Assembly: GCA_964035545.1 (NCBI GenBank)
Contig: OZ037767.1
Location: 22,522,628 to 22,586,627, forward strand
Length of the DNA: 64,000 bases
Source: Bugula neritina
Lineage: Eukaryota; Animalia; Bryozoa
Direction: 5' to 3'
Part shown: in pieces, positions 1 to 64,000 of the stretch
Layout of the letters: every line of letters starts with the position of its first letter
Position numbering within the stretch: the stretch's first letter is position 1
The notes under the pieces: generated by a model
What the model saw: the letters and a program-made list of their open reading frames with translations, nothing else
Databases searched by the model: none
What the model was told of the DNA's origin: nothing
Program-made: the position numbers and the translations under genes

Positions 1-142
1 GTTAAAAATAATTGCAATGATACAATAAAAGCAATACCAAAGACTATAAAAAAACTCTATGAAAGGTTTCTGTTGGTATATTTTACTTATATATATATTA
101 AATAAACAGTGCTAGTAGTTATATACGACTGTATATGTTTAG

Positions 143-740
143 GGTATACACATAACCAAGGACACCAACTCTGGCATCTGTTACATCCTACCATCCATAG
201 TCTCTGCTGCCGATAGTCAAATACTCAAAAGACACTTCCAAAGTCAGCAGGTCAACGTGACAGCAGAATCTCACCTCACATCTGTGACTGTGCATCCTGG
301 GAAAGTCTCTGATACCAGTTTCATACCGACTGAGGCCAAGTCATTCTGCTTCAATGGCTACCAGTGGGTGACTATTTACCAAGAGACAGCAAGCTCTAGT
401 CATGGTAAGACATTTTTAGTACTGTAATTCCTTTTTATAAAAATCTATTGTTCTTAGTCACTAAATTGTAAATTTATCATGAACATATTTAAACAATTGT
501 TTATTCTTAAACATAGTGAAATATTTTAATATGATCACCCAAGTTACAGTATAAGAAAAATTGTAATACAACGTATACCTATAAGTTTTCTTTTGTGTAA
601 ATGAGAATTTATGTACATTGAACGCTTGTAAAAATTTTATAGATCTTACTTTAAGTTTTCCAATTTTTGTAGAAATCGTGAAAAGAAGAATAAAGTGGCC
701 TAAAATAAAAATCACGATAACAATCACTATCAGGTTTTAA
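143..740 (+). CDS. Last two coding exons (143-404, 673-740) of a BRICHOS-domain propeptide; 5' exons lie upstream of the window
   Basis: AG|143-404|GTAAG reads GIHITKDTNSGICYILP...FIPTEAKSFCFNGYQWVTIYQETASSSH. The KD-x3-4-CY ... C-x3-4-W pattern is typical of BRICHOS. A phase-1 join to ttttgtAG|673 gives EIVKRRIKWPKIKITITITIRF*. Confidence 0.75.
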
Positions 741-811
741 TTCTATCTGTACGGTTCTACCCTTACTTTGCTGTGGGGAAAGCTACTTGGTTGACTGTAA
801 AAACGTAGTTG

Positions 812-960
812 TAGGTGCAGTGATGAAGAAATTGAGAAAAACTATGTGTTATAATAAGTTATAAATTTTGCAAAAAAGACTTTTTTTAGCAAGTTTAAAC
901 AGAACTTATTTAGAAAATTAAAAAAATTAGGCTATCTTAATTTCTCCACTACTGCACCAA
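812..960. mobile_element. Short MITE-like element (TAGGTGCAGT...ACTGCACC ends), same family as 59395-59575
   Basis: Imperfect terminal inverted repeats; terminal sequences similar to the 59.4-kb copy. Confidence 0.45.
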
Positions 961-3263
961 CTGACAAAAGCATTTTTATATTATGCATATATTTTAGCTT
1001 TTATACATGCATCTCAATAAAATTATGTCTTTTTGTAATGTATATTACTAGGTATCTAGTACACTTTTAAATGCTTCATTCTTTCGCAAAATAATAACAA
1101 TAACTATTTTTATGGAACAAAATTGATGTATTATTATCTGTTAATTATTGTTATTAGTTTTTTCAAGTTTTCTATGCCAACATGCCTTTGTTTAATACTT
1201 GCTAACTATAATAAAAAGTCTTCATGTAGAAACAGTTATTATACAACTAGTCATTTAGGAGTGGGAAGTATTGAATAGAAGACAAAAGTGTTCCTACCCA
1301 ATTTTTAACTCATGTTTCATGCACATAGGAAAATTTTATGGCAGTGCTTGAGATTGTAATTGAGTTAACAAGATAATATTCTTTTAATTACTAAAAAGTT
1401 GTACTTTTCTGTTACAATTTCAGATAAATATTTTCATGTCGAGAAACCAAAATCAGTCGTTCACAAATTTATTAAATATATGTAAATACTTTCAGCTATA
1501 AAATTGTGCACCTGTAACCGCTTAATAATAGCAGCTACTGTCTGCATGTGAAAGGTTTCATAAACATAAAAAGTGCTAGAATTTTTGTTAAGCTGCAACG
1601 TTTTTTTCCATAGAAACTGTTTATTCTACTGATTTCTTTTTTAAGAACAACAGCCTAATAATTAAATAAAATACATTGCTGACAAATTTATGTATTACTG
1701 TGAAAGTAAGATGGAAACGTGTTGAATAAGTTGCATAATCTCACAAGTACAAATAAAAAAAGTTAGGCTTTTCTGCCATGAAAGTTTATACTAGGAATTT
1801 TTATAAAATAACCACAACAAGTCTGATGATTTGTAAAATTTTGGATACTTTTTAGGTAAATGGTTAACAAAGCTATAAAAAAATTTCCTAAGAGTCACTT
1901 AATTACTGCAATGTCAAATATATGTATGATTTTTACATTCGTTTAAAAGTTTATTTTGTTTTGTAAATAATTATACGAGCATTTGCTATCACATTATTGC
2001 ACATTTGCAACGTATTTATTTCATTGCTAATATTATAACTAAAATGTTTATATTATATATAATAGCTTAAAAACAAAACACTTGATTAATTTAGCAAATT
2101 TGCTAATATTACAAAAATGTTTACATAATATCACAGCTTTAGCTAATATTTTATTGATTTAGCAGTTTACTTGCAGTTTCTACATTTACAAAACTGCAAA
2201 GTAGGACAAGAAAGCATATAAACACTGCTGTGCCTTTCATTGTGCACCTGGCAAGTATTAACGTCTCAAAAGCAAACTAACTACCTTAGCTGCTGATGTG
2301 ATAGTATGCATACTGATAGGATATGTGATGTGTACTAAGTAGAAAAAAGGGCACTTGGAAATATTTTTAGCAAGTACTTGATGAAGCAATAATCATTTGT
2401 TCTACATGATGAAATGCTGGTACAGATATTATTAATAATTGTAAATCTTAAAATTTCGTGTTTCTTGTTGAACCTAATAAAGTATTTATTATTAAAAAAC
2501 AAGCTGATGGTACATCTTCTGGATAAAAAATGTATGTAATATAAAAATATTGATAATTTTTTACTAGCAAACCACAGAAGAATAAAAACCTTCAAGTATG
2601 ATCTAATTAACATTAAACTGATATTTTGAAATAAACATAATTTAAAAAAAAACAAAATCAATAAAGTGGCTAACAGTTTAAAAATGCTACACAAACTGGT
2701 TTTTAAAAAGAAAACCTTCAAGGTTTTGGTGATGACATTTGTTAATAACATATTTGTATACTCCAATAGAAAATCAGATAGCAATCAGTAGCGTATAACC
2801 ATTTGCTGCTGTGTATAAAGTACAGCTTGTCAGCTGATGTATTACAATATTGTCATTTCATCATAGTTCAATATATTATAAATTTTGTTCAGCATTATAG
2901 GACAGTGACATCTTAACATTATAGTTTATTATTCTAACTTAAGAAAGAACTGTTTAGCTAGAAATTTGGCTATACTTATCAACTGTTTTTTTTAGAACTG
3001 TTACGCTAGGTTCGGGTTTAGCAGTGCCTCGGTTTACCTGAACACCATGGCTTGGTAGGGTTCTAGTAGTATGAGACCCTTGTCTTGCATTAGTATTATA
3101 TCTTGGCTTTGCAGTGGTGTAATACTTCAGTCTGTACCTGAACTTTCCTAAAATTACAAATAGCGACATAATATGTAGAAAACAAATTCATCTTGCTTTA
3201 AGCACAAACAAAGTAGGTAAGAGACTATGTTTATATTTTGAGCAGCATGAAGTTTTTAGTCTC

Positions 3264-3596
3264 TGTTAAAAAATAATTGCCTCCACTGGGAATTGAACCC
3301 GAGTCCTCTGGCTTGCAAGCAAGTGTGCTACCATTACACCACAGAGACTACCTGGTAAACTCAACACTACATCCCACCCAGTTCTCTGAACTCCACTGGC
3401 CTATCTACTACTCCTTCAGTCATCAGGCTTTCCTGGCCTCTCAACTCCCTCGGAGTACTGCAACTACACTTCACTAAAGGCCAAACTAGCTTGAAAAATA
3501 ATTGCCCCCACCGCGAATCGAACCCAAGTCCTCTGGCTTGCAAGCAAGTGTGCTGCCATTACACCACTGGAGCCACTGGGTAAACTCAACTCTACA
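3264..3596 (-). mobile_element. TRIM-like miniature LTR element whose two ~105-108-bp terminal repeats each contain a tRNA-derived sequence
   Basis: Direct repeats 3264-3371 and 3492-3596, each bounded TG...CA, with A-box (TGGTGTAATGG) and B-box (GGTTCRATTC) on the - strand. 120-bp internal region with a purine-rich tract before the second repeat. Absent from the paralogous intron of copy C. Confidence 0.6.
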
Positions 3597-5829
3597 ACTG
3601 TCTAAGGAATTTGATACAGTTGACAGTTTTAAAATGGCTAATAGCAAATCTGAAATAAACACAATTTGTTGTGTTTAACAAAACAAAACAGATTAATTAT
3701 TAGTTTTCACCTGGTGGGTATAGACTAGGTCTTGTAGTAGGACCAGCTGTTGAACCAGTTATTGAACTCCATGTAGCTGTTGTTGGTGGTCCAACTCTAG
3801 CAGTGGGGGGACAGAAAGGTGTTGATGAAGATGGAGTTGATGACTCATGTTTAGGTTTAAAGTCACTGGCTCTGATATGTACTTCTATGGTTCCATATTC
3901 AGACAGGCCCTGCAAGTGATTGGTTAGTATAAACAGAAGTTGTAGATGTTGTGTGACAAACACATATAATGAGAGGTACAATGGGCAGGAGAGTATATAC
4001 ACATAAACTAATAGTATTTCAATATACATTATAAACCAGTAAGTGAGCTATGTGTCATTTTCTTTTTGTTGAGATATTGGAATTGTTGTTGTTAGATTTT
4101 CTTTACATTATTTCCAAGGAGTCATTTTTGTATGTTAGCATGTTTTCAAACCTCAATATAATTATTCTCATTTTTGTTTATTTCGAACATATACATATAG
4201 GCCTATAGTGAATTTTTTTTGTAAGGCCTTTTATGTTCTTTCAGATTTAGCATCTGCCTCGTGATATAACATACTTCTAGTAATTATCAACTGTATAGTG
4301 ACTGGAGACATTGCTGGCCATTACTAACATTTTTGATACGTTTAAAATTTTTTTACACATATGACTGTCTGCCAAACAAGTAAATAAAACAGCTTTTGAA
4401 ATTCATAAGTATAAGTATATAGCTATAACCTCACAGTGTCTATGTATCAAGCAAAGTTGACCATAATGTTACAATAACTATATATATTCAAGTACCCAAA
4501 ACCTTACATTAGTATTGTACAATTATGCACACAGTTTTGTATAAATGCAGAAAGTTGTCTAACACCTTTACTCACCTGAGAAGTAAGCTGAGGTAATAAC
4601 TTGTCAACGTCTAAAGTCAGGGTGGCCACAACTGGGTCCTAGAATTCAAAACAAACTATACAGCACCTTGGTGAAAAAAATTCAGATTGTTTGTAAGCTC
4701 AATAGCAATTAAAAACTTTCTTAAATGACAATTTGGTCAATCTTATACAAAATAAATCAATAGTATAGTTTTTTCTGATAAGATTTGAAACTTTTTATCG
4801 TCATGTATAATAATTTGTGCCAATAGTAAATGAGGATAGAATAAAATTGGGTTGTGTTACTTACACTTTCTGCAATTGTAGAGCTGAAGAATGTTACCAG
4901 ACAGAGAACCAGCTGTATCGAAAGATCCATACTTTAAATATGAAAGCTGATAGTTTTAAGAGATCTGTGCTTTCAATTTTCTTTTGTAATGTGTTACCAG
5001 GTGTGTCTTGCTCGTCAAATGCTATATTTATATCTGCGTTAAATTTGCTTAGAATGTGGTATTATATGTGCTTCAGATCTTTCTACTTCATTTAATAATC
5101 AATCAGCCATGTTAATATCCATATATCTGTCTAAATAAGCTCTTAATATCTAAAAGATGTTCCAGTCAGTTAGATTACACAGAGTATGAAATGTCACAGT
5201 GAAATGTACATTATATGTATATTACATGTATATCATACATAACAGAAATAGTTGTAGATAAGGTTAGATGCCAAATGTTAAAATAGATTTTGGTGTGAAT
5301 GTCCTGGTTATTTATGAAGTACCTAATGATGCTTAATAGAGCCTTCCTCAAAATACTAACTGGAGTGCCAAATTTTTTAAATAAGGCAAAAAGTTGTCAA
5401 ATTTTGTTTAAATACATAATCAAGTTATCAAGCGTAACGCTAGCATATAACAAACATATTTTGGTTTCATAACTTTCCTACAATCATTACATCAGAAGTG
5501 AAGTTATAAAAGCTCATCAGTTATTACACATAAAAGCTCATCTCTATTTTGCTTGTAATGAAATGTTAAATATATAATTTAATTTAATGTCATTGACCTT
5601 CTAATGTCAAAGGAGATGGGCTGATTGTAGCATCAGTGACTTGCAGTAAAGTAATTGAAATTCATAACCCTAATAATATATTATAATCAGCAATATATGA
5701 GCTGTATATAGCACCTGTTTATATAAAGTCATTATTATATTTACTAACTTATTTATCTACTACACAAAACTGTATCTAATAACATTTTTGAGTACTAAAG
5801 AATAGGAACTAAAATGAAGTATGTTTGCA

Positions 5830-5912
5830 AGCGTGTATGTACGTGCGTGCGTGTGCGTGTGCATGTGCGTGCGTGCGTGTGTGTGTGTGTGTGCGCGCGC
5901 GCGTGTGTGTGT
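5830..5912. repeat. (GT/GC)n compound microsatellite
   Basis: Directly visible. Confidence 0.9.
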
Positions 5913-6982
5913 ACACTGTAAATCACAACTAGTAAGAATCTCAGTGACGTGTGCTATTTATTGTGAGATTAGGATAAAGGTACTAGACAGTTCTTGACTT
6001 CTCCTAATCTAACCACATACATAACCTACATTAGTGAAATCTTGAATATATTCCAGGTAAATGATTAACAAAGCTGAATATAATTTTGCAAAAAATTCAC
6101 TTTATTACAATGATCGCTATATGTGTGTTTTTATTTTGTTCTACAATGATAAGAGCGCAGAATATCACATTGATTCACATTTGCAAGCATGCTCATTATT
6201 TTACAATATTATAGTTACTATGTTTATGTTATCTAATAATATAGAAATATGACATTTTATTAATTTAGCAGTTTTGCTAATATTACAGAAGCTTTTATAA
6301 CATAATATTATAACTTTAACTAATGTTATATTGATTTGACAGTTTATTTAAGTTTTCAGAATATACAGAGCTGCAGAGCAGAACCAGTTAGCATATCAAC
6401 ACCGCTGTGCTGTTCATTGTGAGACTAAAACATAGTTACCTGATGATGTACCTGATAAGTATTTGTGTGTTGCTGAACCCAATAAAGTTTTTATTATTAC
6501 GAAACGAGCTGTTGGAATATCTTTTGGATTACAAATGTACGTGATATAAATCAAGGATACTCTCCTTAGTAGCAAAAAACAGGAAAATAAAACCTTCATG
6601 TATGATCAGATTAACATTAAGCTGAAACTTTGAAATAAACGTAATGTAGAAGAACAAAATCAATAAAATGGCAAATAAATAAAAGTTTGAAAAGTACTAT
6701 ACACAAGCTTGTTTTAGAAAAAAAACAATAGTAAAGATGTTGGTGATGACATTTGTTAATAACATCTTTGTATACTCCAATAGAAAATCAGATAGCAATC
6801 AGTAGCGTATAACTATCTGCTGCTGTGTATAAAATATACAGTTTGTCAGCTGATTTATTACAATATTAGTATCTCTTCATAGTTCAATATATTGATCATG
6901 TGACATCAAATATTGGTCATTATGGGGCAGTGATATCATAAAATTATAGTTTATTATTCTAAGAATTCTGTTTAGCTAGATG

Positions 6983-7610
6983 TTAAGGTTTGCTATACTT
7001 ATCAGCTGTATTTTGTAGATCTTCTGGGCTAGCAGCAAGTTTTGCAGTCGGTATGTTTCCTTCAATACCAGGCCTGTCTATTGGTCTTGTAGTAGTATAA
7101 TACTTTTGTCCATACCTGAATTTTCCTAAAGGTACAAATAGTGACACAATATAAAGCAACTTAAATCTTATTTTAAACATGCGCAAAGCAAAATAAAAAA
7201 TTAGCCTCAGCTATATGATATACTATATTACGATGCACTTCTAGTAATTCTCAAAAAATAGTGACTGGATTAAGTTGTCAAATATTATTTACACATATGA
7301 CTGTCTGCCAAGCAAGTAAACAAAACAGCTTTTGAAAAACACAAGTATAAGTACATTGCTATAACCTCACAGCCTCTATATCAAGCAAAATTAACCATAA
7401 TGTTACAATAACTATATATAAAACAACTCTCAATCATGTGAACTTGATGAAATTAAAAATATACAAGTACCCAAAACCTTACAATCATATTGTACAATTA
7501 TGCACACAGTTTTGTGTAAATTATGCAGAAAGTGTTTTCATACTTTTACTCACTTGAGAAGTAAGCTGCGGTAATGTTTAAAGTTAGGGTGGCCACAACT
7601 GGGTCCTACA
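6983..7610 (-). pseudogene. Secreted repeat-protein family, copy B (frameshifted exon 2, exon 3 missing, exon 4 retained)
   Basis: Exon-2 homologue at ~7553-7606 has an internal deletion. Exon 4 reads GKFRYGQKYYTTTRP...DLQNTADKYSKP*. No exon-3 homologue lies between them. Confidence 0.65.
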
Positions 7611-8619
7611 AATCAAAACAAATTACAGTGTGCCTTGTTGAGCAAAATTGCAGTCTTATAGCTTGTAGTTGTCTAAATGCAATGGGAAGTGGTGCCAGTG
7701 TGTCTTGTTCTAGAACATTGACTTTATTAAACTGATAGTCAGCCCAAAGGCGCTGCAAGCCTGGGGAAGTTTGATAATTTGATTGTATATCAAAATAAAA
7801 TTTATCAATTTTTTTATCTTATTGCATCAATCTAGTACTCCGACTTTATAATATTTAGAGGAAGACTGTGTCTGTAATGCACTATCTGGTATTTCATAAA
7901 TAACCTGCGCATTCACCCTGACAACTAATTCAACATTTCACATCTAACCTAATTGTGCTTGTTATGATAGGTCATTACTTATTTTCACACTTCAAATATA
8001 TATTTAAAAAGATTATCCAAAACTAATTATGTTTAATACATGTATATTTCACTGTGAGATTCCATACTCCACATAATCTAACTGACTGAAACATCTATAA
8101 ACTATTAGCAGAAGCTTATTTTGACAGATATGGATATTAACATGACTGATTGGTTTATATAAAGGAAATAGACATATTTAAAGCACCTATAATGCCACAT
8201 TCTAGGCAGATTTAAAGCAGATAGAAATATGGCATTTGATCAGCAAGACTCACCTAGTAGCAGATAGATTTGCAAACACAGACCTCTGTTACAAAACTAT
8301 CAACTCCAACACTAAGTATGGATCTTTCAATACAACTGGTTCTTTGGCTGATGGCATTCTTCGGCTCTACAATTGCAGAAAGTGTGAGTAACACAACCCT
8401 ATTTTATTCTGTTCTCATTTACTACTGACCTAAAATACTATTTATACAGAAAGTTTAAGAATTTCAAATCTTGTCAGAAAAAACTATAATATTGCTTTAT
8501 TTTGCATATATGTGTGGTTGATCAAATTGTCATTTAAGAAGGTATTTAATTGCTATTGAGCTTACAAACAACCTGAATTTTTCTCAGCATGGTATGTTAT
8601 AGTTTGTTTTGAATTCTAG

Positions 8620-10121
8620 GACCCAGTTGTGGCCACCTTGACTTTGGACGTTGACAAGTTATTACCTCAGCTTACTTCTCAGGTGAGTGAAAGTATTTGA
8701 AGACTTTCTGCATTTATACAAAACTGTGTGCATAATTGTACAATACTAATGTAAGGTTTTGGGTATTTTGTATTTTTAATTGACTCAAGGTCACATGACT
8801 TATACTTGTTCTATATTATATAGCTATTGTAATATCATGGTCAACTTTGCTTGATACATAGACACTGTGAGGTTATAGCTATACAGTTATACTTATGTTT
8901 TCAATAGCTGCTTTGCTTACTTGTTTGACAAACAGCTGTTATATATGTGTAACAAATATTTTACAAGCATAATTATGGTCAGCAACTTTATTAAGTAACT
9001 ATGTACTTGATAATTACTAGAAGTACATTGTAATATATATATCACAGCAGATGCTAAATCTTCAAAAACACGTATGCTTTACGCCAAATATTATTTAATA
9101 TGTGATATTTTTTCTATATAAATTACCTGAAAACTATTGTTGTGTTGTATAAATACTCACTATAGATATATGTTCAAAATAAACAAAAATAAAAATATAC
9201 TGCCGTTTGGATGCACACCAATTTAGGAAAACCGCTCCTTGGAAATAGTATTAAAAAATCTAGCAATTTAAAAACTCTAATATCTCAACAAAAAGAATAT
9301 TGTTTGAAGTTTTAGTATTGCATATTGCTCACTTACTGGTTTATAATGTATATTGAAATACTATTAGTTTAAATGTATATACTCTTCTGCTCATCTTACC
9401 TCTCATTAAATGTGTTAGTCACACAACATCTACAACCACAGTTTATACTAACCAATCACTTGCAGGGGCTGTCTGAATATGGAACCATAGAAGTACATAT
9501 CAGAGCCAGTGACTTTAAACCTAAAGAGAAATATCTTCAACATGAGTCATCAACACCACTCTGTCCCCCCACTGCTAGAGCTGGACCACCAACAACAGCT
9601 ACATGGAGTTCAATAACTGCTTCACCAGCTGGTCCTACTACAAGACCTAGTCTATACCCACCAGGTAGTAACTAATAATTATTCACTTTGTTTTGTTAAA
9701 CACAACAAACTGTGTTTATTTCAGACTTATTGCTAACTATTTAAACTGTTTAATATTGTCAAATTGCTTAGAGAGTAACTAAAAAGCTTTATGCTGCTCA
9801 AAATATAAACATAGTCTCTTACTTGCTTTGCTCGTGTTTAAAACAAGATTTGGTTTGTTTTCTATTATGTCACCATTTGTAATTTTAGGAAAATTCAGGT
9901 ACAGACCAAGATATTACACTACTGCAAGGCCAAGATATTACACTACTGCAATGCCAAGGTATTACACTACTACAAGGCCAATAGGTTATAATAGTGTGAG
10001 ATTGAGATACTATACTACAAGCCCAATTAGCAGTGGTATCGAGGCAAACGTGCGAACTGCTAAACCTGCTGTTAGCCGAAAAGATCTACAAAATACAGCT
10101 GATAAGTATAGCAAACCTTAA
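8620..10121 (+). CDS. Secreted repeat-protein family, copy C. Exons 8620-8682, 9466-9664, 9889-10121; Tyr/Arg/Thr-rich RPRYYTT(A/T) repeats; signal-peptide exon not found
   Basis: Canonical GT-AG sites, phases 0/1 and an open frame to ...KDLQNTADKYSKP*. Homology to copy A begins near 7880, downstream of where exon 1 would lie. Confidence 0.6.
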
Positions 10122-11256
10122 CATCTATCTAGACAGCATTTTTGGGAAAATAAACTATAATGCTATGATGTCACTACCCCATAACGCTGACCAATATTTG
10201 ATGTCACGTGATCAATATATTGAATTATGATATGTCAACATTGTAATACACCAGCTGACAAACTGTATGTTATGCACAGCAGCAGATAGTTATGCTTCTG
10301 ATTGCTATCTGATTTTCTATTGGAGTATACAAACATGTTATTAGCAAATGTTATTACCAACGTCTTGAATATTGTTTTTTTTTCAAAAACAAGCTTGTGT
10401 AGTATTTTTCAAACTGTTTTTCATTTGCCATTTCATTAATTTTGGTTTTCTAAATTATGTTTATTTCAAAGTTTCAGCTTAATGTTAATCTGATCATACT
10501 TGTGGTTTTTTTTATCTTTGTTTTATATCACATAAATTTTTAATTCAGAAAATGTTCCAACCAACAGCTCGTTTTTTTTAATAATAAATGCTTTATTGGA
10601 TTCAACAACACACACAAACACACAACATTTCAAGATGCACGGCTATAAATAAAACTTTTTAAGGCATTTCATAATGTGGAAAAACGTCTATTTATGCATC
10701 TTCATTAACTGCTTGCCAAAAAATATCAGAATGATATGCTTATTACTTAGCAGGCATGCATCATATCTGGTCAGTAGGTAGTTTACTTCAGAGAAGTTAA
10801 TACTTATTATCAGGTACACAATAAACAGCACAGCGGTGTTGATAAGCTTACTGGTTCTACTCCACAGCTTTTTAAATTCAGAAATTGCAAATAAACTGTT
10901 AAATCAATAGAATATCAGTAAAAGTTATAATATTATGTTATAAACACTTTTGTAATATTAGCACAACTGCTAAATTACTCAAATGTCATTTTGTTATATT
11001 ATTAGATAACATAAACATTGCAACTGTAATATTAGCAATACAATAAACAGGCTGCAAATGTGAACTGATGTGATATTCTGTGCTTTTATCAATACCTATA
11101 TACAAGGCAAAATCAACTTTTAAGCCTTAAGAATGTAAAAAACACACTTAGTAATCTTTGTAATAAAGTGACATATCTAAGATATTACTAAATATGTGTG
11201 TATGTGGCTTAGATTAGAAGTCAAGACCTGTCAAGTACCTCCATCCTAATCTCACA

Positions 11257-12490
11257 ATTAATAGCACACTGTCACTAATATTTCTGCTGGTTGTGATTTA
11301 CTCTTTGCAAATGGAGAAGATGTAAGCCTTAATAGCTAAATCAGTAGAATATCAGATTTTTAAATTAGTATCCTTACATTCAGTACCAGACGCCATGTCT
11401 TTGTAGCCCTGCATAAACATTTTAGTGCAGGATCTGGAACTTTTGGCTTCTAAAAATTTTACTTGTTTTAAATATGGCATGAACCCCAAATTAAATGTTT
11501 GCATCTAGGGCTTTCTCAGATATGGAATTATAGAGGTACAAATCAAAGCCAGTGACTGTAAATTAAAATGCCCATCTCCAGTGCAGAATCAGTTGTCTGC
11601 CAAGGTTTATTCTGCCACCATCATACCTTCACCATTATCATTCTATTATTCTAGTAGTAACACTGCGTAGATTTTTCTATTTTAATTATTGTTAAGCTCC
11701 AGCTACAAGATCAATACATTGTACTACTGCAAGCTCAACTCTAGCTCCTCCCACTATTCATTGCACTACTACAATACTAAGAGCTCCTACTACAACAAGA
11801 TCAATATATCACACCACTACACGAAAAAAATATCAAACTACTACAAGACCAAGACACCACAATACTACAACACCATAATCCAAGTTACTACAAGATCAAG
11901 ATTTGACACTACTACAATACTAAGGTGCCACACTAATGCAAGCTCAACTCAAGCTTCTCCTCCTATTCCTTATGCTATTACCAGATCAGGAATTCCAGGT
12001 AATACAAGACCATGAAACTACACTACTGCAAGCTTAACTCCAACTCCTTCCTATGTTCCTCGCACTACTACAAGACTAAGATACAACACTGCTACAAGAC
12101 AAAGATACCACACTGGTCAAGACATCAAACTACTACTAGACCAAGACACTGCACTACTAAAAGACCAAGATCCCACACTATTACAAGTCCAAGATACCAT
12201 CATAACCGCAGATCAATACATTATATATAATACTTTGAAACCAGAATATTATACACTGATTAGGACCAAGGTATTAGTTACTATTGTAAGACTAAGACTT
12301 CACACTACTGTAGGACTAATCAAGACAAATACACTTTACCATAGCAAAGCCAAAGCAACAAATTACTGCAAGACATCAAGCTACCACAACATATATTTCT
12401 AATCACAGCATTGACTCTGCTGGCCATGCTTTAAATCGCACAGTTATATAAAAGACAGCTGATGCATATGCTAAGACAGCTACATGTATT
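11257..12490 (+). pseudogene. Secreted repeat-protein family, copy D (decayed; long TTRPRH-type repeat region)
   Basis: Exon-1 homologue has ATT for ATG and a frameshift; exon 2 is absent. Exon 3 at 11509 (GFLRYGIIEVQIKASDCKLK...) is followed by stops and frameshifts. Terminal KTADAYAK resembles NTADKYSK. Confidence 0.6.
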
Positions 12491-13975
12491 TGAAAATTAA
12501 AGTTTTATGTTATATTACCACTGGATCATAATAGTCACATAACTGTTGCTGTATTACATACCCAAGATAATAAAGTATATCTTTATAACACCCTGTCTTA
12601 CAATGTTGAGGGATTTATCATATTATGAGATCAAAATATTAAACTTGTAATAATGTAACTGTCCCATAATGCCCAACATAATGTCATACTGCTTAAATTT
12701 TAGACAATAACTTTAGTTGATATTTTTAATGACTTACTTTGTTTCTTGAGCATCTAGCATCCTTACGGCTTCTTGGGGGGGGGGGGGAAGCGCTGCTTAT
12801 ATAAAATTAGAACAATCCTATTAATTATGAAATATAACACAGTTGATCCCCTAGCAGAAGGAAAGACAGCATAAATTGTCAGTATTAGCAATGAATCCAA
12901 ATATGAGCAGTAGCGAAAACATGGAATCTACCCTTTTTTCACAAAAACAAAACCGGCTATAGATGTATAATAAAACAACAAGCGTCAGTAGCAAAATAAC
13001 TGAAACAATAAAACTTTATAAGCAATGCTACCTTTTTTTCAAGGTGCAACATAATTTCCCAGAGATAACTCAGAACTATTCTGTTTGTTTAGAGCTTATA
13101 GATGAAAAGATTAGTTGATGCAGATTGATGTTTTACGGATGTTTACAATTATATTTCGCTATTACTTAAAAGTTATTTCATATTTATGCCAGAAGAACTT
13201 TTGCAATCTGCAGAGATTTTCAGTTGCTTCTATAAGACAACAATATTTAGTAGAGTAGCTCCAAATTTACAGATTACAGTGTGTAGTGAGTAAAAAGTAT
13301 AAACACTTTTATACTTTTGAAATAAGTTTCTAAAAATATCAATACCAATAATTAAACAGGTATATACTGCAAAATTCCAAGTATTTATAGAAACTTAAAA
13401 CTTGAAAACATTTGAGGTAAAACACATAAATTACTGAGATGTTTTTGCAGTAAGCCCTATTTACATCATCATTCTTACAAGAATTGGCAGTAGACATTAT
13501 TATAAATTACATAATATTAAAAAGCTGTTGCATATATTGTCTCTATAAGATTTTTTGATGAAAGGTATCAACTGCATGTGACAAAACCAAAATCTAAAGC
13601 AGAGCTTGAGGAGTAAAGTTAGGTCTTACTCACGGTGCAAATAATTAGACGAAATGTAGGTCATGGTTCTTCTATGATGGAATACAGAGTTTTTTCAGCT
13701 AGTAACTATATTTCAAAAAAAATTATTCTGGCTATAAATAGGAATACTTGTAACTGTTATTTATTTAACAGCTTACGATAAAGTTTTATTTATAAATATT
13801 AATAATTATAATCCCAAGGAATATCCTAATTTCTTATTGCTTAGTATATAGCAGATTTCATCAGTAGGTGGCTAGATTAGGTGAAGTTAAGACTTGCCAA
13901 ATACGTAACTCGGTTAATAGGTGGTTGAAGTTACAAGGGTTTAGACCAGTCAAGTGATTTTATTATAATATCACA

Positions 13976-16089
13976 ATGAACAGCACAGCAGTGATATTAT
14001 TTCTGGTTGCAATATGCAGCTTTTCAAGGGCAGAAAATGTAAGTCAGTTACTAAACCAATGAAATTAATATTAAGCTGTTATTTTCAGTGAGATTTATCA
14101 ACTATATTTTACACTCATAAAGATAACTATTTCATACTTTTATACTTGTACTATTGAAATTTCTTTTCTATTAGGATGACTGTTTAATTTGTGCTAATAA
14201 AGAAGATTAGGTAAACATTTGTAATCTTCAATCTCAAATCACAGTTCTATTTTTACTTCCAGGACCCGGTTGTAGCAACTTTGAGTTTAGATGTGGACAA
14301 ATTTCTGCCTCAATTTTTCCCAAAGGTGAACCAGCCACTCTGAGTGATACAGACTCAAAAGTAGAGAAATTTATAGATTTAGAAACTTTTTAGGAGTTAC
14401 CTAATTTTTATGCGTTGGTTTAAAATTTGCTCTACATATGCACACAACTGCGTTGTTTCAGCTATACATTTGCCAAACATAAAAGCGCAATAGAATCACT
14501 TCATAGCTAAATGTCATTTACATTTGTAAGGAACATGTGTGTTAAACAGGTTAAACTAAATACGTTTTTATCACAAGATAAAAAATCAAGTTTATGATTT
14601 TAAAATCTGTCATTAATCTGTCGATTAATGTTGTATTATTTAATTGCTACTCACTAAAACTTTGTTCAAGTAAAATCTTTACTTGAAGTGAATCTAAAGT
14701 TATTTTAGAATCTTCTGAAAAATAGCATTACTTAGTTTATCTTTAGAGTAATAGATTGCAAGTCTATTAATTAAGTAACAACATATAATTTCTAGCTTTT
14801 TTTCAGCTAAGTTTCTATTAGATAGTAGCTAGGTCTAATGCGCTTGTGCCTATCTTGCTATATGACTACCTGTTTGTGTAACCCAGCTTACTAGAATTTT
14901 AGCAAAGGCGCAGGCACTTTTGGTTCCTGGAAATTTTGCTCCACTTGAGTATTGGGTAAAACCTATAAAATGAATTTACTTTAATGTTTCGATCTAGGGT
15001 TTTCCTAGTTGTGAAACCTTAGAGGTTAAAATCAGAGCCAGTGACTTTAAATTAAAAAACACGTCTCCTGAGAAACAGGTATCTGCCCAGTTCCATCCTA
15101 CCACCACCAGACCATCACCATCACCATGGGTACCACACCATTTCTCTACCACCACCAGACCTTCACCATTACCATGGGCACCACACCATTTCTCTACCAC
15201 CACCAGACCTTCACCATCACCATGGGTACCACACCATTTCTCCACCACTACCAGACCTTCACCATCACCATGGGTACCACACCATTTCTCTACCACCACC
15301 AGACCTTCACCATCACCATGGGTACCACACCATTTCTCTACCACCACCAAAACTTCATCATCACCATGGGTACCACACCATTTCTCTACCACTTCCAGAC
15401 GTACATCAAGAACTAGAATAAGACCCACCAATGCACCAGCTGTTTCAATGGAGAGAAATAGTCATAGTGAGTAACAGTTGATAGCAAAAATGCAACACTT
15501 TGTGTACATAGTGGTTGCTTTGAACCATTATATTTTGTGAATTGGTGTAGTTTGTGTAAATGGCTTTGAACAACTAATTTTCAATTGCATAAAAACGTGT
15601 TCTCAATTCTGTACAGAACTCTTGTCTTTTAATTATATAAATTATAGAGTCCTAGGCTCATGCTTTTAGCCTCAAAAAGGGCCTGCATTGTTAAATGGTG
15701 GTTTCTGAGATTATATAAACTGCAATAGTAAACTATTTACAATTACATTTCAATGGCACTTGATAAACTAGTTGTGTCGCCATCTTAGTTTATGACTTCA
15801 ACACATGAGACCTACAGACATCAGTTGTTTAGTATATTTTCTCTATTATATCAAGTGTATATATATATGATCTTTGTATCCTATGTAGCTGTACAGTTTC
15901 ACTGGTCTCTAATCATGCGTTATATGCAAGCAGTAAATTTGAGTGCCATTCAAAAACTTTTCTATTTATTCAGGTTCACCACCAGTACCTCAAGGAGCCT
16001 CAGGGTTCAGTGGCAATGTGAACAATCCTCGATTTGGTCCCAGTTTTCAAGTTTTGAAAGATTTAGCAAATAATGCTGCTTCAATATAA
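13976..16089 (+). CDS. Secreted repeat-protein family, copy E. Intact 4-exon gene (13976-14038, 14263-14325, 14998-15466, 15974-16089), ~236 aa, six TTTRPSPSPWVPHHFS repeats
   Basis: Signal peptide MNSTAVILFLVAICSFSRA. Exon 2 DPVVATLSLDVDKFLPQFFPK; exon 3 GFPSCETLEVKIRASDFKLK plus repeats; exon 4 ends LKDLANNAASI*, similar to KDLQNTADKY of the paralogues. All splice phases are consistent. Confidence 0.8.
15100..15390 (+). repeat. Coding 48-bp tandem repeat, 6 copies
   Basis: ATGGG anchors recur at 15126, 15174, 15222, 15270, 15318 and 15366. Confidence 0.95.
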
Positions 16090-16427
16090 TTTTTAGTGAT
16101 TCAAACATTTATAATGATACCTAAATTACTGCTATACTTGTTTATTACCTATGAATGCAACGTGTGTTTTTTTTAGTAATAAGGCAATATGCATAAAAAA
16201 GTGTTAAGATATTACAGTTCTATCTTTTCTAGCAAATATCAGACATTCATGGTTGATTAAATCTGCAACTATTGCACTATAAAAATTTATTGTAAGCTTT
16301 GTTGAATGTTATTTTTATTGTAATATCTATAAAAATGAAAGTGAACTTAGTTACACTTGATGGTACAATATCTAAAAATACAATGATTGCATGCATTGTA
16401 AGATAGATCATAATAATAAATAAAATG

Positions 16428-16498
16428 ATGTGTGTGTGTGTGCGTGCGTGTGTGCGTGCGTGTGTGCGTGCGTGCGTGCGTGCGTGCGTGCGTGTGTG
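16428..16498. repeat. (GT)n/(GCGT)n microsatellite
   Basis: Directly visible. Confidence 0.9.
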
Positions 16499-19400
16499 TT
16501 TTATTTTCATCATAATATAGTGTTTTACAACTAGCATAAGTTACAAGAGCAGACAAACAATTAGAAAGGAAACATAGTAACAAATAACTGTATATAAAAA
16601 TAAAGCTGTCGGAAGTGATGATGGGGCCCAGTGCAAAATAGCATGGCTAGTGGTACGCGGGCCCAAAGTTGGCATAACCATACAAGGCACCACAGATCAC
16701 TCAACATTTGTTTTGGGTTTTGTAGAATGACTCATGATTTTCAGTTTATAATGCTATATAGTTGCTTTTACTTTACAGTGGCAACCAAATTTTAGCTCTA
16801 TAAATTAACAATTTTTTAATTGTTTTTGTTATATACTATATGTATAAGTATTCTATTATAACTACAATATTATAGTAACATATAGCTAGGCCTATCATCA
16901 CGATGCTTGCTCATGGCTAAAGATATATGTAAAAAATAATCATTTGTGCCAGACAAATTCTGTGTCATTTGGAGTAGGAAAAACCAATCTAACTTGATTT
17001 GAATATATAACAAAACTATGTGGGCTTATTATTGCTATCCCAGTAAAAATGGTTTACTTAGAGGACTAAAGACCTTCGCTAATTTCTCAAAGGAGTGATT
17101 AGGGCTGATTGCTTTTTCTAACATAACCACTTGTCTTTGTTATGAAAGTTATAGAAATTAGAGGTTATTTGCATTGCAAATGTACAATAGCTGTAGAGTG
17201 TAGAATTATCATATTTGCATGTGTTTTAGAAATTTATAAGATGTCACTGTAGAGCTGTGTCAACATATTTTCGTCAAGTGATACAAGCATTGCAATTTGT
17301 TGCTATGTATGTCATACTATAATGTGCTAAGCTAAATATCCCAAAATGTGTTCATGAAAATGCTAATTATATGTTGATTTAATTGAATTAATTAATTTTA
17401 TTTTTTCAACTCTTTTAAATTTATTTTATAATAATTTGTGGGGTGTCAATTATTTATAATAAAATTATATAATTCCTCCTAGAAAATTACTCAACTACTT
17501 CTAGTTCACCCTTTTCTTATAGCAGGAGACCCTCAAATGGAAAACTGTGTGCAACAAAAGTTTAGTATTAATGGGTTCCACCCGCTAATTTTTGTATGTT
17601 GGCAATTCCACTAAGCATATGAGTAAACAGACTAAACTACAGCCACAAAGTTCAATCTCTTATGCATTGATAAGTTGCGCTTTCACTAATACACACCATA
17701 GCTTTCTTTGGTCACCTGGTTTATGTCTAAAGTAACAGATATTTACAGTTGCTGATAAAATTTATAGATTTTCTGTGCGGATTTTTATCTGTAGAATCAA
17801 TTATATATAATGTATAACATTTGCTTGAAAAAATTTACAGTCACTATAATGTATTTTCTAAATGCAAGAAGTAGTGCAATCAGTTGTTTTTGATTTATAG
17901 AGATATTAAAATTGTTACCAGAAACGTTTTTTGAAAATAGAGAGTGATAAGTTGTTATATAGTTGATTGAAAAAATGGATAAAATCAATTTAATTGGTGA
18001 GAACTATGTTATAGTTAAAAATCAAAGCACAGAATAATAAGTAATTTTAGATAAAGTTTTGTGACTGAAGGAGAATATAGAGCATTAACATTCATGCAGG
18101 TGACCATGAACTATGAGGATTTAGTTTATGAAAGACAAATACGTGTGAAAGTTGACCAGCAACCTAAAACTTATAATACCATTAATCTATAATTAATAAA
18201 ATAAGCTCATAATCATGCCTTGCTGTGGTATTATAGACATAAATCATATAATCCAACCCATCAACTTTTTTTCCCTTAATACTCATTATGCTGACGTAAT
18301 TAATGTGATTGTTTGAGCTGCTTTGCCTAAGGAAGTACAACCTGGCACAGATTGATGAAACAGTTTTATGCATAAATTAAAAGTATATTCAAACTGGATT
18401 TGCACTGGCATAATATTATTTACATTTAAAACTGTGAAATTTAGCAGAGAAGGAAGTATTATATTACCAGTAGAATAATATACTAAGTTATTTTTCTGTA
18501 GTGTATGCAGACAGAAAGCGAAACCGGAGATTAGAATGATTTTGCTTTACAAATAATATTATTTATGCTGTTAGCAAAGTTTATATGCAGTTTATACATA
18601 TATTCTATTATATTATACACAGTATCAATCAAGTATTATGCTACTGAATTCAGCCTGGAAAGAAAGATTTTCAGACATTCCTGTCTTTGCACTAAACTTA
18701 ACTCTCTGCCGTCTATACATGTAAGAGATATATTGTGTTGTATTTAAAACGCACTTATGATGGAACAAGGCCAATCTAGTGGTAGCTTCATATTAAAAAG
18801 GAAAGCTTTAACTTGCCAACATATATAGAAAAATATTGCACTATAACCAGATTATTGTAATTCTGGTTGATCGTTCAGCATATGGTTTTCCTTTTTCATC
18901 CTATTTCCTAAATTGTGTTTTGACAATTTTATTACAACTTGAGTGCGGCAATAAGCAGAGTATTGATTAAGGATAGTGTTTACACTTATATGTATGACAT
19001 GCAAAGTGGCTATAAAAATTTATCTCATACTTTATTATAAATGCTAGCAAAAAATCTTAAACTATTATCCTTCTTCATATGCTTACATAGTTTTCATGTG
19101 AATCTAGAATTTCTTATTCATTTTCATTATTCAAGCTAGTGAATTAAATTATCATGCTGAAATTTTGACCATTTGACATTGTTATTTTCATAAGAAGCTT
19201 TACCTATAGCAGATAAGTGTTGGAATCCTGAATTATCATAGGTGTTTGAAAATTAAGATATGCTTACTTAATGCTTTTATTATGTTTCTAAAAGCCTCTT
19301 CTAGCTTTTTTTATTATGTCACATAGCTACATCCTGAAAAAAAATATAAGCAAAAAATTTTCATTTAATTCAGTTCTTTCATCTATCCTAAAATGAAAGC

Positions 19401-20073
19401 ACAACGTAGATTCCGAAGCATCAAATCACCAGTGAATCATTAATAAATACGATTAGCTCATAGTAGTATGAATATTTCTCTAGCTTTGTGTTTCTAATCT
19501 CATACTTATCTTAACCTATGTCTGTTTTTGTCAACCAACGCCCAACATATGTAGCACTGATCACCATCACGGTAGAGGTAGCTACAAACTTTTGTGTAAT
19601 CAATTATATTTTCAAACTTACTATGTTGGTCTAAATTACTCTTTTTTGGATGCATTTTACATATCGCAAGCAAAAGATGCTATAATACTTGTTTAACTTT
19701 TAGAATGTGTGAAATTATACATTGTAAGTGTTTTTGCAATGCTTTTGTGTTATTGGCTCTTAAAACTGCGACTTTTGACTCCATAATGTGTGTTTGACAG
19801 TGTGAATAGACCATACATTTTTTCACTATTTTACACTTATTCTATAATAGCTTTTTTTAAATATTGTAAATGTTTTTTGTTTTTCTTGCAGGTTTTGTTT
19901 CTAATTATTGAATTGTAGCTTGCCTATGTATTTAGACATATTTAAAACATAAAAGACATGTAGTATGTAGTATATAACTACTTCCTATTCTCTATTATAT
20001 CAAATGACATAGCAACCAGTATGTTAGTTAAGAAAAATATAGATTGGGTCATATACCAGTGTATACACAAAGT

Positions 20074-20265
20074 TCTGGATATCCCACTGTATCCACCACT
20101 GGATATACTACTGTATCCACCACTGGATATCCCACTGTATATACAACTGGATATCCCACTGTACCCACCACTGGATATACTACTGTATCCACCACTGGAT
20201 ATACTACTGTATCCACCACTGGATATACCACTGTATCCACCACTGGATATACTACTGTATCCATC
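20074..20265 (+). repeat. 24-bp tandem repeat, ~8 copies, open as GY(T/P)TVSTT; possibly a coding exon
   Basis: ctggatatactactgtatccacca units; open frame 20044-20298. Confidence 0.8.
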
Positions 20266-21328
20266 ACTCTACCTGTACCACTGGCTCTTGCACTATAACT
20301 TTATTCATTACTAAATCTACCCAAAGCCAAGTATATATGTAAATAAATTTGGAAAAATTAAGACGTGCAATAGTAGTAAATGAATAATTTCTACTTACAG
20401 AACTTCACTTCAACACAATAATGTGAATTTTCTCAACATCTACACAGTTTTTAGACACTTTAGAGTGTTAGAGCTGCATAATATATAACAATTCTCAACA
20501 ACTTTGTTTACTAAGGCACAATTTTTGAGCTTGTGTATGCTGTTGTATACATGGGAACATGATATTTTTGCAGTTAGCGTTTGTATTTGCTAACTTTTAT
20601 TGTGGTTGGACAACCAGGAGAACATACAAATGCACAATGTGAAGGTGGCTTTTCTAGTTAGACAAATTTGTAAGCAGCAGTGAGAGCATGATCCATAATT
20701 ATCTATTACTAACGCACTGACTTCGCTAAAATTGCAATAACAAGAAAAGAAATAGAAACAATTTACTAAGTCAAGGCGATGATACTGTTGAGTGGAATTA
20801 TTCAAATCAAACCATCAAAATTCAACACACATCTCTATATTTTAAAAACATTAAATAAAATAGCACAGTAATAAAATAAAATTTCAAACCACATCACTAT
20901 TATTTAAAAAAAACTATAAACATTAGGTACCTATCAATGACAAATTGGACAACCTTTGAAATGCATAGAAGAAATAGAAATGTGAGGCAGAGATCAACAG
21001 TTGGATATATAAATTACAGCTACACGTCTACAGTAAGAACGCTGTTATGCAAGGACACCACATTAGGTTGTCACAAAAATAATTCAATATGCATCATAAA
21101 GTTTCTGGCACTAAAACACTCAAATCTAGCTATCAGCAATGAAAGAGCTTCTAGTCACTCATTAGATAAATGCCAACTAATTTACAGAATTACCATAAAA
21201 CTAATCAACAAAATTTAAAAGATAGTAAAATGGTGCTTACAAGTAAGTGAATATTACAAAAAAAATTGCAATTACCAATTGTAAAAGCTTTCTACTCTAA
21301 ACTGGTAAAAGTTAGGTGATGAGAACGA

Positions 21329-24300
21329 CTACTTTTTAGGTACAATCTCCCAATAGTCAACATCTTTCATGGAGTTGTCATCTGCTATTGACTTGTCTTC
21401 AGTTTCATTGTCCTAAAATAATTACTAGATTGTATTACAACTACTACTTAGAACTAGCATAATACTACTTAGAACTAGTAATACTACATCTACTGGGTCA
21501 TAATAATCTTACATCTACTGAGTCATAATACTACATCTACTGGGTCATAATCCTACATCTACTGAGTCATAATACTACATCTACTGAGTCATAATACTAC
21601 ATCTAATGAGTCATAATACTACATCTACTGATTCATAATACTACATCTAATGAGTCATAATACTACATCTACTGAGTCATAATACTACATCTACTGAGTC
21701 ATAATACTACATCTACTGGGTCATAATACTACATCTACTGAATCATAATACTACATCTACTGATTCATAATACTACATCTACTGATTCATAATACTACAT
21801 CTAATGAGTCATAATCCTACATCTACTGAGTCATAATACTACATCTAATGAGTCATAATACTACATCTACTGAGTCATAATACTACATCTACTGAGTCAC
21901 AATACTACATCTAATGAGTCATAATCCTACATCTACTGAGTCACAATACTACATCTACTGAATCACAATACTACATCTAATGAGTCATAATACTACATCT
22001 ACTGAGTCATAATACTACATTTACTGAGAACGGAAGTTAGCAAAACTAAACCATTAAACATGCATCATGTTACTATGTATTTGTAGAATAGAGTTTAGTA
22101 ATTCTGCGCCACATCATCATTAATTCAAAATGCTTAGTTCACTAACATTTTTAGATAGTTCATCAATATCGTCGTCATCATTGATCTTATCGGTGAGATC
22201 TTCTGTGGAGACAGAGTCAGCAGTTGTTATTGACTCATCATATGACTTCTTACTAGACTTATCAAAACTGCTCCGTCTACAACAATATTTATATAAACAC
22301 TCTCTATTCATATATCTTCAATTCACTCTTCAGGTAACTGAACAATCTCCACCATTTGTCAGTGCAGTATTTGTAAATATCCAAACAAAAAGCATGCATG
22401 GGAGACAACGGATTAAACTACTTACTCGAAATCATCATCATAGTCACTCTTTGTCTTGATACTCTCATCGTCATCAGGCACTTCTAGAGATAGCAACAAA
22501 CATCGGGTATATGTCAACAGTTAGCATGTATATTCAACAATTAACCTAAATTTAAACACTAAATAAATGAAAGGCTAATTAGCACTTTATTTAAGGGGTA
22601 GCTGTGACCCAGTGGTTAGATTGCTGACTTAGTAAGCACAAGGTCAGTGGTTTGAATTCCAGTAAAGGCCATCGGTGATGATACAAAGGGCAATAGAAAA
22701 CAAGTCCTTAAACTGGTTTCCTTCACCAGAGATTTTCTAAGGAATGACAACTATAACCCTCATGCCGTCAAGTCTCTTTTTTAGCCTTTTATTTATTACG
22801 AAGCGACAATAAACCTGTCCGCAATAGAAATGATAAGGGACCTTCTACGACTCTGTATATCACTCAGCTGCTTCATGGCCGCCACGTAACAACTACCGAC
22901 ATACACTACTATGCTATTAGTTACACCAAGTTAAGGTGGCAGATATACTCACCAAATCCCAGTTCTGTAAGACTTCTCTTGTCAATCCCCTTTCTTCTTG
23001 ATTCTGAGTTGTTGCCTTGAATGGAAAACATTATACAACAATACAGCAGATGCTATAATTTCTTTAATCAAATATACATTGTGAGTAGTGCAATATACAT
23101 ATAATAAATATACATTGTGAGTAGTGTGATATACATATAATAAATATACATTGTAAGTAGTGTGATATACATACAATAAATATACATAGTGAGTAGTGTG
23201 ATATACATACAATAAATATATACATTGTAAGTAGTGTGATATACATACAATAAATATATACACTGTGAATAGTGTGATACACATATAATAAATATACATT
23301 GTGAGTAGTGTGATATTAGCTAAGCACCATTAAACTAGATACAGTACCATGCCAAACCTAGCTGCACCCAGACATACACATGTGTATACATACTAACTAG
23401 TATGCAGAAAAGACATAATCATATATGTTACATAATATTTGCTACAGAATATCTGCTACAGAACACCTAGTAGAGCACAGGGCAGTCTAACCTGTAACAT
23501 TATATGAGTTAGGAGGAGAGGTTGATGGAGAGATTTTAGCGTCCAAGTCTGGTAGACCGGAGAGGAAGCTCCCTGAGTTCTTGTCAGCCTCAACGTCAGC
23601 GTTGCTGTTTGTCCCGCCTGGTTTACTAGAGAATACAAAGTCGTGGGCTGTGAGACATGCACAAGTAATGATAGGAGCCATCAAAGCATCCACGGAAATG
23701 GATGTCAAGAAAAGCAACACATAAACAGCAACAGGGTTGGGGTCAATTACATATGAATGTAATTAATTACAATTACATAAAAAAATTGTCAATTACAATT
23801 ATAATCACAGTTGAAAATAAATGTAATTAATTACAATTACAATTTTTTATACATCAATTACAAATTACATCGAATTACTCGAAAAAATGTAATTAATTAC
23901 AGCCATATAAAGTTTACAATTTCCCCAACCCCGAACAGCATGCAGTTTGACAGAATGACACTGAAGCACCTGATAACACAGTATACCACCTGCATCAGTG
24001 TGTCAACACAACTTACTACCCAATGAGTCAGGACTATTAAAACCATGCATTCTACAACTAGTATTTGGTTCCCAGGCAAACAAACCTTTTTCTATACAAA
24101 TTGATATTAGTAATAGTCTGCAAGCTGCCTAAAGAGTCAATGCATTGTGCCGAATTGAGGCAGTCACACATTATACATGTGTACAACTGTTCTACTGGCT
24201 AATATTTGAAGTCAATAAAATGGGAAAAGACAACTCCATACGTATTTTAGCATCTAAACGACATTTAAAGTTCCGTGGCGATGCGCTTAATAACTACAAG

Positions 24301-27300
24301 AAACTTGCTTTAATAGGTTTTCCAACACCACAAAAATACATGCTCGTATACATTAGTAGGAACTTTTTAGGCTTCTATAACTGACATGAGCTATGAGCTT
24401 ATGTTAATATAAACCGTACACAGACACATAAGCAGTAGGTCTATATAATCATATAGACACAGTAACTGCAGGTCTATATTATAGAAAGCTGTAACCCAAG
24501 CAGCTGAAACTGAAAGAACATAAGGAAAGATAACTGAACCCAATATAAAGCTGGTGGGGGAGAGAAAGCAAAGCTTGTTAAACAAACATGAACTAATTGA
24601 AATCCATGCTGGCAGAACCTTGCCTGTTACTAATAGAAACTAAAGGTGAAAATATACCTGCTGCTACCACTAGGAAATATCCCAGGGCTAGAGGCTGGTT
24701 GAGGGATTTTTGAACCCTGGCAATTCCTGAACCAATAGTAATTACACAAAATAATTCAGTCTGAAAACATATCTACAGTTTAAACACTTTTATAAACTAG
24801 AAGAGTTTATAGAACCTATTTATAAATATATTACTATAGTGTAGAATACAGCATGCATCCAGTAGCTCAACATAAAAAAGATCATAAAACCATAAAAGAC
24901 TTGCCGCTCTTTCTCTACGCAATGGCATATTAATCACCCAGACAAGTTTACAGAACTTGTAAACTGCGCTGAGTATGGATCCAGTGTGACTCGGTGGTAA
25001 CAGAATGTTGCTTGGTTTCAACTATATTTGGCTCAGTATTATGGCCAGCTCAGACTACAGCTCCAAAAGAATTATTTTTTGAGCGACAAATTCATCGCTC
25101 TGACAAAACAGCTGTATGATTTGCAATGAGCGTATGTTGCGCTGTAGTCTGAATGTGCCATTACAGATTACATTTTGTAATAATCAGGTACTAGCAACAT
25201 TTAATAGCTTAAGGGACGCGGGTCAGCAGGTAGGTTTATGTGCAAGTCTTGTGCTACCATGTACTAACCGTGTACTAGCTGTCTACTACATGTGTACTAG
25301 TAATGTGCTAACCATATACGAGGGTTGCGTAAACAGTGTACTGACTGTGTACTAACCATGTACTAACAGTGTACTAACCGTGTACTAACCGTGTACTAAC
25401 CATGTGGACTAACTGTGTACTAACCATGTGTACTAGCTGTGTACTAATCATATAATAAATGTATACTAAACCAGCACTAACATTGTACTAAGTGTATACT
25501 AACCGTGGACTAGGTGAATTGTCTTTGCGAGAAGAACTTGAAGATTGTGAATCACTCTAAATATAAGATATACAAAATAGCATAACGTATTATATCATGA
25601 ATGCTGCATTACACAAGGCAATATGGATACAAAGTGATGAACATGGAGCATGCTATTATATTATGTAGTATAAAAGGCAGAGCAGCTTCTGAATAATAAC
25701 CTTAAAGTAAACAGTTGAATACAACAACATAAAATCCTGACTTGAATTACAATTGCTAAGAGAGCCAAATAACTTACAAAAATTACTAAAAACCTTATAA
25801 ATACTTTACTATAAAAATAATGAAAATTAAAAAATAAAATTAAGCGAAATCGATACATTTTTTCTGAAAAACACATTTCACTTTCCACTTCCATTATTTT
25901 CATAAAACAGTATTTTAAAATGCATTTAGTGAAAATGATAATAAAATAAAATAATTGGCAGATTTTGGCAGAAACTTTTAATCGAAGAAGGTTTCAACAG
26001 AACTAGTCAAGAGAAAGAAACCCTAAGAATAATACCAACAACACTCTTGGCTAGCGAAACGGCTTCCCGTTTTATAGTAATTAACAAACCTTTACTGGTA
26101 TTTTAGACGATCTGGGAGAAGGACTACGGGGAGTGCTGATTGGCGCAATTATGTCAGAGAGATCATGTGACACTACAGATCTGCATGTGATAAACAACCG
26201 CCTGTATAAGTCAAGGAACTCATCGAAATCTATACCTGCAACACAAGCAACAATATATACGTAGATATGTATGTGATGTTCAGACTACTCTGCATTCTAT
26301 GGTAATGTTTCTCAATACAAATCTTATTATACCAATGACAAATAAGTATACTGGATAACATATATGCATATTTCAGTATATAAAATCATATAATTATTAT
26401 ATATACAAAGACAGGCATCAGTAGTAAAATCCTCAGTAAAAAAGATGCACAAATGACAAGTCAAAGGTTTAAATTGGGATAAGACTATTAGTAATGTAGA
26501 AAAAATATCTTATCATTCAATCACGATTGCTCGTGTGCCACAGTAAAAGCCCCCGAGCCATGACCTAGGTTTATATGTTTAGAGTGACATGTATATTTGC
26601 ATATGATCGATCTAAACGCTAAGAGCGAAATTTTCATGGATGCCACCAGCAAGAGAGACAACAGTAATAAACAATAAATACAGCATCTATTGCTATAATA
26701 TATTTACTGCAAATGCAAATCTGTATCTATCGATTTTCAAGTCCATGAAAAATACACTAATTAATATTAATATATATATTAATACTAATACACACAAACA
26801 TAATATTATTATTATGAAAAGGAGTATCTAATAACTAAGAATGTTCTAGTAACTAGAGTAATGAGTAACTAGAGTAATGAGTAACTAGAGTAATGAGTAA
26901 CTAAGAGTAATGAGTAACTAGAGTAATGAGTAACAAGAGTAATGAGTAACTAAGAGTAGTAACTAACCAGCGGAGAAGTCCGTGTCTGCTGCTCGGAACT
27001 CGTCTGTCACGTATCTGTCTAGCATGTTTCTGTTGAAGTTAGGAAACATGTCTACAAACAGCTGCCTCAGCTCATCCTTTTCTATGGTCCCATTGCCATC
27101 CTACAGTATAAGACACACATTATAAGGACTGAGCACAGATGATGCTTATTGAGATATGTTTACAGTACATGGGAATTACTAGCATGAACATATATTGACG
27201 ATAAAGATATCTTCTGTAGCTGCTTCAAATTAATTATAGATATATAAACTATACCTACTATTACTAGTGTAAATGTATATTTACAATAAATGTATCTACT

Positions 27301-29922
27301 ATAGCTGTTATGTATATAAATAAGTATATAGAATCAGTGCATCTAAATGATAACCTAAGCTGAATCAAATACGTAACAGAGTGCTGTAAAAACATTACTG
27401 AAAAAAATTCCTTACAATACCTTAGAACTTGTAGTGTAACTCAAAAATAGTGCATTATAAATACTAGGTAGGTATTACCAATGTAGATACAATAAGGATA
27501 TGGATAGGTAAGAAGAAAAATCAAAGGAATTTTGCACCTGGTCATATTTGGAAAACTTGGTTTTGGCATCAGCTATCTGTTTGGAGGTAAGATCCTGGAA
27601 TAAAAGAACAAACTGGATTAATTCCCATTAGACCTGCACAGACTTTCTTTCACATTAACTATTAGGGCAAAAAGAGAAAATTATGAGAAAATCAAGGGCA
27701 GACGAAAACACATATTCCGTGGGTTACACAGAGCATACATAAAACAGATACATGATAGGTTTGAGAAAATACAGCTGACAGGCTAATGCAGGGTCAGCAC
27801 GCCACATGACTCGTTCTTGTAAGAATAGAACAAGGCTAACGCAGAATACTGTAGTTGGCAATTGCGTAACCAGATATGTTCACTATATGCAGACTGACTG
27901 GTGAATAGAAAATACCCCAATAGCACAAAGGTTAAGAGAGAAGAGTAAAATATAACTGTATAGACCTTAGAGCAAGCACACCGAAACATGTCATAAGATG
28001 TAATAGACAAATACATACAACATTAACCACAGTACATTACCTTTGGGATCAGAGACTCTATCTAAGATAATAGACATAAACTGCAATACACCATATAGGC
28101 AACAATGAGTCAACCAGAGCAGCCTTAATACAAGCTTTAGCAAAAAAAGTGTTGATTTGCAAATGAAAAAGTAGTCAATAGGTGATGTATACAACAGAGC
28201 CTATTGAAAACAATACGTATAGTCTGACAACACAGGCAGACATACATTTTGTGGTCGCCGTGGTGATAATGATTGATCTCCGGTACCAGCATGAGAGTTC
28301 TTGATGACTTGGGCTAGAAGAGGAAGTTGTTTATCGGAGGGTAGGCTGATACCAAGTGATTTGCACAGAGAGGGTCTACTCATTGACTGACAGTCCTACA
28401 AGAGAGAGAGAGAAGAAAACTTCAATAAAATACAAGTATAGAGCCAAAAGCACTGGGTGTAACTCTAACGAGCAAATATTTCGAACTAGCAAGAAATGAT
28501 ATAACAACAGTAAATAATAATAATATAAATGACACACTATTTTACACAACAAAAACATTTTTTACTTATATCTGATATATCTGATCAAGGTAGCTTTAGC
28601 ATAACAAAACAAATAGTGTGATATCAGACGGAAGTCTGATAACACACTATTTGTATTGTTATGCTAAAGCTACCTTGATCAGATATTCTTATACACTTAC
28701 AAAGCCAGTCTCTGGTTCAAACACAGTCTTAGAGAACTCCAACTCAAGACAGGTGAGATAGTCAACAATCAGCCCAGCCATTAATTGGCCTACCAATAGA
28801 TTCATATGTTATATATTCAAGGGATAAATATAATTCATAATAAAACAAGTTGAATGATGATAGTAGCTTCAATTGCATGGGAAGACAACCCAAGTTTAGA
28901 TCTCAACAAGGTCAGAATATTTCTTAGATAGATCTGTATAAATTCATTTATGCTTAAATATGTTAAATGATATACAAGAGACCACGACTGCTTGTTATGT
29001 ATCAAATCTTGTGATTGGCCAATAAATACAGATTAGAGAACAATGGTGATATGCAGCACCAACCTTCATCTGTAGCTAAACTGTCCTTTAATTTTTTATT
29101 CAACAGGTACATCTTATCCTAAAATACAAACCATTGTAGTTGTCAACTCACTGTTCTTTTTTAAAAATAAGAAATGCAGTAGCACAAAGCTAATGATGAG
29201 AAATCTTACTTGTGGAGCAACAGTTTCTTCCAGTGCAGTGAATATATTAGCTCGCAACATGGCCTGCAAATAACACATGAAAATTGAACTTTCATACTTT
29301 TGGTTCAATCTAGCCACTATATCAAACTATATTATAGTTTAAAGCACTAAATTATTCATATGTTGAAATGTACTTCCAACAATTAGCGATGACACCAGAT
29401 CACCCACATCTCATGATCTAATAATATATTTTATCAACAAAATTTCATTCGCAATATTACCCCTTGAATTCACATTTGCCCACAGTTTTTATCCATGTTA
29501 AAACTGCTCATAGTTAAGTATTGTAAGTGAGCTGAAGACTGTGTATTTAGGGCACAGGAGCAATCATGACCGAATGCTCTTCCTGAGATCAGTGATGATC
29601 TTGCTGACAGTTGAACTCATGACCTGACATTTACAAGGTCAATTTACAAGACTATAAGTAACTGATACTCTACGCTAACCGCTGGTCAACTGAGTAACAT
29701 TAAATCGATTTGACTTCATACTGATAATGTATAGTTGCAATGCAAAATGTGTCAGTAATTAATTTAGCGCAAATATTTATATTTCAGGCAGTTGAAAAAA
29801 ATTATACTAAAGCATATAACAAGCATAGCAAGAATCTGTACCTTAGCTTTACCAACTACCCCTCGTTGGTCTAGAGTTTCCAAAACTATATCTCTAAGTT
29901 CAGTGTCTTCTTCGAGGGACAT
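21329..29922 (-). CDS. CEP43: Centrosomal protein 43 / FGFR1 oncogene partner (FOP) homologue, multi-exon, with an internal EF-hand pair
   Basis: N-terminus MSLEEDTELRDIVLETLDQRGVVGKAK|AMLRANIFTALEE matches the FOP N-terminal domain. LisH-like exon GQLMAGLIVDYLTCLELEFSKTVFEPET. Acidic C-terminus ...DKSIADDNSMKDVDYWEIVPKK*. Some middle exon boundaries are approximate. Confidence 0.88.
21475..22028. repeat. 22-bp minisatellite (cataatactacatctactgagt)n, intronic
   Basis: Directly visible, ~25 units. Confidence 0.95.
22595..22782 (+). mobile_element. tRNA-derived SINE (same family at 35.1-35.3, 41.5-41.7 and 47.75-47.98 kb)
   Basis: tRNA-like head with A/B boxes followed by the shared AAGGCCAT(C/T)GGTGATG core and a similar tail. 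Confidence 0.7.
23070..23315. repeat. ~36-bp minisatellite, intronic
   Basis: atatacattgtgagtagtgtgatatacatataataa units. Confidence 0.9.
23732..23933. mobile_element. hAT-type MITE with internal CAATTA repeats
   Basis: TIRs CAGGGTTGGGG / CCCCAACCCCG; 8-bp flanks aacagcaa / aacagcat (7/8 match, TSD). Confidence 0.75.
25255..25510. repeat. Degenerate ~11-13-bp repeat (gtgtactaacc)n
   Basis: Directly visible. Confidence 0.8.
26848..26965. repeat. 16-bp tandem repeat (taactagagtaatgag)n
   Basis: Directly visible. Confidence 0.9.
28577..28686. repeat. Near-perfect 53-bp inverted repeat with a 4-nt loop (hairpin) in a CEP43 intron
   Basis: Arms 28577-28629 and 28634-28686 are complementary with 2 mismatches; loop GGAA. 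Confidence 0.95.
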
Positions 29923-31786
29923 CTTGTCAATATATGAGTAAACTGTAAATTAATAAAATAATATGTATTTGTTACAGCATTGCATAAACTGTATCTGGTA
30001 ATTGTATGCTTTATGGTGTTTTTGTGCTAGACTATTACTTATGCTTTTTCTGTGTTGGCTTTTAAGCTGAACTCTGCTAGTATAAACTAGTATAAATAGG
30101 TTGAAGTTTCACTGCATAAATCAGTTGAATATTCTACATCGAATAAACTACAACTCAAGAATCATCAAACTTTTTATGTTATAACAGTATTGTTAAGTAG
30201 TGAGACACCGTAATAAATATAAATAAATTATCTGCAACTTTTATAACAAATGCAAGTTCACTATTGAGACAGGAAAATTTGGGGCTATAAAAATTACTTG
30301 CTTATGTTGAGCTGAACATAAATAAAGAGGCTTCCTTTAGTTATTAATCTAAAAATAATGAATTTGAGTAATAGGCTAATTTATAGTTAACTACAAGCTG
30401 GTCAAAGTGAAATGTAAAAAAATTAAAAAGGACAAATTAACTTCCTGTTTCAGCACTCATAAAACAATAAAAAATTAGCTTCAAGTTGGAAGAGTAAAAA
30501 AGGCAGCACAACACACCACTCAGCTACACTTTGTTAATGGATATAAGTAGATGAATGATTGTATGAGTGTTTGTGTTGTTATTACTACCAGTAGGAATAT
30601 AACTAGGGGTATTATTTTACACGTATAGTGTAGCTGTATTGTTTTATGTAAGGCTGTTGTTAAGAAAATCGAGCTGGAGATAACTACATCATTTACATCA
30701 GGTTTAGGTATAATCTTAACATATCATAATAGCTATTTAATAACTAGTGCAACTATAACTAAAAATAACAAATACCAATTTCCAATTCAAGTCAGAAAAT
30801 TTACTTTTACTCTTGCTTAGGCTCCGTTAATAATAATAATTACTCTTAGTAAAGTATTATTATAGCTAGAATAGTACAATTATTACAATAATTATGTATA
30901 CTTCCATTACGATTAGTATATAGTAATAACTAACAACTAAAGCAATTTTAAAAGTAAAAGATAAGTCACTACGATTAGGTGCCACTGCGAGTGGTATTGT
31001 CAAACTCAAAGTCAATGTCATTTTGATTATCTTTGGCTCTCTCACTTTGACTTTCAGTCAGACAGTGACTCTCACGTTCAGTCTCACTCTTTGAATGACA
31101 AACTAGAGCTACTCTGAATAATCATTATCAATATGAATATCATTATGATTATCATTATGAATATGATAATTATTCATATTGATTTTAAACTTGAAGAAAA
31201 AAACTAAACTTAATCATAATTTAAATTATAATAATAATGTTATATTTATCGTAAGTATTATATTAATTAATTTTATAGTTGTACTAATAGTAATAGTAAT
31301 AGATGAATAATTTAATTATTTTAATTTAAATTTTTATTAATTACAAATTAACCAATACAGATTCAGATTGGGACAATCAGTATGACTCGGACTTTTATTA
31401 ATTAGGCAAATGTATTTTAATTCTTAAATGTAAGGTTTCTTAATATTATATTTATTATTAAAACTATTACTGTTGTTGATCAGCAAACATTAGTAGGGAG
31501 TTTATCACTTTATGGCCTCCAGTATCGAACGTGAAGTTTTGCTTTCATTTTCAAACTCAACATTTTTGAAGTGTCAAGGCTATTACTAGGCAAGCGACAA
31601 AATTCTTTTCCATTATGGAAGACAACTCAAACTATTTTCTCAAATCGCAATGAAAAGGGACTAGAAAATATAATTATGGTAATAATTATTCGGACTAAAG
31701 GCGTGCTAAGAATAAAAATTGCGCTCATCTACATTTGGCAAATATGATTAAGATGACAACTCTATAATATAGATAGCGTGAGATAT

Positions 31787-32355
31787 TGTGATAGATTCTC
31801 ATCCTCTACTGTTCTCAAGTAACTGCGTGTGTCAGTATTATAATTACTGTTGCGTATATTTTGAATGCTGTAATTGTAGCTAAGTTGCACTAGCTTTCTA
31901 ATGTCTTATTATTGCGATTAAGCTTTCAGTATAATGTAATTTTCATTAAATACGCATTTCCAGAGTTATTTTCCCTTTTTTTGCTATTTCATCGTTTTGC
32001 ATTAATACTGATACTGGAAATTTGTGTAGCTTTTATGAATGCCTTCAATAGGTTGTTATTATAGCTAAATTCTTGGCCTATTGAATTATTCATTCTCCTT
32101 TGTCTATTTTTCTTTTGTTACTGTCAAGCTTAACTTTCTTTTGTCTGTTGGAACATTCTAGATGTGAATTCTTGTGTATAAAAGCAGGCGAGTTTCCAGT
32201 GTAGATTCAGACTACTACTGGAGCTCGCTGGTAGTAGGACCACATGAGCTGTATCTGATACAATAAAGGTTATCCTCATTTGTACTCAAATACTTGGCTT
32301 ATTCTTTCTAGAGCATGTAGGCACTAGTTGCATTCAGAACCCACAGTTTACTACA
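31787..32355 (+). mobile_element. Solo LTR (~569 bp)
   Basis: TGTG...TACA ends flanked by a 4-bp ATAT duplication; internal TATAAAAG (~32177) and AATAAA (~32262). Confidence 0.65.
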
Positions 32356-32506
32356 ATATTATAGCCCATCGAACTCAGTGTTATAGCCCTTAGGATCTAG
32401 ATTTTTTGATGATCAATCTAGCGCGGCAAAGCTTCTGTACTCCCATAACAAACATCATGTAGTAATGCAATATTTAAAATATTATTGTCAAGGTGGGTAA
32501 GAAATA

Positions 32507-32690
32507 AGTGTGATAATGAATAATTCTATAAGCAGCTTCAAATTGGCGGTGACTGAGTGCAGTGATTTGCGAATCTCAAGTTTGGAGTTGAGGGCTCGAC
32601 AAACCCTAGCTCTAAACTTGAGAACCGCAAACTTCTGCACTCAGTTACCCCAAACTTGGAGCTGCTTGTAAAACTATTCGTGCATCACTG
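32507..32690. repeat. Imperfect fold-back (palindromic MITE-like) element
   Basis: aagcagcttcaa...actgagtgcag...ctcaagtttggag is mirrored by ctctaaacttgag...ctgcactcagt...ttggagctgctt. Confidence 0.7.
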
Positions 32691-33169
32691 CTAAGACGAA
32701 GCGAAAGCTATCCAAGTTCAAACTCTACGTGAAATTGCTCATTCAGCTTAAAGCTGATTTTGCAATAGCAATCAGTATGAGTATCACTAACTCTCAAGCC
32801 TATGTTTAAGGTTCTTGGCGCTTTTAATTACTCAACGTTCAAAGACATGCCGATGTGCATGATGCATGATGTTGCAGTTGTCATTCATTGATTCAATTAG
32901 TGAATTAGTATTACTATTACTAATACTATTAGTATTATTATTAGTGAATTAGTAAATTACTATAACTATTACTATTTTAATTTACTTTCACTTTTAGTAA
33001 TGGTATTAGTATTACTATTAGTATCACTGTATTACTAATAGTAATACTATTAGTATTAGTATTACTGGTATTACTATTAGTCTTAGATTTACTCATTTTG
33101 GTTTAGCAAATTACTAATTGTAATTCATATTGTATTAGTATTACACTATTAGTAGGCAAGTAGCTACTG

Positions 33170-34930
33170 GCATTTGAAAGGTACGACAAGCTAAAGGAGT
33201 CAAGTAAGGCTTGTTAAACGAAATTGACAGCTCACCTCTCATCCTAAGGAGTGCGCAGACACGTTCAACCATCATTTTCACTGACAGTTTGCCACAGATC
33301 ATCAACTATTCAGTATTTATATATAGCTCTAGCACCCACACAGGAGTTACTTATGTATCTGCCTCTCGAGTAGCAAAAATGATACAAGACTTAAAATACG
33401 GAAAGGCTCCAGGACTAGATGGCTTCTGAAAAGCTGATCTCAGCATAGACATAGAACAAACTGCTGTTTGTCTCAGTTACATCTTTCAGGTTTCTCTTGC
33501 AACTGGAAAGCTTCCATCAGAAAGGAGGACAGCCAACAACTCACCTCTTAACAAGTCAGGGTTCACAAACAATGTCAACAACTATTGACCCATTTTATTG
33601 ACAAGTATTCCTTGTAAGGTGTTAGAGCATTTGGTACTGAGAAACCTGCTGGATAAAATTGACTCTAAGCTAAACAATAGGCAGCACAGATTTAGAAAAG
33701 ATTTCTCTTGTGAAACGCAAATATGTGCAACTATTCATGATATACTTCATTTTACAGTTACACGCCAAACTGTTCATGCAGCTGTTTTGGACTTCACTAA
33801 AGCATTTGATCGAGTGCCTCATGCCCTTCTAATGAAAAAGCTTTCAGAGATGGCAGATTTGGATGACTACATCCTACGCTGGATAAATAACTTTCTAACC
33901 AAACGTACGCAGAGAGGGGTTTTACAAGGCCACACCTCAAATTCGTTACCACTTACCTCAGGTGTGCCACAAAGATGGGTTTTGGGACTAATATTCTTCC
34001 TCATTTTTATTAATGACCTACCTGACTGTCTTGACTGCTCATATGTTTTGTTTTCTGATGACACCCTTGTCTACCAGAAGATAGCATCATTTAGTGACTG
34101 CAGCAGGTTCTAGCGAAATCTAGGTTCTCTTGGTGCATGGTCAGACAAGTGGAGTATGCCATTCAACATCTCTAAGAGCGAAATAATAAGTTTTAACTCT
34201 ATAGGAGATACTTCCAATTACACATAGGTCAGTGCTATATTATATAGACTACAAAATACTTAGGTGTTACACTGCAATCAGATTGCAGGTTCAACAACTA
34301 TATATCAAATAAAATACTAAATGCCAGAACACAATTGGGTATAATTAAAAGAGCTCTCTACTGGGCTCCCGATTGAGCTCGATTGATTACATACAAAGCC
34401 TTGTGTATACCACATCTTGAGTATGCTAGCACAGCTGAGAGCCAACTTTGCAAGAAGGGTGTTCTGACTTAGAAAAGATACAAGTGGATTCAGTGCGATT
34501 CATAGCCAATATTAAAAGCCGAAGATGTCGAAAGTGCCATGAAGAAGCTCTGCGTTCAGCTTCTTGAACATTGAAGAAGAACCAGTATTAATCTCCTTAT
34601 GAAGATTCTGGCAAAAGAAGAACAACATCTGGCTCTCAGCTCTGCCTATGATCATCTGCTGAACAAATCAACGAACAGCACTATACAGACTCGCTCCCAA
34701 GCGAGGGGCAGCCCCGAACAGTCAGTATTAACAGTACCAATTACCTGAACGGTTTTCTCCCAAAGACTATCCGGCATCTGAAAATTGGTCGCAATCAAAG
34801 CAACAATTCAGAAATCTTCACATAGACAGGATTAAGTTCTTGTTCAATAAATACAGCCCAACCAGTACTAACTGTATGGCTATTGACTAATGACTGTCCA
34901 ACATATCCATATGCGGCACACCCCTTCCTC
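33170..34930 (+). mobile_element. 5'-truncated, decayed non-LTR retrotransposon (CR1/L2-like reverse transcriptase)
   Basis: KAPGLDG, LTSIPCKVLEH, LDFTKAFDRVPH, SGVPQ..VLG...FLIFINDLP and FSDDT RT motifs, with stops and frameshifts. Confidence 0.9.
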
Positions 34931-35092
34931 CCTCTAGGCAGTCCAGTGTGATGATCACTTTGAGTAATTTCGAGTAGGTTATTAGCATTACTATTAGTAT
35001 TAGTATAAGTATTACTATATAGTAACTCTAATTTTATTAGTAAATCAATCATGATGTCAATAATAATGATAATCTTAATCATAATGATAATA

Positions 35093-35334
35093 AAAACTCA
35101 CGCCAGTTTATAGTCACTATCCCTGTGAGAGAAACCTCTGAGGGGAGGCCTGATGAAAAAGGACTTTTTAATTGGGCTAAGGACTTATTCATATGTGGTT
35201 CAGGAGTAATTATGGCTGTATGGTTTTTTTAATGGCATCACCAATCACAATGGCCCTTATTACTATTAGGGATTGAACCCATGACCTCTGGTTTACTGAG
35301 CCAGCTCTCTAACTCCTAGACCACGGCTGCTCCC
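35093..35334 (-). mobile_element. tRNA-derived SINE
   Basis: Reverse complement similar to 47753-47978. Confidence 0.7.
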
Positions 35335-36123
35335 TATAATCATAATGATGATGGTGATGGCATAATATAAATAATATTATTATTATAGTCAATATTATGT
35401 GTTCTCTTAAAGTTTAATATAATAGCTTATTCTTAGATTTTATAACTATAACCAATAGCATAAGGACTGTCACTGCCCCATAAAATTATATCATATATGT
35501 ATCAGCTATTTAAAAATAAACTTTTAGTATTTATCTGTTGAATACAAAATAAATATAAAATAAAGCACTAAGATTCTCTTGGTGTAGCGTAGTTAGTCAC
35601 CAATTTTTTCTCCAAAGTTTCTTGTGCTCCATTAAGGATTTATTTGTATGTAGCTGTGCAGTTGAGAAATATATGTGGGTGGGTGTCCTTTGCAGAGTTA
35701 TTGCTGTAAAAAACCGATGGAGATTGAACCATCTAGCAACAGCTTTGAATATTACATCACTGATTTAAATGGGTTGAGCTTCTCTCACATTGGCTAAATT
35801 AATCACCAACAGTTTTTGTGTAATATAGCACCACTTTTTATGCTTTCATTGTTTTGCTCAACTTCATTTTGTATATGTACTTTTTTGTTGTTGGTGTAGC
35901 TACTTTTTTATACTTTCTTTACTTCATCTTCAGTTAGAAAGTCTTGCCCTCTACGAATGTGACTGGTTTGAAAGCGGCCTAATATGTTGCACTTACATAC
36001 TTAGTTGTTCATGCTTTAGGTCAGTGTATATTTTTAATAGCCAATGAAATGAATGAAAACTGAAAAATGATATACTTGAAGTAAAAGGTTATATGGCCTT
36101 TTATGTTACAGTCACCTACCAAC

Positions 36124-45592
<9,469 letters not shown>

Positions 45593-46691
45593 CCATGGCA
45601 AGCGTTCTTCATCATGAAGTGAGTTTCTTGGATGCTGTGTTTTGATTGGCTGATGACTGAGCTCCACCCATTCCTTGGCCTGTTATATGAGCCTCTACAA
45701 GTGTTCATGACATTGCGTCGCCTCTATTTTCAACACCAAGTTTGTCTAATGTTTAGTCATTGTCACTTTTCTGCTCATTAACTCCTTGCCAGCAAGCATA
45801 ACTCTAAATCTTTTTGGTTCAAAAAGGTTCTTTTATAAAATTTGAACACTTGTCTATCTTATGAATAATCTCCTGGAATTGTCTGTCCAATGTAATAGCC
45901 ATATAGTTTTAAGTGGTTCAGTAATCCACTGTGTGTTGTCTTCTCTATTCAGATGTTTAGAAGTAGAAGACAACTATAATGCTGTACATAAAACTGTATA
46001 TATTTTTACAAATTTGTAAAATAGTTGTGTTTAGTGTTGGTGCTCATCTCTTGCATTGTACAGTATATCAGTATTAATGTATTTTCATTATCTTGTTATA
46101 TTATGTTTCCATTACTAATGGCAGTACAATATTGATGATGATTACGGGTTTGGGTGCTTGAATTTCCAAGGCTTCATGTAGTTTCTTATGAGAGCAGCTC
46201 GTTGAAAAGAAATTGTCGAAGTCTAATATGTGCCACATTGAAATGTTCTATTTTAGGCCAGTTTCAGTATTCTTCCTCAAGTATCTAACTTGTACCCTGA
46301 TGTCCTGTTATCTTGATATTTTGACTATGTCATACAATTTTCATTTTGGCAGCTTTCAAGTTTTATGTATTTCTATACATAAATAATAAATATGTTTCTG
46401 TAGCTTATATTACTATCAAGTGTGTGTACTTTAACATGCTAGCACAGTGCTGTAGAGTTGATGCTGTAATATGCAGAGTGTGAACTTAATTATGAAAATG
46501 AAGTTTTTTTTCTTCAGAAATTCAATTTACCCGTATATTGATTAATAACTATAATTTTACTTACTACTTTAGTAATAGTATTATATATTTGCTTTAAATC
46601 ACAAAAACCCCTGTGCCCTTTTTTGATATAAAAAAAATTCTATTCATCTATATTAACATATTTTAAGACTCCAATATATTTTTATAATCAG

Positions 46692-47038
46692 ATAGTATAT
46701 GTAGAATGTGAACTGTAGACTGTATAGTATATGTAGAATGTGAACTGTAGACTGTGCTATATGTAGAATGTGAACTGTAGACTGTGCTATATGTAGAATG
46801 TGAACTGTAGATTGTGTAGGATATGTAGAATGTGAACTGTAGACTGTATAGTATATGTAGAATGTGAACTGTAGATTGTGTAGTATATGTAGAATGTGAA
46901 CTGTAGATTGTGTAGTATATGTAGAATGTGAACTGTAGATTGTGTAGTATATGTAGAATGTGAACTGTAGATTGTGTAGTATATGTATAATGTGAACTGT
47001 AGATTGTGTAGTATATGTATAATGTGAACTGTAGATTA
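46692..47038. repeat. ~30-32-bp minisatellite (gtatatgtagaatgtgaactgtagattgtgta)n
   Basis: Directly visible, ~11 units. Confidence 0.95.
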
Positions 47039-47532
47039 TAAGCGGAATACTAAATTATTTGTCTAAACTTCCAAATACTTCCATAAAGTTTATCTTTTAA
47101 TAACAAGCGGAAAGTGGAGCATTTCATGTAAATATAGATTTTATTGGCTATTTATGACAGCATTGATTGATTGTCTGCCCACTTATAGCTGACTATTCTG
47201 ACAGCGTTAGTGCTGATGAACATCTATTCTATGTAATTACAGTCTATAAAGTATAAGCAGCAATTTTGAGAGATAGAAAGGTCATCCATCAACTAGAGAC
47301 AGGGGCTCTACCTGTAGTATAATTACACATTGAGCACAAAGATATGCACATCATTGTAACACGTAGTACAGGTGTTCTTTCACATGATAGCAGGTATAAC
47401 AGGTACTCTATTAGCATTACCCTACATACACACCATCTAGCCGCGTCTAATGGTATACCATTTGATTAATGAGTGTTATCGTGCATGGGCCAGCCTTTTC
47501 TTTACTCTTCGTACTGTGGTCAGCTCTAAAAT

Positions 47533-50500
47533 ATGAATGGTAAGTATTCATTAATAAATTATACCATCTACTTCATCACATTTGTTTAAGTGTATTTAAT
47601 TTGTTAGCTGGGTAAAGACTTGTTGATTATTTGAAAATGTGAGTTAAAATTTGCATAGCTCTAATTTCACAATTATGTAGCACGTGCAACATTGAGAAGG
47701 AGTGTAAGGGCCCCATAAAGAATTTTATTACAGGCTAGGAATTGAGTATTAAAGGAGCAGCTTTAGTCTAGGGGTTGAGCGTTTGCCTAGTAAGCTCGAA
47801 GTCATGGGTCCGAGCTCGACAAAGGCCATTGGTGATGTTAGGAAGAGCATCCAGTCATAATTGCGCCTGTGCCTTATCTGAATAAGTCCTTAGTCCTTAT
47901 TTAGCAAAAACCCCTTCCATCAGGGGTTTTCTCGCAGGGATAGTCACTATAAACTTGCAACTTGCATGAGTTTTTTTTAAGAATTGAGTACTTAGGGCTT
48001 GGATCAGTGGCTACAACAGGTTTATTACTGCAATGTACTCACTCAACTACTGTATACTGTTATAATGTTTTACGCAGCACCCTGCCTGCTACTCAGCTAT
48101 ATGGTAGTCTTTTTGCTGGTCAATGATGGCGGAGCAGAAAAAGTCAAAGATAGTGAAAATCTAATTGAAGATATCACAGATAAATTAGATGGTGAGTGTT
48201 TTTTTGTGGTTATAAGAACAAAACAGATTAGTTATGCCTGAAGCATTGCACTATATTCTGTAGTCTTTTTATGCTATGCAGCTTCGAGCATTTCGAAAAG
48301 ATGTAGCAATTGGGAGTTTTCCTACCACAACATCTAATTGTTGGCATTGAAGATCTCAGTGTTGAACTAGTATAGTAAGCTTGTTTAATGTTTGCATTGT
48401 GTGTATGTGTGATAATGTAGATCAACTATACGTGGAGTAACCAGTTAATAGCAAGTGTTAATAATAGATGAGCCCAGCTATACCTCTGCCAATCCTTGCA
48501 TCTTTTGTTACATGGTTTCTAGTTGCTATCAAAGATTCGGTTAAGAATATCAAGATATCCCCAGATGCCCAAGAAGCTTTGGATGAATTTGGCATTGAGT
48601 TAGGGGTGGTAGATGGAGACCAGCCTACCCAGCAGAAAGGATCATCAGCTAAGCCACCCAAAGGTATGCTAGATTTTCTATTTTTATCAGATATCATAAT
48701 ATACACCATAACCCACCGTAATATGAATTAGGTATTTATTTAGTTCAAGGTTAGTTATACAGGTTATTGCTAGATGGTGCCGTGGAAGTTTTCAAACTAA
48801 TATATAGTTATAAATCAGTTACGAAAATATGACCTACAAATACATTTTTTTAAAACCAAGTCAATTTCATTAAAAGGATAATTGAAATTTCTTTCATTGC
48901 ATTTTTAGTACAGTTGAATGTATGTAGATTTATCTTTCCTTAAATATTTTTCGTAAGATTTGAATATAGTAAGCAGTGTCAGCTAGTACATGCAAGTCTG
49001 TAGAGTGCGGGTCAATCCTCGGACATAGGAACCAAGATGGCTGCTAAACACTAGATCTTTTTATATTATTATAAAGTTTCTAATTTTCTAAATAAATATA
49101 TCAGGAACAAAATAGTTTTTGGAAAGGTAGAAGTTTCTTCTGGGTGCACATTTTGTGAGATTAGATTATATCTGAATCACTGAATGATAGTTTGTTTAGT
49201 GTTATTTGTAGAATATGTTTTAAAGTATGCAAATCAGTATGATGTTTATTATCTGTAAGTCTCAACATTTTATATGGTGTAACAAAGACCATGAAATCTA
49301 TATTATCAACATATACAATTTTAATTAGCTTTTATTTGTTTTAACGCCAAGAAAATCTTTTCTCTATACTGCTGCAGCAATTCTTGTAATTTTTGATACA
49401 GAGAGTTAATAATTCCAATATCTAAAAAATCTCTCTGCATCTCTTAATGCTGCCTTACGTATTTCTGGTCAACCCTGCCAATTTATTTTTATTTTTTTTA
49501 ATAACTTTTAAGCATTTAACTCTTTTTATCACAAAAATTGATAATTTTATAAGCCTCTAATGTCAAGTTCACCCAGCGAAACTTGTTAACAATTTCCAAC
49601 ATTACACCTGACTACCAGTTTAATTATAGTTATAGAATTTTGTGGGGAGAAAACTTCTCATATTTAGAAAAAAGTGTAGGCTTCTGAATGAGATAGTACT
49701 TATGAAGAAAGTGATAAGTAATAGTGTTTTTCTTTATACTACTGGGCATGTACGTGACTGAATAATCAGGGGTACTGTTTATTGTCATACTGTTGCCTAG
49801 TAACAGCAGGAGATTAGCTGAAGAAACTGTTACAAGTTATTTTGCATTTTCTCCACTGAAGCTAGGCTACCAGATGCTATGCACATCGTCTGTTATTTTG
49901 CTATGAAAACTATCTGTTTTATTAGTGATTTTTAACTTGGTACTTTTATATGTATGATATCAATGCTGTGAGATGGTAAAAATGTATTAATAAATATATC
50001 GTTGGTTGCAATGAGTTGTTGATTTTCATACCTGTAACCCACCAGGTGACCTATTATTCAACATTACATCAAGTTTTATAATGCTTCTTATGCCTTTTCA
50101 ATGATGGGGATTTCTCCATATCCTTTCCTCTTTCATAACATTGAAGTATTGTGATTATATCACACAGCTGCAATACCATGCCCTGTGATGTGGCCACTTC
50201 TTGCTCTAAAGTCTAAACTGTACTCTTGTTAGTATCCTGCCTTACATTACCATAAAGTGGGTGTCTTGAGACTATTAGTCATCACAGCGGTTACCATGGT
50301 GCTCACGGTTCAGTAGTCACCAACTGCACAACCAACCACCTATCTAGTCACCTGTCATTACTTCACTACGGATTTACTGACTGCTAGTCGTGTAGTATTC
50401 TACTAGTTGTTACTCATCTGAGCACCGCCATGTTATCGTATACGTTCGTTTTGGAAATTTTCATAATCGTCATCATACTCTGCAAATGATTGGATATGTC

Positions 50501-53500
50501 ATAACTAAGGATATTAAACTTGACTAAAAATGAAGTTAGCGGGTTTACAGTTTATTTTCTTTGGTATAATAGGCGTGTATGCCAATAAATTTTATCCGAC
50601 ATCTGTTCCATTACGTGTGAAGAGTTTTAGCTCCACCGAGAATGCTGGGTTCAGGTCCCTCCTGGTTGACAATAAGGAGGGAGTGGCATACGTTGGTGCT
50701 CAGTCCACACTTTTTAAACTTCAGTTGTTTTCTAGTCAAAATGTTTTGAGAGAGACTACGCGTCATACACTAAGACCTATAAAACTGGATAAACCATCTT
50801 TTAAAGACAGGTAAACTTTTTAGAAACTCATTTCTATGATGTCTACTATGTTTTCAGCTCATAATATTGCTACTGATATTGATATAAAACTATTTTAGTT
50901 GCTATAAATTCAGCCTTGTTTATGTAATATTATATTGAGGTAAATGTTAATTTCAGGTCAACGAACAGAAATTGGTGGACAACCGTTGCTGCGACTGACC
51001 CCGCGTTTCAGACTTATCAGCCAATCACGGACTTTTTACATGAATTTAATATTCTAGAGAATACTGATTTATTTGAATCTCTTAATCTAAAGCCTCGATT
51101 GTCAGACTATTTACGTGACATTCCATTTGGTTCAGGTACTGACCTCGAAGGAAATGCAGTGTTGGAGGCTACACAACAGTATTCTTCTATATACCAGTCG
51201 CTCAACCTCACATTTAAAGACCACTGTGTACGCCAAGCGAATGTTTTGGCTCTATATTATCAAAGAGATTTGCAAATAAATTTATCTGATCTGAATTTAC
51301 TTTGCGATGCTCATATTCGTGGTATGACACTGATGGGAAATGGTAAATTGTTTGCTATAAAAACTGGGATATTTGGTACAATGCCGGTTTCAGCCACAGG
51401 GACAAATAGATATGATGAATGGCTGCGGTACCAAGGACAGGTTCAACCATTTTTGAGTTGCTTATTCAATCCAGAGTTGCCTATATGTCATCCTAGTTTT
51501 GAAAGTCGTAACCCATTCAACCCCAGTGAATATGATGGTATAGTTACCGATTACCCGGAAAACTCCAATTTAGATAGATTACCTAACAGATCATCTTATC
51601 TTATGCTTTCTCCAGAGAACTACCTTGGAAAGCTCAGACACTGTGACAACACACCAGCTCCTAATAGGTTGGTGATCAGAACCTCTGACCTTGGCATTCT
51701 GAATGACGGCGTGTTGGTAGGTCAGCCAGGTAAGGAGAGCTGTACAGAAGGATCACTAGCCCAGCTTTTTCTAGGTGGTTACCACCCTGACCAGAAAACA
51801 CTCAGCCATTATTCAGCCTCTGGAAATGGTGTGGCTGCTGACAAGCAAGCTATATACGTGCTGACAGAGATTGGGCAGGAGAAACAGCTGGACTTGATGA
51901 AACATTTTCTAAATTTACCAGAGATTTATCCTACAAGTAGCAGTTCAAGTTTGGCAATAGTCAGACTACTAGTTGACGATCAAACTGGTGATATCGATCC
52001 AAAAAGTATTGTCATCTCAAACCCTTTCAAATATACGTGGATAACATCACCATTGAATCGATTTGGTCGCTTAGATAAAACAAGTAGTCAAGAGCAAGTA
52101 GCTTATATTCCCAAACCTGTTGCCTTACATGAAGACACAGAGTTTATGTATTTTTTCTTCAGAGAAGCAGATTGGGAAAATACCCCAGTGCCCAGTTACG
52201 CCATCCGCAGGCATCATCATAGCCTGAATTCATATTCCCATGCCTTATATTTTCCATGGGAAAAGTCATTTATTGATCGTGAATATATAAAGCATGAAGA
52301 GGTACTTTCTAACACATACGAGGAGTTGTACGCACCTGAATATAAAGGGTGGCAGCATATCAATGACAATCTGAAGGTGACTGGCAGAGTTGCTAGAGTC
52401 AGCAAGCGTGACGCTGGGCTTCCATTGGGACTCCAAGATGTAAACCTTTTTGATTTGGATCACAGGCTTTCAATGACTACATTTCAAACATTTGTCAAAT
52501 CGAGGTTGACGTGTAGAGTTCCAGTGGCAGGTAATTTAGCATTTTCTTACTGCTTGTTTTCATTTTTATTTCTGTAATTGTGATGCAATAATTTTAGTAG
52601 CATTTTGTGGAAAAATTAATCCCCACATTAAGATTTTAGAATACTAGCAAATAATTATGATTTATTGTAAATTGATGTCTTAAAGTAAATCTTCTATTTA
52701 AATATGACAATTAATGTATAACTTTGTCTATTAGGGCTTGGACATTGATTCACCTTCAGTGAGCTTGTTGCCATTACACTCTGTTACTTGTCTGCAGTTA
52801 GTACTAGTAGCAAGCAAGTTTCAATCAAAGCATAGCCTTGTTATAAATGTTGATGCTGAATCATTCATCTCATGCTTCATCACACATAAAACTATGCATT
52901 GTCAAACTGTCAAAATAATTAATCATTTTCTGAATGGATTTTGCTACAAACTTGATCAATGTGAATTTGTATATTGCAGTTGAGCTAAATTTATTTTGTT
53001 GATGATTTGCTAAATTTGTGGTTATGTAGAGTTCACCTGATACAATTAGTGTGATAAAAATATTATTGAATTTTTATTTTAAATGTTTTAAAGTGCTAAA
53101 ACCAATGTCTGTGGGTTGCTAGTGTTCTATAGTTGCACAGCTTTTTATACTCCATAATTATAAAAGATTGTGTTTATAAGTTTGTATATTTTTTGTGCCA
53201 TTCTGTCTATAAATTGCTGACTATATTATTTTATGTCTGCTACATTCATATTTATTACTTTGTAGGTGTTCCATTTGTATGGCGGCTTAAAAGAGATACA
53301 ACTCCAATTGGTAATAACTCAGAGCAATGTTTCTCCGAAGTAAGGAAGGCAAAGAACTTATACAGCAAAGACGTTCACTACCGTTCTGTTAGCAGAAGTG
53401 AATATGTGTCTATCCAAAGACAACTTCCAGCTACCAGGGCTAATGTCCTTGCATCAAACCCCGTCATCAAATACTTTTACCTATCTCACTGCAAGGGTTA

Positions 53501-56500
53501 TCGATGGGAGTTTGTCCCTAAACCCAAGTCAAGCTCGGCACTTTTTGTGGAATATACTGAGCTACGAGATGTATACCAAGTTGGCAACATTTTCTATGGT
53601 GTTTTTTCTACTCCATTTGCTAATGAACAGTTACATAAAGCCAATGCTATGCCAAATACTAATATAAAGCCAAGCGTAGACTCAGCCATTTGTACTTTCA
53701 CTTTATCTGATATCCAGTCAACTTTTGATGGCCCTTTCAAAAAGCAAGACAAAACTACTGGAAAGTACAGGCCTTATGGTACTAAAGACGTCACCGGGAT
53801 TGAGCCGAGTCCTTTTTCTCAACAGCGTGATTCGGTTGCAGAGTTGAAGGCATCTACTATTCAAAACATGACTATTGATTTTTTAGATCCAACACAGCCG
53901 TTTTCAGAAGAAATCCGAAACATAGATTTACGGCGTTATTCATCCAGGGTAAACTTTTTTGAAGAAGATGTTTATGGCAGCAGGACCATGTGGAATGATG
54001 TTAAAACTAAACCTCTTTTGACAGAATCTGGGGTGGTGTTTGAAAATATTGTTGTAGAAAAAGTTGGTGATACCTCAATATTATATGTTGCCACCAGTGA
54101 AGGATTTGTATACAAAATACTTAATACTGATTTAGGAGATTCTAAATGCAAAATGACAGATAAAACGAGTTATCTTCAATGGCTTAATCAAACAAAATCA
54201 ATGTCCAGCATTTGGGACAATGAATTCTATGCTTACATGAACAGAAGTATTGACAAAGTGACATTTAAAACAAGCTTTAAATCTGATCTCACAATGGAAA
54301 AAGCGGTCAATTTTCCAGATGATATGGTTTTTGCTAGTGACTGGGACTGCACTCCTTCAACTAAATCTTCTATTTTAGCAGTTTGGAAACCATTCGGTTC
54401 TGTCAAAACAAAAATATGGGACATGAAGCTCGCTGTTACTGATGGTTCAACCAGTCTCGTTCTCTCTACAGATAAGGAAGTGTTACAAATTCCCACAATG
54501 CAATGTAGTTTATATACTCACTGTTCGGCATGTAATGAAGACCCTCAATGTATGTGGAGCAATGGAAAGAAAGCTTGCGAAATACCTAGTGGGACTGTAA
54601 AATCAGATACTGACACTTGCACATGTCACCTTGAGAAAATCACAGCTATTGTAAAGGATGATGTGGTGCTACCTGGTCTAAACCAGCCTTCAAACTTGCT
54701 TCAGCTAGCATGGTTTCTCAATGATACAAAAATGGTGTACCAAAAGTCCAGGGCAATGCTGTCTCATGATACTGCACTTATACTGTTCAATGTCATCCCA
54801 TCCAATGCTGGTACATACGAGTTACGGCACACAGAAACTGGGGAATGCTTAGCTCTTTATGAACTAACAATCAGTAGTTGCGATGATGAAGAGTGCCGGT
54901 ATCAGATTAAGTACCAAGAGTGGTGCAATCGGTATGATACGTTCCTAGAGGAGATGAATGAGTGGCTTACTGACTACAACAGTCACGGTTATTGCTCCAA
55001 TCTCAATTGATCTGTTAAAAATTTAACCTAAATCATGTTTGTTCATTATCATTTATTTTATAAAATATGATATAGAAATTACTTAGTTTTATTTTGAAAT
55101 AGTGTGTTATGTTGCATTCATTTTACATAGAGTTTATATTGTGCATATTTTATATTATAAACAATAATTATACAGAAAATACACTCTATAAAATGAAAAA
55201 TTCTTCCTTAGCTTTTTTACCAACTTGTTCTTATTTAAGTTGATTTCTGCTTTCAAAAATGAAATTTTATTGGTTTTCAAGATATTCGAAACTCACGCAT
55301 AGGTCTTTGAGCTGGCTATTGTTTGAATAACACATTTAAATGTCTGTTTAGTTTGTTATGAGTAAAAATAAATAGCAAATAGTACCCACAACAAGTTTCA
55401 TCAAAACGAAATGAAGTCATAAAATAAAGTTTACTTCAGACCTAATAAATTTTTGCTCTCCATAGCAAAAATATTTGGTGCTATTAAAAAATATACGTAA
55501 TAAGAAATATGGTTGCTAGTTTTTAAATAGACATCATATGCATGCTTACTTTCAAGTCGAGCAAAGTATCTTTAAAAGCAGGCAATTCCATGTGTACTGC
55601 ACTTTAAAAAAATACTAGAACTATGCTAAATTTCAAAAGCTCGATTACTTGCTGAATATAATTTTCAGCATTTAATTGTATTCCTCGGGAATAAAAATTC
55701 ATGGAACAGGGCTGAATCAGGTATGCTGAATAGCTTTTACACCTGCAACAGATAAATAACTTTAAAGTTATAATTTTAATTATTAATTGCTGGTCATTGT
55801 TACTTTGTTACATTGTTATCTCTACCTCATTACTTATGAAGAAGGCATGTTGACTTACGTGCCAATAAACTAAATTAGTTCGAAATGCCTTTCTGAAAAT
55901 GAGTAGTATGAAAATGAATAAATCAGTGCTTTTAAAAGCTCTAGAAATAACCTCAATCTGAAATCTTTATCCATAGACACTTTATCGGCTATTTCATATC
56001 TGATATTATTGAAGATTTTATTCAACACCTAACATATATACTTAAATATTCTCATTTTTTGTGTTATTAAAATCAGTCATGAAAAAAACCAGTGGCCTGT
56101 GCAAACTTAAGACTCTAGAATAATTTCGTTGGATGATTTTAGATTCAATAGCAAGTGCTGCTTCTATTGTTAAATCGGTTAAGTGTTTCAACAAGCCGTA
56201 ATATTTTGATTTAACAAACATTCTAATGCATGAACCTCATGAAAATTTTAGTTAGTGATTCTGGTTTCCCAGTTCAGCTAATTCAAAAAAGTTTTCATTA
56301 TTTTAAGAAATGAGACGAAAATAATGTCGATTGTTTTCAAATTTAATTAGCAACTTGCTGAATATGTTAATCTATAGGTTTGTATTTTATTCATCAGCTA
56401 TCTAAAATATAAAAAGCTACACTGGCAGGAGCGGTTTTTTCTGAGTAAGAAAAAATTTGCTTTATCAAAACTCTAAGCAAAAGCCTGTCACTTGGAAAAA

Positions 56501-59500
56501 TATGAATTTTACACCGTCACAAGTTTGTGAATTATTGCTTATCGTTTTAATATTTCTCATTTATGTAAATTGTCTGTTACAGCATTTATTACCCAACATA
56601 CACATTTTAGATTTTCTCTAGTAATTGTATTTTTTATTATACTTTTGTTCTGTTTCTAAACATCTACAGATGCTTTCCAAGATGGTCTGCCTTTTGGTCA
56701 TGTTGGGCAACTTGCCAACCAAGTTGAGAAAATTGAAAGTAGCCTCAAACCAACAACATTTATTAATCGATATGTGAGCAGAAGTAAACCTGTCTTGATA
56801 CCAGGTGAGGCTTTGCCATGTACGATGTACACTACTTAATTTAATTAATTATGAAGTTTTGCTATGTAGGATGTACAATATGTAGTATAATGTGTTATGA
56901 TTTGCAATGTGTATTACTTGATTGGCAGAATATATCGCAATATGTATTCAGTATATATTATAACCCATATGCTATGTAATATGCCAGAAAATACTGTATA
57001 ATTATATTTAAAGTGTAAAATTATGAGTAAACATATTTTAGTTTGAATAGAATTACCTATGTACAATAATCAAACAGAAAATAAAACATTCAATTTTATT
57101 TCTTGCTATATAAATTTTTGATGTTAAATTTACTATGTATTCATAATACTGTATATTAACATTATTCTATGCTGACATTTTCCTACCCAACACTAACAGA
57201 AATATCCTGATAAAGCAAGTCTAACTTTTTCCATTGAACTGTCATCCCTTCTTCCTGTAGCTCTGGCACTCAACTCTGTGATCACAACTATTACGTAATG
57301 AATAACTTATGGCTTCATATTTTTTTCTGAATTTCAAAACTATTATCAGCAATGAAAGTTTTCTATATGACATTAAAGTTTTGGTATATGGTGCTTAAAC
57401 TATTTTGCTATGGACGTTAAGATTTAAATTCAGCAATAATTTTGTCAGTGCTGTAGAACCAAACCCTCATGAGCAAGTGAGCCATCATCCCGAATTAATT
57501 CTAGATGTATATGCACAAAATTTATTATAAAACCAATACACTTCGCCATGCTGCCCTGAAGTTATATTTAGCTGATAGCCAAGATATGAGCGAATAGTTT
57601 AATAAAATATAAAATTAACATGTCAAAGATTCTCTACAAGCTAGTGGCATACTGTTACCTTATGTTGTAGGCCTGCTAGCCAGCTCTCCTGGTATAAAGA
57701 CATGGGACATCAACTACTTGGGTAACTCCCCACCCTCTGCAATGAGTCGGATCTCAGTCTATGATAGCTCTTCAGAGAAACTCACCCAGTCTTCTATGTC
57801 TATGAGGGATTTCGTTAAAAATGACAACAAAGATCTTTTCATGTTCGATGAAATTCCATCTTTTCTAATGTTAGTCACCGAAACTACTCAAGTTCAGCCA
57901 TTTTGAGAATAAAAACTTAGTGTTTATACCCGTACTAACAAGATAGTAGTCTAAGTACCATGTACTTTGCTTGTTGTTCTTGGGCTATGTAGATACTATC
58001 TGTAGATGTTCAACAACATTTGTAAGTTCGAGCGGTAATAACATCATATTCAACATCTAGAATTCTCTATGCTGCCATGTCGTTCAGTTTTTCATAATGT
58101 TGTTTCTGTTGGGTGTCAAAATTAGGAGTTATTTATATTTTTTATTTGAGGTTTGTGTTTGTAGGAAGGACTTAGCTATGCCTCAGATTTTTAAATGTGA
58201 TCCGTTAATGAAATCGCTACAGAAGCATGTGAGTAAAGCCTGGACCAGCTAATGTTATAGTATATTTACTACAGGGATAGTACATCACTTGGCTTTTTAG
58301 AGTTTTTAAACAATATGTTGTCTAGCAATTAATATGCTTTTTTGATACAGCTTTTTTAACTGCATACCTTCGATACCAAAAAATAATGGAACATGTAGTC
58401 ATATCTTCTACTTCAACTGACCTAGTTTAGCTATAGACACAATCTGCTGCTCACTTATGGAGTATTTTAAACTCTATGAAGGACAAATTAGGGTCACATT
58501 GCTTGTAAGTTCGTCAATAACGTCTTCAACCTACTTTAAACCATTAATAATATAACCTGCATAGTCCATGGTTACTTATGTATCTATCAAATACTTTCTC
58601 TTATAGTTTCTGTCCTACAATAGAAGAGTTATCGTCACAGAGCCCGTCACTATGTCACATGATCGACTTATCTGTTCGATGATTGGCCAAACTTCATTTG
58701 TTCTGATACCAGCTGAAAGTTGGGAGTTGTCTGCTACTGATCTGCACAGCATTGAATACTCAGCTGTGAACTATACCACACACCCTTGGTTGAAGGATGT
58801 AGAATACCATATCGCTCTGAATAACAAGCCTGGAGACTGTATTTATATACCTCGAAACTGGTAAATTCCATCTCCTAGCTTGTAAATTCCACCTCATAGC
58901 TTGTAAATTCCACATGGGAGCTAGTAAATTCCACTTCATAGCTTGTAGATTGCATCTTTTTAATTGCAAGTCTACTTTCTCAGTTGTAAATTTTTTTAAG
59001 TAGAAAATTTTATCTTCGAACTCATCAATTCAGCCTTGTAGTTGGTAAATTCTATCACATAGCTGTAATTTCCACCTTGAAGTAAGTATGTTTCAGAGTT
59101 ATGTTCTCTCGGCTGCTAGCCTATTATACCGTCTGCAGGTATGCTCAGACCTCTCACACTGACCCATTGAGCTCTACAGTAGAATTCACATGGAAAGGAG
59201 AGATGGAGAAAGTGAGCAAGTGGAGCTGTGGAGATCAAGATCTTGGCAGCCAGCACGAGCTCGGCTCTTTTTCCAAGTACTTTTCTGCTGCCAGACCTCA
59301 ACGGGACACGGTCAAAGACGCCCTCATGTGAGATTCTGATTAAATTCTTGATTTTGATCTCTAGCTAATGTTTCTATTATAAAAAGTATTTAGGTAGGTG
59401 CAGTAAGAAAAGAGTTGAGAAAAGATTGTACTCTAGATAAAGAATGTCGCCAAAAACATTTCATTCTTGCTATAATTTCAACCCTCCTCTCCCCCCCTCC

Positions 59501-62500
59501 CCCCCCCCCCCTAAAGAAAATTCATAAAGATAATCAAGAACTTGGGCTTTTGAAATTTATCAGTTACTGCACCTAAATAAGTCATGTAGTTTATGCATTT
59601 TTTTTTATTCTAAATGTTTTGATGACAATTATATACTGTCTTTCAGACATTATTTCGTGTTCTATCTCGGAGACAATCTACTCAGTTCCTTTACCTCCAA
59701 GCAATTTATTAGGAAACAGAAAAGAGTAAGTTGACTGATAATCTATTTAGTTATGACATTAGATTATATCTGCTGTACCTGAGTTATATAGAATGGCCTT
59801 GACCTGATGTCAGTACAATATGTAGTGAGTAATATTCTCCTGTTTATATCTGTTTTTACTGAACAAACAACTGAAATAAACAAATATGTGTATTGCCTGA
59901 GGTAGAAGCAGTAATGAAAATATTGAGAAAAGCCTATGTTCTAGGTTAGCAATGTAGTAAAAGAAGTTGTGTTCTCCCGAGAATTTCAGCCCATGCCCCA
60001 ATTTAAGAGCTTAGGTTATTGAAATTTCTCCACTGTTTCACCTAAATGTGCTGAAAATACTGTAAAGATTTTGCCAGATTCATATGTTTTATGTAGGATG
60101 ACAAGATTTTCGGGAAATTAATAGACTGGAACTCTGAAGTGGAAGAGATTTCCAAGGAGGTGAGCAAGAGACTGGTGTATGTGCACATGTCTGAATTATA
60201 CTCTCTTTTCTTCAGAGATTAGAATACGTTAACTAAAATATATCAATTTAAGAATTATATATAACTAATAAAACTCTATCAGTAATAAAGTGTCATATTT
60301 GATAAGTGCTGTTCTATATTGTAGTTGTTTGAGATGCTAGATATAAACTCAGATGGAAGGTTCTCATTGGCTGATGTACAAAACATCAGTTCTGAGGTAA
60401 ACAGAACTCACTAAGTGTTGCTATACAAGCTTTTAGAGAAAAAGCTACAAAAAAGCTTTCAGTTAAACATAACAAGTGTTTTTGTGTATGATGATTTCAT
60501 TTTGTACTATAATGTATTAAAGTATATCCAATTCAGTAAAGTAGTATTTGTGCATCTAGTAAAAGGGCTGACGCTGACTCTCGGTGTCTGGAGAGTAGTA
60601 AAGGAATTATAAATTTGATTCTAAGTTTACTTAAGTTGTCATAACATACCTCCTGCCTAAAGAAATATTCGAGTTGAATATATTTTACAATCCACACTGA
60701 ATGGTTCTTTTACAGGCCCGGGATGCTTTCGTCAGTCAGATACAAGACAGACTGCAAGACTTTGGAGCCATTATAGACAAGCAACAGAAATTTAATAAAG
60801 AAAAATTAGTAAGATATTCTCACTGTTGATGTAAACTGGAGTTGAGTAAAATGGCTGTAGCTAACTAACATTGATGATGTATATAGCTTTTTGAGGATTG
60901 TGAATATTTGGTTTGTTAGCATTGAACAATGTAAGTTTACTCAATAGCAAAATATAGGTTTTATTTTTCTTTAAAAGTTTCCGAGAATTGTTTACGGTGA
61001 AGGCGTGTGACCTTCCTGTTTATTGAAGGTGAAGGATGCTAGTCAGAAAATGACGCCCACAGAATCAAAAGCTAAAGCCGCCGCACCATCAGCCAAACCA
61101 GCTGCAGCATCAGCAGGAACACCTGCTACGGAATCCTCGGATGACTTGAATCAGATGTTGCAAAATGAACTGAAGCAAGAAATGGACAAGCTCATGAAGG
61201 AAATGGAACTAGAGGAACGTTCGAAAAAACAAAGTAAATGTTTATCTGTGGTTAAAGTATTTTCAAACACTTAGCAAGTTTTTATCTAGAGAGAGATAGT
61301 TTTATGGAACGGAATCGAATAACTTGCGGATTAAAATCTCTTTTCATTGTTAGCCTAGCATCAGATACTACTTTACGACACTTCTGATGTTCACTTACAC
61401 GGATTTTGCGGAAAATACCTCAAATACTTGCTATGCTACTCAAAGCTTTGTAATTTGTAGTCTAATTAAGATAAATGTTTGTTTTATTAGTAAATAAACT
61501 ATCGGAACTGCTGAGGTAAAGTTAGTCCAATTTTAGGGAAATGCTATATTTCATTTGCTCAAAAGCAAAATAAGTCTTCTTTGTTCAATTGTCGTCTACA
61601 ATATCATTGTTATCTAAACTGGCTGGAAGTGAATCACACCCTTGATAGTCACATAACTTGTGTGTTTATTTTATTCAGCAGCGAAAGCTAACAAGAAGCC
61701 AACTGATAAAACAGCAGAAGTGCCATCATCTAAAGATGGTAAACATAATAAAGCTAAACCAACTTCTAAAAAGGCACAAAGTAAGCATATGTGTGACTAA
61801 TTACTATTGGTAGTCTCTCGTACTTTATAGTATTGTTGGTAGTCCCTCCTACTTTATGGTACTATTGGTAGTCCCTCCTACTTTATAGTACTATTGGTAG
61901 TCCCTCCTACTTTATAGTACTATTGGTAGTCCCTCCTACTTTATAGTACTATTGGTAGTCCCCCCTACTTTATAGTACTATTGGTAGTCCCTCCTACTTT
62001 ATAGTACTATTTGTAATACTCATTGTCACTTACATCTGCTATACCAGTTAGTCATTAGTGGAACTCAGTGTGAATTTGTTCTGCGGTGTTTCTCAAACTT
62101 TTGTCAGTTGGGCGAAAAGTATTCAAATCTCGCTGGAGCTAAAGCTAAGCAACCAAACTTTTCATCTCAATTTATATATAATAGTTTTTTCTAAGGAATT
62201 TGTGTTCATGCGTGTGTATATTAAAACTTTGTTGTGTATATTTATTAAGTTCATATTTTAACAAGCTCAAGTGAGTTATTTTGATTATTTGATAGCTAAA
62301 CCATCACCTGAGTCTGCTGGAACTAAGGCTAAAGAGAAATACAAGATGGTGGAGGATGAGGAGATTGAGATTGTAGCAGAAGATGATGATGGTGGTAAGA
62401 ATAGTCAAGCTCCTAACAAATCTCCGACAAATAACTCGGGGGTGAAATCCTCTAAGCAAGGTTCTCCCAAGAAACCAACTTCTAAACAAGCTAAGACTAG

Positions 62501-62555
62501 TGACAGTTCTACAAAGAGCAAGAAGGAACCCAAGAAACAAAAAGAAGAACTTTAA
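47533..62555 (+). CDS. ER-lumenal JmjC/cupin-like protein with EF-hand, Lys/Glu-rich tail and C-terminal KEEL
   Basis: Exons 47533-47539 and 48078-48191 give a signal-like MNAPCLLLSYMVVFLLV. Further exons: 48523-48663, 56670-56804 (GLPFGH...FINRYVSRSKPVLIPG), 57671-, 58165-, 58607- (PGDCIYIPRNW), 59139-, ..., 60325- (LDINSDGRFSLAD), ..., 62296-62555 (...KKQKEEL*). Joining the first three exons across the semaphorin is inferred from phase. Confidence 0.72.
47753..47978 (+). mobile_element. tRNA-derived SINE
   Basis: tRNA-like head, AAGGCCATTGGTGATG core, GGGATAGTCACTATAAACT tail. Confidence 0.7.
50530..55010 (+). CDS. Secreted class-2-like semaphorin (Sema-PSI-Ig), 3 exons (50530-50810, 50957-52530, 53266-55010), ~1199 aa
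   Basis: Signal peptide. Sema motifs YVGAQSTLFKL, YFFFRE, RVARVSKRD, TFVKSRLTC, FYGVFST, SAICTF...FDGPFK and LYVATSEG. PSI CSLYTHCSACNEDPQCMW; Ig-like segment; Sema2-type tail YQEWC...MNEW; no TM helix. Exon lengths sum to 3600 nt. Confidence 0.85.
58862..58950. repeat. 21-bp tandem repeat (aaattccacctcatagcttgt)
   Basis: Directly visible just after a splice donor. Confidence 0.75.
59395..59575. mobile_element. MITE with 12-bp perfect TIR TAGGTGCAGTAA/TTACTGCACCTA
   Basis: Terminal inverted repeats visible. Confidence 0.6.
61802..62012. repeat. 29-bp minisatellite (tactattggtagtccctcctactttatag)n
   Basis: Directly visible, ~7 units. Confidence 0.95.
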
Positions 62556-63339
62556 TCTCGGCTCATTCGGATTTCTTTTGTGAATATGATTTTTAGGAAA
62601 TTTCATTTTATAATTTACTTTGTGACTCACAAAGTGTTAAATTTGTAGAGGCTTGATTTATCAATGAATACTTAACTATGAATTATAATCTTTCACTATA
62701 GAGTGAATGAGTTATTTAACTTTTGAAGTGAAGTTAGTGTTAACTGGATATGTGTTACAAATTTCTTTGTTTTACTCTGTCAATCATACTTTATGTGCCT
62801 AACTTTTACTTTTTGCTGTTTTAATTTTCAAATAACTGTCTGGAACAACAAGAACCTTAATTAGTGAAATGAAGCACTTAGTCTTGAACATTACAATAAA
62901 GAAACACACAAATATTCAGTTCAATCTATCTTCGGGTAATAAAATGTTGTCAGGACAGTGTCATATAAACATTATTCACTGCTGCAAGCCAAGTAACCCG
63001 TGACAGCACGGGAGAAGATAACTCCATGTGTTTGACATGAAGCACAATTGTGGAAATAAGCTCCATCTTAATATTTACTCCATTGCTTGATTTCAGGTCT
63101 AAAACCTATGCTTATAACGTCATTGCTATTGCAATCATCTATAGTAGTTGTCTACTCTTTCCTAAACAGTTATTTCAAGAACAGACGTAGCTATGTTTAC
63201 AGAATAGCTGTGTATAAATGTCTCGCCTATCAGCCAGCATTGCATGCATTTTCTGTACGTGAATAAACAAACCTCTGCAATTTGCATAATCTATATGACA
63301 TGCTATAAACTGTTGTAATACAATGTTTGAGTTGTCCTC

Positions 63340-63633
63340 TCACAGCTCCTCTTTCCTGTTCAGGAATACCGTCACTTTAGGAGCTTCCGGGTCAGATTTT
63401 CCTGGAAGGGTATGTATAGTAGGGGGACGTGGGGCTGGCTTGTAATCTTGAGCACATCTGAAGCCAATGTTCTGAGATGTAAAACCTAGTGGTCTAGCGA
63501 GTCTATAACATAATACAAATATAACAATGACTCACTGCACTAAAACACTATTCAACATTATTTTAATGTTTATTGCTTACATTGTCATAACTCTTAATAT
63601 GGGCATAGCAAATAGTAACTGCCTGTATTTGTG

Positions 63634-63699
<66 letters not shown>

Positions 63700-64000
63700 C
63701 CCATTAGCATTGTTATTGACTAACTGCTAATAGTTGATAGAAATGCGGTGTATGTATTTGAGATTTATCCAACAGCTGAATGCTACCTTTACTAATTGGG
63801 TACCAAAATTGGTAAATAAATCCTACACTATTTGTTATTAGATAATGTATACTGTAGAGCGTAGACTGAATATAAGCCCTTACCTATTAGATAATCTGGC
63901 TGCATGGTTTATGTGTGCAGTGTCTTCTCTAAAGTCTATGAAGGAAGCGCCTTTGAGTACATAGTATTTCTGGCCAGGGTAAGAAGCTGACAACTCCAAG
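63340..64000 (-). CDS. SUMF2: 3' exons (>64000-63884, 63502-63340) of sulfatase-modifying factor 2 (inactive FGE paralogue)
   Basis: YVLKGASFIDFREDTAHINHAARLSNR|LARPLGFTSQNIGFRCA...KEEL* matches the SUMF2-type GASxID...NH.AR and lacks the Cys-rich SUMF1 active-site motif. Confidence 0.82.
63636..63696. repeat. (TA)n microsatellite
   Basis: Directly visible. Confidence 0.98.

What the first reader, a model, noticed from the sequence alone, without database searches (positions are those of the whole stretch)
143..740. BRICHOS precursor releasing a cysteine-free, cationic, strictly alternating peptide RIKWPKIKITITITIRF
Seen: a BRICHOS-like exon splices in frame to a tiny last exon (neither is in the ORF track) encoding V-K-R followed by RIKWPKIKITITITIRF-stop. 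After the Pro, the peptide alternates polar and hydrophobic residues perfectly (K-I-K-I-T-I-T-I-T-I-R-F); it has five basic residues and no Cys. Established: BRICHOS domains chaperone beta-prone C-terminal peptides released by proprotein convertases (Bri2; polychaete antimicrobial peptides such as arenicin), and those peptides are usually disulfide-bonded hairpins. Inference: this is a different cargo class, a linear amphipathic beta-strand likely to self-assemble into functional amyloid or nanofibres and/or to act as a membrane-active antimicrobial.
Basis: partly seen in the sequence, partly recalled or inferred. Interest (0 to 1): 0.85.

Follow-up and report, generated by a model that had tools for sequence, protein, structure and literature searches.

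The report
Bryozoan BRICHOS-like precursor, alternating peptide tail
These are the last two exons of an intact moss-animal (Bugula) gene for a membrane-anchored, BRICHOS-like carrier protein that ends in a likely cut site and a short, positively charged, sheet-forming peptide; it resembles the antibiotic-peptide genes of marine worms, but neither its expression nor any activity has been shown.

Summary
Window 143-404 and 673-740 are the last two exons of an intact five-exon, 209-codon gene. Its first three exons lie just upstream of the window. A near-identical tandem copy sits 6 kb upstream.

The Bugula neritina orthologue in GenBank (P0051) is annotated with the same splice and almost the same tail. 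The mini-exon is conserved like the coding exons (91-94%, no gaps), whereas its flanks are 71-85% identical. Every paralogue keeps the acceptor, phase 1 and a [E/G/D]-[I/V/L]-[V/A]-K-R motif, followed by a hypervariable, beta-prone tail.

The domain is a divergent BRICHOS. Pfam stays below its threshold, but 10 of 22 family members hit BRICHOS and no other family recurs. Language-model features, Atlas folds, PDB ranks 2 and 6 of 48,161, the Asp/2-Cys motif and the type II architecture all agree.

No RNA data were available, so splicing, cleavage and function remain inferred.

Cysteine-free BRICHOS cargo and membrane-anchored precursors are already published for a polychaete (PMC10745061). I found no paper on bryozoan BRICHOS precursors or on a single-strand, strictly alternating cargo.

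Other loci of this family in the same genome were already noted by this scan.

Verdict: a real gene and a new variant of a known kind. Interest is moderate to high.

The parts
143..404 (+). Exon 4 of 5: the C-terminal two thirds of the BRICHOS-like domain (GIHITKD...SSSH), holding both invariant Cys and the DTSF and NGYQW motifs. It ends in phase 1.
   Evidence: Open frame. 98% identical to the tandem copy and 58% to the C2 paralogue. 93-95% DNA identity to the B. neritina orthologues. Family alignment invariants.
405..672 (+). Intron 4 (GTAAGA...TTTTGTAG).
   Evidence: Only 73-85% identical to the other copies, with 300-370 gap columns.
673..740 (+). Terminal mini-exon coding part: it completes a Glu codon, then encodes IVKRR + IKWPKIKITITITIRF + TAA (738-740).
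   Evidence: 91-94% identity without gaps to three other copies, against 71-85% in the flanks (Fisher p = 5e-5, 0.027 and 5e-4). Same acceptor and phase in all ten copies examined. Used in GenBank models P0051 and P0050.
681..689 (+). K-R-R: the putative proprotein-convertase site. The K-R is conserved at this position in Bugula, Watersipora and the distant paralogues.
   Evidence: Cleavage itself is inferred.
687..737 (+). Predicted 17-residue peptide RIKWPKIKITITITIRF (monoisotopic mass 2126.35 Da, net charge about +5, no Cys). The strictly alternating core is at 702-737.
   Evidence: In four copies the hydrophobic positions never vary and the changes are K/T/R/N swaps at polar positions. 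A weak 12-base tandem repeat lies at 705-727.
741..815 (+). 3' flank, probably 3' UTR, with a block (…GGGGAAAGCTACTTGGTTGACTGTAA) that is still alignable in paralogues whose cargo sequence is unrelated.

Best explanation
Window 143-740 holds the last two exons of an intact five-exon gene, one of a tandem pair, in a Bugula-type bryozoan genome. The gene encodes a 209-residue type II membrane protein. Its parts, in order, are a short charged N-terminus, one transmembrane helix, a linker, a divergent BRICHOS domain, a dibasic K-R(-R) site, and a 17-residue C-terminal peptide that is cationic, Cys-free and amphipathic as a beta-strand. The likely mechanism is inferred by analogy with Bri2 and with the polychaete BRICHOS peptide precursors. 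The precursor enters the ER with the BRICHOS domain and the tail in the lumen. The BRICHOS domain keeps the aggregation-prone strand soluble. A furin/PC-type convertase cuts after K-R in the late secretory pathway and frees the peptide. The peptide then acts outside the cell as a membrane-active and/or self-assembling host-defence peptide. What is shown: the gene structure, its conservation, the family, the architecture and the hypervariable cargo. What is inferred: transcription, cleavage, chaperoning and activity.
For: Gene model: the five exons have canonical GT/AG sites and the product has the same length and splice pattern as GenBank P0051. Constraint: the mini-exon is 91-94% identical with no gaps, against 71-85% in the flanks. 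The acceptor, phase 1 and the [EGD][IVL][VA]KR motif are kept in ten copies of two species. BRICHOS: 10 of 22 members hit PF04089, the best at E = 4.6e-4, and no other family is hit by more than 2 members. The orthologue's ectodomain aligns to profile positions 10-85 of 91. By language-model features, all 35 best hits that carry a Pfam family are BRICHOS clusters (score 0.92). The Atlas's own model has TM 0.51-0.56 to cnidarian BRICHOS, OAF and ITM2 clusters, and my model's top two Atlas rows are BRICHOS clusters. Bri2 and proSP-C BRICHOS rank 2 and 6 of 48,161 PDB representatives. UniRef names P0050 and P0051 'BRICHOS domain-containing protein'. Two Cys are invariant and there is an [ED]-D-[YFL] Asp motif. 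Dibasic site: KVKR, REKR and RRKR in Watersipora and a related contig; RVKR, RFRR and RYRR in distant paralogues of this genome. Cargo hypervariability on a conserved carrier, together with tandem duplication, is the pattern seen in polychaete BRICHOS antimicrobial-peptide genes (PMC10745061, PMC5431198). The AF2 model places the tail as an 11-residue strand.
Against: There is no transcript evidence. The only public run that holds this stretch is DNA. The database relatives that are not annotated gene models are unspliced ORF read-throughs. Pfam BRICHOS never reaches its 25-bit cut-off, and the window exon alone gives no hit at all. The profile search against PDB sequences found no BRICHOS entry. 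Foldseek against PDB is not significant, and the VIA Z scores of 4.3-4.8 tie with unrelated folds. The Bugula sites (IVKR, IAKR, VVKR) lack the P4 Arg of the classical furin motif. Sister paralogues carry uncharged poly-Ile/Val tails, so positive charge is not a family trait. Tail pLDDT is only 48-60. AUGUSTUS skipped the mini-exon in one B. neritina copy (P0019), although that copy looks degenerate or chimeric.
Confidence: 0.55

Rival explanations
1. The tail is made but never released. It is a permanent C-terminal strand that pairs with the BRICHOS sheet in cis, as a built-in client or lid, and the K-R is conserved for some other reason. The protein would then act as a membrane-bound BRICHOS protein and not as a peptide precursor.
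For: AF2 models give the tail as a DSSP strand, which implies pairing with another strand of the same chain. Atlas fold matches to BRICHOS clusters span residues 57-209, tail included. The Bugula sites lack a P4 Arg.
Against: The dibasic motif is kept at one position in every member while everything behind it changes, even in length and charge. That pattern fits a processing site followed by a swappable product. A strand that had to fit one conserved sheet should not be hypervariable. Tail pLDDT is low.
Confidence: 0.17
2. The released peptide is not mainly an antibiotic. It would be a self-assembling, amyloid-like building block (matrix, adhesive or coating material), and the BRICHOS domain would only prevent premature fibril formation.
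For: Twelve residues alternate perfectly, with an all-Ile/Phe face. About half the residues are beta-branched. Paralogue tails are poly-Ile/Val or of mixed charge and so are beta-prone without being cationic. The established role of BRICHOS is anti-amyloid chaperoning (PMC10745061 introduction; PMC9714404).
Against: No expression site is known. A net charge of +5 on a 17-mer opposes assembly at neutral pH without counter-ions. Tandem duplication with hypervariable cargo is more typical of immune effectors than of structural material.
Confidence: 0.15
3. The alternating tail is a weakly constrained low-complexity C-terminus produced by slippage of 6- or 12-base units in an AT-rich genome, and it has no function of its own.
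For: TRF finds a 12-base unit in 1.9 copies at 705-727. The broken C9 copy carries a further repeat expansion, and a B. neritina paralogue has an Ile run. Tails differ in length between copies.
Against: The four orthologous or paralogous copies in two species have no indel in 68 bases. Their hydrophobic positions are invariant and only polar-to-polar swaps occur. Identity is exon-like, unlike the flanks.
Confidence: 0.08
4. The mini-exon is not used in vivo. The real 3' end would be a read-through of exon 4 (…SSSH-GKTFLVL-stop) or another downstream exon, and the model would be a gene-prediction artefact shared with AUGUSTUS.
For: No RNA evidence was obtainable. B. neritina model P0019 uses other 3' exons.
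Against: Acceptor, phase, the K-R motif and an in-frame stop are conserved in ten copies, down to paralogues with 58% exon identity. P0019's foreign C-terminus matches separate neighbouring proteins (P0052-P0057), so that model looks like a fusion. The Watersipora RefSeq models share the same architecture.
Confidence: 0.05

Closest known systems
Polychaete BRICHOS-related antimicrobial peptide precursors (arenicin, alvinellacin, capitellacin, nicomicin; Heteromastus HfBRI-20/-23/-28)
   Same: A signal anchor or signal peptide, then a BRICHOS domain, a dibasic site and a short cationic C-terminal peptide. They form multigene families with a conserved carrier and hypervariable cargo. Some HfBRI precursors are transmembrane, and HfBRI-20/-23/-28 lack Cys; HfBRI-20/-23 are likened to (VR)n peptides (PMC10745061).
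   Different: The phylum is Bryozoa, not Annelida. There is no detectable sequence link to those precursors beyond the weak BRICHOS signal. The cargo is one 12-residue strictly alternating strand behind a Trp-Pro kink, with no turn and no salt-bridge hairpin. The polar face is half Thr. No peptide has been isolated or assayed.
ITM2B/Bri2 (and ITM2 family)
   Same: A type II membrane protein with a linker, a BRICHOS domain and a convertase site, which releases a ~20-residue beta-prone C-terminal peptide (Bri23). An Atlas cluster of ITM2 proteins matches at TM 0.51 over residues 56-208.
   Different: It is not an orthologue, and no significant sequence match was found. Bri23 is a disulfide-closed hairpin of conserved sequence, whereas here the tail is Cys-free and hypervariable between paralogues.
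proSP-C
   Same: A type II membrane protein with a BRICHOS domain that guards a beta-branched, amyloid-prone segment. Surfactant protein C clusters are among the top hits by features and by fold. The poly-Ile/Val tails of sister paralogues recall the poly-Val stretch of SP-C.
   Different: In proSP-C the client is the N-terminal transmembrane helix, not a C-terminal peptide behind a dibasic site.
Designed beta-sheet-forming cationic peptides such as (IRIK)2-NH2, (VR)n and (KIGAKI)3
   Same: An alternating bulky-hydrophobic/cationic pattern, a length of 8-18 residues and no Cys. IRIKIRIK is reported as an antimicrobial beta-sheet former (PMC4330034). The related copies (the broken one on contig 9 and its B. 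neritina counterpart) read R-I-R-I-R-I, almost the designed sequence.
   Different: Those peptides are synthetic and amidated. The natural peptide has a free Phe C-terminus, a Thr ladder and a WP kink. The resemblance says how it might work, not what it does.

Membership tests
BRICHOS domain (PF04089) | Match to the curated family HMM at or above its gathering score (25 bits) | tested here: inconclusive
   The window exon alone gives no hit. The orthologue's ectodomain scores 12.5 bits, E = 0.18, over profile positions 10-85 of 91. 10 of 22 family members hit BRICHOS (best E = 4.6e-4) and no other family is hit by more than 2. The threshold is never reached, but the hits recur and share one register. 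The joined window protein was not scanned.
BRICHOS domain (PF04089) | Conserved Asp near the domain start and two conserved Cys | tested here: met
   Both Cys are invariant in 18 and in 22 aligned sequences. An [ED]-D-[YFL] motif precedes G-[IV]-H in the full-length members, in exon 3 of this gene (FDLEDY) and in the C2 paralogue. Two distant paralogues lack the Asp.
BRICHOS domain (PF04089) | BRICHOS fold (a beta-sheet flanked by two helices, as in proSP-C 2YAD and Bri2 8RNU) | tested here: inconclusive
   The ectodomain model has pLDDT 76.6 and pTM 0.72. 8rnu_A scores Z 4.8 (rank 2) and 2yad_A scores Z 4.4 with 69 of 77 residues aligned (rank 6), out of 48,161 chains, but both tie with LolA and polo-box folds. 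Foldseek against PDB is not significant. The Atlas's top rows are BRICHOS clusters at TM 0.42-0.56. The model is of the B. neritina orthologue, not of the window's own joined protein.
BRICHOS domain (PF04089) | Architecture: N-terminal hydrophobic anchor, linker, BRICHOS domain, C-terminal beta-prone region | tested here: met
   Exons 1-3 upstream of the window encode MDSKDLK, a charged stretch, a ~25-residue hydrophobic helix and a linker. The AF2 model has a helix at 4-45 and the tail as a strand.
BRICHOS-related antimicrobial peptide precursors | A dibasic processing motif between the BRICHOS domain and a C-terminal cationic peptide | tested here: met
   V-K-R-R at 678-689 is followed by a +5 17-mer. 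The K-R is conserved family-wide.
BRICHOS-related antimicrobial peptide precursors | Mature peptide detected, and antimicrobial activity | not testable with these tools
   This needs peptidomics and MIC assays. No paper on bryozoan BRICHOS peptides was found.
BRICHOS-related antimicrobial peptide precursors | Disulfide-stabilised beta-hairpin cargo (the classical arenicin type) | tested here: not met
   The tail has no Cys. This is not a defining feature of the wider group, because HfBRI-20/-23/-28 also lack Cys (PMC10745061).
ITM2/Bri family | Sequence orthology to ITM2A/B/C | tested here: not met
   No significant sequence hit outside bryozoan-type sequences. Only a fold-level resemblance was seen.

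The most novel reading that the evidence does not exclude
Bugula carries a lineage-specific BRICHOS family whose natural clients are minimal single beta-strands: cationic alternating K/T-Ile strands here, poly-Ile/Val or mixed-charge strands in sister genes, and Cys4 peptides in older paralogues. If the strands are released, they would be natural counterparts of designed self-assembling antimicrobial beta-sheet peptides. They might be used to police the surface or the symbiont flora of the colony. They would also offer the simplest natural BRICHOS-client pairs for studying how BRICHOS recognises amyloid-prone strands.
Probability: 0.3. Interest if true: 0.8.

Novelty: new variant of a known kind. 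Interest (0 to 1): 0.55.

Why it matters
BRICHOS domains are studied as anti-amyloid chaperones (Bri2, proSP-C), and in marine worms they are known as carriers of antibiotic peptides. A bryozoan family would extend the system to a new phylum. In it, one conserved carrier is joined through a one-exon cassette to very different beta-prone tails: cationic alternating strands, poly-Ile strands and Cys4 peptides. The family would supply short natural peptides that resemble engineered beta-sheet antimicrobials and hydrogel formers. It would also supply matched chaperone-client pairs with which to test what a BRICHOS domain recognises. Bugula neritina is already a model for symbiont-derived drugs (bryostatins), so host peptides that might shape its microbiota are of practical interest. 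All of this depends on showing that the peptide is actually made.

Tried and rejected
1. Pfam on the window exon alone gave no BRICHOS hit. A Pfam BRICHOS scan of the whole genome exon by exon gave one unrelated weak hit.

2. A PDB sequence search with the exon and with the family profile found no BRICHOS entry.

3. Foldseek against PDB with both models found nothing at E <= 0.001. VIA Z scores of 4.3-4.8 tie with unrelated folds.

4. RNA evidence: the single sequencing-run search returned one run. When laid on the locus, it covers introns and exons alike and shows heterozygous DNA contigs, so it says nothing about splicing.

5. I looked for transcript-derived proteins in the large protein sets. 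The relatives that are not annotated gene models are genomic ORF read-throughs.

6. A profile search for relatives outside bryozoans found only Bugula, Watersipora and unnamed ENA/JGI contigs, so there is no sequence bridge to canonical BRICHOS proteins.

7. The B. neritina model P0019, with a different 80-residue C-terminus, was considered as the true gene structure and rejected. Its tail matches separate neighbouring proteins, and it lacks the first part of the BRICHOS exon.

8. The whole-peptide hydrophobic moment at 180 degrees is only marginal against shuffles (p about 0.09), because the Trp-Pro shifts the register. The alternation is perfect only in the 12-residue core.

9. Rfam found no RNA family in 1-1500.

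10. Steps left out. As the operators required, the joined (spliced) protein of this window was never typed or submitted; exons were searched separately by reference, and the database orthologue P0051 stood in for the full-length protein. No complex prediction was run, because the peptide is shorter than that tool's 30-residue minimum.

Full report
**What is in the sequence**

The window is AT-rich eukaryotic DNA (GC about 0.29-0.39). It lies at G000:C3:22522628-22586627 of a 216-Mb genome.

Frame 1 of 143-404 is open for 87 codons plus one base, and the other two frames are closed. It is bounded by AG (141-142) and GTAAGA (405-410). The acceptor ttttgtag lies at 665-672.

Joining in phase 1 gives Glu, then IVKRR-IKWPKIKITITITIRF and TAA at 738-740.

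**The whole gene**

The 10 kb upstream of the window (locus L009) holds the remaining exons:
- ATG-GAC-AGC-AAA-GAT-CTG-AAG followed by GT, at L009:8609-8629;
- an exon at L009:8844-9023, encoding a charged stretch, a ~25-residue hydrophobic helix and a linker;
- a 99-base exon at L009:9240-9338, ending ...FDLEDYGK.

All junctions are GT/AG and all phases fit. The product has 209 codons.

A second intact copy lies 6 kb upstream (exon 4 at L009:4058-4319). It is 98% identical in exon 4, and its tail is RIKWPKITITIKITIRF.

I never joined the exons into one typed protein. Each was handled by reference.

**Relatives**

An exhaustive HMMER search with the exon found 18 proteins. The named ones come from the bryozoans Bugula neritina and Watersipora subatra.

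A further search found B. neritina P0051 (209 aa; hypothetical protein EB796_003392; UniRef name 'BRICHOS domain-containing protein').

That annotation was made with AUGUSTUS using transcriptome hints (PMC7576161). It is an independent prediction, but it is not proof of expression.

The window's genome is therefore a Bugula close to the sequenced B. neritina. Even the introns align at about 75-90%.

**Is the mini-exon constrained?**

I aligned this gene with its tandem copy and with the two B. neritina copies:

| Region | Identity | Gaps |
|---|---|---|
| Other coding exons | 93-98% | none |
| Mini-exon | 94, 91 and 91% | none |
| Preceding intron | 73-85% | 300-370 gap columns |
| Next 160 bases | 71-76% | present |

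Fisher tests of the mini-exon against its flanks give p = 5e-5, 0.027 and 5e-4.

Within the four tails the Ile/Phe positions never change. All replacements in the alternating core are K/T/R/N swaps at polar positions.

**Paralogues**

Ten copies were examined: this pair, a broken copy on contig 9, a copy on contig 2, and six in B. neritina. All keep the acceptor (t)ttgtag or ttttag, phase 1 and the motif [E/G/D]-[I/V/L]-[V/A]-K-R. Behind that motif they diverge completely. The tails fall into these groups:
- Cationic, alternating K/T-Ile or R-Ile strands.
- Tails ending in an uncharged poly-Ile/Val stretch. VAVQEPKTDVVIIIIVT is used in GenBank model P0050.
- Mixed-charge strands: KADVTIEIKLIIKK, and a second alternative mini-exon in the contig-2 gene.

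More distant paralogues also have a dibasic site at this point:
- Contig 6: RTRFRR or RTRYRR followed by other tails, one of them an alternating F/R stretch.
- The contig-2 cluster at 12.25 Mb: RVKR followed by a four-Cys peptide.
- Watersipora: KVKR or REKR followed by 45-55-residue peptides rich in Cys and aromatic residues.

A 3' flank block remains alignable between subfamilies whose cargo is unrelated. The picture is a conserved carrier, a conserved cut site and a swappable, fast-evolving cargo.

**Is the carrier a BRICHOS domain?**

No family member reaches Pfam's 25 bits. Several lines nevertheless point the same way:
- 10 of 22 members hit PF04089 (best E = 4.6e-4), nearly full length and in one register. 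No other family is hit by more than two members.
- By language-model features, the best 35 hits that carry a family are BRICHOS clusters (score 0.92, 209 shared features). The Atlas's own model matches cnidarian BRICHOS, OAF and ITM2 clusters at TM 0.51-0.56 over about 146 residues.
- My first model's top two Atlas rows are BRICHOS clusters.
- With the better ectodomain model (pLDDT 76.6, pTM 0.72), Bri2 BRICHOS ranks 2 (Z 4.8) and proSP-C BRICHOS ranks 6 (Z 4.4, 69 of 77 residues) among 48,161 PDB representatives. These Z values are low and tie with unrelated folds.
- The two Cys are invariant, and the Asp motif sits where BRICHOS domains have theirs.
- The type II anchor-linker-domain-tail architecture is that of Bri2 and proSP-C.

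On the other side, Foldseek against PDB and the profile search of PDB sequences gave nothing significant.

I read this as a divergent BRICHOS domain, with a probability of about 0.85. Both models are of the B. neritina orthologue, which is 91% identical to the window's exon 4 in the alignments.

**What could not be shown**

- No RNA run holds the locus. The one run found is genomic DNA. The 404/673 junction, the alternative AG at 732-733 and read-through therefore remain untested by transcripts.
- Cleavage, chaperoning, assembly and activity are all inferences.
- The Bugula sites lack the P4 Arg of the classical furin motif.

**Mechanism proposed**

The precursor inserts as a type II protein. 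The lumenal BRICHOS domain shields the strand; in the low-confidence models the tail is a DSSP strand, so it is paired with another strand of the chain. A convertase cuts after K-R and frees a 17-mer of 2126.35 Da and charge about +5.

One face of the strand is all Ile/Phe and the other is K-K-T-T-T-R. The register shifts at the Trp-Pro.

Designed peptides of this kind, such as IRIKIRIK and (VR)n, are antimicrobial beta-sheet formers (PMC4330034; PMC10745061). The uncharged poly-Ile tails of sister genes show that the common denominator of the family's cargo is beta-propensity. Self-assembly is therefore a live alternative, and so is a non-released cis strand.

**Novelty**

BRICHOS peptide precursors are known from polychaetes. 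Cys-free cargo and transmembrane precursors were reported in 2023 (PMC10745061), so the 'different cargo class' claim is only partly new.

I found no paper that links BRICHOS precursors with bryozoans, and none with 'cysteine-free' BRICHOS antimicrobials under that wording.

The orthologue is in GenBank only as a hypothetical protein. Other loci of this family in the same genome were already noted by this scan, and their notes agree with what I saw.

I class the finding as a new variant of a known kind.

Noticed in passing
window 779-1046 (core 811-958): A high-copy dispersed repeat lies just 3' of the gene. More than 30 genomic copies match at 71-76% identity. Contig depth in the DNA run is about 19,000-20,000, against about 150 nearby. 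It is probably a SINE/MITE-like element.
   Followed up: partly
window 2954-16089: Several ORFs carry modular repeats (e.g. RPRYYTTA units at 9828-10121, and a 16-residue unit repeated six times at 15126-15416). Copies of one 100-109-aa ORF lie on opposite strands at 3700-4029 and 9373-9675. This matches another first-reader note on a cluster of secreted repeat proteins.
   Followed up: no
L012:8001-14406 and L013:1-1800 (B. neritina GCA_010799875.2): GenBank models P0019 and P0049 look like fusions of a BRICHOS-family gene with a neighbouring, unrelated gene family (the 'DVNLTKEKPS...' proteins P0052-P0057). P0019 also skips the first part of the BRICHOS exon and the mini-exon that is present at about L012:9875-9975.
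   Followed up: partly
L014:6306-6395 and L014:6540-6623 (G000:C2:29416305-29416622): The contig-2 paralogue has two consecutive candidate terminal mini-exons that encode similar mixed-charge alternating tails (…KRKADVTIEIKLIIKK and …KRKADVSIEIKIVVKF). Its intron in front of the BRICHOS exon holds a ~500-base tandem repeat that reads as an open frame (L014:5233-5751).
   Followed up: partly
L011 (G000:C9:7900531-7900789, minus strand): The contig-9 copy is broken in the BRICHOS exon: it matches in two pieces and has a TGA. Its mini-exon carries an expanded R-V-D repeat behind an R-I-R-I-R-I strand. Its B. neritina counterpart (L012 copy 2) has the shorter tail.
   Followed up: partly
L016:4482-4775 and L017 (minus strand, G000:C2:12255258-12255407): Distant paralogues of the same family: a contig-6 gene with RTRFRR followed by an alternating F/R strand, and a gene of the contig-2 cluster at 12.25 Mb with RVKR followed by a four-Cys aromatic peptide.
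   Followed up: partly
L009:5153-5300 (between the two tandem copies): A long (TA)n-type microsatellite, open in three frames as YIYI..., lies between gene copy A and gene copy B. Similar runs occur elsewhere in the flanks.
   Followed up: no
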